In this document: one piece after another, positions 1-32,000 of the stretch
How the letters are laid out: every line of letters starts with the position of its first letter
Numbering within the stretch: the stretch's first letter is position 1
Source: Schaalia meyeri
GTDB taxonomy: Bacteria; Actinomycetota; Actinomycetes; Actinomycetales; Actinomycetaceae
Assembly (NCBI RefSeq): GCF_900105015.1
Contig: NZ_FNLK01000015.1
Span: 90,001-122,000 of the forward strand
DNA: 32,000 bases
Direction: 5' to 3'
Program-made: the position numbers and the translations under genes
Notes under the pieces: generated by a model
What the model was told of the DNA's origin: nothing
The model's database searches: none
The model's input: only the letters and a program-made list of their open reading frames with translations

Positions 1-90
1 GCCGAAAGTGACGGCCAGACCCGACAACGCACCGGCGGTCGCCACCTCGACGGGGGTGAGGAGGCGGGTGTCGCGCGCGGTGGAACTCAT
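1..90 (-). CDS. Hypothetical protein, first 30 codons only (gene runs off the left edge)
   Basis: Minus-strand ATG at 90-88, open to position 1. Translates to MSSTARDTRLLTPVEVATAGALSGLAVTFG. Only a weak AGGGG SD-like element lies upstream. No family is recognisable. Confidence 0.25.
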   Translation of the reverse strand, partial: MSSTARDTRLLTPVEVATAGALSGLAVTFG

Positions 91-254
91 GCCCCTAGTG
101 TCCCAGGCACCGCCCTGATCTGCGAGCGCCGGGCCCCACCGCCCGCATTGCATCTCGCGTGTGACCCGGGGAGTGGTGCCCCGTGGACCGGGGATCACCC
201 CATTCCATTACCATTGCCCAGGCCACCGAAGAAGCTGGGGAACTCACGGGACTT

Positions 255-1187
255 CTACGCCCTGTTGAGTTCACCGAAGGGGATGTGGACGCTGGGCGTT
301 GAATCCGAGGCCGTGTCCACGTGGCGGCGCTGGTCGTCAAAGAAGATATGCGGCTGCAGGACACCCAGGATGGGTCCCTTGTTGATTCCTCCCAGGAAGA
401 ACGCGTCGTTGACGCGCAGCCCCCACCCACGGATCGAGTTAATCGCGCGCTCGTGGGCGGGCGCACTGCGCGCCGTCACGACGGCGACGCGGACCCTGCG
501 TTCGTAGCCTTCCGGATCGGCGTCGTGCTTGGCGTCCTCAATCCGTTGGATGTGGTTGATCTTTTCCAGGAAGGCCGCCAGCGGGCCCCTGGGGAGGGGC
601 ACGTCGGCCAGGGCGCTTTCGTTCTCCTGGTACGCCTCCAACGTTCCCTCCTGATAGATCCTCTCGGAGGAGTCGTCGGCCAGAACGCCGTCGAAGTCGA
701 AGGCGATGCGCAGGTCGGTGCCCCCGTCGTCCGCCACCGCGCGCCCCACGACGCGGCCAGCCGCGAAACCCAGCCCGATCGCCTCGCGCACGTCAGTCTC
801 GTTGGCCGACAGGAACAGGGACATGCGCAGCGGTTCCATGAAACGGTAGGGAGAGCGGCCCTGCATGAAGATCGCGCGCGTGATGTCCAACCCGTGGTGC
901 TTAACCGAGCGCATGACGCGCAGCCCCGTCTCCGGGTCGTTGCGCGACAGGATGACCACCTCGACCAGGCGCTCGTCCTCGGAGAGGTCGTTGAGGGTCA
1001 GGAGGCGGCGGATGAAGGGGAAGGCCACCCCCGGTGCCAGTGCGTTGTCAAGGTGGTCGCGCTGGTACTCGCGGTACTTCTGCTCGCCATCCTGGCGGAA
1101 CACCGCGTCCGAAGACCTCAAGTCGAAGAGCGCGCTGGAGGCGACCCCGATGACGAGGGCACGCTCCAGATCCAGTTTCCCGGGCAT
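255..1187 (-). CDS. 5'-nucleotidase family protein (PF06189-like)
   Basis: The ORF track gives 255..1232. I prefer the internal ATG at 1187 (MPGKLDLERALVIGVASSALFDL) because GGAAGGAAGGA lies just upstream on the minus strand. Motifs VVILSRNDPETGLRV, LFLSANETDV, RIAFDFDGVLADD and HIFFDDQ match my recollection of the bacterial cytosolic 5'-nucleotidase family. Confidence 0.7.
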   Translation of the reverse strand: MPGKLDLERALVIGVASSALFDLRSSDAVFRQDGEQKYREYQRDHLDNALAPGVAFPFIRRLLTLNDLSEDERLVEVVILSRNDPETGLRVMRSVKHHGLDITRAIFMQGRSPYRFMEPLRMSLFLSANETDVREAIGLGFAAGRVVGRAVADDGGTDLRIAFDFDGVLADDSSERIYQEGTLEAYQENESALADVPLPRGPLAAFLEKINHIQRIEDAKHDADPEGYERRVRVAVVTARSAPAHERAINSIRGWGLRVNDAFFLGGINKGPILGVLQPHIFFDDQRRHVDTASDSTPSVHIPFGELNRA

Positions 1188-1395
1188 TGCGTCCTTCCTT
1201 CCGCTCACTTTGACCCACTTCCCTGTGGGCAAGGGTATAGGCGCCCATGCTCACCTGCGTCCCAGGATCCGCGCCGCCCGGTGTCCCTGATCCGAGGCCG
1301 CCGACGCGCACGTTAACCCGTAAGGACGCGCATGCGCGCAAGCTCGACGCGCCCTCATCGCACTGTCGCGGCGGCCACAGATTGTCCAGCCGGAT

Positions 1396-2085
1396 TTAAG
1401 ACCGACCAGGGGTTGTGTCAGCTCGGTGCCATGCGACTGCGATCTGCACCCGGTCACGCAGGCCCGTTTTAGTCAGGATCCTGCTCACATACCTGCGCAC
1501 GCTCGTGACCTCGATGACGAGTTTCCCTGCGATCTCAGCATTCGATAGCCCATCAGCAACCAAAGCGGCCACTTGGCGTTCCCTGGGCGTCAGTGCCCCA
1601 AACACCTCACTCGATCCCGTTCCACCGACTCCGCCAAAGGTCGGAGATGCCGCCGCGCGACGGATCAGTTCGCCTGTTAGGCGAGGAGTGAGCACGGCAT
1701 CACCGCGGGCAACCGCATGGACCGCATCGCACAGCTGTCGGGCGGTGGCGTCCTTGAGGAGAAAACCCGACGCTCCCGCAGCCAGGGCGCCGAACGCGTA
1801 ATCATCCTGGTCGTACGTCGTCAAGACAAGCACCCGGATCTGCGGGTAGCGTGCAGTCACCAGGCGCGTCGCGTCTATCCCGTCCAGCCTCGGCATACGC
1901 ACATCCATCAAAACCACATCAGGCATTTCCTGGCCGCGCAGCGAGAGACTATCGAGCTTCTCCAAGCCCTCGCATCCGTCCTGAGCCTCAGCCACCAATT
2001 CCGTATCGGGGTCGTGCCTGAGCATGAGGGAGACCCCGATCCGAGAGAGGCGCCGGTCATCAACAACCATCACGCGGATCATCAC
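1396..2085 (-). CDS. Two-component response regulator, NarL/LuxR family
   Basis: N-terminal receiver domain (MIRVMVVDD ... DVVLMDVRMPRLDG ... LVLTTYD). C-terminal LuxR HTH (LTPRERQVAALVADGLSNAEIAGKLVIEVTSVRRYVSRILTKTG). The GTG at 2085 or the ATG at 2082 overlaps the kinase stop at 2082-2084. Confidence 0.9.
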   Translation of the reverse strand: MMIRVMVVDDRRLSRIGVSLMLRHDPDTELVAEAQDGCEGLEKLDSLSLRGQEMPDVVLMDVRMPRLDGIDATRLVTARYPQIRVLVLTTYDQDDYAFGALAAGASGFLLKDATARQLCDAVHAVARGDAVLTPRLTGELIRRAAASPTFGGVGGTGSSEVFGALTPRERQVAALVADGLSNAEIAGKLVIEVTSVRRYVSRILTKTGLRDRVQIAVAWHRADTTPGRS

Positions 2086-3344
2086 GCGGCTCCTATCCCC
2101 GATCGCGCACTAGATCCAGCCTCATCATGTTCCCCCTCGCCCCTCGACCACAAGGGGATGCGCGCGTGCAGCGCCCAGCCCGCCCCGGACCACCCCGCCT
2201 GGCAGACGCCGCCCGCCTCCACGACCCGGGAACGGACCATCGACAGCCCCGAGTGGGGCGACGCGACGATAGGAAGCGGCGGGCCCCCGTCGGCACCGTC
2301 GCCGGGTGCTTCGTGCTGTCCGTCGTCGCGGACGGACACCTCCACCCAGCCGGTGTCCTTGTGGTCCCACGACACCGTGATCATTGAGGCTCCCCGCGCA
2401 TGCCTGAGCGCGTTCGTGATTCCCTCACGCGCGACGGCGAAGGCGAGGGCCGCCTGGCGCGTATCCGACGAACGACGACCAGTCTCATGGAAGGTCACCG
2501 ACATGCCTGTCCGTCGGGCATTCGCGATGACGGAATGGATGTCATCCCACGTGTGCCTGCCCGGATCCACGGGGGTATGCGCTCCCGGGCTCAGCGCACG
2601 CACCGCATCTCTCGTCTGCGCCAAGCATTCTCGGGCGACAGTATTGATACCCGCCAGCGCCTCGTCGACCATTGCATCGCCTGTTTCCCCGGTCAGACCC
2701 TCGGACAGGGCGATAATCGTGGTCAGTCCATGGCCGACCGAGTCGTGGAGTTCGGCCGCCACCCGGGACTGAGCAACCGCCAGGTTTCGCTCTCGCTCCA
2801 TTGCCGCAGTCCGTAGATTCGCTTCCCTGCCACGACGCATGGTGTCGTGGGCGCTTTCGCGCGCACGGAGCACCATGCCACAGCAGCAGACCATCGCGAA
2901 CGTGGTCAACGAAACGAATGCCTCCGTCCCTTTTCCCTCGACAACCCCCGCGGCAGCGCCGACCGCCGTCGCCGCCGAGCAGACCGCACCGACCGCTGCG
3001 GCTACACGCGCAGACGTGTGGCGCCCCAGTGAGTAGAGAGCGATGATCGCAGGAAGGACCAGGAAAGCACCAACACCGAACGCGGTGGATACCACGTACA
3101 GGCCGACAGCTCCCACCGCCACCACGACGGGGTGCGCACGGCGAACAGCGACGCCGACAACTCCAGCTCCCGACGCAACCGCAATCAACATAGCAGAGAT
3201 GGGGGCCAGGCCACCGGGAATGACGGGGCCGCCAGGGAACCCTGGGACCATGAACGAAGCAAAGAGGGCGACTTCGTAGGACACACAGACCAGGATCGGA
3301 ACCCAGCTCACGTAGCCTCTGGTCTTTCCTGGGTCACCACCCAT
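2082..3344 (-). CDS. Sensor histidine kinase, HisKA_3 (DesK/LiaS-like), intramembrane-sensing type
   Basis: About 170 aa of N-terminal hydrophobic helices with no sizeable extracytoplasmic loop. H-box AAELHDSVGHGLT. HATPase region with REGITNALRHA and GSGLSMVRSRV-like G-boxes. The start shares one base (3344) with the permease stop. Confidence 0.85.
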   Translation of the reverse strand: MGGDPGKTRGYVSWVPILVCVSYEVALFASFMVPGFPGGPVIPGGLAPISAMLIAVASGAGVVGVAVRRAHPVVVAVGAVGLYVVSTAFGVGAFLVLPAIIALYSLGRHTSARVAAAVGAVCSAATAVGAAAGVVEGKGTEAFVSLTTFAMVCCCGMVLRARESAHDTMRRGREANLRTAAMERERNLAVAQSRVAAELHDSVGHGLTTIIALSEGLTGETGDAMVDEALAGINTVARECLAQTRDAVRALSPGAHTPVDPGRHTWDDIHSVIANARRTGMSVTFHETGRRSSDTRQAALAFAVAREGITNALRHARGASMITVSWDHKDTGWVEVSVRDDGQHEAPGDGADGGPPLPIVASPHSGLSMVRSRVVEAGGVCQAGWSGAGWALHARIPLWSRGEGEHDEAGSSARSGIGAA

Positions 3345-4780
3345 CAGGTCCCCTTTCGCGCAACAGCCTGCTTACCGCGAGTATCCTCACGCAGTGCCGG
3401 CCGCGGACCAATCCACCCGGCGAGTCGCCACCGAAGGATAGACACCACCGACAGGAAGGAAGCCAGGGCGAAAGCTAGACACAAATCCACCGGCGGACAA
3501 AACGCCAGGACTGCGAACAGACGTAGGGAGAGTAACAAACCAATGCCCGCTGTAGCCAGGGCGAGGGCGAGGGCAAGCAGCCCGGTCGCTGCCGCCAGGA
3601 GGGCAGCCTGCCAGACCACCATTCGCCATGCTTGAGCACGTGACACGCCCAGGGTACGAAGGATTGTAATCTCCGGCCCTTGGTCACCGGCACTGAGAGC
3701 CGTCACCGCTGTGGCGGTCGCCAAAGCGAAGACAGACACCAAGATGACGAGTACAACGGTATCGGTGTAGTTGAAGGCCTCCTGGACTCCCTGGGCTCGC
3801 ATGATGCGCTCAAAAGTACGAATCACACACAGGAGGAGCGACCCGCCCCCGACGGCAGTGACAAGGGGAGTCACGGTGATGGAGCTACGCCCTGCTCGCG
3901 CGCACAGCGCTTTGCCTGCGAGAACCCCCATCGGCGCCCCCATGCGAGCAGGAATCATCCCCACACAAGCGATGGCCGCTTTCACTCCCCTCGCGCCCCA
4001 CAGGGCAACCGCCACCAACAGGAGGACACCCGGCCACAGCATCAGTGAGCTGAGCGCCCCGCCTCGACCCGTTTCATCCGGCAACGAGATACCCGCCCCA
4101 ACGATCGCCAGGACTACTGCGAGTAAGGCAACCAGTGTTGCGGCCATCGGATGGCCCGAAACGCGGGCTGCTCCTGCATGCGAGGAACGGAGCGCCTCTA
4201 TAGGCCGCATGCGAACCGCCCTCACCACGGGTCCCAGCGAACCCAGCATGCAGGTGAGCCACGACAAGGCCAGCGAGGCTATCAAAGCCTTGGGAGAAGG
4301 TGCGAAGGCCGGATTGAAATCTCCGGTTCCACCCGGAAAGCTCTGAGCGGCCAGCTGGTTAAACCAGGGGATAAGGACGAACGACGTAGGCACCGAGAGA
4401 AAGGAACCAACGAGCGCGCCGATGCCACCTGCCGCAGCCGTCATAGTGAAAGCGGTAGCCCCTACCTGGGCGGGGGTTGCTCCCAGGAGTCGCCAGCGGC
4501 TAAAGTCCGGGGCACAGCGTACGACTGTGGACGCGCCGATGATGGTGAGAGAAAAAGCGGCGATGAGGGCAACGCAACAGTAGATGGACACCGAAACGAT
4601 ATGGAACTCCTGAGCTCGCAGGCCCGCGACCTGCACTGCGGCAAGGAAGCGTGACGAGCGCGTCCAGGCGAATTGGTTCGCGCACACACCCACGAGTGCG
4701 GTCGTGAGCGACATGACGACAATGAGAGGAACCCAGGCACCCCAGTCATTGGTCAAGATCCTGCGTGCGTATCTGAGCAT
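3344..4780 (-). CDS. ABC transporter permease, FtsX-like
   Basis: 478-aa polytopic membrane protein. The N-terminus MLRYARRILTNDWGAWVPLIV is typical of FtsX/MacB-type permeases. It sits directly downstream of the ATPase gene and overlaps it by 35 nt. Confidence 0.8.
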   Translation of the reverse strand: MLRYARRILTNDWGAWVPLIVVMSLTTALVGVCANQFAWTRSSRFLAAVQVAGLRAQEFHIVSVSIYCCVALIAAFSLTIIGASTVVRCAPDFSRWRLLGATPAQVGATAFTMTAAAGGIGALVGSFLSVPTSFVLIPWFNQLAAQSFPGGTGDFNPAFAPSPKALIASLALSWLTCMLGSLGPVVRAVRMRPIEALRSSHAGAARVSGHPMAATLVALLAVVLAIVGAGISLPDETGRGGALSSLMLWPGVLLLVAVALWGARGVKAAIACVGMIPARMGAPMGVLAGKALCARAGRSSITVTPLVTAVGGGSLLLCVIRTFERIMRAQGVQEAFNYTDTVVLVILVSVFALATATAVTALSAGDQGPEITILRTLGVSRAQAWRMVVWQAALLAAATGLLALALALATAGIGLLLSLRLFAVLAFCPPVDLCLAFALASFLSVVSILRWRLAGWIGPRPALREDTRGKQAVARKGT

Positions 4781-5513
4781 CGGACACCTCCTCGTGCTGC
4801 TCGTTCATACCCTTGAGGACCTCGCTGGCAGATAGGTCTGTGGCAACGTGGGTGACCCTCCCGTCCCGCATGAAGGCCACGCGGTCGGACAACGATGCAA
4901 TCACGGGGTCGTGGGTGACGATGACGACCGTTGCACCAGAGTCTCCAATGGATCGCAGCGCCTCAAGCACAACCTGCGAGTTGCCCGAGTCCAGCGCTCC
5001 GGTGGGTTCGTCGGCGAAGAGCACCCGCGGTTGCGTGATGAGCGCTCGGATGATCGCACAACGCTGAGCCTCGCCCCCCGATGCAGCTTCGGCCTTGGTG
5101 CGACGACTGCGGGCGAGGGAGAATCGGGTAAATAGGAGGTCCAGTTGTGCTTGTGCGCCGTTGACCCTTCGGCCGGCGAGTTCGAGCGGCAGGACGGCAT
5201 TTTCTTCGAGGGTCAGGTAGGGGACGAGGTTCGCATCCTGAAAAACGAAACCCACGCGGTCACGAATGAACTGGGTGCGTCGCGCCTCGCTCAACGCGTA
5301 GACTTCCACACCATCCACCGCGATGGCCCCTCGCGTCGGCGCATCCAAACCCGACAAGACGTGGAGGAGGGAGGTCTTGCCCGCACCCGAGCGCCCGACG
5401 AGGGAGGTCATCCCGGGACCGGCATCGAAGGAGCAGTCACGGACGACCGTAAGCAAGCCTCGCTCGTGGGGAATCTCCTTCCACACGCTACGCGCACAAA
5501 CCACGCTTCCCAT
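4746..5513 (-). CDS. ABC transporter ATP-binding protein (MacB/LolD-like)
   Basis: Walker A GRSGAGKTSLL, Q-loop, signature ASGGEAQR, Walker B VLFADEPTGALD and H-loop VTHD. I chose the ATG at 5513 (MGSVVCARSV), preceded by GAGAAGGGA. The track ORF extends to 5585. Confidence 0.9.
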   Translation of the reverse strand: MGSVVCARSVWKEIPHERGLLTVVRDCSFDAGPGMTSLVGRSGAGKTSLLHVLSGLDAPTRGAIAVDGVEVYALSEARRTQFIRDRVGFVFQDANLVPYLTLEENAVLPLELAGRRVNGAQAQLDLLFTRFSLARSRRTKAEAASGGEAQRCAIIRALITQPRVLFADEPTGALDSGNSQVVLEALRSIGDSGATVVIVTHDPVIASLSDRVAFMRDGRVTHVATDLSASEVLKGMNEQHEEVSDAQIRTQDLDQ

Positions 5514-5802
5514 CGTGGATCCCTTCTCGGTTGTATCCCAGCAACCCGTGGCTCCCGGGTTTTCTTTCTCCTGTCTCCCATACAATCGCAGTGGCCGATC
5601 CCAGCGCTAGTGTTCGGGCACTATCGTCATCTCGAGCGGACAATGGTCGGCTCGTTGTTCCCGCGCGGTGAAGGCACAGCAAAGAGTGTTCACGCCCAAC
5701 CACCTCGTAGCGCACGTGTTGGCGACAGGGCAACAGGGTGCCCGTACAGGACATGCCATCAACCTACGGGTCTGCGGCAACCGGGTCCCGCCGCGCGAGG
5801 TT

Positions 5803-7092
5803 CTAGCCCTCGCCGTCGACAGGCGACGCGGCGGGCGTGGGAGCGTCGAGGTCGCGGATGCTAGGAACGGCGTACATGGCCGCTCCGAGGATGCAGAAGA
5901 AGAGGCCCGCGGCGGTGAAGAGGGCGGGCAGTCCCGTCCAATCGGCGATGGCACCGCCCAGGGCGACGCCGAGGGGCATCGCCAGCCCAAGCATCAGTTG
6001 GAAGAACCCCACTGCGCGCCCGACCTTGTCCTCTCCGACGTGCCTTTGGATGAGGGTCATCAGGGGCGGGTGGAACCACGCCAGGAACACGCAGGCAAAC
6101 CCCATGAGCGCCACGAACGCCCAGAATCCACTCTTGGGAAGCAGGCCGGTCGCCGCGATGGGGAATCCGACGATGACGATCGTGCAGCTCATGAGCAGCG
6201 CCAACCGCTGGCCCCCTCCCCACGCCATCATGATGACCACGCCGACCAGCATGCAGGTGCCCGTGATCGCCTCGGCGATGGACACCATGCCCCCGTCGGC
6301 GCCGAAGTGCTGCTGCGCCATGAGCGGGTACACCGCCTGAATGGCGGCGAAAACCATCATCCCGGCGGTGAGGGCGACGATCAGGATGACCAGGCCCGAG
6401 TGGACGTTCAGCGCCCTCCACCCCTGGCGGATCTGCCCCATGATGGTCGGGGGCATCTCGGCCTCAACCGAGGGGATCCTGGCCAGTGCCAGGCCGCCCA
6501 CCGCCAGGAGCGCCCCTGCGAACTCCAGGCCCAGGGTGTAGGGCAGCCCGAAGGCCGTGTAGAGGGCGATGCCGATCGCCGGAGAACCGATGTTGGCGAT
6601 CGATCCGATGGCCTGGTCGAGGGCATTCACGCGCATGAGGTGTTTCTCGGGGACCAGCATCGGCATGGCCGCGCTCATCGCGGGGAAGTGGAAGGCCTGG
6701 AAGCAGCTGCGCAGCGCCGCGAAGAGGCATATGAGGGCGAAGGTGCCGTGCCCGAACCACGCCAGGGCCCCCAACGCCAGCGACATCACGCCCGCACCCA
6801 GGTCGGAGACGATCATGACGGTGCGGCGGTTGTAGCGGTCCGCGGCCAGGCCACCCAGGGGGGCCAGCAGCCCGAGGGGCAGCTGGGAGAGGGCCATGAC
6901 GAGGGCGAGCTTCAGGGCCGAACCCTCGGTGGTGGTAACGTGCCAGATGATCGCCCACCCGGACGCCCCGCTGGTGACGATGGAGAACGCCTGGCCGCTC
7001 CAGATCATGGCGACCACTCGCCACCAGTTCAAAGCCAGCTGGCGGCCGGAGGCGCTTACCTGCGCGGGAGCAGAGGAGGTATCTGGGAGCAT
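5803..7092 (-). CDS. MFS transporter (EntS/macrolide-efflux-like, MFS_3)
   Basis: About 12 predicted TM helices. MFS motif GGLAADRYNRR after TM2. The start is set at the in-frame ATG 7092 (MLPDTSS...) because a TTGACT-17-TACCGT promoter ends 7 nt upstream, which suggests a leaderless mRNA. The track ORF runs to 7287 through GC-rich, non-membrane sequence. Confidence 0.75.
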   Translation of the reverse strand: MLPDTSSAPAQVSASGRQLALNWWRVVAMIWSGQAFSIVTSGASGWAIIWHVTTTEGSALKLALVMALSQLPLGLLAPLGGLAADRYNRRTVMIVSDLGAGVMSLALGALAWFGHGTFALICLFAALRSCFQAFHFPAMSAAMPMLVPEKHLMRVNALDQAIGSIANIGSPAIGIALYTAFGLPYTLGLEFAGALLAVGGLALARIPSVEAEMPPTIMGQIRQGWRALNVHSGLVILIVALTAGMMVFAAIQAVYPLMAQQHFGADGGMVSIAEAITGTCMLVGVVIMMAWGGGQRLALLMSCTIVIVGFPIAATGLLPKSGFWAFVALMGFACVFLAWFHPPLMTLIQRHVGEDKVGRAVGFFQLMLGLAMPLGVALGGAIADWTGLPALFTAAGLFFCILGAAMYAVPSIRDLDAPTPAASPVDGEG

Positions 7093-7099
7093 CCATGCA

Positions 7100-7128
7100 A
7101 CGGTAATGTCACGCTTCTTGCCAGTCAA
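7100..7128 (-). promoter_or_regulatory. Putative promoter of the MFS gene (TTGACT - 17 nt - TACCGT), possibly leaderless
   Basis: Read on the minus strand: TTGACT (7128-7123), a 17-nt spacer, then TACCGT (7105-7100, fits actinobacterial TAnnnT). The ATG at 7092 begins 8 nt after the -10 hexamer. The -35 lies in one copy of a 12-bp direct repeat. Confidence 0.35.
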
Positions 7129-7294
7129 TAGATCTTGCCAGTCAACAGCCACGAAGTCCCCGGCGACCCTCGTCGAACACCGCCCGGCACCGCGCCCTGA
7201 CGCTTCGCTCGCGGCGCCCGGCGTCTCTGCGGTTGAACCGAGCCCTTCCCAGGGGCGCGGATAACACACCACGTCATAAAGCGCCAAAAACCCT

Positions 7295-7323
7295 TGTGAG
7301 GTTTACCTAATATTGTGTAGCAT
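7295..7323 (+). promoter_or_regulatory. Putative promoter of the iron-chelate ABC importer (TTGTGA - 17 nt - TAGCAT) with an embedded palindrome
   Basis: TTGTGA at 7295-7300, 17-nt spacer, TAGCAT at 7318-7323. The RBS GAGAGGA (7347-7353) and ATG 7358 follow. The palindrome AGGTttACCT (7299-7308) sits inside the spacer. Confidence 0.35.
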
Positions 7324-7357
7324 TTCCCTCGTAATCCCTGAGACACGAGAGGACACG

Positions 7358-8488
7358 ATGAAGATACGCCTCGCGGCGCTGACCGCCCTGCTGACCACCG
7401 CCCTGACGCTCACCGCCTGCGGCGGCACCGGGGGAACCACCGCCCAGTCGGACTCGACCACCAAGGGGGCCGGCGCCTCGTCGACCCGGACGATCACCGA
7501 CCACGGCGGTAACGAGGTCACCCTGCCCGCTCAGATCACCCGCGTCGCCATCGACCAGATCCCGATCGAATCCACCTACCTCGCCTACTTCGACGGCAAG
7601 GCACCCAACCTGGTGGGCATGAGCGCCGCGCGCGTCAAGGCCATGAGCCAGACGATCGCCGCGGAGATGGCCCCCGAGATGATGCAGGTGGAGACCGGCT
7701 ACTACGACAAGGGCGAGCTCAACGCCGAGGCCCTGCTGAACCTCAACGTCGACGTCGTCCTCTACAACGCCTTCAACAAGGAACACGGCGAGATATTCCG
7801 CAAAGCTGGCATCCCCGCCGTTGGCTTCACCACGATGGGGAACCCCTCGGAGACCTACACGCAGTGGATGGAGCTCCTCGAAGACGTCTTTAACCAGGAA
7901 GGCCACATGGCCGACAAGATCGCGCTGGGCCAGAACCTGGTCGCCGACGCCCGCGCGCGCACCGCGAAGGTCCCGGAGGATCAGCGGGTTTCGACGATGG
8001 TCCTCATGAGCGCGGCCGACGGGCAGCTCGCCGTCGCGGGAGGCAAAGAGGGCTGGTTCACGGGCGAGTGGGCCGACTCCCTGAACTACACGAACGTCTC
8101 GCGCGACACCAACACATCGCGCACACCCGTCACCTTCGAGCAGGTCCTCACGTGGGACCCGCAGGTCCTCCTGGTCACCGGCAAGGGAATGTCCAACATG
8201 ACGGCGAATACCGTTTTAACGAACTCGGTTGAGGGGGTGGACCTGTCCACCCTGTCCTCCGTGAAGAACGGCCGCGTCTATTCGACCGGCCTGGGCATGT
8301 GGAACTGGTTCACCCCCAACCCAGACGCCCCGATCGTGGCGAACTGGATCGGCGCATCCTTGTACCCCGACCAGTTCACCGACGTTGATCTGGTTGCCAT
8401 CACGAAGGACTACTACCAGAAGATGTACAACTTCACGCTCACCGACGAACAGGCGCGCCGGATCGTTAACCCCGACGCCGCCTCCTGA
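7358..8488 (+). CDS. ABC transporter substrate-binding lipoprotein, iron-siderophore/heme/cobalamin (FecB/BtuF, cluster A-2) type
   Basis: Lipoprotein signal MKIRLAALTALLTTALTLTACGG with a lipobox Cys. Its size and its position upstream of FecCD permease and FecE-like ATPase genes fit this family. RBS GAGAGGA lies upstream of ATG 7358. Confidence 0.85.
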   Translation: MKIRLAALTALLTTALTLTACGGTGGTTAQSDSTTKGAGASSTRTITDHGGNEVTLPAQITRVAIDQIPIESTYLAYFDGKAPNLVGMSAARVKAMSQTIAAEMAPEMMQVETGYYDKGELNAEALLNLNVDVVLYNAFNKEHGEIFRKAGIPAVGFTTMGNPSETYTQWMELLEDVFNQEGHMADKIALGQNLVADARARTAKVPEDQRVSTMVLMSAADGQLAVAGGKEGWFTGEWADSLNYTNVSRDTNTSRTPVTFEQVLTWDPQVLLVTGKGMSNMTANTVLTNSVEGVDLSTLSSVKNGRVYSTGLGMWNWFTPNPDAPIVANWIGASLYPDQFTDVDLVAITKDYYQKMYNFTLTDEQARRIVNPDAAS

Positions 8489-8494
8489 CGCCCG

Positions 8495-8530
8495 GCCCCG
8501 GCCTCGTCTCCTCATCGACGAGGCCGGGGC
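8495..8530 (+). promoter_or_regulatory. Intercistronic GC-rich hairpin between the binding-protein and permease genes
   Basis: Perfect 14-bp stem, GCCCCGGCCTCGTC (8495-8508) with GACGAGGCCGGGGC (8517-8530), and an 8-nt loop. No immediate U-tract follows. It may be a partial terminator or an mRNA stabiliser. Confidence 0.4.
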
Positions 8531-8575
8531 TCCGCTATGCGTTTTACTCCCGGGCTCCCCGGGGAGAGGACACCT

Positions 8576-9604
8576 ATGAAGTCACTGCTGACCAGGAACG
8601 GGCGGCTGCGCGCGTGGGTGATTCCCGCCCTGATCGCGCTGATCGTCGCGTGCGCGGCCGCGGCGATGATGATCGGACGGTTCTCCGTGTCACTGGAGGA
8701 TGTGGTCGCCGCCCTGCGGGCACGCTTTTGGGGAGGTCCCGCGGTTTCCCCGCGCGTCAACTCCGTCGTGTTCGACCTGCGCGCACCCCGTATTATCGTG
8801 GCGATCCTGGTCGGCGGGGGCCTGTCGGTCGCGGGTGCGTCGTTCCAGTCACTGTTCTCCAACCCGCTGGCGACTCCGGACACGCTGGGGGTCGCGGCCG
8901 GGACCTGCGTCGGCGCCGTGATCGCGCTGCTGCTCGACTGGAACCTGATCGGCGTGCAGGCCGCCGCCCTGACCGTCGGCCTGGGGACCATGGCTTTCAC
9001 GACCGCGATCTCGCGCACCAGGACGGGCTCCTTCAACGTGATCACGCTGGTGTTGGGGGGCGTCATCGTGTCGGCCCTCGCTAACGCCGTCCTGTCGCTG
9101 CTGAAGCTGACGGCCGACCCGACCAGCCAGCTCCCCGAAATCACCTACTGGCTCATGGGATCCCTGGCGGCCGTCACCTACCACCAGATCGCGTTGGGCG
9201 CGCCCTTCATCGTCGCGGGCGTCACCGTGATCGTGGCGCTGCGCTGGCAGCTCAACATCTTGTCCCTCTCCGAGGACGAGGCCCGCTCCGCCGGCGTCAA
9301 CGTCTCCCTGATGCGGGCGATCCTGATCGTCGCGTCGACGGTCATCACGGCCTCGGTGATCTCGATGTGCGGCCAGGTCGGCTGGGTGGGCTTGCTGGTG
9401 CCGCACTGCGCGCGCATGCTGTGTGGGCAGAACAATCGCGCCGTTATCCCCGCGTCCCTGCTGCTGGGGTCGGCCCTGATGATCGTCATCGACACGCTGG
9501 CACGCTCCCTGTCCGCCTCGGAGATACCGATCTCGATCCTGACGGCCATCATCGGCGCGCCGTTCTTTATCGTGCTGCTGCGCCGGACGGGGGGCGCGCG
9601 ATGA
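8576..9604 (+). CDS. Iron-chelate ABC transporter permease, FecCD family
   Basis: Polytopic membrane protein with typical FecCD features (RIIVAILVGGGLSVAGASFQSLFSNPLATPDTLGV; C-terminal GAPFFIVLLRR). ATG 8576 is preceded by GGGGAGAGGA. The stop overlaps the next start (ATGA at 9601-9604). Confidence 0.9.
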   Translation: MKSLLTRNGRLRAWVIPALIALIVACAAAAMMIGRFSVSLEDVVAALRARFWGGPAVSPRVNSVVFDLRAPRIIVAILVGGGLSVAGASFQSLFSNPLATPDTLGVAAGTCVGAVIALLLDWNLIGVQAAALTVGLGTMAFTTAISRTRTGSFNVITLVLGGVIVSALANAVLSLLKLTADPTSQLPEITYWLMGSLAAVTYHQIALGAPFIVAGVTVIVALRWQLNILSLSEDEARSAGVNVSLMRAILIVASTVITASVISMCGQVGWVGLLVPHCARMLCGQNNRAVIPASLLLGSALMIVIDTLARSLSASEIPISILTAIIGAPFFIVLLRRTGGAR

Positions 9605-10401
9605 TTAGCGTTCAGGGCGCGACCTTCACCTATCCCGGCGCGCCCGCCCCGATCCTGCGTGACATGAGCTTTACTGTCCCGGAGCGTTCCCTGCTGGCCG
9701 TCCTGGGGCCCAACGGGGCGGGGAAGACGACGCTGCTGCGCACCATGATCGGCCTGCAAAAGTGGGACAGCGGGCGCACCTTGATCGACGGCACCGACAT
9801 TTCCGACATGTCGACGCGCGCGCTGGGCCGGGTGCTGTCCTACGTTCCGCAGGCACGCAACGCGTCCAACGTGGCGCTCACCGGCCTGGAGATGGTCATA
9901 GTCGGGCGCGCACCGCACATGCGCACCTTGGCCCAGCCGGGGGCTCGCGAGGAGGCGATGGCCCGGGAGGTTCTCGACGAGATCGGCGCCTCGCACCTGG
10001 CGGAGATGCCATGCGCGACCATGTCGGGCGGGCAGTTCCAGATGATCCTCATTGCCCGCGCGCTCGTCGCGAACCCGCGGGTCCTCGTGCTGGATGAACC
10101 GGAGACCGGACTGGATTTCCGCAACCAACTGATCGTCCTGGGGTTGCTCGAACGCCTCGTGAAGGATCGGGGGCTGGCCGTCATCATGAACACGCACTAC
10201 CCGGCTCACGCCCTGAGGGTTGCGGACCAGGTTGCGCTCTTTTCCTCCACCCACCAGGCCGTGGTCGGTCCCGCGTCCTCCGTGATGAACGCTGCCACCC
10301 TGGCGGACGTGTTCGGGGTGGACGTGGCGATCGGCTGCGTGCCCTTCGAGGGCGAGGACGTGAGGGCCATCGTGCCGGTGCGGCTGGCCGGCCCGCAATA
10401 G
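9601..10401 (+). CDS. Iron-chelate ABC transporter ATP-binding protein (FecE/FepC-like)
   Basis: Walker A GPNGAGKTTLL, signature MSGGQFQM, Walker B VLVLDEPETGLD, H-loop NTHYP. The start ATG 9601 lies inside the longer track ORF 9367..10401. Confidence 0.9.
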   Translation: MISVQGATFTYPGAPAPILRDMSFTVPERSLLAVLGPNGAGKTTLLRTMIGLQKWDSGRTLIDGTDISDMSTRALGRVLSYVPQARNASNVALTGLEMVIVGRAPHMRTLAQPGAREEAMAREVLDEIGASHLAEMPCATMSGGQFQMILIARALVANPRVLVLDEPETGLDFRNQLIVLGLLERLVKDRGLAVIMNTHYPAHALRVADQVALFSSTHQAVVGPASSVMNAATLADVFGVDVAIGCVPFEGEDVRAIVPVRLAGPQ

Positions 10402-10588
10402 CCCGGCTTGCGCCGCGACGCGCCCCGCGCACCCGCGCGAAACGATGCGATGCTTTGGTGTGCGGTCCCGTTTTCCCGGCGATGGCAGTCTTTTGCCAAC
10501 CCTTTACGCGACAACTGTGCGGTGCCTTACAAGGACTTGTGTGGGTATGGACCGCGCGGCCACGTCGCCGTAGAATAGGTACTGCACC

Positions 10589-10620
10589 AACGGGGGCGAC
10601 GCAGGTCGGCCCCGTTTTTT
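10589..10620 (+). terminator. Rho-independent terminator-like hairpin
   Basis: AACGGGGGCGAC (10589-10600), loop GCAG, GTCGGCCCCGTT (10605-10616). That is a 12-bp stem with one mismatch, running into a T6 tract (10615-10620). A TGGACC-17-TAGAAT promoter-like element (10548-10576) ends only 12 nt upstream. Confidence 0.55.
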
Positions 10621-10725
10621 GATGCCGCCGCCCTCCCGGGCGGCGCGGGCCGACCGGCCCACACAACACGCTGGCGTGCGGGGCGCGCTTCGCGCCTCCG
10701 CGCGAAGACAAACTCAAGGAGAACC

Positions 10726-10944
10726 ATGGACCACATCGTCAAGGCTGAGACCGCGCCCACCATCAGCCAGGCCACCGCCTCGGCTTCCGTTTTCGTCGCC
10801 CTCATCGTCGTCCTGGCCGGACTCGGCATGGCCGCCGCCCTGCAGGTCGCCTCCGTGTCATCGATGGTCCTGGCGGTCGTCATCGCCCTGACCGCCCTGA
10901 TCGTCTCCCCCGCGATCATCTCGATCGCTCGCACGCGCGCCTGA
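10726..10944 (+). CDS. Small hydrophobic protein (72 aa, two predicted TM helices), unknown function
   Basis: AAGGAG (10716-10721) lies 4 nt before ATG 10726. The sequence MDHIVKAETAPTISQATASASVFVALIVVLAGLGMAAALQVASVSSMVLAVVIALTALIVSPAIISIARTRA has two hydrophobic spans. Its own terminator follows. Confidence 0.55.
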   Translation: MDHIVKAETAPTISQATASASVFVALIVVLAGLGMAAALQVASVSSMVLAVVIALTALIVSPAIISIARTRA

Positions 10945-10982
10945 GACACTGCGGGGCGACGAACGCGCGCCCCTCCCATCCC

Positions 10983-11017
10983 AGCGTGACACCGCCGAGG
11001 TGTCGCGCTTTTTCTTT
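10983..11017 (+). terminator. Rho-independent terminator after the 72-aa ORF
   Basis: 11-bp stem, AGCGTGACACC (10983-10993) with GGTGTCGCGCT (10999-11009), containing one G-U pair. The loop is GCCGA. It is followed by TTTTTCTTTG. Confidence 0.6.
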
Positions 11018-11081
11018 GCCTGCCTCCCCCCGCCTCGTCCATGTGAGCGCCGAAAAACCGGGCATTGGAGCCCCCGGAGAC

Positions 11082-11111
11082 TTGCGAATCGTGTTCACCC
11101 CCTATTAGAGT
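11082..11111 (+). promoter_or_regulatory. Putative promoter of the effector module (TTGCGA - 18 nt - TAGAGT)
   Basis: TTGCGA at 11082-11087 and TAGAGT at 11106-11111 (TAnnnT type). It lies about 35 nt upstream of the helper gene, in the only non-coding gap after the preceding terminator. Confidence 0.3.
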
Positions 11112-11144
11112 CTATTTGTCAACCACTGCATCGAGGAGGATGTG

Positions 11145-11441
11145 ATGAACGGTTTTCGCATGGACACAGACAGGTTGGAAGAGGCCTCGGGGGAAATGGG
11201 TCGGCTATCCGACGGGATGAGCGAACTGGGGCTGGACAAGTGTGAAGAGTCCTTCGACTGTGGAGATAGCGCCGTGAGAGACGCGCTGATGTATTTTGTC
11301 TCCATGTACAACAGGCGCGGTCAGGCCACACGGGAGTGGCTCAACAAGACCGCCAGCGGGCTGCACGCTACCGCGTATGCGACGCAGGAAACCGACGACG
11401 AAGTGGCGGCGGTCTTCGAGGCGATTCGAGCGAAGCTGTAG
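11145..11441 (+). CDS. Small helical ESX/T7SS-associated helper (EspC/DUF2580-like, WXG100 superfamily) carrying a YxxxE motif
   Basis: AGGAGG (11134-11139) lies 5 nt before ATG 11145. The product is 98 aa and reads as all-helical. The C-terminal LHATAYATQETDDEVAAVFEAI contains Y78-A-T-Q-E82 (TAT at 11376-11378). The gene ends 13 nt before the WXG-protease gene. Confidence 0.6.
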   Translation: MNGFRMDTDRLEEASGEMGRLSDGMSELGLDKCEESFDCGDSAVRDALMYFVSMYNRRGQATREWLNKTASGLHATAYATQETDDEVAAVFEAIRAKL

Positions 11442-11454
11442 AAACGAGGGAATC

Positions 11455-12753
11455 ATGGAAGCGAGATTTTCGCAGCGCTTTCCGGCTGTGACGGGGGATC
11501 TGGGCTCGATCTGGTCGTGTCAGAACGAAATCAGGAATCGCTCGCGCCAGATCGGGGAGCTGTACACCGGCGTCAACGCTGTCATCAGCCGGTGCATCGA
11601 CTGGGAGGGACAGGCGAAAGACGCCTTCATCAACAGCGCGAGCGTCGAGAAACGCGAGATTGGCATCTGGGAGGACGGCACCCTCCAGGCGGCGAACGCG
11701 CTGAAGAGCTACTACTTCACTCTGGAGTGGGTCATTGGCTCGGTCAACGGGATCCGTGCCCGGGCGGACGAGCTGTGGGAGCAATACCAGGCGATGACCC
11801 CCGCCGACAGGGCGATGCAGGAGGCTTCCATTAAGGAGGAACTTTCCTACCTGCAAAAGAGCTACGACGACGCGAAGAACGAGCTGTCGAACCAGGCGCT
11901 GAACACCGCGGCCTCCCTCAGGGAGGCCCTGTATTTCACGCCGGAGGATATCCACACGGTCGAAGACGAGCACATCGACATTGGGGACACACGTTCCCTA
12001 ACAGACACAGAGATCAACAGCATCCTCGCCCACCTCAGCAATCCTTCATCCACCCTGTTCAGTATCAAGCAAGGGCAAATTGGAGACTGCCACCTGCTCG
12101 CCTCGCTCAACGCTTATAACCAGACCGAGGCGGGACGCAGGTATCTGGCGAGCCTCATTACCCCGCACTACGGCGCCGACGGCAAGGTGGACGGGTTCTA
12201 CGTGAACTTCCCCGGGTTCGGCAGGAACCGCAGGCGCGTTTTTGTCCAGGACGTACTGGAGCATGGGGATACCGCCGGGAGGAGCCGCAACGCTGACCTC
12301 GGCTCCATCTTCGAGAAGGCATTCGTCCAATCGCACATGGGCGGGACACGGGGGAAGTTCCCCACGTGGGGAGCCTCCGGGAGCCTGTCGGCCTTGACCA
12401 TGACGGACATCTCCGGCAAGCTCACCGCACCGATTCCACTCACGAACTCCACCAACGCGGCCGCCATGTTTGCCGCAATAGCCGCGGTCAACACGGGCAA
12501 GCCGGTCGTCGCCGAGTCCGGCCTCGTTACCGGGCCCGCAGACGTCATCGTCGGCGGGGAGCCGACGAGGATCCAGGTCTCCTCCAGCCACGTCTACACC
12601 GTCGTCGGAGCGGACGGCAACGGCGTGACCCTCACGAACCCGTGGGGGCACAACGATGCCCCCAACGGTAGTCGAACGGAGGCAACCTTCACGATGAGCT
12701 GGAGGGACTTCTTCGCCAACTTCGGCGACGTCACCGTGGGGCGGGTCCCGTGA
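11455..12753 (+). CDS. Putative T7SS-secreted polymorphic toxin: WXG100-like N-terminal domain fused to a calpain-like (peptidase C2-type) cysteine protease domain
   Basis: GAGGGA RBS before ATG 11455; the product is 432 aa. N-terminal helical region of about 190 aa with IDW50EG52QAKDAF (TGG at 11602-11604). C-terminal domain motifs: KQGQIGDC212HLLASL (TGC at 12088-12090), IFEKAFVQSH, SSH379VYTVVG (CAC at 12589-12591) and LTN395PWG (AAC at 12637-12639). These match calpain QGxLGDCWLLAA, EKAYAK, GHAYS and RNPWG. The upstream part of the track ORF (11296-11454) overlaps the helper gene out of frame and is not used. Confidence 0.8.
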   Translation: MEARFSQRFPAVTGDLGSIWSCQNEIRNRSRQIGELYTGVNAVISRCIDWEGQAKDAFINSASVEKREIGIWEDGTLQAANALKSYYFTLEWVIGSVNGIRARADELWEQYQAMTPADRAMQEASIKEELSYLQKSYDDAKNELSNQALNTAASLREALYFTPEDIHTVEDEHIDIGDTRSLTDTEINSILAHLSNPSSTLFSIKQGQIGDCHLLASLNAYNQTEAGRRYLASLITPHYGADGKVDGFYVNFPGFGRNRRRVFVQDVLEHGDTAGRSRNADLGSIFEKAFVQSHMGGTRGKFPTWGASGSLSALTMTDISGKLTAPIPLTNSTNAAAMFAAIAAVNTGKPVVAESGLVTGPADVIVGGEPTRIQVSSSHVYTVVGADGNGVTLTNPWGHNDAPNGSRTEATFTMSWRDFFANFGDVTVGRVP

Positions 12754-13232
12754 GCGTTAAGCCCCCGCGCAAGCGCACCGTGTTCACCATCCTCGCCCTG
12801 GTCTTCGTCATCGCCTGGACCTACGCCCACATCGCCTACGCCTGGCCCTGGAAACGATTCCAAACAGGCACCCGCATCACCTGCCAAGGCCAATACAGCG
12901 TCGGCTCTATACCAAACACTCCGGCTCCCCTACTGGGATTTCTTTCCGGCGGCTCCCCCGTACTCTTCGGCGCCAGGGGCAGGATCAACATGGGGGTCGA
13001 GACAGCCAGCATCGGCCTATCCGCAGAGATTGACGGCAAGATAGACACCCTCGCCTACGTGCCGGAAGTGAGCCTGGGGGAGTCCGCCACCGTCGATGGG
13101 GTGGGCACCTTCACCCTCAAACGGGCCTACTCGGGCACTGTGTGGTTCACCCCCAACCCCGGGGGAGCAACCTTCTGCTTCGAACCCGACCCCACCTTCA
13201 CCATACGAGAAGGAAAACAACGAGTGAAATGA
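12750..13232 (+). CDS. Membrane-anchored small protein, candidate immunity/inhibitor protein, copy 1
   Basis: GTG 12750 overlaps the toxin stop (GTGA). The product is 160 aa. It has a KPPRKR positive patch, then the TM helix TVFTILALVFVIAWTYAHIAYAW, then a roughly 120-aa beta-looking domain with two Cys residues. It is a paralogue of the next gene. Confidence 0.7.
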   Translation: MSVKPPRKRTVFTILALVFVIAWTYAHIAYAWPWKRFQTGTRITCQGQYSVGSIPNTPAPLLGFLSGGSPVLFGARGRINMGVETASIGLSAEIDGKIDTLAYVPEVSLGESATVDGVGTFTLKRAYSGTVWFTPNPGGATFCFEPDPTFTIREGKQRVK

Positions 13233-13276
13233 GGACAAGCACTCTCACCACCCTCACCGCAGGGCGGGTCCCGTGA
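13229..13276 (+). other. 15-codon relic ORF (MRTSTLTTLTAGRVP) retaining the toxin 3' end, bridging the two paralogues
   Basis: ATG 13229 overlaps the stop of copy 1 (ATGA). Its stop at 13274-13276 overlaps the GTG start of copy 2 (GTGA). Its last residues, GRVP plus stop, and about 15 nt of DNA are identical to the toxin gene end (..VTVGRVP stop). Confidence 0.35.
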
Positions 13277-13746
13277 GCGTTAAGCCCCCGCGCAAGCGCA
13301 CCGTGTTCACCATCCTCGCCCTGGTCTTCGTCATCGCCTGGACCTACGCCCACATCGCCTACGCCTGGCCCTGGAAACGATTCCAAACAGGCACCCGCAT
13401 CACCTGCCAAGGCCAATACCAGGTAGGAGCGGAACCTCACCAGAACGCGACGTACCTAGGAACACTGACTGACGACTCATTGGTGAGGTTCGACGCCTGG
13501 GGAGAAATCAACATGGGGGTCGAGACCGCAGGATTTTCCCTATTCACGATTGAAGGCAATCACGTGAACGACATCGCCTACGTGCCGGAAGTGAGCCTGG
13601 GGGAGTCCGCCACCGTCGAGGGAGTGGGCACCTTCACCCTCAAACGGGCCTACTCGGGCACTGTGTGGTTCACCCCCAACCCCGGGGGAGCAACCTTCTG
13701 CTTCGAACCCGACCCCACCTTCACCATGTTCGAAGAAGCCAAATGA
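13273..13746 (+). CDS. Membrane-anchored small protein, candidate immunity/inhibitor protein, copy 2 (variant central region)
   Basis: 157 aa. The first 49 aa are identical to copy 1. The central 52 aa are 21/52 identical. The next 50 aa are identical except for one D/E change. It has the same TM anchor and the same two Cys residues. Confidence 0.7.
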   Translation: MSVKPPRKRTVFTILALVFVIAWTYAHIAYAWPWKRFQTGTRITCQGQYQVGAEPHQNATYLGTLTDDSLVRFDAWGEINMGVETAGFSLFTIEGNHVNDIAYVPEVSLGESATVEGVGTFTLKRAYSGTVWFTPNPGGATFCFEPDPTFTMFEEAK

Positions 13747-13793
13747 GCGGGCGAGCCAGCGTAACCTCTGATCGAACCCGATCGGACCCGCCC

Positions 13794-15188
13794 TCAGGGC
13801 AGCCGCGGAGGCCGCGCCTGGGCGGCGGCCCGCGCGGCCGCCGGGGCGGCCGCAGCAATCGCCTCGATCTCGGCGTCACCGTGCGCCGCGGAGGTGAACC
13901 AAACCTCGAACACTGAGGGCGGCAGTGCTATGCCCGAGGACAGGAAGGAATGGAAGAACGGACCGTAACGCCACGCCTCCTGGGCACGCGCCTGCTCGTA
14001 GTCGTACACGCCAAAGGCGGCAGCGACCTCGCCGAACATGAACGAAAACAGAGAGCCCGTGCGCTGGACGCGGTGAGCGACTCCGCAGGCGCTGAGGGCA
14101 TCGGAAACAATGGTACTGATCGCCTGAGCCGAGGCATTCACACGGTCGTACACGCCCCGGTCGGCCAGCTCAAGGGTGCGCAGGCCCGCGGCGGTGGCCA
14201 GCGGATTGCCCGACAGCGTACCCGCCTGGTAGACGGGTCCCACAGGCGCCAAAAGATCCATGACGTCCGCGCGGCCACCCACGGCGGCCAGCGGCATGCC
14301 GCCCCCCACGACCTTGCCGAAGGTCACCAGGTCAGGCACCCAATCCGCGCCACCCACCGCCGAGTCATCGACGAACCCGGCGCTGAACTCGCCCGCTGGG
14401 GCGCCATCCACCCAGGAGGCCACGGCCTCCAGTCCCCACCAGCCGGCGGGGTCAACGCGGAAGCCCGTCAGGACCTCATCGAGAATCATGAGGGCGCCGT
14501 GAGCGGTACACAGGCGACGGATTTCGCGGTTCCATCCCGGGCGCGGGGGCACGGCACCCATGTTGGCGGGCGCGCCCTCGAAAATGACGGCAGCGATGCG
14601 GCCACCCGCCTCGTCGAAGCAACCGCGAAGCGCATCAACATCGTTATAGGGCAGCACGACCGTCTGCGCGGCAATCGCCTCGGGAACACCCGCGGATCCG
14701 GGCAGTCCGCCGGTGGCCACGCCGGAGCCGGCGGCCGCCAGCAGCCCGTCTGAGTGCCCGTGGTAATTCCCCGCAAACTTGACGATCAGATCGCGTCCGG
14801 TGGCGCCGCGCGCCAGGCGAATCGCTGTCATGGTCGCCTCGGTCCCGGTGGAAACGAAACGGACGCGCTGGGCAAAGGGAACGCGCTCCCGCACGGCGCG
14901 GGCGAGGAACGTCTCGGTTTCCGTGGGCGCCCCGAAGGACAGCCCGCGCGAGGCTGCTTCCTGGACGGCGGCGACGACCTGGGGATGGGAGTGACCCAGG
15001 AGCGCCGGCCCCCACGAGCCGACCAGATCCACGTAGGTGCGCCCCTCGATATCGGTGACGGTCGCGCCGCTGGCGCTCGCGATAAAACGCGGGGTGCCGC
15101 CGACGCCCCCGAAGGCGCGCACGGGCGAGTCAACGCCGCCGGGTATCACGGATTTCGCTTGAAAAAACGCTGTTTCGTTACTGGTCAC
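13794..15188 (-). CDS. hemL: Glutamate-1-semialdehyde 2,1-aminomutase
   Basis: [12 protein letters not shown], the class III aminotransferase core and a PLP-lysine context ([11 protein letters not shown]). I prefer GTG 15188 ([25 protein letters not shown]-like element 6 nt upstream, same N-terminal spacing as E. coli HemL). The track start is at 15200. Confidence 0.9.
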
Positions 15189-15242
15189 GGCTACCTTCAC
15201 GGGACGAGGCCTGGGTTTGTTTCGCTTCCATCCTACCCGCGC

Positions 15243-16274
15243 TCAGCGCCAGCGGCGGGCAGCTTCGGGCGCCCAGTAGGTCAGCACCGAGTCGGCACCC
15301 GCTCGAAAGATGCCGGTGAGGGATTCGTCGATGACGCGTTCCCGGTCGATCCAGCCGTTGGCGGCGGCGGCCTCGACCATCGAGTACTCGCCGGAGACCT
15401 GGTAGGCGGCGACGGGAATGTCGGATGCGGCAGCCACGTCGGCCAGGACGTCCAGGTAGGGGCCCGCCGGTTTCACCATGAGCATGTCGGCCCCCTCCGC
15501 GGCGTCCAGGAGCGCTTCGAAGACCCCTTCGCGGCGGTTGGCGGGATCCTGCTGGTAGGTGCGGCGGTCACCTGTGAGGGTGGATCCAACAGCCTCGCGG
15601 AAGGGCCCGAAGTAGGCGGACGCATACTTCGCGGAATAGGCCAGGATCGCGACGTCTGCGTGCCCCGCCCGATCAAGGGCCGCCCGTATCGCGGCCACCT
15701 GCCCGTCCATCATGCCCGAGGGGGACACCATGTGCGCCCCGGCGCGCGCCTGGGAAATGGCCATGGCCTGGTAGAGGGGCAACGTGGCGTCGTTATCGAC
15801 GCCACCCGATCCGTCAAGAAGACCGCAGTGCCCGTGATCGGTGAACTCGTCCAGGCACGTGTCGGCGCACACGACCAGGGCGTCGCCGACCTCGGCGCGT
15901 ACGGCGGCCAGTCCGCGGTTGAGGATGCCGTCCGGGGCCCACGCCTGGGTGCCGGTCGAGTCCCGCATGGCTGGCACGCCGAACAGGTCAATCGCGCCGA
16001 CCCCAGCCTCGGCGGCCTGGGCGGCGGCCCTGCGCAGGGAATCAATCGTGTGCTGGTACTGGCCGGGCATGGCGGCGATCTCGCGGGCCTCGTCGATGTC
16101 GTCGCGGACGAACACCGGCCATATCAGCTTGGCGGGATCGACGTGAGTTTCGCGCACCAGGCCGCGCATCGCGGGCGTGGAGCGCAGTCGGCGCGGGCGA
16201 ACGGTCGGGGTGGGGGCACCCTCCACCCCGGCCTCGGCCAGGTAGGAGGTGACGGATGTGGGCACGGTGGTCAT
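15243..16274 (-). CDS. hemB: Porphobilinogen synthase (delta-aminolevulinate dehydratase)
   Basis: RPRRLR, the [15 protein letters not shown] metal-site region, [11 protein letters not shown] and [12 protein letters not shown] are characteristic ALAD motifs. The start overlaps the hemD stop (ATGA at 16271-16274). Confidence 0.95.
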
Positions 16275-17083
16275 TGCTGTCCTTGGGTCGGCGAGAGGAT
16301 GTCGGTCAATGCGCGGGCAACCGCGTCGGGTCCGGGGGAATCGGCGTGGGCGGCCACGCCGATTCCCTGGCGTCGCGCCGTGTCGGCGGTGGGCGCGCCG
16401 ATGGTGGCGACCGGGGTCGTGGGAGGCGGCGTGCCCAGGAGGGTGAGCAGGGCTGGCACCTGGGAGGAAGCGGTGAGCAGGAGCGCATCGAAGTGGCCGC
16501 TCCGGTAGGCATCGGCGAGGTCTGTCGGGATGTCCCCGGGGGTTGCGGGCCGCGTGGTGTAGGCGTCAACCGCGTCAACGCTCCAGCCGAGAGCGCTCAG
16601 CCCGTCGGGCAGGTTTGGGGGCGCGATGGCGGATCGGGGGATGAGGACGCGGCCTCTTTGGTTGCCCGTGACCGGTGGAAAGGCGCGCACCAGCGCGGCG
16701 GCAGAACCCTGTCCGATCAGGTCGGGCGCCACCTTCCCGCAGTCTTTGATCCACCGGGCGGTGGCGGCTCCGACGGTCGCGATGCGAGTGCCGCGCGCGT
16801 GCGCGTCGGCGAGGAGGGGCGCAACCGCGCGGGCGCCTCTCCACGAGGAGAGAACCACCCAGGCGTAGGCGCCGCCACCCAGGTCCGTGCGCGCTTGGTC
16901 GAGTCGTGGGGATTCAAGGGGTAAAGAGACGGTCAGGGCCAGCGCGTCAACGTGCGCGCCCGCTTCCGTCAGGGCCAGCGCGATGGCATCGGGCTCCTTG
17001 AGGCGGCCCAGGAGAATGCGCCTGCCGACCAGCGGGCCCTCGCCCTGCCCCCGGGACGCGTCCGTGCCCTCTGGCGCGCTCAC
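16271..17083 (-). CDS. hemD: Uroporphyrinogen-III synthase
   Basis: About 270 aa, Ala/Gly-rich two-lobe HemD-like protein sitting between hemC and hemB. The GTG start overlaps the hemC stop (GTGA). The family is weakly conserved, so position contributes to the call. Confidence 0.75.
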
Positions 17084-18114
17084 GAGGGTGACCTGAGCGG
17101 CTTGGATGCGCGCAGGTCGGCCACGTTTGCGCCGCCCGCCGCCAGCAGGTTCTGCGCACAGCGCCTGCCCGCCGTGGCGGCGTCGGCTTCGCAGGCGTTA
17201 TCCGTGAGCGCCAGCGTGTCACGGGCCTCGACCGACGCGGACCCGTCCACCGCCACAATCCGCGCGTCGATGACCAGGGCAGAGTCGTCCTGGTTGACGC
17301 GGGCCAGGGCGCCCACGGGTGCCGCGCACCCGGCACCGAGGGACGCCATGAGTGCACGCTCGGCACTCGCCGCGAGCGCGGTGCCCCGGTCGTTCAGCGC
17401 GGCGACGACGGAGCGCAGCTCGGCGTCGATGTCGTCGCGCGTCTCGATCGCCAAGGCCCCCTGGGCGGGTGCGGGCATCATGGCCTCGGGGGGCAGGACG
17501 TGCGTGGCGTGGCCGCCAAGGCCCAGGCGTTTCAGGCCGGCGAGGGCCAGAACGACGGCCTCGAGTGGCTCACCCGTCCCGAGGGCCGTGTGCGCGGTGC
17601 CGACGTCCGTGCCCAGATCGACACCGCGCACGCGGGACAGGCGGGTGGGGACGTTGCCGCGCAGGTCGCAGATGCGCAGGTCCGGGCGGGCGGCGAGCAG
17701 CTGGGCGGCGCGGCGCGGCGACCCGGTGCCGACGCGCGCACCCTCCGGCAGGTCCGCCAGGGTCTGCCCGTCGGCGGCACACAGGGCGTCGCGCGGGTCT
17801 TCTCGGCACGGGACGGCCGCGATACGCAGGCCAGGAACGGGTGCGGTGGGCAGGTCTTTGAAGGAGTGGACGGCCAGGTCACACTGGCCTTCCAGCAGGG
17901 CCAGGCGCAGCTGGGCGGCGAACACTCCGATCCCACCCAGGGACGCGAGAGGTGTCGCGGTCACGTCCCCGTGGGTGCGGACGACCTTCAGCTCGACCGT
18001 GATGTTGAGGCCCATCGCCGCTCCCGCGCGCGAGGCGGCGCGGGCGACCGCGGCGGATTGGGCCAGGGCCAGCCGAGATCCTCGTGTGCCCAGGATCAGC
18101 GTGCGAGCGGTCAT
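17080..18114 (-). CDS. hemC: Hydroxymethylbilane synthase (porphobilinogen deaminase)
   Basis: LILGTRGSRLALAQS, HSFKDLPT, VGTGSPRRAAQL, RGNVPTRL and the dipyrromethane Cys context GAGCAAPVGA. ATG 18114 overlaps the hemY stop (ATGA). The track ORF extends to 18180. Confidence 0.95.
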   Translation of the reverse strand: MTARTLILGTRGSRLALAQSAAVARAASRAGAAMGLNITVELKVVRTHGDVTATPLASLGGIGVFAAQLRLALLEGQCDLAVHSFKDLPTAPVPGLRIAAVPCREDPRDALCAADGQTLADLPEGARVGTGSPRRAAQLLAARPDLRICDLRGNVPTRLSRVRGVDLGTDVGTAHTALGTGEPLEAVVLALAGLKRLGLGGHATHVLPPEAMMPAPAQGALAIETRDDIDAELRSVVAALNDRGTALAASAERALMASLGAGCAAPVGALARVNQDDSALVIDARIVAVDGSASVEARDTLALTDNACEADAATAGRRCAQNLLAAGGANVADLRASKPLRSPS

Positions 18115-19583
18115 GACAGTCCTTTCGCGCTCGCGCGCGCGTGCGAGACGACGGACGCGACGCCGGTGCCCGCGACCCACGCGCCGGTCAGGGCCAGGCC
18201 CCCCAGCGAGGCGACAGCGGCCTGCAGGGAAGCGACCCGCTCACGGTAGTCCGGGGGCAGGGGTGGGAGCGTGCCGTTCCAGCGCACCAACAGGTGATCG
18301 ACAACAGCGTCGGGGTCGATGCGCACGCCCGTCATGGCTCGGACGTCGCCCAGGGCGCGCCTGAGGTCGACCTCGGGTTCGGGTTCCCCGTAGCGGCCGT
18401 AGGACAGGCGCAACAGGTGTGTGCCGGCCTCGAACCGGCGCGCAAGCCACGGCCACTTGACGGTCAGGTGGGACAGGGCCTTGGCCTCGACGGGGCGATC
18501 GCCCGCGGGCGCGGGGGCGACCAGCAGGCCCTGTGAGACGGGTGCGTCGTCCAGCTCGGGAGCGCGCACGGCCAGGGTGAGGCGCGCGATGGGCGCGCCC
18601 TTGGGAACGCTCACGTCCGGGCCAGCGGGGATCCCCGCGCCATCCAGGATCCGCAGGGCGGCCTGCGCGCTGCAGGCCAGGACCACGCGCGGCGCGCGGA
18701 TGGCCGTGCCCGGCCCGTCGGGGACCGGCTCGGCGCTGGGGGTGGGTCCCCGGCGGGTCGGCCCCACGTCGCACCTCCAGGCCGTGCCGTCACGCGACAG
18801 GGTGCGGGCCCCCATCCGGGTGCAGACGGTTCCCCCGGCGGCCTCGATCGCCTGGCGCAGGGCGTCCACCAGGACGAACATGCCGCCCTCAACGCAGGCC
18901 TCGGGGGCGCGGCGCGTCCCCGAGCGGGCCAGGAGCTCGCCGACCGCCGCAGCCAGGGAGCCGGTGCGCGCGGTCGCGGCGCGCAACCCGGGGGCCACGG
19001 CGTCGGTGGCCAGCATTGACGGATCGGAGGTATAGATGCCGCTCACGATGGGGCGCACCGATCGCTCAAGCACCTGGGTCCCCATGCGGGCGGCCACGAA
19101 ACCGGCCAGCGTATCCCCGGCCCGGTCCATCCCAACGGAGGGGCCCATGGACGCGTCGAGGAGGGCGCGCCGCACCCCGTCAGCCCCAAAGGCGTGGGCG
19201 CAGTCGGGGGCGTCCGGGCGAGCGGGGATCCCCAGGAAGGATTCTCGCAGGAAGGGACGCAGCTCCCAGCCGCCCTGGCGCGCGGGCGCGAAAAGACGCG
19301 CGCCGGACCCGGCGGGCAGGGCGGCGCGCAGTCCCAGGTCGGCGATCATGGAGCAGACGTCGGTACCGCGAATGACGAAGGTCTCCGCGCCCAGGTCCAC
19401 GTCTGTCCCTGCGATGCGGCCGCGCGCGATGAGGCCGCCCAGGTAGCCGCGGGCCTCGACCAGGAGGGGGCGTTGCCCAGCCCGTGCCAGCTCCCACGCC
19501 GCCGTAAGGCCCGCGATTCCCCCACCGACCACGACCGCCCCGGGGGCGGTTGGGATGCCTGGATGCGTCTCCACGCGGCTCAC
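18111..19583 (-). CDS. hemY: FAD-dependent protoporphyrinogen/coproporphyrinogen III oxidase (HemY/CgoX type)
   Basis: N-terminal dinucleotide fold VVVGGGIAGLTAAWELARAG. It is about 490 aa and lies between hemE and hemC. The GTG start overlaps the hemE stop (GTGA at 19580-19583). Confidence 0.8.
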   Translation of the reverse strand: MSRVETHPGIPTAPGAVVVGGGIAGLTAAWELARAGQRPLLVEARGYLGGLIARGRIAGTDVDLGAETFVIRGTDVCSMIADLGLRAALPAGSGARLFAPARQGGWELRPFLRESFLGIPARPDAPDCAHAFGADGVRRALLDASMGPSVGMDRAGDTLAGFVAARMGTQVLERSVRPIVSGIYTSDPSMLATDAVAPGLRAATARTGSLAAAVGELLARSGTRRAPEACVEGGMFVLVDALRQAIEAAGGTVCTRMGARTLSRDGTAWRCDVGPTRRGPTPSAEPVPDGPGTAIRAPRVVLACSAQAALRILDGAGIPAGPDVSVPKGAPIARLTLAVRAPELDDAPVSQGLLVAPAPAGDRPVEAKALSHLTVKWPWLARRFEAGTHLLRLSYGRYGEPEPEVDLRRALGDVRAMTGVRIDPDAVVDHLLVRWNGTLPPLPPDYRERVASLQAAVASLGGLALTGAWVAGTGVASVVSHARASAKGLS

Positions 19584-20671
19584 CTGCCCGCGTCGTGGAC
19601 CAGCTCCACGATGTGGGTGAGCACCGTCGGGTCCGTGGTCGGGGGGACGCCGTGCCCCAGGTTAAAAATGTGGCCGGGAGCGGCTCGACCGGTGGCGAGA
19701 ATATGACGAACGGCCTGTTCGATAACGTCCCACGGAGCCTGCAACAGTGCGGGGTCCAGATTCCCCTGGACCGCCTTGCCGGGAACCTGCTCGATCGCCC
19801 ACGCCAGGTCCGTCTTCCAGTCCACGCCCACGCAATCCGCCCCGACGGCAGCCATATCGGCCAGGATCGGTGCGCTGCCCGTCCCGAAGTGAATGAGCGG
19901 GGCGCGCCGACCGGTCACCGGGACGCGCGCCCGAGCAAGGCGGGAGGCGACGCGGCGCGAGTACGGCGCGACCGAGTCGCGATAGACCCGCGGGGACAGG
20001 GAGCCCACCCACGAGTCAAAGAGCTGGGCGGCGCTGGCGCCGGCCTCGACCTGGGAGGCGAGGAAGTCGCCGGTCACGCGCGCACACCAGCCCATGAGCT
20101 CGTCCCACGCGCCAGGATCCGAGGCGGCGAGCGCCCGGGCCGCCAGGTGGTCGCGGGAGGGGCGTCCCTCGACCATGTAGGCGGCCAGCGTGAAGGGGGC
20201 GCCCGCGAATCCGATGAGGGGGGTCTCGCCCAGTTCGCGCACGGCCAGGGCGACGGCCTGGCGCACCGCTCGGGCGCCCTCACCGCAATCGCGGGCGTTT
20301 CCAGCGGCGTCGGTCCACGAGCCGGACCCGTAGGAGTGACGGGTGAGCTCATCGATTGCCTGGCGCGTGCGGTACGGGTGGTCCAGGACGGGGCCCACGC
20401 CCGGCTCAATCTCGACCCCCACGCCCGCCAGGCGCAGGGGGATCATGATGTCGGAGAAGAGGACGGCGGCGTCCACGCCGTGGCGGCGCACAGGCTGAAC
20501 GGTCGCCTCGGCGGCGACCTCGGGGACCAGGCAGGCCTCGAGCATGGGCAGGCCCACGCGGGCGCGCAGCTGCCTGTACTCGGGCAGGGAGCGGCCGGCT
20601 TGGCGCATGAACCACACGGGGGCGGGTCCACGCCGCCCCGTCAAGGCAGCCAGCAGCGGGGGCATCGTCAT
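19580..20671 (-). CDS. hemE: Uroporphyrinogen decarboxylase
   Basis: PVWFMRQAGRSLPEYR, the signature N-terminal URO-D motif, is present, along with FDSWVG and NLGHGV motifs. AGGAAG RBS lies before ATG 20671. Confidence 0.95.
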   Translation of the reverse strand: MTMPPLLAALTGRRGPAPVWFMRQAGRSLPEYRQLRARVGLPMLEACLVPEVAAEATVQPVRRHGVDAAVLFSDIMIPLRLAGVGVEIEPGVGPVLDHPYRTRQAIDELTRHSYGSGSWTDAAGNARDCGEGARAVRQAVALAVRELGETPLIGFAGAPFTLAAYMVEGRPSRDHLAARALAASDPGAWDELMGWCARVTGDFLASQVEAGASAAQLFDSWVGSLSPRVYRDSVAPYSRRVASRLARARVPVTGRRAPLIHFGTGSAPILADMAAVGADCVGVDWKTDLAWAIEQVPGKAVQGNLDPALLQAPWDVIEQAVRHILATGRAAPGHIFNLGHGVPPTTDPTVLTHIVELVHDAGR

Positions 20672-20914
20672 GTCTCTTCCTTATTTTAGATAGGGGTCCG
20701 TGCGGTAATTCGTGCGCATCGGGCACCGTCCAGTTTAGTGGGTACCATTTTGTGCCACGGCCTCAGCTGTTGAAATAATGCTTTTTCCCATCCCCTTTGC
20801 CGCGGGAGAATGCCAAATATTCAACCATCGAAACATCGTGACACGGGCGTCACCAACCCTCGTTCGTCGGCCGTTGGGACACCGACGCCCCTCGTGCCCT
20901 TAAATGGGAACGTT

Positions 20915-22237
20915 GTGACTGTTCATATGCTTTCAGCGGACCACCGCCACGCCCCCCTCGACGACATCGCCCGGCTCTCCGGCGCGACCGACCTCGGCCC
21001 CACGCTGGCACGCGCGTGCCCTCAGGCGCGCGGCGTCATGGTCCTGCGCACCTGCAACCGCGTCACCGTCTACATCGACGCACCCGCCTCGGCCAACCCC
21101 CGCGCGCTCCGCGACACCGTCGAGCGCGAGCTGGCCCGGGCCTCGGCGATGGCGAGGAAGGACGTGAAGCTGCGCCACCTGTGGGGGCGCGACGCCCTCA
21201 CCGACCTGTTCGCGACGGCCGCGGGCCTGGAGTCCATGGTCGTCGGGGAACGCGAGATCGCGGGGCAGATGCGCCGCGCAGCGCACTGCGCATGGGAGGA
21301 CGGGACCCTCAGCTGCGACCTGGGTCGCGCCGTGGAGCGCGCGTCCGCGACCTCGCGGCGCATCGCCACCGAAACCAGTTTGGCGGGAGCGGGGCGCTCG
21401 GTCGTCGCCGTCGGACTGAACCTGGCGGCCGCCCACCTGCCCGCGTGGGAGGACACCAGGGTCCTCATCGTCGGGACGGGCGCGTACGCGGGCGCCTCTG
21501 TGAGCACGCTGGCCGCCCTGGGCGCCCTGGACGTGTGCGTCTACTCCACGTCCAGCCGCGCGGAAGAGTTCGCACGGGGACGAGGCATCGGCTGGGTCGA
21601 TGCGCACGCCCTCCCGGACGCCCTTCGCCGCGCGGACCTGGTGCTCACCTGCCGGGGACTGGGGTCCGCCGTCCTGACCCGTTCCCTCGCGCAGCGCGCC
21701 GGCCGCACGGTTGTTTTGGACCTGGCGCTCACCCGCGACGCGGACGCCTCCATCGCGGATCTGCCGGGGATCACCCTCATCGACCTGCCTACGATCCAGG
21801 GGTCGGTGCCCGACGCGCAGGTCGACGCGCTCGATCGCGCCCATGCGATCATCTCCGAGGAGGTGGACTCCTTCGAGCGCGGCCTCGGCGCCCGCTCAAT
21901 GGACCCCGTCGTGCGCCACCTGCGCGCCCGCGTCTTCGACATCGTCGACGCGGAGATCGCTCTTCTGGGCCAGGATCCCATCTCGCCCGAGAAAGCGGCG
22001 CGGGCCCTGCGCCACCTGGCCGCCCGACTCGTCCACAACCCCACCGTCATGGCCCGCAAGGCCGGCGAAGAGGGTCAACAGGAGCGCTACCTGGAGGCGC
22101 TGAGCGTGGTCCTCGGCATCGACGAGGCCGTGTCCGTGTGCCCCGCCCACGCCCGCAACCGGAGCGCTGTTCACGGCCAGCAGGCACCTCACCATTGCGA
22201 GGCGCGCACCAGGCCGCTTCGTACACTGGGGGCATGA
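20915..22237 (+). CDS. hemA: Glutamyl-tRNA reductase
   Basis: TCNRV active-site Cys motif, VVGEREIAGQM, and the NADPH-binding VLIVGTGAYAG. I chose GTG 20915 (GGGAA 5 nt upstream), which puts the conserved His at residue 10 as in other HemA proteins. The ATG 20810 extension is AT-rich and its SD abuts the ATG. Confidence 0.88.
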   Translation: MTVHMLSADHRHAPLDDIARLSGATDLGPTLARACPQARGVMVLRTCNRVTVYIDAPASANPRALRDTVERELARASAMARKDVKLRHLWGRDALTDLFATAAGLESMVVGEREIAGQMRRAAHCAWEDGTLSCDLGRAVERASATSRRIATETSLAGAGRSVVAVGLNLAAAHLPAWEDTRVLIVGTGAYAGASVSTLAALGALDVCVYSTSSRAEEFARGRGIGWVDAHALPDALRRADLVLTCRGLGSAVLTRSLAQRAGRTVVLDLALTRDADASIADLPGITLIDLPTIQGSVPDAQVDALDRAHAIISEEVDSFERGLGARSMDPVVRHLRARVFDIVDAEIALLGQDPISPEKAARALRHLAARLVHNPTVMARKAGEEGQQERYLEALSVVLGIDEAVSVCPAHARNRSAVHGQQAPHHCEARTRPLRTLGA

Positions 22238-23184
22238 GCACCCGGAAGAACGAACCACGCGCCCTCGCCCTGGGCGTCGCCGTCTACGTGATCTGGGGTT
22301 TCTTCCCCCTGTACTTTTTCCGGCTATCCCCCGCCGGGGCCGTCGAGGTGATCGTCCACCGGGCTGTGTGGGGCCTGGTTTTTTGCCTGGCGGCGCTCGC
22401 ACTCACGGGCTCCCTGGGGAAGATCCGCGCGCTCGTCGCGGACAGGGGGGCGCTGTGGCGGCTCACGGTCGCGGGGGCTCTGGTCGTCGTCAACTGGTCC
22501 GTGTACGTGTTCGCCATCCTCACGGGCCACACGACGGACGCTGCGATCGGGTACTTCGTTAACCCCCTCGTCACCGTGGCCCTGGGCCTCATCGTGCTGC
22601 GTGAGCGCGTCACCCCCGTCCACAAGCTCGCCCTTAGCCTGGGTTGCCTCGCCGTTGTCATCCTTATCGTCGGACAGCGCTCCATCCCGATCGTATCCCT
22701 GACGCTCGCCCTCACGTTCGGCCTGTATTCCCTGGTGAAAAAAGACGTGGCCGCTCGCGTTGACCCGTTGGCCGGCATGGCCATCGAAACAGCCGCGGTC
22801 TCGCCCATCCTGCTGGGCTACTACGCGTACCTGGTGGCCACTTCCTCCACGTCCTTCCACGCGCTGGCGTCCGGCCAGGGAACCCGTCCGTGGGGCGTGC
22901 ACCTGGCCCTGCTGGTGGGCGCGGGGGCGCTGACCATGGTTCCGCTGATCATGTTCGCCTCCGCCGCCAGGGGCCTCACCCTGGGCACCATGGGTTTCCT
23001 GCAGTACCTGGGCCCCACCCTGCAGCTCTTCGTCGCACTCTTCATCTTCGGGGAAAACGTTCCCACGATCCGGTGGGTCGCGATGGGGGTCGTGTGGCTG
23101 GCCCTGGGGTGCCTGAGCGGCGACTGGGCGCTCACCTCCCTTCGGGCAAGGCGCCTGGCGCGCTCGGCGGCGCCTGGCCGGTAG
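22234..23184 (+). CDS. rarD: EamA/RarD family transporter
   Basis: MSTRKNEPRALALGVAVYVIWGFFPLYFF (RarD-type WG..P.Y motif) with about 10 TM helices. ATG 22234 overlaps the hemA stop (ATGA). It forms the C-terminal 316 aa of the 722-aa track ORF. Confidence 0.85.
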   Translation: MSTRKNEPRALALGVAVYVIWGFFPLYFFRLSPAGAVEVIVHRAVWGLVFCLAALALTGSLGKIRALVADRGALWRLTVAGALVVVNWSVYVFAILTGHTTDAAIGYFVNPLVTVALGLIVLRERVTPVHKLALSLGCLAVVILIVGQRSIPIVSLTLALTFGLYSLVKKDVAARVDPLAGMAIETAAVSPILLGYYAYLVATSSTSFHALASGQGTRPWGVHLALLVGAGALTMVPLIMFASAARGLTLGTMGFLQYLGPTLQLFVALFIFGENVPTIRWVAMGVVWLALGCLSGDWALTSLRARRLARSAAPGR

Positions 23185-23202
23185 CGGGCCTGGGCCTCTC
23201 CC

Positions 23203-24552
23203 CTACCGGCCGCCCGGCTCCGGGCGGCCCGTGTAGTTGACGAAGCGCGCCATGTCACCCTGGAACAGGGCGGTCACGGTCGCGGTCGCGCCCGAGCGGT
23301 GCTTGGCGACGATGATGTCGGCCTCGCCGGGGCGGTCTTCCCTGTCGTAGTAGTCGGGCCGGTGCAGCAAAACGATGATGTCCGCATCCTGCTCCAGGGA
23401 GCCGGATTCGCGCAGGTCGCTCATCATGGGCTTCCGGTCGGTGCGCCCCTCGGAGTTACGGTTCAGCTGGGCGACGGCGATCACCGGAATATCCAGGTCC
23501 TTCGCCAACAGCTTGAGGTTTCGCGACATCGCGGAGACCTCCTGCTGGCGCGATTCCACCTGTCGACCGCTCGTCATGAGCTGCAGATAGTCAACGACGA
23601 CCAGGCCCAGGTTTTCCTGCTGCTTCAAACGCCTGCATTTCGAGCGGATCTCCGAGATCGTGATGTTCGCCGAGTCGTCCACGTACAGGGGTGCCTCGCT
23701 CATGCGGGACGTGGTTTCCGCGACCTTGCGCCAGTCCACGTCGCTCATCTGTCCGGCCTGCATCTTGGACAGGCGCACGCCGGACTCTGCGGAGAGCATG
23801 CGCATCGCGATCTCCTGCGCGCTCATTTCCAGGGAAAAGATCAGGGAGGTGATGCCGTGCTTCATGGAAGCGGAGCGGCAAAAGTCCAGGGCCAGCGTCG
23901 ACTTACCCATAGCGGGGCGCGCGGCGACGATGATCATCTGCCCGCCGTGCAGGCCCTGTGTGAGTTCGTCCAGGTCGGTGAATCCCGTGGGGACACCGTT
24001 GAGCTTGCCTCGGTTCTTTTCGATGTCCTCCAGTGCGTTGAGGATGTCCGAACTCATCTGCGTCATGGACACGTAATCGCTGGTTTCGCGGCCGTCCGAG
24101 ACCGCGTACACCTCGGCCTGTGCCTGGTCGACGATCTCGTCAACGTCGCCGCCGGCGTCCGCGTAACCGAGCTGGACGACGCGCGTGCCTGCAGTGACCA
24201 GGCGGCGCATAATGGCGCGCTCGCGCACGATCCGGGCGTAGTACGCGGCGTTCGCGGCCGTCGGAACCGACGCGATGAGACTGTGCAGGTAGGCGGCGCC
24301 ACCCACCTTGGAGAGCATTCCGGCGCGCTTGAGCTCGCCGGCGACGGTGATCGCGTCCGCGGGTTCGGCGCGTCCGTTCAGTTCGATGATCGTGTCAAAG
24401 ATCGTCTCGTGGCTGGGCTGGTAGAAGTCTTGCCCACGCAGCATCTCGGACACCACGTTGGCGGCCTCGGTCGTCAGCATCATCGATCCGAGGACGCTCA
24501 TCTCCGCGTCGATGTCCTGCGGGGGGACGCGGTCGAATTGGTCGTCGGACAT
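23203..24552 (-). CDS. dnaB: Replicative DNA helicase
   Basis: PPQDIDAEMSVLGSML N-terminal motif, Walker A ARPAMGKST, Walker B VVVDYLQLM, and SGSLEQDADI. ATG 24552 is preceded by GAGAGGA. The product is 449 aa with no intein insertion visible. Confidence 0.95.
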   Translation of the reverse strand: MSDDQFDRVPPQDIDAEMSVLGSMMLTTEAANVVSEMLRGQDFYQPSHETIFDTIIELNGRAEPADAITVAGELKRAGMLSKVGGAAYLHSLIASVPTAANAAYYARIVRERAIMRRLVTAGTRVVQLGYADAGGDVDEIVDQAQAEVYAVSDGRETSDYVSMTQMSSDILNALEDIEKNRGKLNGVPTGFTDLDELTQGLHGGQMIIVAARPAMGKSTLALDFCRSASMKHGITSLIFSLEMSAQEIAMRMLSAESGVRLSKMQAGQMSDVDWRKVAETTSRMSEAPLYVDDSANITISEIRSKCRRLKQQENLGLVVVDYLQLMTSGRQVESRQQEVSAMSRNLKLLAKDLDIPVIAVAQLNRNSEGRTDRKPMMSDLRESGSLEQDADIIVLLHRPDYYDREDRPGEADIIVAKHRSGATATVTALFQGDMARFVNYTGRPEPGGR

Positions 24553-24683
24553 GGTGATCCTCTCGGGTGAATCGGCGGCTATCGAGCGAGGCGTGGTCGC
24601 TGGGGCCGCGAGCGCGAGCGCGGCTGCGGATAGAGATCCTCCAGGGAAGACTAACGCGTCGGCGGCGGGTGCGCGAGCGCCGA

Positions 24684-24871
24684 TGTGCACCGGCATGTGC
24701 ATACATTGTGGATAGCCTGTGCACCACGCCGAAGGAGCCTGTGCACAGCACCAAATGACCGATCTGTCAGCGCAGATATGCTCATCACAGTCACATCGTT
24801 GTCATTCATTGAGCCGTCTACAATTTCCGAGTGCGCGGCTTTCCACAGGCCTGTGCACATATTGTGGAAAA
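24684..24871. promoter_or_regulatory. Cluster of TGTGCAC and DnaA-box-like (TGTGGAWA / TTTCCACA) motifs in the dnaB-MATE divergent region
   Basis: TGTGCA(C) at 24684, 24696, 24718, 24740 and 24852. TGTGGATAG at 24707-24715 and TGTGGAAAA at 24863-24871 (reverse complements CTATCCACA and TTTTCCACA). CTTTCCACA at 24839-24847. TTTCCACA (24840-24847) and TGTGGAAA (24863-24870) form an inverted repeat around the palindrome TGTGCACA. Confidence 0.3.
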
Positions 24872-24886
24872 GAAATGGAGCGTGTC

Positions 24887-26260
24887 ATGACAAGCACCCA
24901 CGGAGCCGGCGGCCCGACCTCCTCGTCGCCGCGGGAGGAGAACCCGGGACCGTCGGTGCCAACGATCACCACGGGCGCGATCCTCTCCCTGGCGCTGCCG
25001 TCCCTGGGCGCGCTCATCGCCGAACCTCTCTTCACCGTCATCGACTCCACGATGGTCGGCCACCTGGGAACCCCCGAGCTGGCTGGCCTGGGCATCGCGT
25101 CGACGGTCCTGAACACCGTCGTCGGCCTGTTCATTTTCCTGGCGTATTCGACGACCTCCCTGGCGGGTCGGCACCTGGGGGCGGGGAGGCGCGACCTGGC
25201 AATGCGCTCCGGAGTTGAAGCCATGTGGTTGGCCGTGTGCCTGGGGGCGCTCGCCGCGATCCTCCTGACTCTCTTCTCCTCCCCGCTGCTGTCCTGGCTG
25301 GGGGCCGACGCGGCGACCATGCCCCACGCGCGCGCCTATCTGCGGTCCTCCGCGCCCGGCCTGATCGGCATGTTCGTGGTCCTGGCCACCACCGGCACGC
25401 TGAGGGGCCTGCAGGACACGCGCACCCCGCTGGTCGCGGCGTCCGTGGGAGCGGCCTTCAACGCGGCCGCGAACTGGACGCTCATGTACCCCCTCGGCCT
25501 GGGGGTCGCCGGGTCCGGCCTGGGGACGACCATCACGCAAAGCCTCATGGCGGCCTTCCTGGCGTGGGTGGTCGCGCGCGGCGCGCGCCGGGAGGGCGTC
25601 AGCCTGCGCCCCTCCACATCCGGGCTCTTGTCAGCAGCCGTCGCTGGCGTCCCTCTCCTGGTGCGCACCCTGGCCCTGCGCGTCGCCCTGCTGGCCACCC
25701 TGGCCGCCGTCACCGCCATCTCCACGCAGGCGCTCGCCGCCCACCAGATCGTGTGGACGCTGTGGAGCTTCGCCGCCTACGTCCTCGACGCCCTCGCGAT
25801 CGCCGCGCAGGCGCTCGCTGGATTCACCCAGGGCAGCGGCCAGCGGGGGGCCATGCGCCCCCTGGTGCGCACCCTCGCCCGCTGGGGGGTCGGTTTCGGC
25901 GCGGTCGTCGGCCTCGCCCTGGCGGTGACCTCCCCGTGGATCACTCGCATTTTCACGACCGACCACACCGTCATCGACTACGCGACCGTCGCCCTCATCG
26001 TCGGCGCTCTCTTCCAGCCCATCGCCGGGTACGTGTTCCTGCTGGACGGAATCCTGATCGGCGCGGGACGCGGCCGCTACCTGGCCGCAGCGTCCGTCGT
26101 CACCCTCGTTGCCTACGCGCCCGCCTTGTGGGGCATCGCCCACTCGACCGCCCTGGCTGCTCGCCCCTGCCTGGCGCTCGCGCTCGTGTGGCTCGCCTAC
26201 GCCGCCGTCTATACGGGCATGCGGGCGCTGACCAACGCCCTTGGCGCGCGTACCCTCTGA
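24887..26260 (+). CDS. MATE family efflux transporter (DinF-like)
   Basis: 12-TM profile with typical MATE N-terminus (ILSLALPSLGALIAEPLFTVIDSTMVGHLG). ATG 24887 has GGAG 6 nt upstream. ATG 24875 is an alternative start. The upstream track extension to 24719 crosses the regulatory repeats. Confidence 0.85.
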   Translation: MTSTHGAGGPTSSSPREENPGPSVPTITTGAILSLALPSLGALIAEPLFTVIDSTMVGHLGTPELAGLGIASTVLNTVVGLFIFLAYSTTSLAGRHLGAGRRDLAMRSGVEAMWLAVCLGALAAILLTLFSSPLLSWLGADAATMPHARAYLRSSAPGLIGMFVVLATTGTLRGLQDTRTPLVAASVGAAFNAAANWTLMYPLGLGVAGSGLGTTITQSLMAAFLAWVVARGARREGVSLRPSTSGLLSAAVAGVPLLVRTLALRVALLATLAAVTAISTQALAAHQIVWTLWSFAAYVLDALAIAAQALAGFTQGSGQRGAMRPLVRTLARWGVGFGAVVGLALAVTSPWITRIFTTDHTVIDYATVALIVGALFQPIAGYVFLLDGILIGAGRGRYLAAASVVTLVAYAPALWGIAHSTALAARPCLALALVWLAYAAVYTGMRALTNALGARTL

Positions 26261-26347
26261 GGTCATGCACGCGAGGCACCCCGCGCCTCGTCCGGCATCG
26301 AACGAATCGTGACCGGAAACGCCCTGGCAGCATCGCCCTCAAGCGTG

Positions 26348-26470
26348 TAAAATGTGTGGTTGGACTATCCGTATCCGCGGAAAGTCCAACAGGTCCTCAC
26401 GGGCCATACGCAACGCCCTCCTGTCACGGACCGTCCGTGACCGCAAAGACCATAGGAGGTGGGAACCAAC
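26348..26470 (+). promoter_or_regulatory. rpsF operon promoter (-10 TAAAAT) and structured 5' leader, candidate S6:S18-responsive leader
   Basis: TAAAAT at 26348-26353. Hairpin GTTGGACT (26359-26366) with AGTCCAAC (26383-26390). Hairpin GTCACGGA (26423-26430), loop CCG, TCCGTGAC (26434-26441). AGGAGG at 26455-26460. Confidence 0.4.
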
Positions 26471-26761
26471 GTGCGTAAATACGAACTGATGGTGATCCTC
26501 GATCCTTCGATCGACGAGCGCACCGTCGCCCCCACGATGGAAAAGTACCTGGCACCCGTGGCTGCGGGCGGCGGATCCGTCGAAAACGTTGACGTCTGGG
26601 GCAAGCGCCGCCTTGCCTACGACATCCTGAAGCGTTCCGAGGGCATCTACGTCGTCATCGACATGACCACGACCCCCGAGGTCGCTCTCGAGATCAACCG
26701 CCGCATGGGCATCGACGAGACCATTCTCCGTACGAAGCTTCTGCGCCCCGACGCTCACTGA
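26471..26761 (+). CDS. rpsF: 30S ribosomal protein S6
   Basis: (V)RKYELMVILDPS...VENVDVWGKRRLAYDI is canonical S6. GTG 26471 lies 10 nt after AGGAGG. The track start GTG 26459 would overlap the SD. Confidence 0.95.
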   Translation: MRKYELMVILDPSIDERTVAPTMEKYLAPVAAGGGSVENVDVWGKRRLAYDILKRSEGIYVVIDMTTTPEVALEINRRMGIDETILRTKLLRPDAH

Positions 26762-26796
26762 GCCGATACCACACCCTCTAAGCCCGAGGAGCCGAC

Positions 26797-27360
26797 ATGG
26801 CCGGAGATACCGTCATCACAATCATCGGCAACCTGACCGCCGATCCCGAACTGCGGTGGACGCAGTCCGGAGCAGCGGTCGCCGATTTCACGGTGGCCTC
26901 CACCCCCCGAACCTATGACCGAAACGCCGGCGAATGGCGCGACGGCGACACCCTGTTCATGCGCTGCTCCGTGTGGCGCGAGGCGGCTGAGAACGTCGCC
27001 GAGTCGCTGCGCAAGGGCATGCGCGTCATCGCATCGGGTCGCCTTACCCAGCGCTCGTACGAAACCCAGCAGGGAGAACGCCGCACGGTCGTTGAGATGC
27101 AGGTCGACGAGGTCGGCCCCTCCCTGCGTCGCGCGCGCGCGCAGGTCACCCGCACCACGCCCGCCGGCGGTGGCGGCTACCAGTCCGATAACCGCGGCTC
27201 GCAGGCAGCCCCCCAGGGCGGCGGATACGGCGGCGGACAGGGTGGATACGGCCAGGGCAGTGCCAACTACGGCGCACCGACCGGCGGCTCCCCCGAGGAC
27301 CCGTGGCGTTCCGCCCCTTCCGGCGGCGCCACCTCCTTTGGCGACGAGCCTCCGTTCTAA
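26797..27360 (+). CDS. ssb: Single-stranded DNA-binding protein
   Basis: OB-fold N-terminus [35 protein letters not shown], a Gly-rich linker and the acidic tip DEPPF. Confidence 0.95.
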
Positions 27361-27452
27361 CGTCGGTATCCCCGGGTATCCCCCGGTGGCGCCACGTCGA
27401 AGACAACACGCTTGGGGCGGACATGTCCGCCCGGATTCACTAGGAGACCATC

Positions 27453-27695
27453 ATGGCGAAGCCTCAACTTCGCAACAAGCCCATTAAGAAGAAGGCCAAC
27501 CCACTGAAGTCGGCCAAGATCGAAAAGATCGACTACAAGGACACCGCTCTGCTGCGCAAGTTCATCTCGGACCGCGGCAAGATCCGCGCGCGCCGCGTGA
27601 CCGGTGTTTCCACGCAGGAGCAGCGCAAGATCGCTCGCGCCGTCAAGAACGCGCGCGAGATGGCCCTGCTGCCCTACTCCTCGACCGGCCGCTGA
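27453..27695 (+). CDS. rpsR: 30S ribosomal protein S18
   Basis: [50 protein letters not shown] is canonical S18. Confidence 0.95.
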
Positions 27696-27715
27696 TAGGG
27701 AAGGACACAGCTGAT

Positions 27716-28177
27716 ATGGCTACCACGAAACTGATCCTCACCCACGACGTCCCGCGCCTCGGCCATGCAGGCGAGGTCGTCGAAGTCAAGGCTGGCTACG
27801 CCCGCAACTACCTGGTCCCCCGCGGTTTCGCCACCAAGTGGACGGCTGGCGCGCAGAAGCAGATCGACCAGATCGCCGCGGCCCGTCGCCGCCACGAGAT
27901 CGCCACGATCGACGACGCGCGCGCGGTGCGCGACGCCCTGCAGGGTGGCGCCATCGTCGAGATCACCGGTAAGGTCGGCAACGCCGGGCGCCTCTTCGGC
28001 GCCGTTTCCGCCGCCCAGATCGCCGAGGCGGTCAAGGAGCAGCTGGGACAGACCATCGACCGTCGCCGCGTCATCATCGCCTCGCCCATCAAAGCTGTTG
28101 GCGACCACACCGTGACCGTCGGGCTGCACCCCGAGGTGTCCGCGAACCTGAAGGTTCGCGTGTCCGCCGCGAAGTGA
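27716..28177 (+). CDS. rplI: 50S ribosomal protein L9
   Basis: KLILTHDVPRLGHAGEVVEVKAGYARNYLVPRGFA is canonical L9. Confidence 0.95.
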   Translation: MATTKLILTHDVPRLGHAGEVVEVKAGYARNYLVPRGFATKWTAGAQKQIDQIAAARRRHEIATIDDARAVRDALQGGAIVEITGKVGNAGRLFGAVSAAQIAEAVKEQLGQTIDRRRVIIASPIKAVGDHTVTVGLHPEVSANLKVRVSAAK

Positions 28178-28199
28178 CGGCTTAGCTCCGGAACCACCG

Positions 28200-28243
28200 A
28201 ACAGGGGTGGCCACCGCTCTGGCGGTGGCCACCCCTGTTTTTG
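28200..28243 (+). terminator. Rho-independent terminator of the rpsF-ssb-rpsR-rplI operon
   Basis: Perfect 17-bp stem, ACAGGGGTGGCCACCGC (28201-28217) with GCGGTGGCCACCCCTGT (28222-28238), extendable by A28200-T28239. The loop is TCTG. It is followed by TTTTTGTGTG. Confidence 0.8.
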
Positions 28244-28365
28244 TGTGAGGGCCAACAAAGTGGGCGCCGACGCGCTCACGAGCGGGCACGGGCGGGCGGG
28301 CGAAAAACCCCACGAGGATGCACCGCGCGCCACGCCGGGGCCGCGCCCACGGCTACGCGGCGGCG

Positions 28366-30714
28366 CTAGCCTCCTCGGTTATTGTTGTTCTGACCCCCGC
28401 CGTTTCCGGGTGGGTTGCCGTTGCCCGGCGGATTCCCATTGCCCGGCGGGTTACCGTTGCCCGGCGGGTTGCCGTTACCGCCGCCGTTTCCATTGCCGTC
28501 TCCTTCTCCATTACCCTTGTTGCCCCCCTTGTTTCCGTCCGAGGGCACGGTGGTGGGCGGCGCGGAGGGCGTCGGCTCGTCCGTGGGTTCGCTGGGGGAC
28601 TGCGGGGATTCCGAGGTGGCGCTCGGGGCGGGCGTCGGCGTGTTCTTGCGCGCCCGGCGCTTGGAACTGACCTTCCACGTGAAGTCTGTTGTCGTCATGT
28701 TCGCCGTCGCAGGCTTCATGTAGTCGATCCACACGTCGACGGGCCAGTCGCCGCCGTGGAACTGGTTGACCCTGCCAATGTTATCCAGCGGCACGGAGTT
28801 TCCTTCGTCATCGGACTGGTACATCGACACGGCCGTCACCATTCCGGGAACGAATCCGACGAACTGTGCGGAGAGCTGATCCGACGCGGTCCCGGTCTTG
28901 CCCGCTGTCGTCAGGCGCGGGATGGAACGGTCGACGTTACTGGCTGTTCCATCCCCACCGGTCACGGCCTCGAGGGCGGGCATGATCGACGAGATCTCCT
29001 CGGCCTGGAACACGCGCTTCGGGGTGACGTCACCGCTGTAGAGGAGCTTGCTCCTGGAATCCTCCACCTTCTTGACGATGTGCGCATTCACGCGCTGGCC
29101 GCCGTTCGCAATCGTCGAATACGCGGTCGTCAGGTCAATGTTGTGCGGGGACGCAAAGCCCAGAACATTCAAGAGCTGGCCATTAAGACCCAGCGTGTCT
29201 TCTGGGATCCCGGCGTCAACGGCCGCCTTGAGGGTGTTCTCGGGGCCCACGTCCTGGTTCAAAGCGACGTACGCCGTGTTCATCGAGTATTCGGTGGCGC
29301 GCACCAGGGTGACGTTGCCGAAAGAGTATCCGCCGTCGTTCGAGACGGGCACATTCATGCCCGGAAAGTACTGCGGGGACTTGCCCGAATACGTGTCGTA
29401 GACAGAGCCTTCCTGGCGCGCGTTGGCCAGGAGCGCAAAGGGTTTAAAGGAGGAGCCCGCCATCGCGATGTCCTGGGTGACCGCGTTTTGCTGGCGCGTC
29501 AGATAGTCGGCGCCCGCATACTCCGCGAGGATCTCGCCGGTCTCGGGATCCATGGACGACAGCGCGACGTGCTGGTGCGTGGGATCCCAGCCGCTCACCT
29601 TGTTCATCCCCTCGGCGGCGGCGATCGCCTGATCCTGGTGTTCCTTGACGATCGTGGAGGTGATGCGCAGGCCGCCCTGGCTGATCTTGTCCTCGTCGAA
29701 CTGGCCGGACTTGATCAGCTCTGACTTCACCTGCGCCATGAGGTAACCGTTCGTGCCGGTCATGGACTCCCTGTTGAGCGTTTCCGGGTCGATGGTCTGG
29801 GGGAAGACCGCGGCGTCCGCCTGATCCTGCGTGATCCAGCCGTCCACGACCATCAGGTTCAGATCGCGGTTCCAGCGCTCCTTTGCCTTCTCGGGGTTGA
29901 CGGCGGGATCCCACGCGGAGGGCGCGGGGATGACCGATGCCAGCAGCGAGGCCTCGGAGAGGGTCAACTCGCTCGCTCCGTGGCCAAAGTACGCCTGCGC
30001 GGCCGCGTCGATGCCATACGCGCCGCGGCCGAAGTAGATGGTGTTCATGTAGGCGCCGATCACCTCGTCCTTGGACTTTTCCCGGTTGATCTTGATCGCC
30101 AGCACAGCTTCCTTGAGCTTGCCGCCATACGACGTGGTTTCACCGACGTAGTAGCGTTCGACGTATTGCTGGGTGAGCGTTGAGCCGCCCTGGCGCGCGC
30201 CGCCAAGCAGGTTGTTCACCAGGGCTCGGGCGATGCCCTTCAGGTCGACGCCGGAGTTCGTGTAGAACGTGCGGTCCTCGGAGGCGACGATCGCCTTGGA
30301 GACGTAATCGGGCAGCGTCGTCGTGTCGATGATCTGCCGGTTGATGTCGCCGAGCGTCCCGATCTCGGTGGTGCCATCCGCGTAGTAGACCGCTGTTTTC
30401 TGTGCGAGCGCCAGATCGTCCGGGGCGGGCACGGCCAGCGTGTTATAGAGGTACAGGAACACGCCCATGCCGGCGATAAAGGCACCGAGGATGAGGGTCA
30501 GGAACCCAAAGCCGATGCGCTTGGCCCAGCGCCTCTTTTTCTTCGCGGGGCCCTTTCGTCCCTCCGACGAGGCCGTGGCGGCCTTCCTGGATGAGCGCGT
30601 GGCGGGCGCTGAGGTCACCGAACGCCGCGAGGGCGCCTGATCGGGCCCGGCCGCGTTCGTTCCGCCCGACCCGATGATGTCGTTCCAGTCCATTTGTCCG
30701 TTGTGAGTCGCCAC
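28366..30714 (-). CDS. Class A penicillin-binding protein (glycosyltransferase GT51 + transpeptidase), PBP1A family
   Basis: Cytoplasmic tail plus TM (IGFGFLTLILGAFIAGMGVFLYLY). GT51 motifs IVASEDRTFYTNSGVD, GGSTLTQQ and RKLKEA-like KLKEAVLAIK. Transpeptidase motifs SSFKP, SxN (SMN) and KTGT. The start is GTG 30714 (AAAGGG upstream) or ATG 30693. Confidence 0.9.
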   Translation of the reverse strand: MATHNGQMDWNDIIGSGGTNAAGPDQAPSRRSVTSAPATRSSRKAATASSEGRKGPAKKKRRWAKRIGFGFLTLILGAFIAGMGVFLYLYNTLAVPAPDDLALAQKTAVYYADGTTEIGTLGDINRQIIDTTTLPDYVSKAIVASEDRTFYTNSGVDLKGIARALVNNLLGGARQGGSTLTQQYVERYYVGETTSYGGKLKEAVLAIKINREKSKDEVIGAYMNTIYFGRGAYGIDAAAQAYFGHGASELTLSEASLLASVIPAPSAWDPAVNPEKAKERWNRDLNLMVVDGWITQDQADAAVFPQTIDPETLNRESMTGTNGYLMAQVKSELIKSGQFDEDKISQGGLRITSTIVKEHQDQAIAAAEGMNKVSGWDPTHQHVALSSMDPETGEILAEYAGADYLTRQQNAVTQDIAMAGSSFKPFALLANARQEGSVYDTYSGKSPQYFPGMNVPVSNDGGYSFGNVTLVRATEYSMNTAYVALNQDVGPENTLKAAVDAGIPEDTLGLNGQLLNVLGFASPHNIDLTTAYSTIANGGQRVNAHIVKKVEDSRSKLLYSGDVTPKRVFQAEEISSIMPALEAVTGGDGTASNVDRSIPRLTTAGKTGTASDQLSAQFVGFVPGMVTAVSMYQSDDEGNSVPLDNIGRVNQFHGGDWPVDVWIDYMKPATANMTTTDFTWKVSSKRRARKNTPTPAPSATSESPQSPSEPTDEPTPSAPPTTVPSDGNKGGNKGNGEGDGNGNGGGNGNPPGNGNPPGNGNPPGNGNPPGNGGGQNNNNRGG
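28400..28480 (-). repeat. Imperfect 18-bp tandem repeats encoding (GNGNPP)x4 in the PBP C-terminal tail
   Basis: The plus strand reads ..GCCGTTGCCCGGCGGATT CCCATTGCCCGGCGGGTT ACCGTTGCCCGGCGGGTT GCCGTTACCGCCGCCGTT... The protein tail is GNGEGDGNGNGGGNGNPPGNGNPPGNGNPPGNGNPPGNGGGQNNNNRGG. Confidence 0.7.
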
Positions 30715-30847
30715 GTGTTCGCCCTTTCGCGGATTGTTGTATCTCTAGCGTAACCGTGTTTCCCCGAAGATCCCCAAAGTATGGGGTGCGACACAGAGGA
30801 TGCGCAGTCGCGCGATCGCCTGTTCGAGGCCACAATGCCGGGTCAGT

Positions 30848-32000
30848 TCACGACCACTGTTCCTCGGGCCTGCCCGGGGCCGCCCACAGGGTGTGAAAGA
30901 CGCCTTCCTTATCCGTGCGACGGTAGGTGTGGGAGCCGAAGAAGTCGCGCTGAGCCTGGATGAGGGCGGCGGGCAGGCGGGTCGCGCGGATCTGGTCGAA
31001 GTAGGCCAGCGAGGACGCGAACACGGGGATCGGGACCCCGGCCAGGGCCGCCTGAGAGACGATGCGACGCAGCGCGGGCGTGCACTCTTCGAATCGGGTC
31101 GCGAAGGGCTGCGCGGCCAGCAGGAGCGGCAGGGAGGGGTCGGCCTCGTAGGCGCGCGTGATGTCATCGAGGAACGCCGCGCGGATGATGCAGCCGTCGC
31201 GCCAGATGCGGGCCAGCGCCCCCTTGTCGATGTCCCAGCCGTATTCGGCGGCTCCGGCCTCGATTTCGTCGAAACCCTGCGAATAGGCGACGATCTTGGA
31301 GGCAAAGAGGGCGCGCCGCACATCCTCCACGAAGGCGGCCCGGGCCTCGTCCGTGTCGATGACGAGGGGGGAGGCGTTTCCGGCCATCCCCTGTCCGGCC
31401 GAGCGCTGAGCCGAGCCCGAGGAGGCCCCGCGCGCGAACGTCGCTTCGCCGATGGCGGTCACGGGGACGGCCAGGTCCAGGGCGGTCTGCACCGTCCACT
31501 TGCCGGTGCCCTTTTGCGAGGCAGCATCGACGATGAGGTCAACGAGCGGCGCGCCCGTGGATGCGTCCACCTGGCGCAGCACCTCGGCGGTGATCTCGAT
31601 CAGGTAAGAGTTGAGCTCGCCCCGGTTCCAGGTCGCGAAGATGTCCGCGATCTCACCGGGCTCGGCGCCCAGGCCCTCGCGCAGCAGGGCGTATGCCTCG
31701 GCGATGACCTGCATGTCGGCGTACTCGATGCCGTTGTGAACCATCTTCACGAAGTGGCCCGCACCGTTCGCGCCGATGTACGTGCAGCAGGGCACGCCGT
31801 CGTAGGTGGCGGAGATCGTCTCGAACATGGGGCCCAGGCGGTCGTACGAGGCCGGTGTTCCTCCCGGCATAATGGACGGCCCCCACAGGGCCCCCTCCTC
31901 GCCGCCGGAAACGCCCGCGCCCACGAAGTGCAGGCCGCGCTCGGCCACCCATTTCTCGCGGCGAATCGTGTCGGTGAACAGCGAGTTTCCGCAGTCGACT
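30848..32000 (-). CDS. gnd: 6-phosphogluconate dehydrogenase (decarboxylating), 5' end beyond the right edge
   Basis: GVSGGEEGALWGPSIMPGG, GAGHFVKMVHNGIEYADMQ, DKGALARIWRDGCIIRA and QRDFFGSHTY are canonical Gnd motifs. The frame stays open from 31948 to the window end, so roughly 100 N-terminal residues are missing. Confidence 0.92.
   Translation of the reverse strand, partial: VDCGNSLFTDTIRREKWVAERGLHFVGAGVSGGEEGALWGPSIMPGGTPASYDRLGPMFETISATYDGVPCCTYIGANGAGHFVKMVHNGIEYADMQVIAEAYALLREGLGAEPGEIADIFATWNRGELNSYLIEITAEVLRQVDASTGAPLVDLIVDAASQKGTGKWTVQTALDLAVPVTAIGEATFARGASSGSAQRSAGQGMAGNASPLVIDTDEARAAFVEDVRRALFASKIVAYSQGFDEIEAGAAEYGWDIDKGALARIWRDGCIIRAAFLDDITRAYEADPSLPLLLAAQPFATRFEECTPALRRIVSQAALAGVPIPVFASSLAYFDQIRATRLPAALIQAQRDFFGSHTYRRTDKEGVFHTLWAAPGRPEEQWS

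Follow-up and report, generated by a model that had tools for sequence, protein, structure and literature searches.

We describe, in the oral bacterium Schaalia meyeri, a four-gene operon that encodes a small helper, a calpain-type cysteine protease and two partner proteins. We favor the interpretation, which we regard as reasonably likely, that this operon is a satellite effector module of the Schaalia Esx (type VIIa) system, consisting of an exported calpain protease, its targeting partner and immunity proteins located outside the cytoplasm. As such, the module is a plausible secreted weapon of a kind that has already been predicted from genomes. The window analyzed here is a 32-kb stretch of DNA, to which all coordinates refer; no T7SS core gene was found in it, in agreement with the first-pass annotation of this DNA.

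All four products exactly match annotated S. meyeri proteins in NCBI, where the helper is labeled "HldE," the protease "C2 family cysteine protease," and the products of genes 3 and 4 each "DNA-binding protein." The genes lie on the forward strand and are packed just as had been described. The helper gene (98 aa; 11145..11441), with a GAGGAGG ribosome-binding site 5 nt upstream, is separated by 13 nt from the protease gene (432 aa; 11455..12753), the stop of which overlaps the start of gene 3 (160 aa; 12750..13232) in a GTGA sequence. The ATGA/GTGA relay to gene 4 (157 aa; 13273..13746) is a bridging mini-ORF of 15 codons on the same strand (13229..13276; MRTSTLTTLTAGRVP and a stop); its ATG overlaps the gene 3 stop, and its stop codon in turn shares bases with the GTG that starts gene 4. 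On the 5' side, a terminator-like stem-loop with a T-tract (10983..11019, forward strand; stem-loop 10983-11009) has an 11-bp stem with 7 GC pairs and a TTTTTCTTT tail. This is a good intrinsic terminator, which closes an upstream gene for a 72-aa membrane protein and delimits the operon on its 5' side. The single promoter-like element that had been placed ahead of the operon did not survive scrutiny: the possible promoter TTGCGA ... TAGAGT (11082..11112, forward strand) was read from the sequence and is weak and without statistical support, and a consensus promoter scan made no call at this element. It is the terminator that marks the upstream edge instead.

Genes 3 and 4 are the result of a recent tandem duplication, visible as a 523-nt direct repeat that is 99% identical at both ends. 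The duplicated unit starts within the protease gene, 19 nt from its 3' end, and this accounts for the mini-ORF: it ends in GRVP and a stop, as the protease does, and is a relic of the protease 3' end that was carried along by the duplication and preserves the ATGA/GTGA coupling context. That gene 4 stems from a recent duplication and is reached via such a relic is the sole point in favor of regarding the locus as an artefact of annotation or ORF calling, or as decayed and functionless remnants. The probability of this is negligible, and the conservation data effectively refute it: the four products, besides being exact NCBI proteins, have many metagenomic homologues, reading frames and catalytic residues are intact across dozens of species, and the GC3 of the four genes (0.76-0.84) is typical of host genes.

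On sequence grounds, the 432-aa protein is a cysteine protease of the calpain type and catalytically competent. Its calpain-like core (residues 198-432; 12046..12753) matches Peptidase_C2 (PF00648) over residues 198-400 at 29.0 bits (E 6.9e-7), above the cutoff of 23.8; 20 of 20 close and 15 of 25 distant relatives also match. A profile of the protease family aligned with the calpain-9 core in the PDB (E 1.8e-10), bringing GDCxLLA (GDCWLLA in calpain-9), GHAYSV and RNPWG into register. The catalytic residues Q206 (codon 12070-12072), C212 (12088-12090), H379 (12589-12591) and N395 (12637-12639) do not vary among 15 sequences whose identity goes down to about 22-25%. With a Pfam score above the cutoff and an invariant catalytic set, the C-terminal protease domain proposed for gene 2 in the first-pass annotation is confirmed. 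A Pfam scan of the protease returned no accessory-domain match, and hydropathy indicated neither a signal peptide nor a transmembrane segment. The most variable patch in the variability profile spans residues 321-345 (12415-12489).

The N-terminal helical domain of the protease (residues 1-165; 11455..11949) is a putative Esx targeting domain. It carries W50-x-G52 (11602-11610) exactly where the motif had been noted; both residues are invariant in 25 sequences, down to ~25% identity, and a low-confidence AF2 model places them between helices 34-49 and 53-66. Similarity of this domain to T7SS families was borne out for several families at the family level, but the S. meyeri protein itself scores below the cutoff of 27 for T7SS_signal (PF21725; 20.5 bits, E 4.8e-4). 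Among the relatives, 13 of the 20 close and 12 of the 25 distant ones matched the same family (best E 3.9e-7), and WXG100 was matched by 8 of the 25 distant ones (best 3.1e-5), alongside matches to WXG100_2 and PPE. One relative, from Propionibacteriaceae (L043), exceeds the curated T7SS_signal cutoff (36.5 bits versus 27), and it has Peptidase_C2 on the same protein. Against the PDB, the domain gave weak matches to EsxA/EsxB and PE25. Pfam LXG (PF04740), also named in the first-pass annotation, had no match in the ~55 family members scanned (E<=0.01 to 0.1). A Foldseek search yielded nothing significant, and the AF2 models are too poor to show a helical bundle or any complex.

The helper, an acidic helical protein of the DUF6317 family, may serve as a WXG100-like partner in targeting or co-secretion. 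DUF6317 is matched by 8 of 11 helper homologues (Pfam; best E 1.9e-6), and in the PDB the helper family profile has its top match in S. aureus EsxA, a full-length but weak one (E 0.023). Hydropathy places neither a signal peptide nor a transmembrane segment in it, and in most loci compared its gene lies directly 5' of the protease gene. The NCBI name "protein HldE" is probably a misannotation. The first-pass annotation had pointed to Y78-x-x-x-E82 in the helper and had combined it with the WXG of gene 2 into a bipartite export signal. The motif is present, but position 78 is variously Y, H, Q, R, K or N, even among close relatives, and YxxxD/E is conserved nowhere in the helper family alignment; the bipartite-signal argument fails for this reason. 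In the protease, Y87xxxE91 is kept only in the close clade, and YxxxD/E is conserved nowhere across the alignment of the whole family. The missing motif is not decisive, however, because AesA and AesB, which are proven Schaalia substrates, lack it as well.

A 2026 preprint reported that the Esx system is functional in S. odontolytica and induced in S. meyeri W712, and that distal candidate Esx substrates in Schaalia adjoin WXG100-like hairpin genes (PMC13622651). In S. odontolytica, AesA-AesB was described as an Esx effector pair that limits Saccharibacteria, and the secretome of the wild type versus an eccC deletion, which is the sole Esx secretome for the genus, contained only EsxA, EsxB, AesA and AesB (PMC13622651). 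The preprint text that we consulted makes no mention of a calpain or a secreted protease effector. Of the 39 loci examined first (L006-L044), which contain all full-length tblastn matches, not one has a T7SS core gene within 10 kb of the module. Among 16 more distant actinobacterial loci, there was a single cluster-linked case: in Actinomyces ruminicola (L046), a homologue that is full-length and keeps the motif as WQG (hhalign probability 100%, E 7e-46) is located downstream of eccC and eccD, at a distance of 1.5 kb. The EccC there has 1357 aa and three FtsK domains (E 2.7e-84), and genes for an EccD-like and an FHA-domain protein adjoin. The earlier proposal of a satellite Esx/T7SS-type effector module holds at its core, with the Pfam family matches, the weak matches to EsxA/EsxB structures, the A. 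ruminicola linkage and the Schaalia Esx system in its favor, but loses the export motif.

The same observations were weighed against a cytoplasmic regulatory protease unrelated to T7SS, in which the WXG-like domain would be a coiled-coil or oligomerization module whose similarity is generic to helical proteins. Such an enzyme would fit the sub-threshold T7SS_signal score of the S. meyeri protein, the Foldseek result, the near-universal distance of the loci from T7SS genes and the fact that Esx-dependent secretion of a protein of this type is unreported in the S. odontolytica secretome (PMC13622651). We nevertheless consider it quite improbable, given that W-x-G stays invariant at a predicted helix-helix turn across ~25% identity, that independent matches reach several T7SS families with one above the cutoff, and that the A. 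ruminicola homologue is embedded in an eccD-eccC cluster. Moreover, the obligate neighbors of the protease are extracytoplasmic, and a cytoplasmic enzyme could not meet them.

These neighbors are the partner proteins, and the view that two tandem paralogous, membrane-anchored partners follow the protease gene was upheld by the duplication and by the signal-anchor helices. Hydropathy gives the gene 3 product an N-terminal signal-anchor helix, and AF2 secondary structure alone suggests a beta-rich extracytoplasmic domain; the gene 3 model is poor (pLDDT 54), and a Foldseek search with it returned no match. The products of genes 3 and 4 are 100% identical over residues 1-49, 40% over residues 50-101 and 98% over residues 102-151, and the tandem paralogue differs in this hypervariable central cassette. 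Across an alignment of 52 homologues, the Cys45/Cys143 pair is conserved and the transmembrane/juxtamembrane motif WTYAHIAYAWPWK is extremely conserved; all family members are signal-anchored in the membrane or are lipoproteins. Partner genes are present in most loci, in 0 to 5 copies, and always sit directly 3' of the protease gene, often with a start/stop overlap; central cassettes are shuffled between arrays. Immunity is not obligatory, because one paralogue group has no downstream partner gene. From these sequence features, the products of genes 3 and 4 probably protect against the protease as surface-tethered immunity proteins. TelC/TipC and TslA/TilA are precedents for surface-tethered immunity to T7SS toxins that act extracellularly.

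The whole module recurs across Actinomycetaceae; its carriers include many species of the human mouth as well as the S. odontolytica group, which is genetically tractable. The locus is vertically inherited and keeps its syntenic position, with an ABC transporter on one side and hemL on the other, in species that share only 53% identity, and a genome can hold several divergent modules, as in Peptidiphaga gingivicola with three. When 1.84 billion cluster representatives were searched with a profile of residues 1-170, only 28 matched, and every full-length one has ~430-450 aa and a calpain core; the N-terminal domain is essentially restricted to calpain-type proteins and never occurs with another toxin domain. 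The locus had been said to follow the grammar of polymorphic toxin-immunity systems; in the strict sense it does not, and the protease is not a classical polymorphic toxin, because its N-terminal domain is joined to the calpain core alone; the synteny and vertical inheritance of the locus are likewise atypical of such toxins. This fixed architecture and the synteny, which looks like that of a stable housekeeping fixture, would also suit a protease that is exported by Esx or another route and acts on the producer's own envelope (processing, shedding or maturation), with the partners as substrates, docking sites or regulators. The paralogue group entirely without a partner gene points the same way, as do the conservation of WTYAHIAYAWPWK, which hints at a role beyond anchoring, and the remodeling of the Schaalia cell surface upon epibiont contact (PMC13622651). 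On the other side, the hypervariable cassette, its shuffling and the 1 to 5-copy arrays are signs of an arms race and do not suit a fixed substrate, a single genome can contain several divergent modules, and the protease, too, has a variable patch. We consider an own-envelope role unlikely, though worth keeping in mind.

Under the effector interpretation that we favor, the N-terminal WXG domain would pair in the cytoplasm with the DUF6317 hairpin-like helper, and the pair would be recognized and exported through EccC-dependent secretion. A Sec signal is absent from the protease, although its cognate partners are oriented toward the outside. Once outside, the protease could cut proteins at the surface or in the cell-wall zone of neighboring cells, which could be competing Actinomycetaceae or possibly Saccharibacteria epibionts, while the two membrane-tethered products would bind and block it at the producer's own surface. 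The hypervariable middle segment may set specificity, and tandem arrays may broaden protection against variant proteases of other strains. A bolder version, which we offer tentatively and think unlikely as it stands, is that of an Esx-delivered anti-epibiont or anti-competitor protease that acts from outside on surface proteins of Saccharibacteria or rival Actinomycetaceae, for example attachment structures, with the partners as a new family of membrane-tethered cysteine-protease inhibitors with hypervariable loops and the arrays as a library against rival variants. If this were true, the effector would be the first of the protease class for T7SS, and the inhibitors would represent a new fold. 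A function for Esx in oral Actinomycetaceae, defense against Saccharibacteria, has emerged only recently, and a single effector pair is known. With this module comes a candidate effector whose enzymatic activity can be read out, accompanied by probable targeting and immunity proteins. If confirmed, it would extend the repertoire of T7SS toxins by a protease class and would mean that T7SSa effectors outside mycobacteria use a helper and immunity logic like that of Firmicute LXG systems; the public names "HldE" and "DNA-binding protein" would need correction.

Comparison with known systems places the module between several of them. With eukaryotic calpains (C2) and their bacterial homologues (Rawlings 2015), the protease shares the Gln/Cys/His/Asn set, GDC(W/H/Y)LL, HxY(S/T)V and NPWG. 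Unlike the eukaryotic enzymes, which are cytoplasmic, it has no C2-like or penta-EF-hand domains and is probably extracellular; bacterial homologues are generally without calcium-binding sites (Rawlings 2015). With mycobacterial EsxA/EsxB and PE/PPE/EspB, it shares a helix-turn-helix with W-x-G at the turn and an adjoining gene for a small helical partner, and the profile matches of the helper and N-terminal domain to EsxA, EsxB and PE25 are weak. In contrast to those substrates, YxxxD/E is unconserved, a 235-residue enzyme is attached, and the locus is far from an esx cluster. AesA-AesB comes from the same genus and secretion system and likewise has an N-terminal helical bundle and a noncanonical signal (FXG, no YxxxD/E), but AesB has a disordered Gly-rich C terminus where the protease has an enzyme, and no immunity genes have been described for AesAB.

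Whitney 2017 and Klein 2022 are said to deal with the LXG toxins of Firmicute T7SSb, including the TelC-TipC and TslA-TilA pairs. The order of such modules is the same, with one or more small helical partners (Lap), an effector with N-terminal targeting helices and a C-terminal enzyme, and one or more immunity genes; there, too, immunity proteins face outward for toxins acting outside the membrane, and their genes can be multicopy. The S. meyeri protease differs in having no Pfam LXG match and a WXG rather than an LXG motif, its host uses the actinobacterial T7SSa rather than T7SSb, and its operon has one helper whereas LXG modules have two or three Lap proteins. The warhead also differs in being a protease, and we know of no experimentally characterized T7SS protease toxin. 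The first-pass annotation had known of no characterized T7SS effector with a calpain-type warhead, and its claim of novelty was overstated: WXG100-calpain fusions were catalogued in 2015 in Herpetosiphon aurantiacus and Segniliparus rugosus and read, as a prediction, as probable T7SS toxins (Rawlings 2015), and WXG-led papain-fold toxins (Tox-PL1) have been predicted to be exported by T7SS (Zhang et al. 2012). All of these combine an N-terminal WXG-type domain with a clan-CA cysteine peptidase core. The S. meyeri protease, however, belongs to a separate, mostly Actinomycetaceae subfamily whose N-terminal domain best matches T7SS_signal, and its module has a fixed architecture where theirs is polymorphic. 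The dedicated DUF6317 helper and the arrays of surface-tethered partners are new relative to these earlier descriptions of WXG-peptidase proteins.

The product of gene 2 (11455-12753, forward strand, 432 aa) carries a calpain-type catalytic core. Residues 198-400 match Pfam Peptidase_C2 at 29 bits against a curated cutoff of 23.8, and the same family is matched by 20 of 20 close homologues. Searches with the single sequence returned no match in the PDB or in NCBIfam; a family profile did match PDB catalytic cores, among them those of calpain-9 and calpain-1 (best E value, 1.8e-10), in an alignment where QGxIGDC(H/Y)LLA falls on the calpain Cys motif, SHVYTV on GHAYSV, and NPWG on RNPWG. Residues Q206, C212, H379, and N395 are invariant in homologues down to 22% identity. 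As far as sequence analysis reaches, these data establish catalytic competence and a predicted active cysteine protease. The most variable stretch among close relatives, residues 321-345, lies within the catalytic domain. The AlphaFold2 model of the protease (20-sequence alignment, mean pLDDT 60) was used for secondary structure only, and a Foldseek search of it against the PDB gave no match at an E value of ≤0.001; its top hits, PPE41 chains at about 0.2, were discounted as evidence.

The W50-x-G52 motif that the first-pass annotation had pointed out in the N-terminal helical domain is a conserved feature, given that both residues are invariant across 25 relatives, and the low-confidence AlphaFold2 model places it at the turn between two helices. 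The match of the window protease to Pfam T7SS_signal (E value, 4.8e-4; 20.5 bits) is below the cutoff of 27. The same domain is matched by 13 of 20 close relatives and by 12 of 25 distant ones (best E value, 3.9e-7), and the latter also include matches to WXG100 (8), WXG100_2 (3), and PPE (1). A T7SS_signal-type domain is likewise paired with a calpain domain in more distant actinobacterial proteins from Propionibacteriaceae, Bifidobacteriaceae, Actinotalea, and other Actinomyces, one of which scores above the cutoff at 36.5 bits. In the PDB, the family profile found weak matches to 4lws (E value, 0.0099), which we take to be a T. curvata Esx protein, to Staphylococcus aureus EsxA (0.046), and to PE25. 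An exhaustive profile search with residues 1-170 recovered 28 cluster representatives among 1.84 billion, and the full-length ones were all about 430 to 450 aa with a calpain core; the N-terminal domain is thus dedicated to this enzyme. This result rules out the classical polymorphic-toxin reading, so that the locus, for which polymorphic toxin-immunity grammar had been proposed, does not fit the definition of a polymorphic system given by Zhang et al. 2012.

The helper gene (11145-11441, forward strand, 98 aa) belongs to a family in which 8 of 11 homologues match DUF6317 (best E value, 1.9e-6); our literature search found no paper mentioning DUF6317 or PF21725. The best PDB match to a profile of 14 diverse helpers was S. 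aureus EsxA, aligned end to end at an E value of only 0.023, with further WXG100-type structures lower in the list, and hhalign detected no relationship between the helper and the protease N-terminal domain (probability, 0.9%). The proposal that genes 1 and 2 together rebuild a bipartite WXG plus YxxxE export signal was rejected as a conserved feature, since the YxxxE half varies in both families. The tyrosine of the helper Y78xxxE82, read as a signal in the first-pass annotation, is replaced by H or Q in close relatives and by R, K, or N in distant ones, and Y87xxxE91 of the protease is invariant in the close clade and lost in distant relatives. This loss is not fatal to an Esx reading, given that AesA and AesB, the effector pair of Schaalia odontolytica and experimentally proven Schaalia substrates, have FXG and also lack YxxxD/E (PMC13622651).

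An alternative reading is that the protease is a cytoplasmic enzyme unrelated to type VII secretion. No T7SS core gene was found among the window genes, as had been stated, and the 39 loci examined first (L006-L044), which include all full-length tblastn matches, have no EccC-like gene within 10 kb. An FtsK-like gene near the L020 paralogue was considered as EccC and set aside; it has a single FtsK domain, lies among thyA, folA, and fumC, and is probably a true FtsK. Extending the check to 16 actinobacterial loci of greater distance yielded one EccC-linked case, L046 of Actinomyces ruminicola, where a 1,357-aa EccC with three FtsK/SpoIIIE domains (E value, 2.7e-84) has an EccD-like gene and an FHA-domain gene as its neighbours. 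The calpain-like protein encoded 1.5 kb downstream of this eccC aligns over its full length with the family profile (hhalign, 100%; E value, 6.9e-46), keeps a WQG motif, and is accompanied by two adjoining paralogous transmembrane-anchored proteins that match the partner motif weakly (E value, 5e-5). We consider the cytoplasmic alternative improbable. The FHA-domain protein of L046 (889-3551) has transmembrane segments and a Pro-rich linker, and its position beside the EccD-like and EccC genes resembles the linkage of EsrG (FHA) to Esx (PMC13622651). Between eccC and the calpain-like gene lies a gene for a 408-aa protein whose N terminus is disordered and rich in Arg, Gly, and Ser. According to the same September 2026 preprint, the Esx system of S. 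odontolytica F0309 is functional and keeps Saccharibacteria in check, Esx proteins are induced in S. meyeri W712 on infection, and distal candidate substrates adjoin WXG100-like hairpin genes (PMC13622651). Its secretome comparison of the wild type with an eccC deletion detected only EsxA, EsxB, AesA, and AesB, and the preprint text does not mention a calpain-like protein.

The four genes are co-directional and tightly packed, as noted from the sequence at the outset. A 13-nt gap separates the helper and protease genes, a GTGA overlap joins the protease gene to gene 3 (12750-13232, forward strand, 160 aa), and a 15-codon mini-ORF (13229-13276, forward strand) bridges gene 3 to gene 4 (13273-13746, forward strand, 157 aa), with its ATG overlapping the gene 3 stop and its stop overlapping the GTG start of gene 4. 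A strong terminator-like hairpin with a T-tract (10983-11019, forward strand) closes an upstream 72-aa gene; a consensus promoter scan made no call at 11082, where a promoter had been suggested. The 72-aa ORF (10726-10944, forward strand) is conserved, apparently encodes a small protein with two hydrophobic helices from its own transcription unit, and also precedes the module, with no Pfam match, in the related loci L001-L005. In related contigs, a cold-shock (CSD) gene (L001, 7993-8202; L004, 8690-8899) separates the ABC ATPase gene from the 72-aa gene; window positions 10401-10726 lack this ORF and form a shorter spacer. Each of the four products matches an NCBI S. meyeri protein exactly, and none of the names given there mentions secretion: QQC43686 (helper, "protein HldE"), QQC43685 (protease, "C2 family cysteine protease"), and QQC43684 and QQC43683 (partners, both "DNA-binding protein"). 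Pfam and NCBIfam give no support for "protein HldE" or "DNA-binding protein," which look like propagated misannotations.

Outside the module, the window consists of ordinary chromosomal sequence, with a two-component system, ABC transporters, a hemL-hemE haem operon, dnaB, ssb, and a class A PBP, and an Rfam scan found no RNA families in it. Long ORFs at 321-1316 (331 aa) and 5668-7131 (487 aa), both on the forward strand, have no Pfam match, and a 722-aa ORF (21016-23184, forward strand) has a C-terminal EamA domain, confined to that half of the protein, as its sole Pfam match and shares sequence with an overlapping alternative ORF of 475 aa (20810-22237); in this high-GC sequence, the 331-, 487-, and 722-aa calls are uncertain. 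The module has a GC content of 0.62 versus 0.67 to 0.72 in its flanks, and its GC3 is host-like. The order of iron-type ABC transporter, 72-aa gene, helper, protease, one or two 160-aa genes, and hemL recurs in Actinomyces and Schaalia contigs where the protease is only 53% identical to that of the window, which argues that the module is old and vertically inherited rather than a recent insertion.

The three components were mapped onto 79 genome loci with HMMs built from our alignments; the gene-neighbourhood patterns, like the conservation, are established at the sequence level. The helper-protease-partner order is kept in Schaalia, Pauljensenia, Actinomyces, Peptidiphaga, Buchananella, and Actinobaculum, and three divergent modules are present per genome in Peptidiphaga gingivicola (L025, L027, L033) and Buchananella hordeovulneris (L036, L039, L044). 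On contig L026, two modules in opposite orientation are separated by about 4 kb, and protease genes are apparently split by frameshifts in L038, L040, and L044. Modules of Schaalia-type arrangement, with proteases 62 to 63% identical to that of S. meyeri, were found in L007 ("Sanguibacter keddieii 250_SKED") and L017 ("Xylanimonas cellulosilytica 352_XCEL"), whose organism labels are probably wrong.

Genes 3 and 4 are a 523-nt tandem duplication whose unit ends are both 99% identical and whose middle has diverged; the unit begins within the protease gene, 19 nt from its 3' end, and this start point accounts for the mini-ORF. The two proteins are 100% identical over residues 1-49, 40% over 50-101, and 98% over 102-151. 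Each has a positively charged N terminus and a single hydrophobic helix (KD 2.09) terminating in AYA|W, a possible signal-peptidase site; a beta-rich domain is also present, and Cys45 and Cys143 are a conserved pair. Together, these features indicate an extracytoplasmic location. The membrane-proximal motif (F)VIxWTYAHIAYAWPWK (residues 21-35; 12810-12854 and 13333-13377) is nearly invariant and is kept among homologues of about 50% identity, far beyond the needs of a plain signal anchor; it may serve in recognition or cleavage. The gene 3 model (AlphaFold2, 52 sequences, mean pLDDT 54) served for secondary structure only and had no Foldseek match in the PDB at an E value of ≤0.001. A chagasin- or staphostatin-type inhibitor identity was unsupported, the sole match being a weak, sub-threshold CshA_repeat. 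Partner arrays hold 0 to 5 copies, and one paralogue group (L018-L021, L028) wholly lacks a partner gene. Central-cassette classes are mixed within arrays, and the same class occupies different positions in different species. Partners of distant modules have either a transmembrane anchor or, as lipoproteins, a lipobox Cys, and share only a C-terminal motif of about 50 residues, LxLGES..(I/V)xGVGTFTL...FCFxPxPxF, plus a Cys pair. The arrays and their variability match what surface-tethered immunity proteins under diversifying selection would look like. The same membrane-tethered partners could instead be substrates or anchors of an exported protease that is self-directed, for processing, which we regard as unlikely. 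A comparison of the variable patch of the protease with the partner cassette gave an r of about 0.58, versus 0.40 for the N-terminal domain, values that are confounded by phylogeny and by the arrays.

Collectively, we consider it fairly probable that the module encodes an Esx-exported protease effector with a helper and surface immunity partners. The helper would bind the WXG domain of the protease in the cytoplasm, and the pair would be exported by Esx, after which the protease, now beyond the membrane, would act on proteins at the surface of neighbouring cells. The products of genes 3 and 4 would block it at the surface of the producer, with their variable cassette setting specificity.

The novelty suggested in the first-pass annotation is overstated. 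Our literature search found no paper linking calpain-like proteases with T7SS experimentally, but WXG100-calpain fusions were already catalogued in 2015, in Herpetosiphon and Segniliparus (Rawlings 2015), and were judged to be probable T7SS toxins by a reviewer of that paper, and WXG-led papain-fold toxins were described by Zhang et al. 2012. The architecture is therefore an already predicted, uncharacterised class and not a new kind. To this class our analysis adds an Actinomycetaceae subfamily with its DUF6317 helper, arrays of surface-tethered hypervariable partners, a physical link to eccC in one species, and the recognition that the public annotations are misleading.

Follow-up and report, generated by a model that had tools for sequence, protein, structure and literature searches.

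The 432-residue calpain-like protein encoded by the window (the whole stretch of Schaalia meyeri DNA analyzed here, 32,000 nucleotides in length) belongs to a four-gene cassette that probably constitutes a type VII (Esx) toxin–immunity system: the protease would be exported, the envelope of neighboring bacteria would be its target, and an array of downstream proteins is predicted to confer immunity. The genes follow the order 98-aa partner, protease, and two tandem exported proteins of 157–160 aa. The set looks like a bacterial weapon encoded together with its own antidotes, and such systems have been predicted before in published work.

Prediction of a calpain-family protease domain

The protease gene and its parts are located as follows (positions are those of the window).

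11455–12753, + strand: protease ORF, 432 aa; ATG start after GAGGGA, TGA stop
11455–11934, + strand: N-terminal helical-bundle domain, residues 1–160, with W50-x-G52 at 11602–11610
11935–12039, + strand: linker, residues 161–195, pLDDT 35–39 (AF2)
12040–12753, + strand: calpain-like (Peptidase_C2) domain, residues 196–432 plus stop codon (Pfam, alignment, Foldseek)
12412–12579, + strand: variable segment, residues about 320–375, directly before His379, occurring in discrete types among loci
12070–12072, 12088–12090, 12589–12591, 12637–12639, and 12643–12645, + strand: key residues Gln206, Cys212, His379, Asn395, and Trp397, respectively

A longer ORF of 485 aa, initiated at TTG from position 11296, was rejected because it overlaps the partner gene and because all homologues start at the position equivalent to the ATG.

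HMM, alignment, and fold prediction together support the assignment of the C-terminal domain to the calpain family (C2) of proteases, with predicted activity. Residues 198–400 match Pfam Peptidase_C2 (PF00648; E = 6.9e-7) with 29 bits, above the curated gathering score of 23.8 bits, and the same profile is matched by 15 of 22 members of the protease family (best E = 1.3e-10). The order of residues is an oxyanion-hole Gln six residues before the Cys, then the His, then an Asn-Pro-Trp motif; Gln206, Cys212, His379, Asn395, Pro396, and Trp397 are invariant in an alignment of 25 homologues, and the catalytic and oxyanion residues are also kept in members sharing only 25–30% identity. The four motif blocks and the residue numbers (C212, H379, and N395) on which the preliminary description had based a complete Cys-His-Asn core are correct when checked against the ORF, and that core is borne out by the Pfam score, the invariant residues, and the fold. 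The Pfam scan had been proposed there, as had the Foldseek comparison, in which the best PDB matches of the AlphaFold model were the human calpain-3 protease cores 6bdt_B and 6bjd_A (E about 2e-6, probability 1.0, 280–296 aligned columns), at 16–18% identity and with a high RMSD of 8–10 Å. The pLDDT of the AF2 model is 69, with low-confidence stretches at 256–310, and reaches 76 around C212, 82 around H379, and 78 around N395. A profile of the C-domain run against the PDB aligned C212, H379, and N395 with Cys105, His262, and Asn286 of m-calpain; such profile matches were weak (E = 0.5–0.8) and served for residue equivalence only. A single-sequence phmmer search of the protease against the PDB returned coiled-coil noise only, and NCBIfam has no model for any cassette protein.

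It is hardly credible that the resemblance to calpain is superficial and that the domain is a catalytically dead scaffold or a member of another papain-like family, such as a C39-like one. Such a reading could draw on the partial Pfam coverage (profile positions 44–245 of 297), on the low identity and high RMSD of the calpain-3 matches, on the poorly modeled stretch of the AF2 structure, and on the precomputed assignment of some close homologues to PF13529 (Peptidase_C39_2) instead of PF00648. However, every catalytic and oxyanion residue is invariant even though identity within the family falls to 25%, and the family scan gave no C39 match at E < 0.01, as opposed to the 15 of 22 members matching C2.

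No further Pfam domain was found past the protease core, and the protein stops 37 residues after Asn395, so that no C2-like or penta-EF-hand domain can follow, as had been stated in advance. The absence of calcium domains excludes a classical calpain but not membership in family C2, because bacterial calpain homologues lack calcium-binding sites (Rawlings, PMC4631099). The rarity initially ascribed to bacterial calpain-like proteases was overstated: NCBI names homologues "C2 family cysteine protease," and fusions of WXG100 and calpain domains were published in 2015 (PMC4631099).

The N-terminal domain and its link to type VII secretion

The N-terminal domain is predicted by AF2 to form a three-helix bundle (residues 16–49, 53–113, and 116–160), with W50-E51-G52 at the turn between the first two helices. 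Neither W50 nor G52 varies in the wider protease family (alignment A4), and Foldseek matches the domain model to PPE41 of PE25–PPE41 (probability 1.0, TM 0.64 on the target). The label "WXG-type," given at first from the sequence, is thus sustained by the position of the motif, its invariance, and the PPE41-like fold. The bundle is followed by an acidic linker that opens with the conserved junction motif ALYFTPED; its length differs among homologues (alignment A1), and L159 to D165 are invariant.

The protease protein itself scores 20.5 bits on Pfam T7SS_signal (PF21725), under the cut-off of 27, and has no match to Pfam WXG100 (PF06013). Among 22 family members, 9 match T7SS_signal (best E = 3.9e-7) and 8 match WXG100 (best E = 3.1e-5); the UniRef name of one member is "YukE." No LXG domain (Pfam PF04740) was found in the protease protein at E ≤ 1 or in the 22 family members at E ≤ 0.01, and a profile of the N-domain found nothing significant in the PDB. 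A conserved YxxxD/E (or FxxxD) export motif was found neither in the protease nor in the partner protein: Y87xxxE91 and Y160xxxE164 of the protease are kept in the close clade only and not in the wider family, and in Y79xxxE83 of the partner, orthologues have Gln.

The genomic setting varies. Within the 32-kb window, no T7SS core gene (EccB, EccC, EccD, or MycP) is present. The distant family member of S. hyovaginalis is embedded in a complete Esx/T7SS locus, between EccC/EccD and EccD/EccB/mycosin, with two WXG100 genes adjoining, and the other family members examined are remote "orphan" cassettes, away from T7SS core genes. S. odontolytica has a working Esx system, in which each candidate substrate adjoins a small hairpin gene, and its strain F0309 is genetically tractable (PMC13622651).

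The protein has no signal peptide, which, together with the lack of T7SS genes in the window and the T7SS_signal score below threshold, would suit a regulatory calpain-like protease that stays in the cytoplasm, with an N-terminal bundle for oligomerization or regulation and with unrelated neighbor genes. Such a role is nevertheless very improbable, given the WxG turn, the PPE41-like fold, the matches of the family to WXG100 and T7SS_signal, the member located inside a T7SS locus, and the strict linkage that ties the protease to its partner gene and to a family of exported proteins.

The upstream partner gene and the cassette boundary

Upstream of the protease gene, two features were delimited.

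10983–11009, + strand: terminator-like hairpin with T run; 11-pair stem, 7 G-C pairs, tail TTTTTCTTT
11145–11441, + strand: 98-aa helical partner; ATG at 11145 after GAGGAGG, alternative GTG at 11142

The hairpin ends an upstream membrane ORF of 72 aa and forms the 5′ border of the cassette; Rfam gave nothing in the window or in locus L001. The partner ORF and the protease gene are separated by 13 nt, and a small helical ORF adjoins the protease gene on its upstream side in the loci examined (a set that leaves out the upstream region of L018); in L023, a partner-like ORF is placed after the immunity gene. The partner from the window matched no Pfam family. Among its orthologues, 4 of 11 reach DUF6317 (27.9 bits vs. 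a cut-off of 27.4; best E = 1.9e-6), and there are weak matches to T7SS_ESX_EspC. The partner profile found nothing significant in the PDB, the best match, HP0062 (E = 0.57), being a lead only. The 98-aa protein is therefore presented as a candidate targeting factor comparable to WXG100, EspC, or Tap proteins. The preliminary description had considered the protease by itself; the partner gene and the hypervariable exported array downstream tell more about the function of the locus than the protease motifs do.

Exported paralogues downstream of the protease

Two genes follow the protease directly.

12750–13232, + strand: candidate immunity protein 1, 160 aa; starts at a GTG that overlaps, within GTGA, the TGA stop of the protease (12751–12753)
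13273–13746, + strand: candidate immunity protein 2, 157 aa; tandem paralogue of protein 1

Protein 1 shows 100% identity to a protein of Schaalia meyeri. It is predicted to have a signal-anchor at its N-terminus and an exported domain rich in beta structure, in which two Cys are conserved. Proteins 1 and 2 share 78% identity, and their genes form a repeat with a period of 523 bp, in which the flanks are 99–100% identical (12731–12896 vs. 13254–13419, and 13051–13204 vs. 13574–13727), whereas the central 154 nt are only 51% identical. The overlap of start and stop codons with the protease gene also exists in L018, L023, and L024. Across 15 loci of related Actinomycetaceae, between one and five tandem downstream copies are present per locus, and the family, in the form of lipoproteins, follows even protease members sharing only 25–30% identity. 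L022 is the exception, with a protease member that has no adjacent downstream gene. From this sequence pattern, both downstream proteins are candidate immunity proteins, whose hypervariable center would set specificity. The AF2 model of the immunity protein is poor (pLDDT 53.7) and Foldseek gave no match with E < 0.6; with a model of such low confidence and no fold match, binding or inhibition of the protease is purely what we infer. Matches of the immunity protein to CshA_repeat (E about 0.005–0.1, under the cut-off) were taken as not meaningful. NCBI names the family "DNA-binding protein," a name to which the evidence obtained here gives no support.

Distribution and covariation of the cassette

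Schaalia meyeri is an oral bacterium, and the protease family is confined to Actinomycetaceae. A profile search of the N-domain in 1.84 billion representatives gave 29 matches, and all full-length matches that were aligned (19 proteins) bear the same calpain-like domain; a word-based search with the N-domain found fragments and deletion alleles only. As the N-domain is tied to a single protease domain, and was never found joined to another toxin domain among these representatives, it is not a module shuffled between toxins as is usual in polymorphic toxin systems, and this classification was dropped. PADLOC has no model for any cassette protein and thus gives no link to known anti-phage systems.

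Among the loci, the type of the variable protease segment tracks the type of the first downstream gene. The Mantel correlation between the segment and the first downstream copy is r = 0.63, compared with 0.45 and 0.40 for conserved parts of the protease (values not controlled for relatedness). Residues about 320–375 are, by these comparisons, a candidate immunity-specificity surface. Immunity copies of the window type appear elsewhere only as later "orphans," and in one S. meyeri strain, the catalytic half of the protease has been lost and the partner and one downstream gene have been kept.

Characterized bacterial C2 members, for example, Tpr of Porphyromonas gingivalis, are secreted or membrane-associated proteases. 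Bacterial calpain homologues are likewise called secreted or membrane-associated by Rawlings (PMC4631099), and the cassette occupies a fixed, syntenic chromosomal site and is not on an obviously mobile island; these points would agree with a protease secreted for the breakdown of host proteins or nutrients, or for processing of the producer's own surface, with the downstream genes encoding dedicated inhibitors or substrates and no antagonism involved. This role is quite improbable, as a housekeeping or nutritional protease would not be expected to have one to five diversified downstream copies whose divergence is confined to their center, to have orphan copies, or to decay where its inhibitor is kept.

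Another type of target is offered by the Saccharibacteria (TM7), epibionts that parasitize the surface of oral Actinomycetaceae: an Esx-secreted protease could be aimed at these instead of at competitors, and the exported downstream proteins could shield the producer surface. Esx of S. odontolytica limits proliferation of Saccharibacteria, and several of its candidate Esx substrates are induced by infection (PMC13622651); in addition, the protease family is confined to the known host clade, and exported immunity proteins would suit a protease active at the surface of its producer. Still, an exclusively anti-epibiont function appears unlikely. Hypervariable multi-copy immunity arrays that match protease variants point to conflict between strains and not to self-protection alone, and the S. 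odontolytica study (PMC13622651) mentions no protease effector, reporting a secretome of four substrates, all encoded inside the Esx cluster.

Returning to the toxin–immunity reading, it draws its support from the stop-codon overlap, the copy number of one to five, the variable center, the covariation with the protease, the orphans, and the decayed protease with its immunity gene kept; the unshuffled N-domain, the lack of a downstream gene in L022, and the fixed syntenic site weaken it. The type VII part rests on the WxG turn, the PPE41-like fold, the HMM matches of the family, the name "YukE," the partner gene, the S. hyovaginalis locus, and Esx of S. odontolytica, and is weakened by the absence of core genes from the 32-kb window, the T7SS_signal score, the partner without a Pfam match, and the absence of a conserved YxxxD/E motif.

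Comparison with known systems

Neither the domain architecture nor the gene layout is without precedent: WXG100–calpain fusions were noted in 2015 and the partner–toxin–immunity layout was validated in 2026, so the Schaalia cassette would be a further case of both. The fusions were described by Rawlings in Herpetosiphon aurantiacus and Segniliparus rugosus, with calpain domains of Peptidase C2, and one reviewer of the work predicted that they are toxins secreted by T7SS (PMC4631099). Set beside these by description, the Schaalia protein likewise joins a helical WXG-type domain at its N-terminus to a calpain-family domain and has no calcium-binding domains, but its PPE-like N-domain, with three helices in about 160 aa, is the longer one, and Pfam WXG100 barely detects it. 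A helper gene and an exported immunity array like those of the Schaalia cassette are not described for the fusions, and a term search of PMC4631099 gave no mention of Actinomyces.

The layout was validated in Actinomycetota with EatA–EatI–TapA1/A2 of Mycobacterium abscessus (Benedict et al, 2026; PMC13444075). EatA attacks the cell envelope and depends on an Esx system, and in mycobacteria, lipoprotein or transmembrane immunity proteins mark toxins that work outside the cytoplasm (PMC13444075). By layout, both loci share an upstream Tap/Lap-like helical gene (or genes), a helical-bundle toxin, and exported immunity downstream (EatI being a lipoprotein). They differ in payload (a GH183 endo-arabinanase in EatA, a protease in Schaalia), in gene number (two Tap genes and one immunity gene vs. 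one partner and a diversified tandem array), and in clade (Mycobacteriales vs. Actinomycetaceae).

With the CysPc core of eukaryotic calpains (calpain-3, 6bdt and 6bjd; m-calpain, 1kfu), the Schaalia domain shares the Pfam family, the order and spacing of Gln/Cys, His, and Asn-Pro-Trp, and the best fold match. It is shorter, however (about 240 vs. about 320 aa), with identity of 16–18%, and the protein lacks C2-like and penta-EF-hand domains and is probably extracytoplasmic instead of cytosolic. The N-domain resembles PE25–PPE41 and EsxA–EsxB pairs in that its model superposes on PPE41, a helical turn carries the WxG, and the adjoining gene encodes a small helical protein; unlike PE/PPE and WXG100 pairs, it has no PPE/PE sequence motifs, is fused to an enzyme, has a partner without conserved YxxxD/E, and has no gene for an EspG-type chaperone nearby.

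LXG toxins of the Firmicutes T7SSb, such as TelC–TipC of Streptococcus intermedius, combine Lap helpers, an N-terminal helical targeting domain, and a C-terminal toxin. TelC acts on the envelope and is paired with a membrane-anchored extracellular immunity protein, and immunity arrays are common in LXG systems. In outline, the Schaalia cassette would work like these, but it has no match to the LXG domain, would use an actinobacterial apparatus of the T7SSa type, and has an N-domain tied to a single toxin domain and not shuffled. As to the payload, a counterpart is Cpe1–Cpi1 of E. coli (T6SS/CDI), a papain-like cysteine protease toxin with a cognate immunity protein (PMC12136450). Like Cpe1, the Schaalia protein would be an interbacterial clan CA cysteine protease toxin with cognate immunity. 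Unlike the Schaalia C2 protease, Cpe1 is C39-like, is delivered into the cytoplasm, where immunity is also located, and cleaves GyrB and ParE; as the Schaalia immunity proteins are exported, compartment and target would differ from those of Cpe1.

Proposed mechanism

The 98-aa helical protein may pair with the N-terminal WXG bundle of the 432-aa protein, and the elongated helical complex formed by both would be recognized by the T7SS ATPase EccC and exported. The C-terminal domain would then be an active papain-clan protease, with Cys212, His379, and Asn395 as catalytic residues and Gln206 in the oxyanion hole, operating without calcium-sensing domains. Judging from the location of the immunity proteins, the target is presumably extracytoplasmic: the enzyme could cut a protein or peptide of neighboring cells, either at the external side of their membrane or in their wall. 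At the surface of the producer, the two membrane-anchored exported proteins would bind the protease via their hypervariable center and neutralize it, and the additional immunity copies found in other strains may guard against protease variants of other strains.

Significance

In the literature searched, no protease toxin secreted by type VII was found. By the account of a 2026 preprint (PMC13622651), experiments had not previously identified any Esx effector in Actinomycetaceae, and the effector reported there has no recognizable enzymatic domain. It is therefore put forward, as a tentative proposal, that the cassette may encode an extracytoplasmic calpain-family protease that would be the first such T7SS effector, active on the surface of rival Actinomycetaceae or of Saccharibacteria epibionts, and that this effector may be countered by a new family of surface-anchored inhibitors, diversified by cassette, whose hypervariable center would set specificity at the level of the strain. 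If this holds true, a calpain-type protease would be able to serve as an extracellular weapon, and the downstream genes would define a new family of exported protease inhibitors or immunity proteins. The variable segment of the protease and the variable center of the immunity proteins would provide a ready-made map of specificity, and abundant oral commensals (Schaalia, Pauljensenia, and Actinomyces) would offer a tractable system of strain competition. Members of the human oral microbiome would then be engaged in an arms race fought with a calpain-like enzyme and a new inhibitor fold.

An intact calpain-type catalytic core

The gene previously proposed to encode a complete calpain-like Cys-His-Asn core, as the C-terminal domain of a WXG-type protein, is part of the following arrangement.

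Features of the cassette and its upstream region (window coordinates)
10726-10944, + strand: 72-aa ORF with two hydrophobic helices; only faint Pfam matches
10983-11009: terminator-like hairpin, after the 72-aa ORF and before the partner ORF
11145-11441: partner ORF, 98 aa, ending 13 nt 5′ of the protease start
11455-12753, + strand: protease ORF, 432 codons, ATG to TGA
12750-13232, + strand: candidate immunity ORF 1 (P0233), 160 aa; its start, GTG 12750, overlaps the stop codon of the protease (GTGA)
from 13273: candidate immunity ORF 2, 157 aa, paralogue of ORF 1

The coordinates of the preliminary description are right, because a 485-aa version from TTG 11296 (rejected) runs into the upstream gene and the homologues all start at the ATG-equivalent position. 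A ribosome-binding site (GAGGGA) is located 5 nt 5′ of the ATG. Codon-by-codon checking also reproduced the four motif blocks and the numbering of C212, H379, and N395. The G+C content is 0.60 across the region versus about 0.68 on both sides; third-position G+C still indicates coding for its ORFs.

The Pfam scan placed Peptidase_C2 at residues 198-400 (29 bits versus a curated cut-off of 23.8; E = 6.9e-7). This model was matched by 15 of 22 distant family members (best E = 1.3e-10), and C39 models by none of the 22 at E < 0.01. Throughout 25 aligned full-length homologues (53-89% identity), Q206, C212, H213, H379, N395, P396, W397, and G398 are invariant, and the same catalytic-core residues are kept in family members at only 25-30% identity. 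Calpain matches of the C-domain profile in the PDB were weak; in them, C212, H379, and N395 align with m-calpain Cys105, His262, and Asn286, within the DICQGALGDCWLLAA and GHAYSV...IRNPWG blocks. For the AlphaFold2 model (mean pLDDT 69; 76-92 near the catalytic elements; <50 at 256-310), Foldseek ranked two human calpain-3 protease cores first among PDB entries (probability 1.0, E about 2e-6), with plant papain-family proteases far below. The C2-family core proposed earlier is therefore intact, and it is exceedingly improbable that the domain is a pseudo-enzyme or belongs to a different papain-like family. As nothing follows the C-domain of about 240 aa, it is a bare core that lacks the regulatory domains found in classical calpains, as had also been stated before.

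A WXG-type N-terminal domain and its partner

Residues 1-160 are predicted by AlphaFold2 to form three long helices (16-49, 53-113, and 116-160), with W50-E51-G52 exactly at the first helix turn. Next after the calpains, Foldseek returned PPE41 chains of PE25-PPE41-EspG5 complexes (probability 1.0; TM up to 0.65 on the target); PE25-PPE41 are substrates of type VII secretion (T7SS). Pfam T7SS_signal scored 20.5 bits on the window protease, under its threshold of 27, but family-wide, T7SS_signal, WXG100, and WXG100_2 matched 9, 8, and 4 of 22 members, respectively, and one member is named “YukE” in UniRef. The WxG at the turn, the PPE41 fold match, and the family-wide matches together substantiate the WXG-type assignment. 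A conserved YxxxD/E motif was sought in this protein and in its partner and found in neither; LXG proteins are excluded, as there was no LXG match. An N-domain profile (HMMER, 1.84 billion representative proteins) yielded just 29 matches, and W50 and G52 are invariant in the 19 full-length ones that were aligned. Since all of these carry the same calpain-like C-domain, both domains constitute a single fixed family and not a shuffled trafficking module. Classic shuffled polymorphic toxins carry many payloads; this family carries only one and is thus not of that kind.

In the loci examined, a small helical partner-like ORF adjoins the protease gene (the upstream region of locus L018 was not resolved); at the Actinomyces sp. 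ICM58-type locus L023 (11841-12173), it encodes 110 aa and lies 3′ of the immunity gene, not 5′ of the protease. Partner orthologues matched DUF6317 (27.9 bits versus a cut-off of 27.4; 4 of 11 members) and, weakly, T7SS_ESX_EspC; the window copy had no Pfam match. Together, partner and N-domain would form a helical bundle recognised by the T7SS. The 32-kb window contains no T7SS core genes; one family member, from S. hyovaginalis, is encoded within a complete Esx/T7SS locus (EccC, two EccD, EccB, mycosin, and two WXG100 genes).

Exported and diversified downstream proteins

Both downstream proteins have an Arg/Lys-rich N-terminus, then a hydrophobic helix (residues 8-31 in the AlphaFold2 prediction), a putative AxA site for signal peptidase (AYA|W), and a beta-rich domain with two invariant Cys. 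P0233 is 100% identical to an S. meyeri protein, and the window comes from that species or one very closely related. Distant lineages retain the family, with the signature G(D/E)S.T..G.GTFTL...FCF.PDP.F, as lipoproteins (lipoboxes LSSC in Buchananella, LTGC in S. hyovaginalis, and IAGC at locus L024). At the S. hyovaginalis locus L017, two paralogues are encoded 3′ of the protease (11405-11743 and 11773-12306): a 112-aa protein lacking signal peptide and conserved Cys, and a 177-aa lipoprotein, which may protect cytoplasm and surface, respectively. The name “DNA-binding protein” that P0233 bears in public records (S. meyeri, S. odontolytica, and Pauljensenia) finds no support in sequence, predicted topology, or context. 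The protease would be exported and, since its cognate neutralisers are themselves exported, would attack neighbouring cells at a target beyond their cytoplasmic membrane; that it is a cytoplasmic protease is very unlikely.

In the window and in 15 related loci, wherever the contig continues beyond the protease gene, there are 1-5 tandem copies of the downstream gene, with conserved ends and a hypervariable centre that falls into discrete types. In the window, the two copies make up a 523-bp tandem repeat, which also takes in roughly the final 20 nt of the protease gene; DNA identity between the copies is 99-100% in the flanks versus 51% in the central 154 nt. The type of a variable segment of the protease (residues about 320-375, just 5′ of the His379 codon) tracks that of the first downstream copy. 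The Mantel correlation of the first copy with this segment (r = 0.63) exceeded that with the conserved protease part (0.45) and the N-domain (0.40); as these values ignore sequence relatedness, the co-variation is considered suggestive. Elsewhere, copies like the window's (KRFQTGT...) occupy positions 2-4 only, as orphans next to a different protease type. The downstream proteins would act as immunity proteins whose variable centre sets specificity. Locus L022 (10001-11420) encodes a member 44% identical to the window protease with the partner gene 5′ and no adjacent immunity-like gene; a convergent fumarase gene directly follows the protease.

The conserved cassette, with its exported and diversified downstream family, probably encodes a T7SS-exported protease toxin with exported immunity proteins. 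An effector directed against epibionts is an unlikely alternative, and a secreted, non-antagonistic protease with dedicated inhibitors slightly more so.

Alleles and genomic surroundings

Named members of the protease family all belong to Actinomycetaceae (Schaalia, Pauljensenia, Actinomyces sp., and Buchananella); two genome records filed as Sanguibacter and Xylanimonas bear unusual strain labels and were probably misassigned. In homologues as distant as 53% identity, the cassette occupies a constant position, flanked by an iron-type ABC transporter and hemL. In another S. meyeri assembly, the protease is internally deleted (193 aa) and has no Cys212; the partner and one downstream gene are retained. 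Such alleles (proteins P0134-P0136; loci L020 and L021, 5001-5582) fuse residue about 29 (..EIRNRS/KR) to about 259 (..GRNRRRV), which suggests deletion between short similar sequences; N-domain and Cys212 are both missing from them, and one has a C-terminal frameshift as well. Some homologues are mosaic, which indicates recombination between alleles: P0038, in the homologue alignment A1, follows the window's clade until residue about 108, then another.

Every Schaalia and Pauljensenia locus keeps the 72-aa ORF, 0.2-1 kb 5′ of the cassette. Between it and the partner, a stretch of about 780 bp (about 8842-9620 in locus L001; also in L002-L006, L012, L014, and L015) has an internal inverted repeat, no convincing ORF, and no Rfam match; it is missing from the window (site about 11020-11080) and from L007-L011 and may be a small mobile element remnant. 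Further upstream, the ABC-transporter ATPase ORF (9367-10401, + strand; 344 aa from GTG 9367) overlaps the FecCD permease gene (8537-9604, + strand) by about 240 nt; orthologues have 266-275 aa, which probably places its true start near 9600. In the window, the interval from the immunity array to dnaB (13794-22237) contains hemL, hemB, hemD, hemC, a flavin-containing amine oxidase-like oxidoreductase gene, hemE, and hemA. Another S. meyeri assembly (L021, 6228-8534) carries just dnaB and an EamA transporter gene in that interval; presence of the heme cluster at this site thus varies.

Relation to known systems

The preliminary observation is thus confirmed and its interpretation supported. Fusions of calpain homologues to WXG100 domains were described from Herpetosiphon and Segniliparus (Rawlings 2015; PMC4631099), and a reviewer of that paper considered them probable T7SS toxins. 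The layout and logic of the cassette match those validated for the mycobacterial EatA/EatI/Tap proteins, and this layout is now established for actinobacterial T7SS toxins (PMC13444075). The mycobacterial study also notes that toxins with targets outside the cytoplasm are accompanied by lipoprotein or transmembrane immunity proteins. In S. odontolytica, the Esx system is active, and each of its candidate substrates adjoins a small hairpin gene (PMC13622651). Homologues are already called “C2 family cysteine protease” by NCBI. Given the 2015 fusions, this naming, and the established layout, the cassette belongs to a kind already known. In the literature searched, neither a characterised T7SS protease toxin nor this Actinomycetaceae family or its exported immunity family was found. 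The general nature of a WXG-calpain toxin had been predicted. The protease family, present in abundant oral bacteria, forms a coherent and testable group that is as yet uncharacterised.

Follow-up and report, generated by a model that had tools for sequence, protein, structure and literature searches.

The closest described counterparts of the locus studied here are arrays of immunity genes found behind toxin genes in other bacteria. In TipC arrays of firmicutes, tandem non-identical paralogues lie 3' of a type VII toxin gene, blocks of high nucleotide identity at both ends of each copy surround a variable centre and serve recombination, copy number varies between strains, and the protein is held in the membrane through a lipobox and faces outward, in keeping with the site of action of the toxin, a lipid II phosphatase, beyond the membrane (PMC9484751; Klein et al. 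2018, PMC6193138). PMC9484751 also presents the esaG genes after the EsaD nuclease gene of Staphylococcus aureus as strings of up to 12 non-identical immunity genes with three conserved blocks of about 55-100 nt, subject to recombinational gain, loss and formation of chimeras, and encoding a cytoplasmic protein. Polyimmunity loci also consist of tandem immunity genes, usually of mixed families and in some cases without a toxin; among oral bacteria, Actinomyces included, immunity genes outnumber toxins (Zhang et al. 2012, PMC3482391). The secreted cysteine protease toxin Cpe1 has an adjacent inhibitor gene, is delivered by Gram-negative systems and acts in the cytoplasm on GyrB/ParE, where its immunity protein is also found (PMC12136450). 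As for the Actinomycetaceae, a 2026 preprint describes an active Esx system in S. odontolytica, states that no Esx effectors had been experimentally identified in the family before, and reports candidate Esx substrates that each adjoin a small hairpin gene (PMC13622651).

Here, we analyzed 32,000 nucleotides of Schaalia meyeri (the window), in which two genes, named ImmA and ImmB, follow a putative toxin gene (Table 1). In our best reading, their near-identical flanks and divergent middle mark recombining copies of a likely immunity gene beside a secreted protease toxin. The locus resembles the arrays above in that at least two tandem non-identical paralogues follow the toxin gene (here a candidate T7SS substrate), blocks of identity surround a variable region, and signs of recombination are present, several of the contigs concerned having low coverage. 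As in TipC, a predicted membrane-anchored, outward-facing topology would suit a toxin acting outside the membrane. The host, instead, is an actinobacterium with Esx of the T7SSa type, the toxin is a calpain-like protease, the anchor is predicted to be a membrane helix, an extra 20-nt putative crossover island lies inside the core, and ImmA and ImmB show neither sequence nor fold similarity to TipC in profile and Foldseek searches of the PDB. EsaG is unrelated in sequence and has shorter blocks. Whereas polyimmunity loci are usually mixed, all copies here belong to one family, and neither this family nor the term calpain appears in the catalogue of Zhang et al. 2012 (PMC3482391). The inferred roles of protease and adjacent inhibitor recall Cpe1, but the fold is calpain-like and the inhibitor putatively extracytoplasmic. 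The evolutionary pattern is already known from other bacteria, and what is new is its occurrence in an unstudied gene family.

Table 1. Features of the toxin gene and the ImmA/ImmB array in the window
Feature	Position	Strand	Description
Small helical protein, 99 aa	11142..11441	+	Candidate WXG100-like secretion partner of the toxin
Putative Esx/T7SS-exported toxin, 432 aa	11455..12753	+	Helical WxG N-terminus and C-terminal calpain-like cysteine protease
5' homology block, copy 1	12731..12896	+	Last 19 nt of the toxin gene and ImmA codons 1-49 (predicted membrane helix)
ImmA	12750..13232	+	160 aa; GTG start overlaps toxin stop (GTGA)
Variable core, allele A	12897..13052	+	Codons 50-101
20-nt island within core	12984..13003	+	INMGVET, codons 79-85; 20/20 identical between copies
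3' homology block, copy 1	13053..13204	+	Codons 102-151; family-wide conserved GVGTFTL...VWFTPNPG.ATFCF.PDPTFT
15-codon mini-ORF MRTSTLTTLTAGRVP*	13229..13276	+	Spacer; ATG overlaps ImmA stop, TGA overlaps ImmB start
5' homology block, copy 2	13254..13419	+	Counterpart of copy 1
ImmB	13273..13746	+	157-aa ORF
Variable core, allele B	13420..13575	+	GC 0.54 versus 0.61 for core A
3' homology block, copy 2	13576..13727	+	150/152 identical to copy 1

ImmA and ImmB stand in +523 register. We reproduced every figure given in a first-pass annotation made from the sequence: 158/158 identical positions in the 5' block (12739-12896 versus 13262-13419), 81/156 nt (52%) and 21/52 aa (40%) in the ungapped core, and the counts for the 3' block and the island listed in Table 1. 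Weak homology extends upstream as far as 12731, with mismatches at 12737 and 12738, and the repeat unit already begins in the 3'-terminal part of the preceding toxin gene rather than at the initiation codon of the gene that follows. Both differences in the 3' block fall on third codon positions, 13097 (GAT/GAG, Asp/Glu, codon 116) and 13100 (GGG/GGA, synonymous, codon 117). Homology ends at codon 151, and the tails and the following 49 nt are unrelated (14/49 identical). The flanks being more similar than the core, as claimed in the annotation, was upheld on realignment (Fisher's exact p = 1e-39 for all sites and p = 3e-13 for synonymous sites only). An assembly artefact in the window was rejected, since the exact ImmA protein (100% identical to S. 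meyeri protein P0001) is encoded on a 2.03-Mb contig and the pattern recurs in independent genomes.

Calculated per segment, divergence between the two copies amounts to dS 1.31 and dN 0.65 in the core, as opposed to dS 0 in the 5' block and dS 0.026 in the 3' block. With core synonymous sites saturated beside nearly unchanged flanks, the earlier argument that duplication followed by drift does not produce this pattern holds. The label of a 523-bp tandem duplication is correct as to the exact register; it implies a recent event, however, whereas the cores are old, discrete alleles and not the product of a recent duplication. A recent 523-bp duplication followed by fast positive selection, or by targeted hypermutation through a diversity-generating retroelement, on the core only would account for the register, the zero net indel and the near-identical flanks, yet we consider it very improbable, given the saturated synonymous sites, the spread of differences over the three codon positions (26/19/30) and the presence of both core alleles at 97-100% identity in other strains, with related cores on diverged flanks elsewhere. 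A retroelement target, in particular, was rejected: the 75 differences fall on all four bases without favouring adenine, and the larger ORFs of the window that were scanned gave no reverse-transcriptase match. Diversifying selection on the core, which the annotation had offered in combination with gene conversion of the flanks, was not demonstrated, as dN/dS is about 0.5 and dS is saturated.

In another explanation, recombination plays no part, and the identity of the flanks stems solely from purifying selection that acts very strongly on the membrane helix and on the conserved fold of the C-terminus. Across the family, the N-terminal helix and residues 110-151 hardly vary and, between species, the synonymous sites of the 5' block are unusually conserved (pS 0.14), both in keeping with such constraint. 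Between lineages, instead, the 3' block shows a pS of 0.53, similar to that of hemL (0.51), against a dS of 0.026 within the genome; protein constraint alone therefore cannot explain its near-identity within the genome, and the selection-only explanation is contradicted for this block. Against it also speak the duplication of the non-coding and toxin-derived 11-19 nt upstream, the existence of chimeric and re-sorted alleles, and a homoplasy test by site permutation that was significant in three sequence sets (p <= 0.0005). Taken as the whole cause, purifying selection is deemed improbable.

Alignment across strains and species points to recombination among copies. At one chromosomal site in Schaalia, Actinomyces and Pauljensenia (L001-L015), the number of copies per locus ranges from 1 to 5 or more (single copies in L022, L025 and L028), and discrete core alleles are common to several lineages. 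The order is syntenic, namely, an ABC transporter, orf72, the small helical gene, the toxin gene and the array, with hemL 3' of the array except in L028-L030. Core B recurs in L024 and L025 with 98-100% nucleotide identity, and an A-type core in L022 with 97%. The array of L024 opens with core B, after which come the A-type tail and spacer, while the core of L023 is A-like to the left and B-like to the right of the 20-nt island, i.e., an A/B chimera, found on one contig. The exact ImmB protein is encoded by the sole copy after the toxin gene in L025, from a strain 98.5% identical in nucleotides to the window; should this arrangement hold, ImmB by itself accompanies a toxin gene with an identical 3' half, and either copy may be the cognate one. 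The four contigs close to S. meyeri all have 2-3x coverage, and some of their arrangements could be repeat collapses, which we estimate as unlikely. More distant proteins carry the same core types on other flanks: P0005 has an A-type core (90% aa identical) on flanks 65-74% identical, and P0011, P0016 and P0018-P0021 have cores 77-85% aa identical to B with flanks at 69-88% identity. The alternation of conserved and divergent segments is repeated within other arrays, with nucleotide identities in the 5' block, core and 3' block of 96/46/96% between copies 2 and 3 of L005 and 95/48/87% between copies 2 and 4 of L004. Core type does not predict similarity of the 3' block, the segment identity matrices are incongruent, and many contigs end within homology blocks. 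Together with the variable copy number and the homoplasy test, the chimeric core and the occurrence of core alleles on different flanks support the recombination, cassette exchange or flank gene conversion proposed in the first-pass annotation.

The further suggestion in that annotation, that immunity genes for a polymorphic toxin form the array, also fits, with one correction. The array layout agrees with it, and so do orphan loci: in L001 and L013 the toxin gene is absent and downstream copies are kept, and in L019 only a 3' remnant is left. The toxin, on the other hand, lacks swapped C-terminal domains and has one fixed architecture with divergent alleles, its 157 homologues (named C2 family cysteine protease in the source) all measuring 409-475 aa. 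The divergence of the toxin and that of the first-copy core are correlated (Spearman rho 0.48), a value confounded by shared ancestry and not relied on here.

According to our analysis, the upstream gene encodes a calpain family cysteine protease, as judged from its profile match and a Cys/His/Asn triad. The match to Peptidase_C2 (PF00648, MEROPS C2) covers residues 198-400 with 29.0 bits against a cut-off of 23.8, and the orthologues of L004 and L023 reach 37.7 and 29.6 bits, respectively. The Cys (IGDCHLL), His (SxHxYTV), Asn (NPWG) and W.G motifs are invariant in 13 toxin orthologues, and a phmmer search of the toxin against PDB sequences gave no match. Protease activity and export through a type VII (Esx) system are both putative. 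The T7SS_signal profile matches residues 12-124 with 20.5 bits, below the cut-off of 27, and scores 19-20.5 bits in three orthologues, while a fourth, of L003, has no match; genes of a secretion apparatus were absent from the window. The small helical gene lies directly 5' of the toxin gene in all toxin-bearing loci, its products sharing 44-57% aa identity. Pfam gave no match for the protein of the window, and its orthologues show weak, sub-threshold matches to DUF6317 and T7SS_ESX_EspC.

ImmA and ImmB are proteins without a known sequence or fold relative in the PDB, profile and Foldseek searches. Pfam and NCBIfam returned only sub-threshold matches to CshA repeats (15-18 bits), and the family profile found no match at E <= 1 among PDB sequences. 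A profile search of 1.8 billion representatives retrieved 38 matches, mostly fragments, which include a few remote proteins of actinobacterial appearance whose N-termini are of the signal or lipoprotein kind (the distant homologue P0156 carries a signal of the lipoprotein type, with LAGC at its end) and giant repeat proteins that match the GVGTFTL stretch only. A hydrophobic helix at residues 11-29 is preceded by basic residues, and Cys45 and Cys143 vary little or not at all across the family. A first structure model, built from 48 sequences, was unusable (pLDDT 50); the model from 121 sequences, including distant homologues, reached pLDDT 79.8 and has a helix at residues 8-31 followed by an all-beta domain, with the island forming the turn between strands 70-80 and 83-94. 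A Foldseek search of the latter model against the PDB gave no significant match (best E 0.29, TM <= 0.24), and TipC (e.g., PDB 6DHX) was absent from the 50 matches listed. From the charge distribution we infer that the beta-rich domain is extracellular.

A predicted extracytoplasmic location combined with a variable core would also suit variable cell-surface proteins, receptors or decoys, that recombination diversifies in response to phages, Saccharibacteria epibionts or host antibodies, with a link to the protease that is merely genomic or regulatory. Schaalia is a host of Saccharibacteria and remodels its surface on infection (PMC13622651), and the sub-threshold adhesin-like CshA matches and the persistence of copies at toxin-less loci point the same way. 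Orphan copies, however, are equally typical of immunity genes, and the proteins are small, with about 125 residues outside the helix and no wall-anchoring motif. Moreover, the start of the first copy and the toxin stop codon overlap in every toxin-bearing locus, the Imm family always occupies the chromosomal site of the toxin in the fetched loci, and neither family turned up outside Schaalia, Actinomyces and close relatives. We regard antigenic or receptor variation as unlikely here, if less so than the other two alternatives.

We think it probable, instead, that the locus is a tandem immunity-gene array in which crossovers take place within the conserved 5' and 3' blocks, as in TipC and EsaG. 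ImmA and ImmB would then be members of a paralogous tandem array seen only in Schaalia, Actinomyces and Pauljensenia, translationally coupled to and directly downstream of the gene for a WxG/calpain-like protease. Each protein would be small, with a membrane helix or signal peptide at its N-terminus and an outward beta-rich domain, and its most likely function would be immunity, the exposed domain binding and blocking the protease at the cell surface, with the variable core setting which protease allele is recognized. Purifying selection together with recent gene conversion or crossover may hold both flanking blocks, of about 160 nt (5') and about 150 nt (3'), near-identical. The blocks and the 20-nt island would offer sites of homologous recombination, through which cores are shuffled, chimeras arise and arrays expand and contract.

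Members of Schaalia and Actinomyces abound in the mouth and serve as hosts to Saccharibacteria. The locus is a testable candidate in which a putative protease toxin is accompanied by inhibitor alleles that form a natural panel (A, B, the A/B chimera, and C/D types in relatives), and this panel could map specificity determinants directly. The immunity-array reading would also extend the homology-block model from Firmicutes to Actinomycetota. As a more tentative proposal, somewhat less probable than not, this may be the first module of toxin and immunity genes reported for the Esx (T7SSa) system of Actinomycetaceae, with an extracytoplasmic calpain-like toxin directed at surface proteins of neighbours or epibionts, a membrane-anchored inhibitor of new fold, a core cassette swapped via dedicated blocks, and spacer mini-ORFs that keep translational coupling.

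As to the spacers, all copies begin with NTGA, and the end of the mini-ORF between ImmA and ImmB copies the toxin C-terminus. The same mini-ORF is found in L024, and related ones, MLATTITTEAHP*, occupy many spacers of other arrays. Rfam detected no RNA families between 10 and 14.5 kb of the window, where a terminator and promoter scan showed a single notable site, a terminator-like hairpin (10983-11009) that precedes the module.

According to our analysis, ImmA and ImmB, two neighbouring paralogues which are putative immunity genes, share near-identical 5' and 3' blocks enclosing a strongly diverged core (codons 50 to 101). The +523 register, the identical 5' flank, the 3' flank with only two differences (GAT/GAG at 13097 and GGG/GGA at 13100), the core lacking a net indel and the conserved island reported in the first-pass annotation were all recovered, and the flanks are indeed more alike than the core (p = 1e-39 for all sites, p = 3e-13 for synonymous sites only). 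The homology begins 11 to 19 nt 5' of the start codon, inside the last codons of the preceding toxin gene, and ends at codon 151, after which C-terminal tails and downstream sequence are unrelated.

Features of the toxin and ImmA/ImmB module (window positions)
Feature	Coordinates	Strand	Description
Helical protein	11142-11441		99 aa; upstream of toxin
Putative toxin	11455-12753		432 aa; upstream of ImmA
ImmA	12750-13232	+	ORF, 160 aa
ImmB	13273-13746	+	ORF, 157 aa; exact +523 register with ImmA
5' block	12739-12896 vs 13262-13419	+	158/158 nt identical
Core	between 5' and 3' blocks	+	156 nt; 81/156 nt and 21/52 aa identical, ungapped
Island in core	12984-13003	+	20/20 nt identical
3' block	13053-13204 vs 13576-13727	+	2 mismatches, both at third codon positions
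Mini-ORF	13229-13276	+	15 codons, MRTSTLTTLTAGRVP*; fills ImmA-ImmB spacer

Nei-Gojobori estimates for each segment gave dS/dN values of 0/0 for the 5' block, 0.026/0.009 for the 3' block and 1.31/0.65 for the core, whose left half is saturated in dS. On this contrast in dS we reject a young duplication as the origin of the pair, and the earlier view that simple duplication followed by drift does not produce such a pattern holds. Targeted adenine mutagenesis of the core was also excluded, since the differences affect every codon position and every base. Between lineages, synonymous sites of the 3' block change at the rate of hemL (pS 0.53 vs 0.51), so that the near-identity in this genome needs recent homogenisation, beyond protein constraint. 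The 5' block is unusually conserved across species at the synonymous sites of codons 14 to 35 (12789-12854, 13312-13377); its pS (S. meyeri lineage vs others) is 0.14, against those two values and 0.43 for the ABC permease, and many of its codons do not vary at all among the 44 copies compared, for which codon bias, a constraint on the mRNA or on translation, or exchange across species could account. With a GC content of 0.54, core B (13420-13575) lies clearly below core A (0.61), below the flanks (0.63-0.66) and below hemL next to the array (0.70), and this allele may have had another history or origin.

Four metagenomic contigs close to S. meyeri (L022 to L025) carry arrangements other than that of the window. 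In L025, from a strain 98.5% identical to the window at the nucleotide level, ImmB is the only copy after the toxin; the one copy in L022 joins core A to the B tail; and L024 has core B at the first position, followed by an A-type tail, a spacer and a further copy. The core of L023 resembles A up to nt 110 and B from nt 70 to its end, and since the two stretches meet at the 20-nt island we place the junction there. These contigs have a coverage of only 2-3x, and collapse of repeats during assembly could mimic such arrangements, with an estimated probability of a few per cent per contig that a whole core was missed at this depth. Further observations agree with the mosaics. Two contigs break off 15 to 31 nt past the end of the toxin gene, where a repeated block would be expected to stop assembly, and a clean single copy is found on a 21x contig of another lineage. 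Among the protein matches, A-type and B-type cores occur on flanks only 65-88% identical, and S. meyeri-type flanks carry at least one further core type. Clustering at 70-80% identity yields 8 to 11 discrete core classes vs a single flank class.

Arrays range from 1 to 5 or more copies in 21 loci of the genome collection, and the core, as the earlier comparison with immunity-gene arrays would have it, varies among strains. Same-subfamily copies within arrays repeat the block/core/block pattern, with nucleotide identities (5' block/core/3' block) of 96/46/96% for copies 2 and 3 of locus L005 and 95/48/87% for copies 2 and 4 of L004. Two further core types, C and D, show 89-98% nucleotide identity within the type between genomes and under 50% to one another, and core type does not predict 3'-block similarity, which cuts across types. 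As a test for recombination, the four-gamete homoplasy index with site permutation was significant in three sequence sets (p <= 0.0005). The helical gene and toxin are lost in L001 (1400-2700) and L013 (2860-4505), which keep one or two of the copies further downstream; in L001 the deletion fuses the beginning of the helical gene directly to that of a downstream copy. At the same site, nothing but a 3' remnant of 108 nt is left in L019 (4660-5170).

The best-supported account of cores and blocks is one in which the cores would be old specificity alleles, and the blocks (about 150-160 nt), less so the 20-nt island, would be of sufficient length to recombine homologously. Within a genome, gene conversion and unequal crossover at these sites would keep the blocks identical, and the same events would reshuffle cores, make chimeras and alter copy number. 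Cassette exchange or recombination, or gene conversion of the flanks, as first proposed, is essentially right in view of the L023 chimera, the re-sorted cores and the homoplasy.

The spacer mini-ORF overlaps both of its neighbours: in ATGA its start codon meets the ImmA stop, and in GTGA its stop codon TGA meets the ImmB start. Its 3' end is a copy of the toxin C-terminus (GRVP*). It recurs in L024 (about 1037-1084). In other arrays, with cases in spacers of L001, L003, L004, L005, L007 and L014, about half of the downstream copies have a related mini-ORF of 11 to 12 codons (MLATTITTEAHP*, MTPTITTEAHP*) ahead of them. The mini-ORFs may serve to relay translational coupling down the array.

ImmA is 100% identical to one S. 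meyeri protein named "DNA-binding protein", a name for which we found no support. Its family is small, with 236 matches among 5.8 billion proteins, the source-named ones all from Schaalia, Actinomyces and Pauljensenia, and only 38 matches in a profile search of 1.8 billion representatives. Members are all about 155-166 aa long. Each has a basic N-terminus and a hydrophobic helix at residues 11-29 (Kyte-Doolittle mean of 2.1); after these come a nearly invariant WTYAHIAYAWPW stretch and a beta-rich domain, which terminates in GVGTFTL...VWFTPNPG.ATFCF.PDPTFT. Two cysteines, Cys45 and Cys143, are fully or almost fully conserved. The signal-like N-termini of distant homologues, including a lipoprotein-type signal (LAGC) in one of them, and the distribution of charge argue for a beta-rich domain outside the cytoplasm. 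A structure model from 121 sequences (pLDDT 79.8) has a helix at 8-31 followed by eight strands; fold (best E 0.29) and sequence searches of the PDB found no significant match. In the giant repeat proteins P0129 (5007 aa), P0151 (3349 aa) and P0152 (1238 aa), the profile match is confined to the GVGTFTL-type strand, with 10 to 35 matched stretches in each, which suggests a C-terminal strand motif common to the family and adhesin-type beta repeats, in agreement with weak CshA-repeat matches.

The C-terminal half of the toxin matches Peptidase_C2 (calpain) above the Pfam cut-off and its N-terminal 124 residues match "T7SS_signal" below it. A W.G motif and the calpain-triad Cys, His and Asn are invariant in 13 orthologues, and all database homologues (157/157) have one single architecture. 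The toxin stop overlaps the ImmA start (GTGA). No secretion-apparatus genes were found in the window; the Esx system of S. odontolytica is active, and candidate Esx substrates outside its cluster each adjoin a small WXG100-like hairpin gene (2026 preprint, PMC13622651). We infer that ImmA and ImmB function as immunity proteins from their position and translational coupling, their linkage to the chromosomal site of the toxin, the copy-number variation and toxin-less orphan copies, and a predicted topology in which the domain faces outward, in parallel with TipC and TelC. This would imply a putative protease that acts in the wall zone and is blocked there by a surface-anchored inhibitor.

The likeness to immunity-gene arrays noticed at first extends to design: in esaG and tipC, too, tandem paralogues with conserved nucleotide blocks and a variable centre recombine with one another, and in TipC the variable centre coincides with the face that binds the toxin (Garrett et al. 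2022, PMC9484751). However, homology to TipC was not found, and the ImmA family is of separate ancestry. The calpain-like type is absent from the 2012 catalogue of polymorphic toxin domains (PMC3482391), and we found no publication describing a calpain-like protein as a type VII toxin. The evolutionary mechanism is thus already known, and the novelty appears to lie in the family, the phylum of the host and the probable toxin activity.

Despite the lower GC of the module (0.54-0.66, surroundings about 0.69), its chromosomal site is the same in every related genome fetched: an iron/B12-type ABC transporter, a small hydrophobic ORF, the helical gene, the toxin and the array, then usually hemL. 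In the L028 to L030 lineage an EamA transporter gene follows the array instead, with DnaB beyond it in L028 (6900-9200); in the window, compared over 13794-24702, EamA and DnaB lie about 7-10 kb further on, past hemL, hemB, a porphobilinogen deaminase-like ORF and uroporphyrinogen decarboxylase, so that a heme cluster is present or absent between lineages right beside the locus. The hydrophobic ORF (72 aa, 10726-10944, + strand), just 5' of the module, is 80-84% conserved at the amino acid level and present in nearly all loci covering the region; in L009 it was not detected. Between this ORF and the module lies a terminator-like hairpin with a T-run (10983-11009), so that the module is probably a separate transcription unit. 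Loci L002 and L015 (NZ_JVOJ01, "Sanguibacter keddieii 250_SKED") and L007 (NZ_JVKM01, "Xylanimonas cellulosilytica 352_XCEL") are of the Schaalia-type syntenic form, with flanking genes 85-93% identical in amino acids to those of the window, and the organism names on these records are probably wrong.
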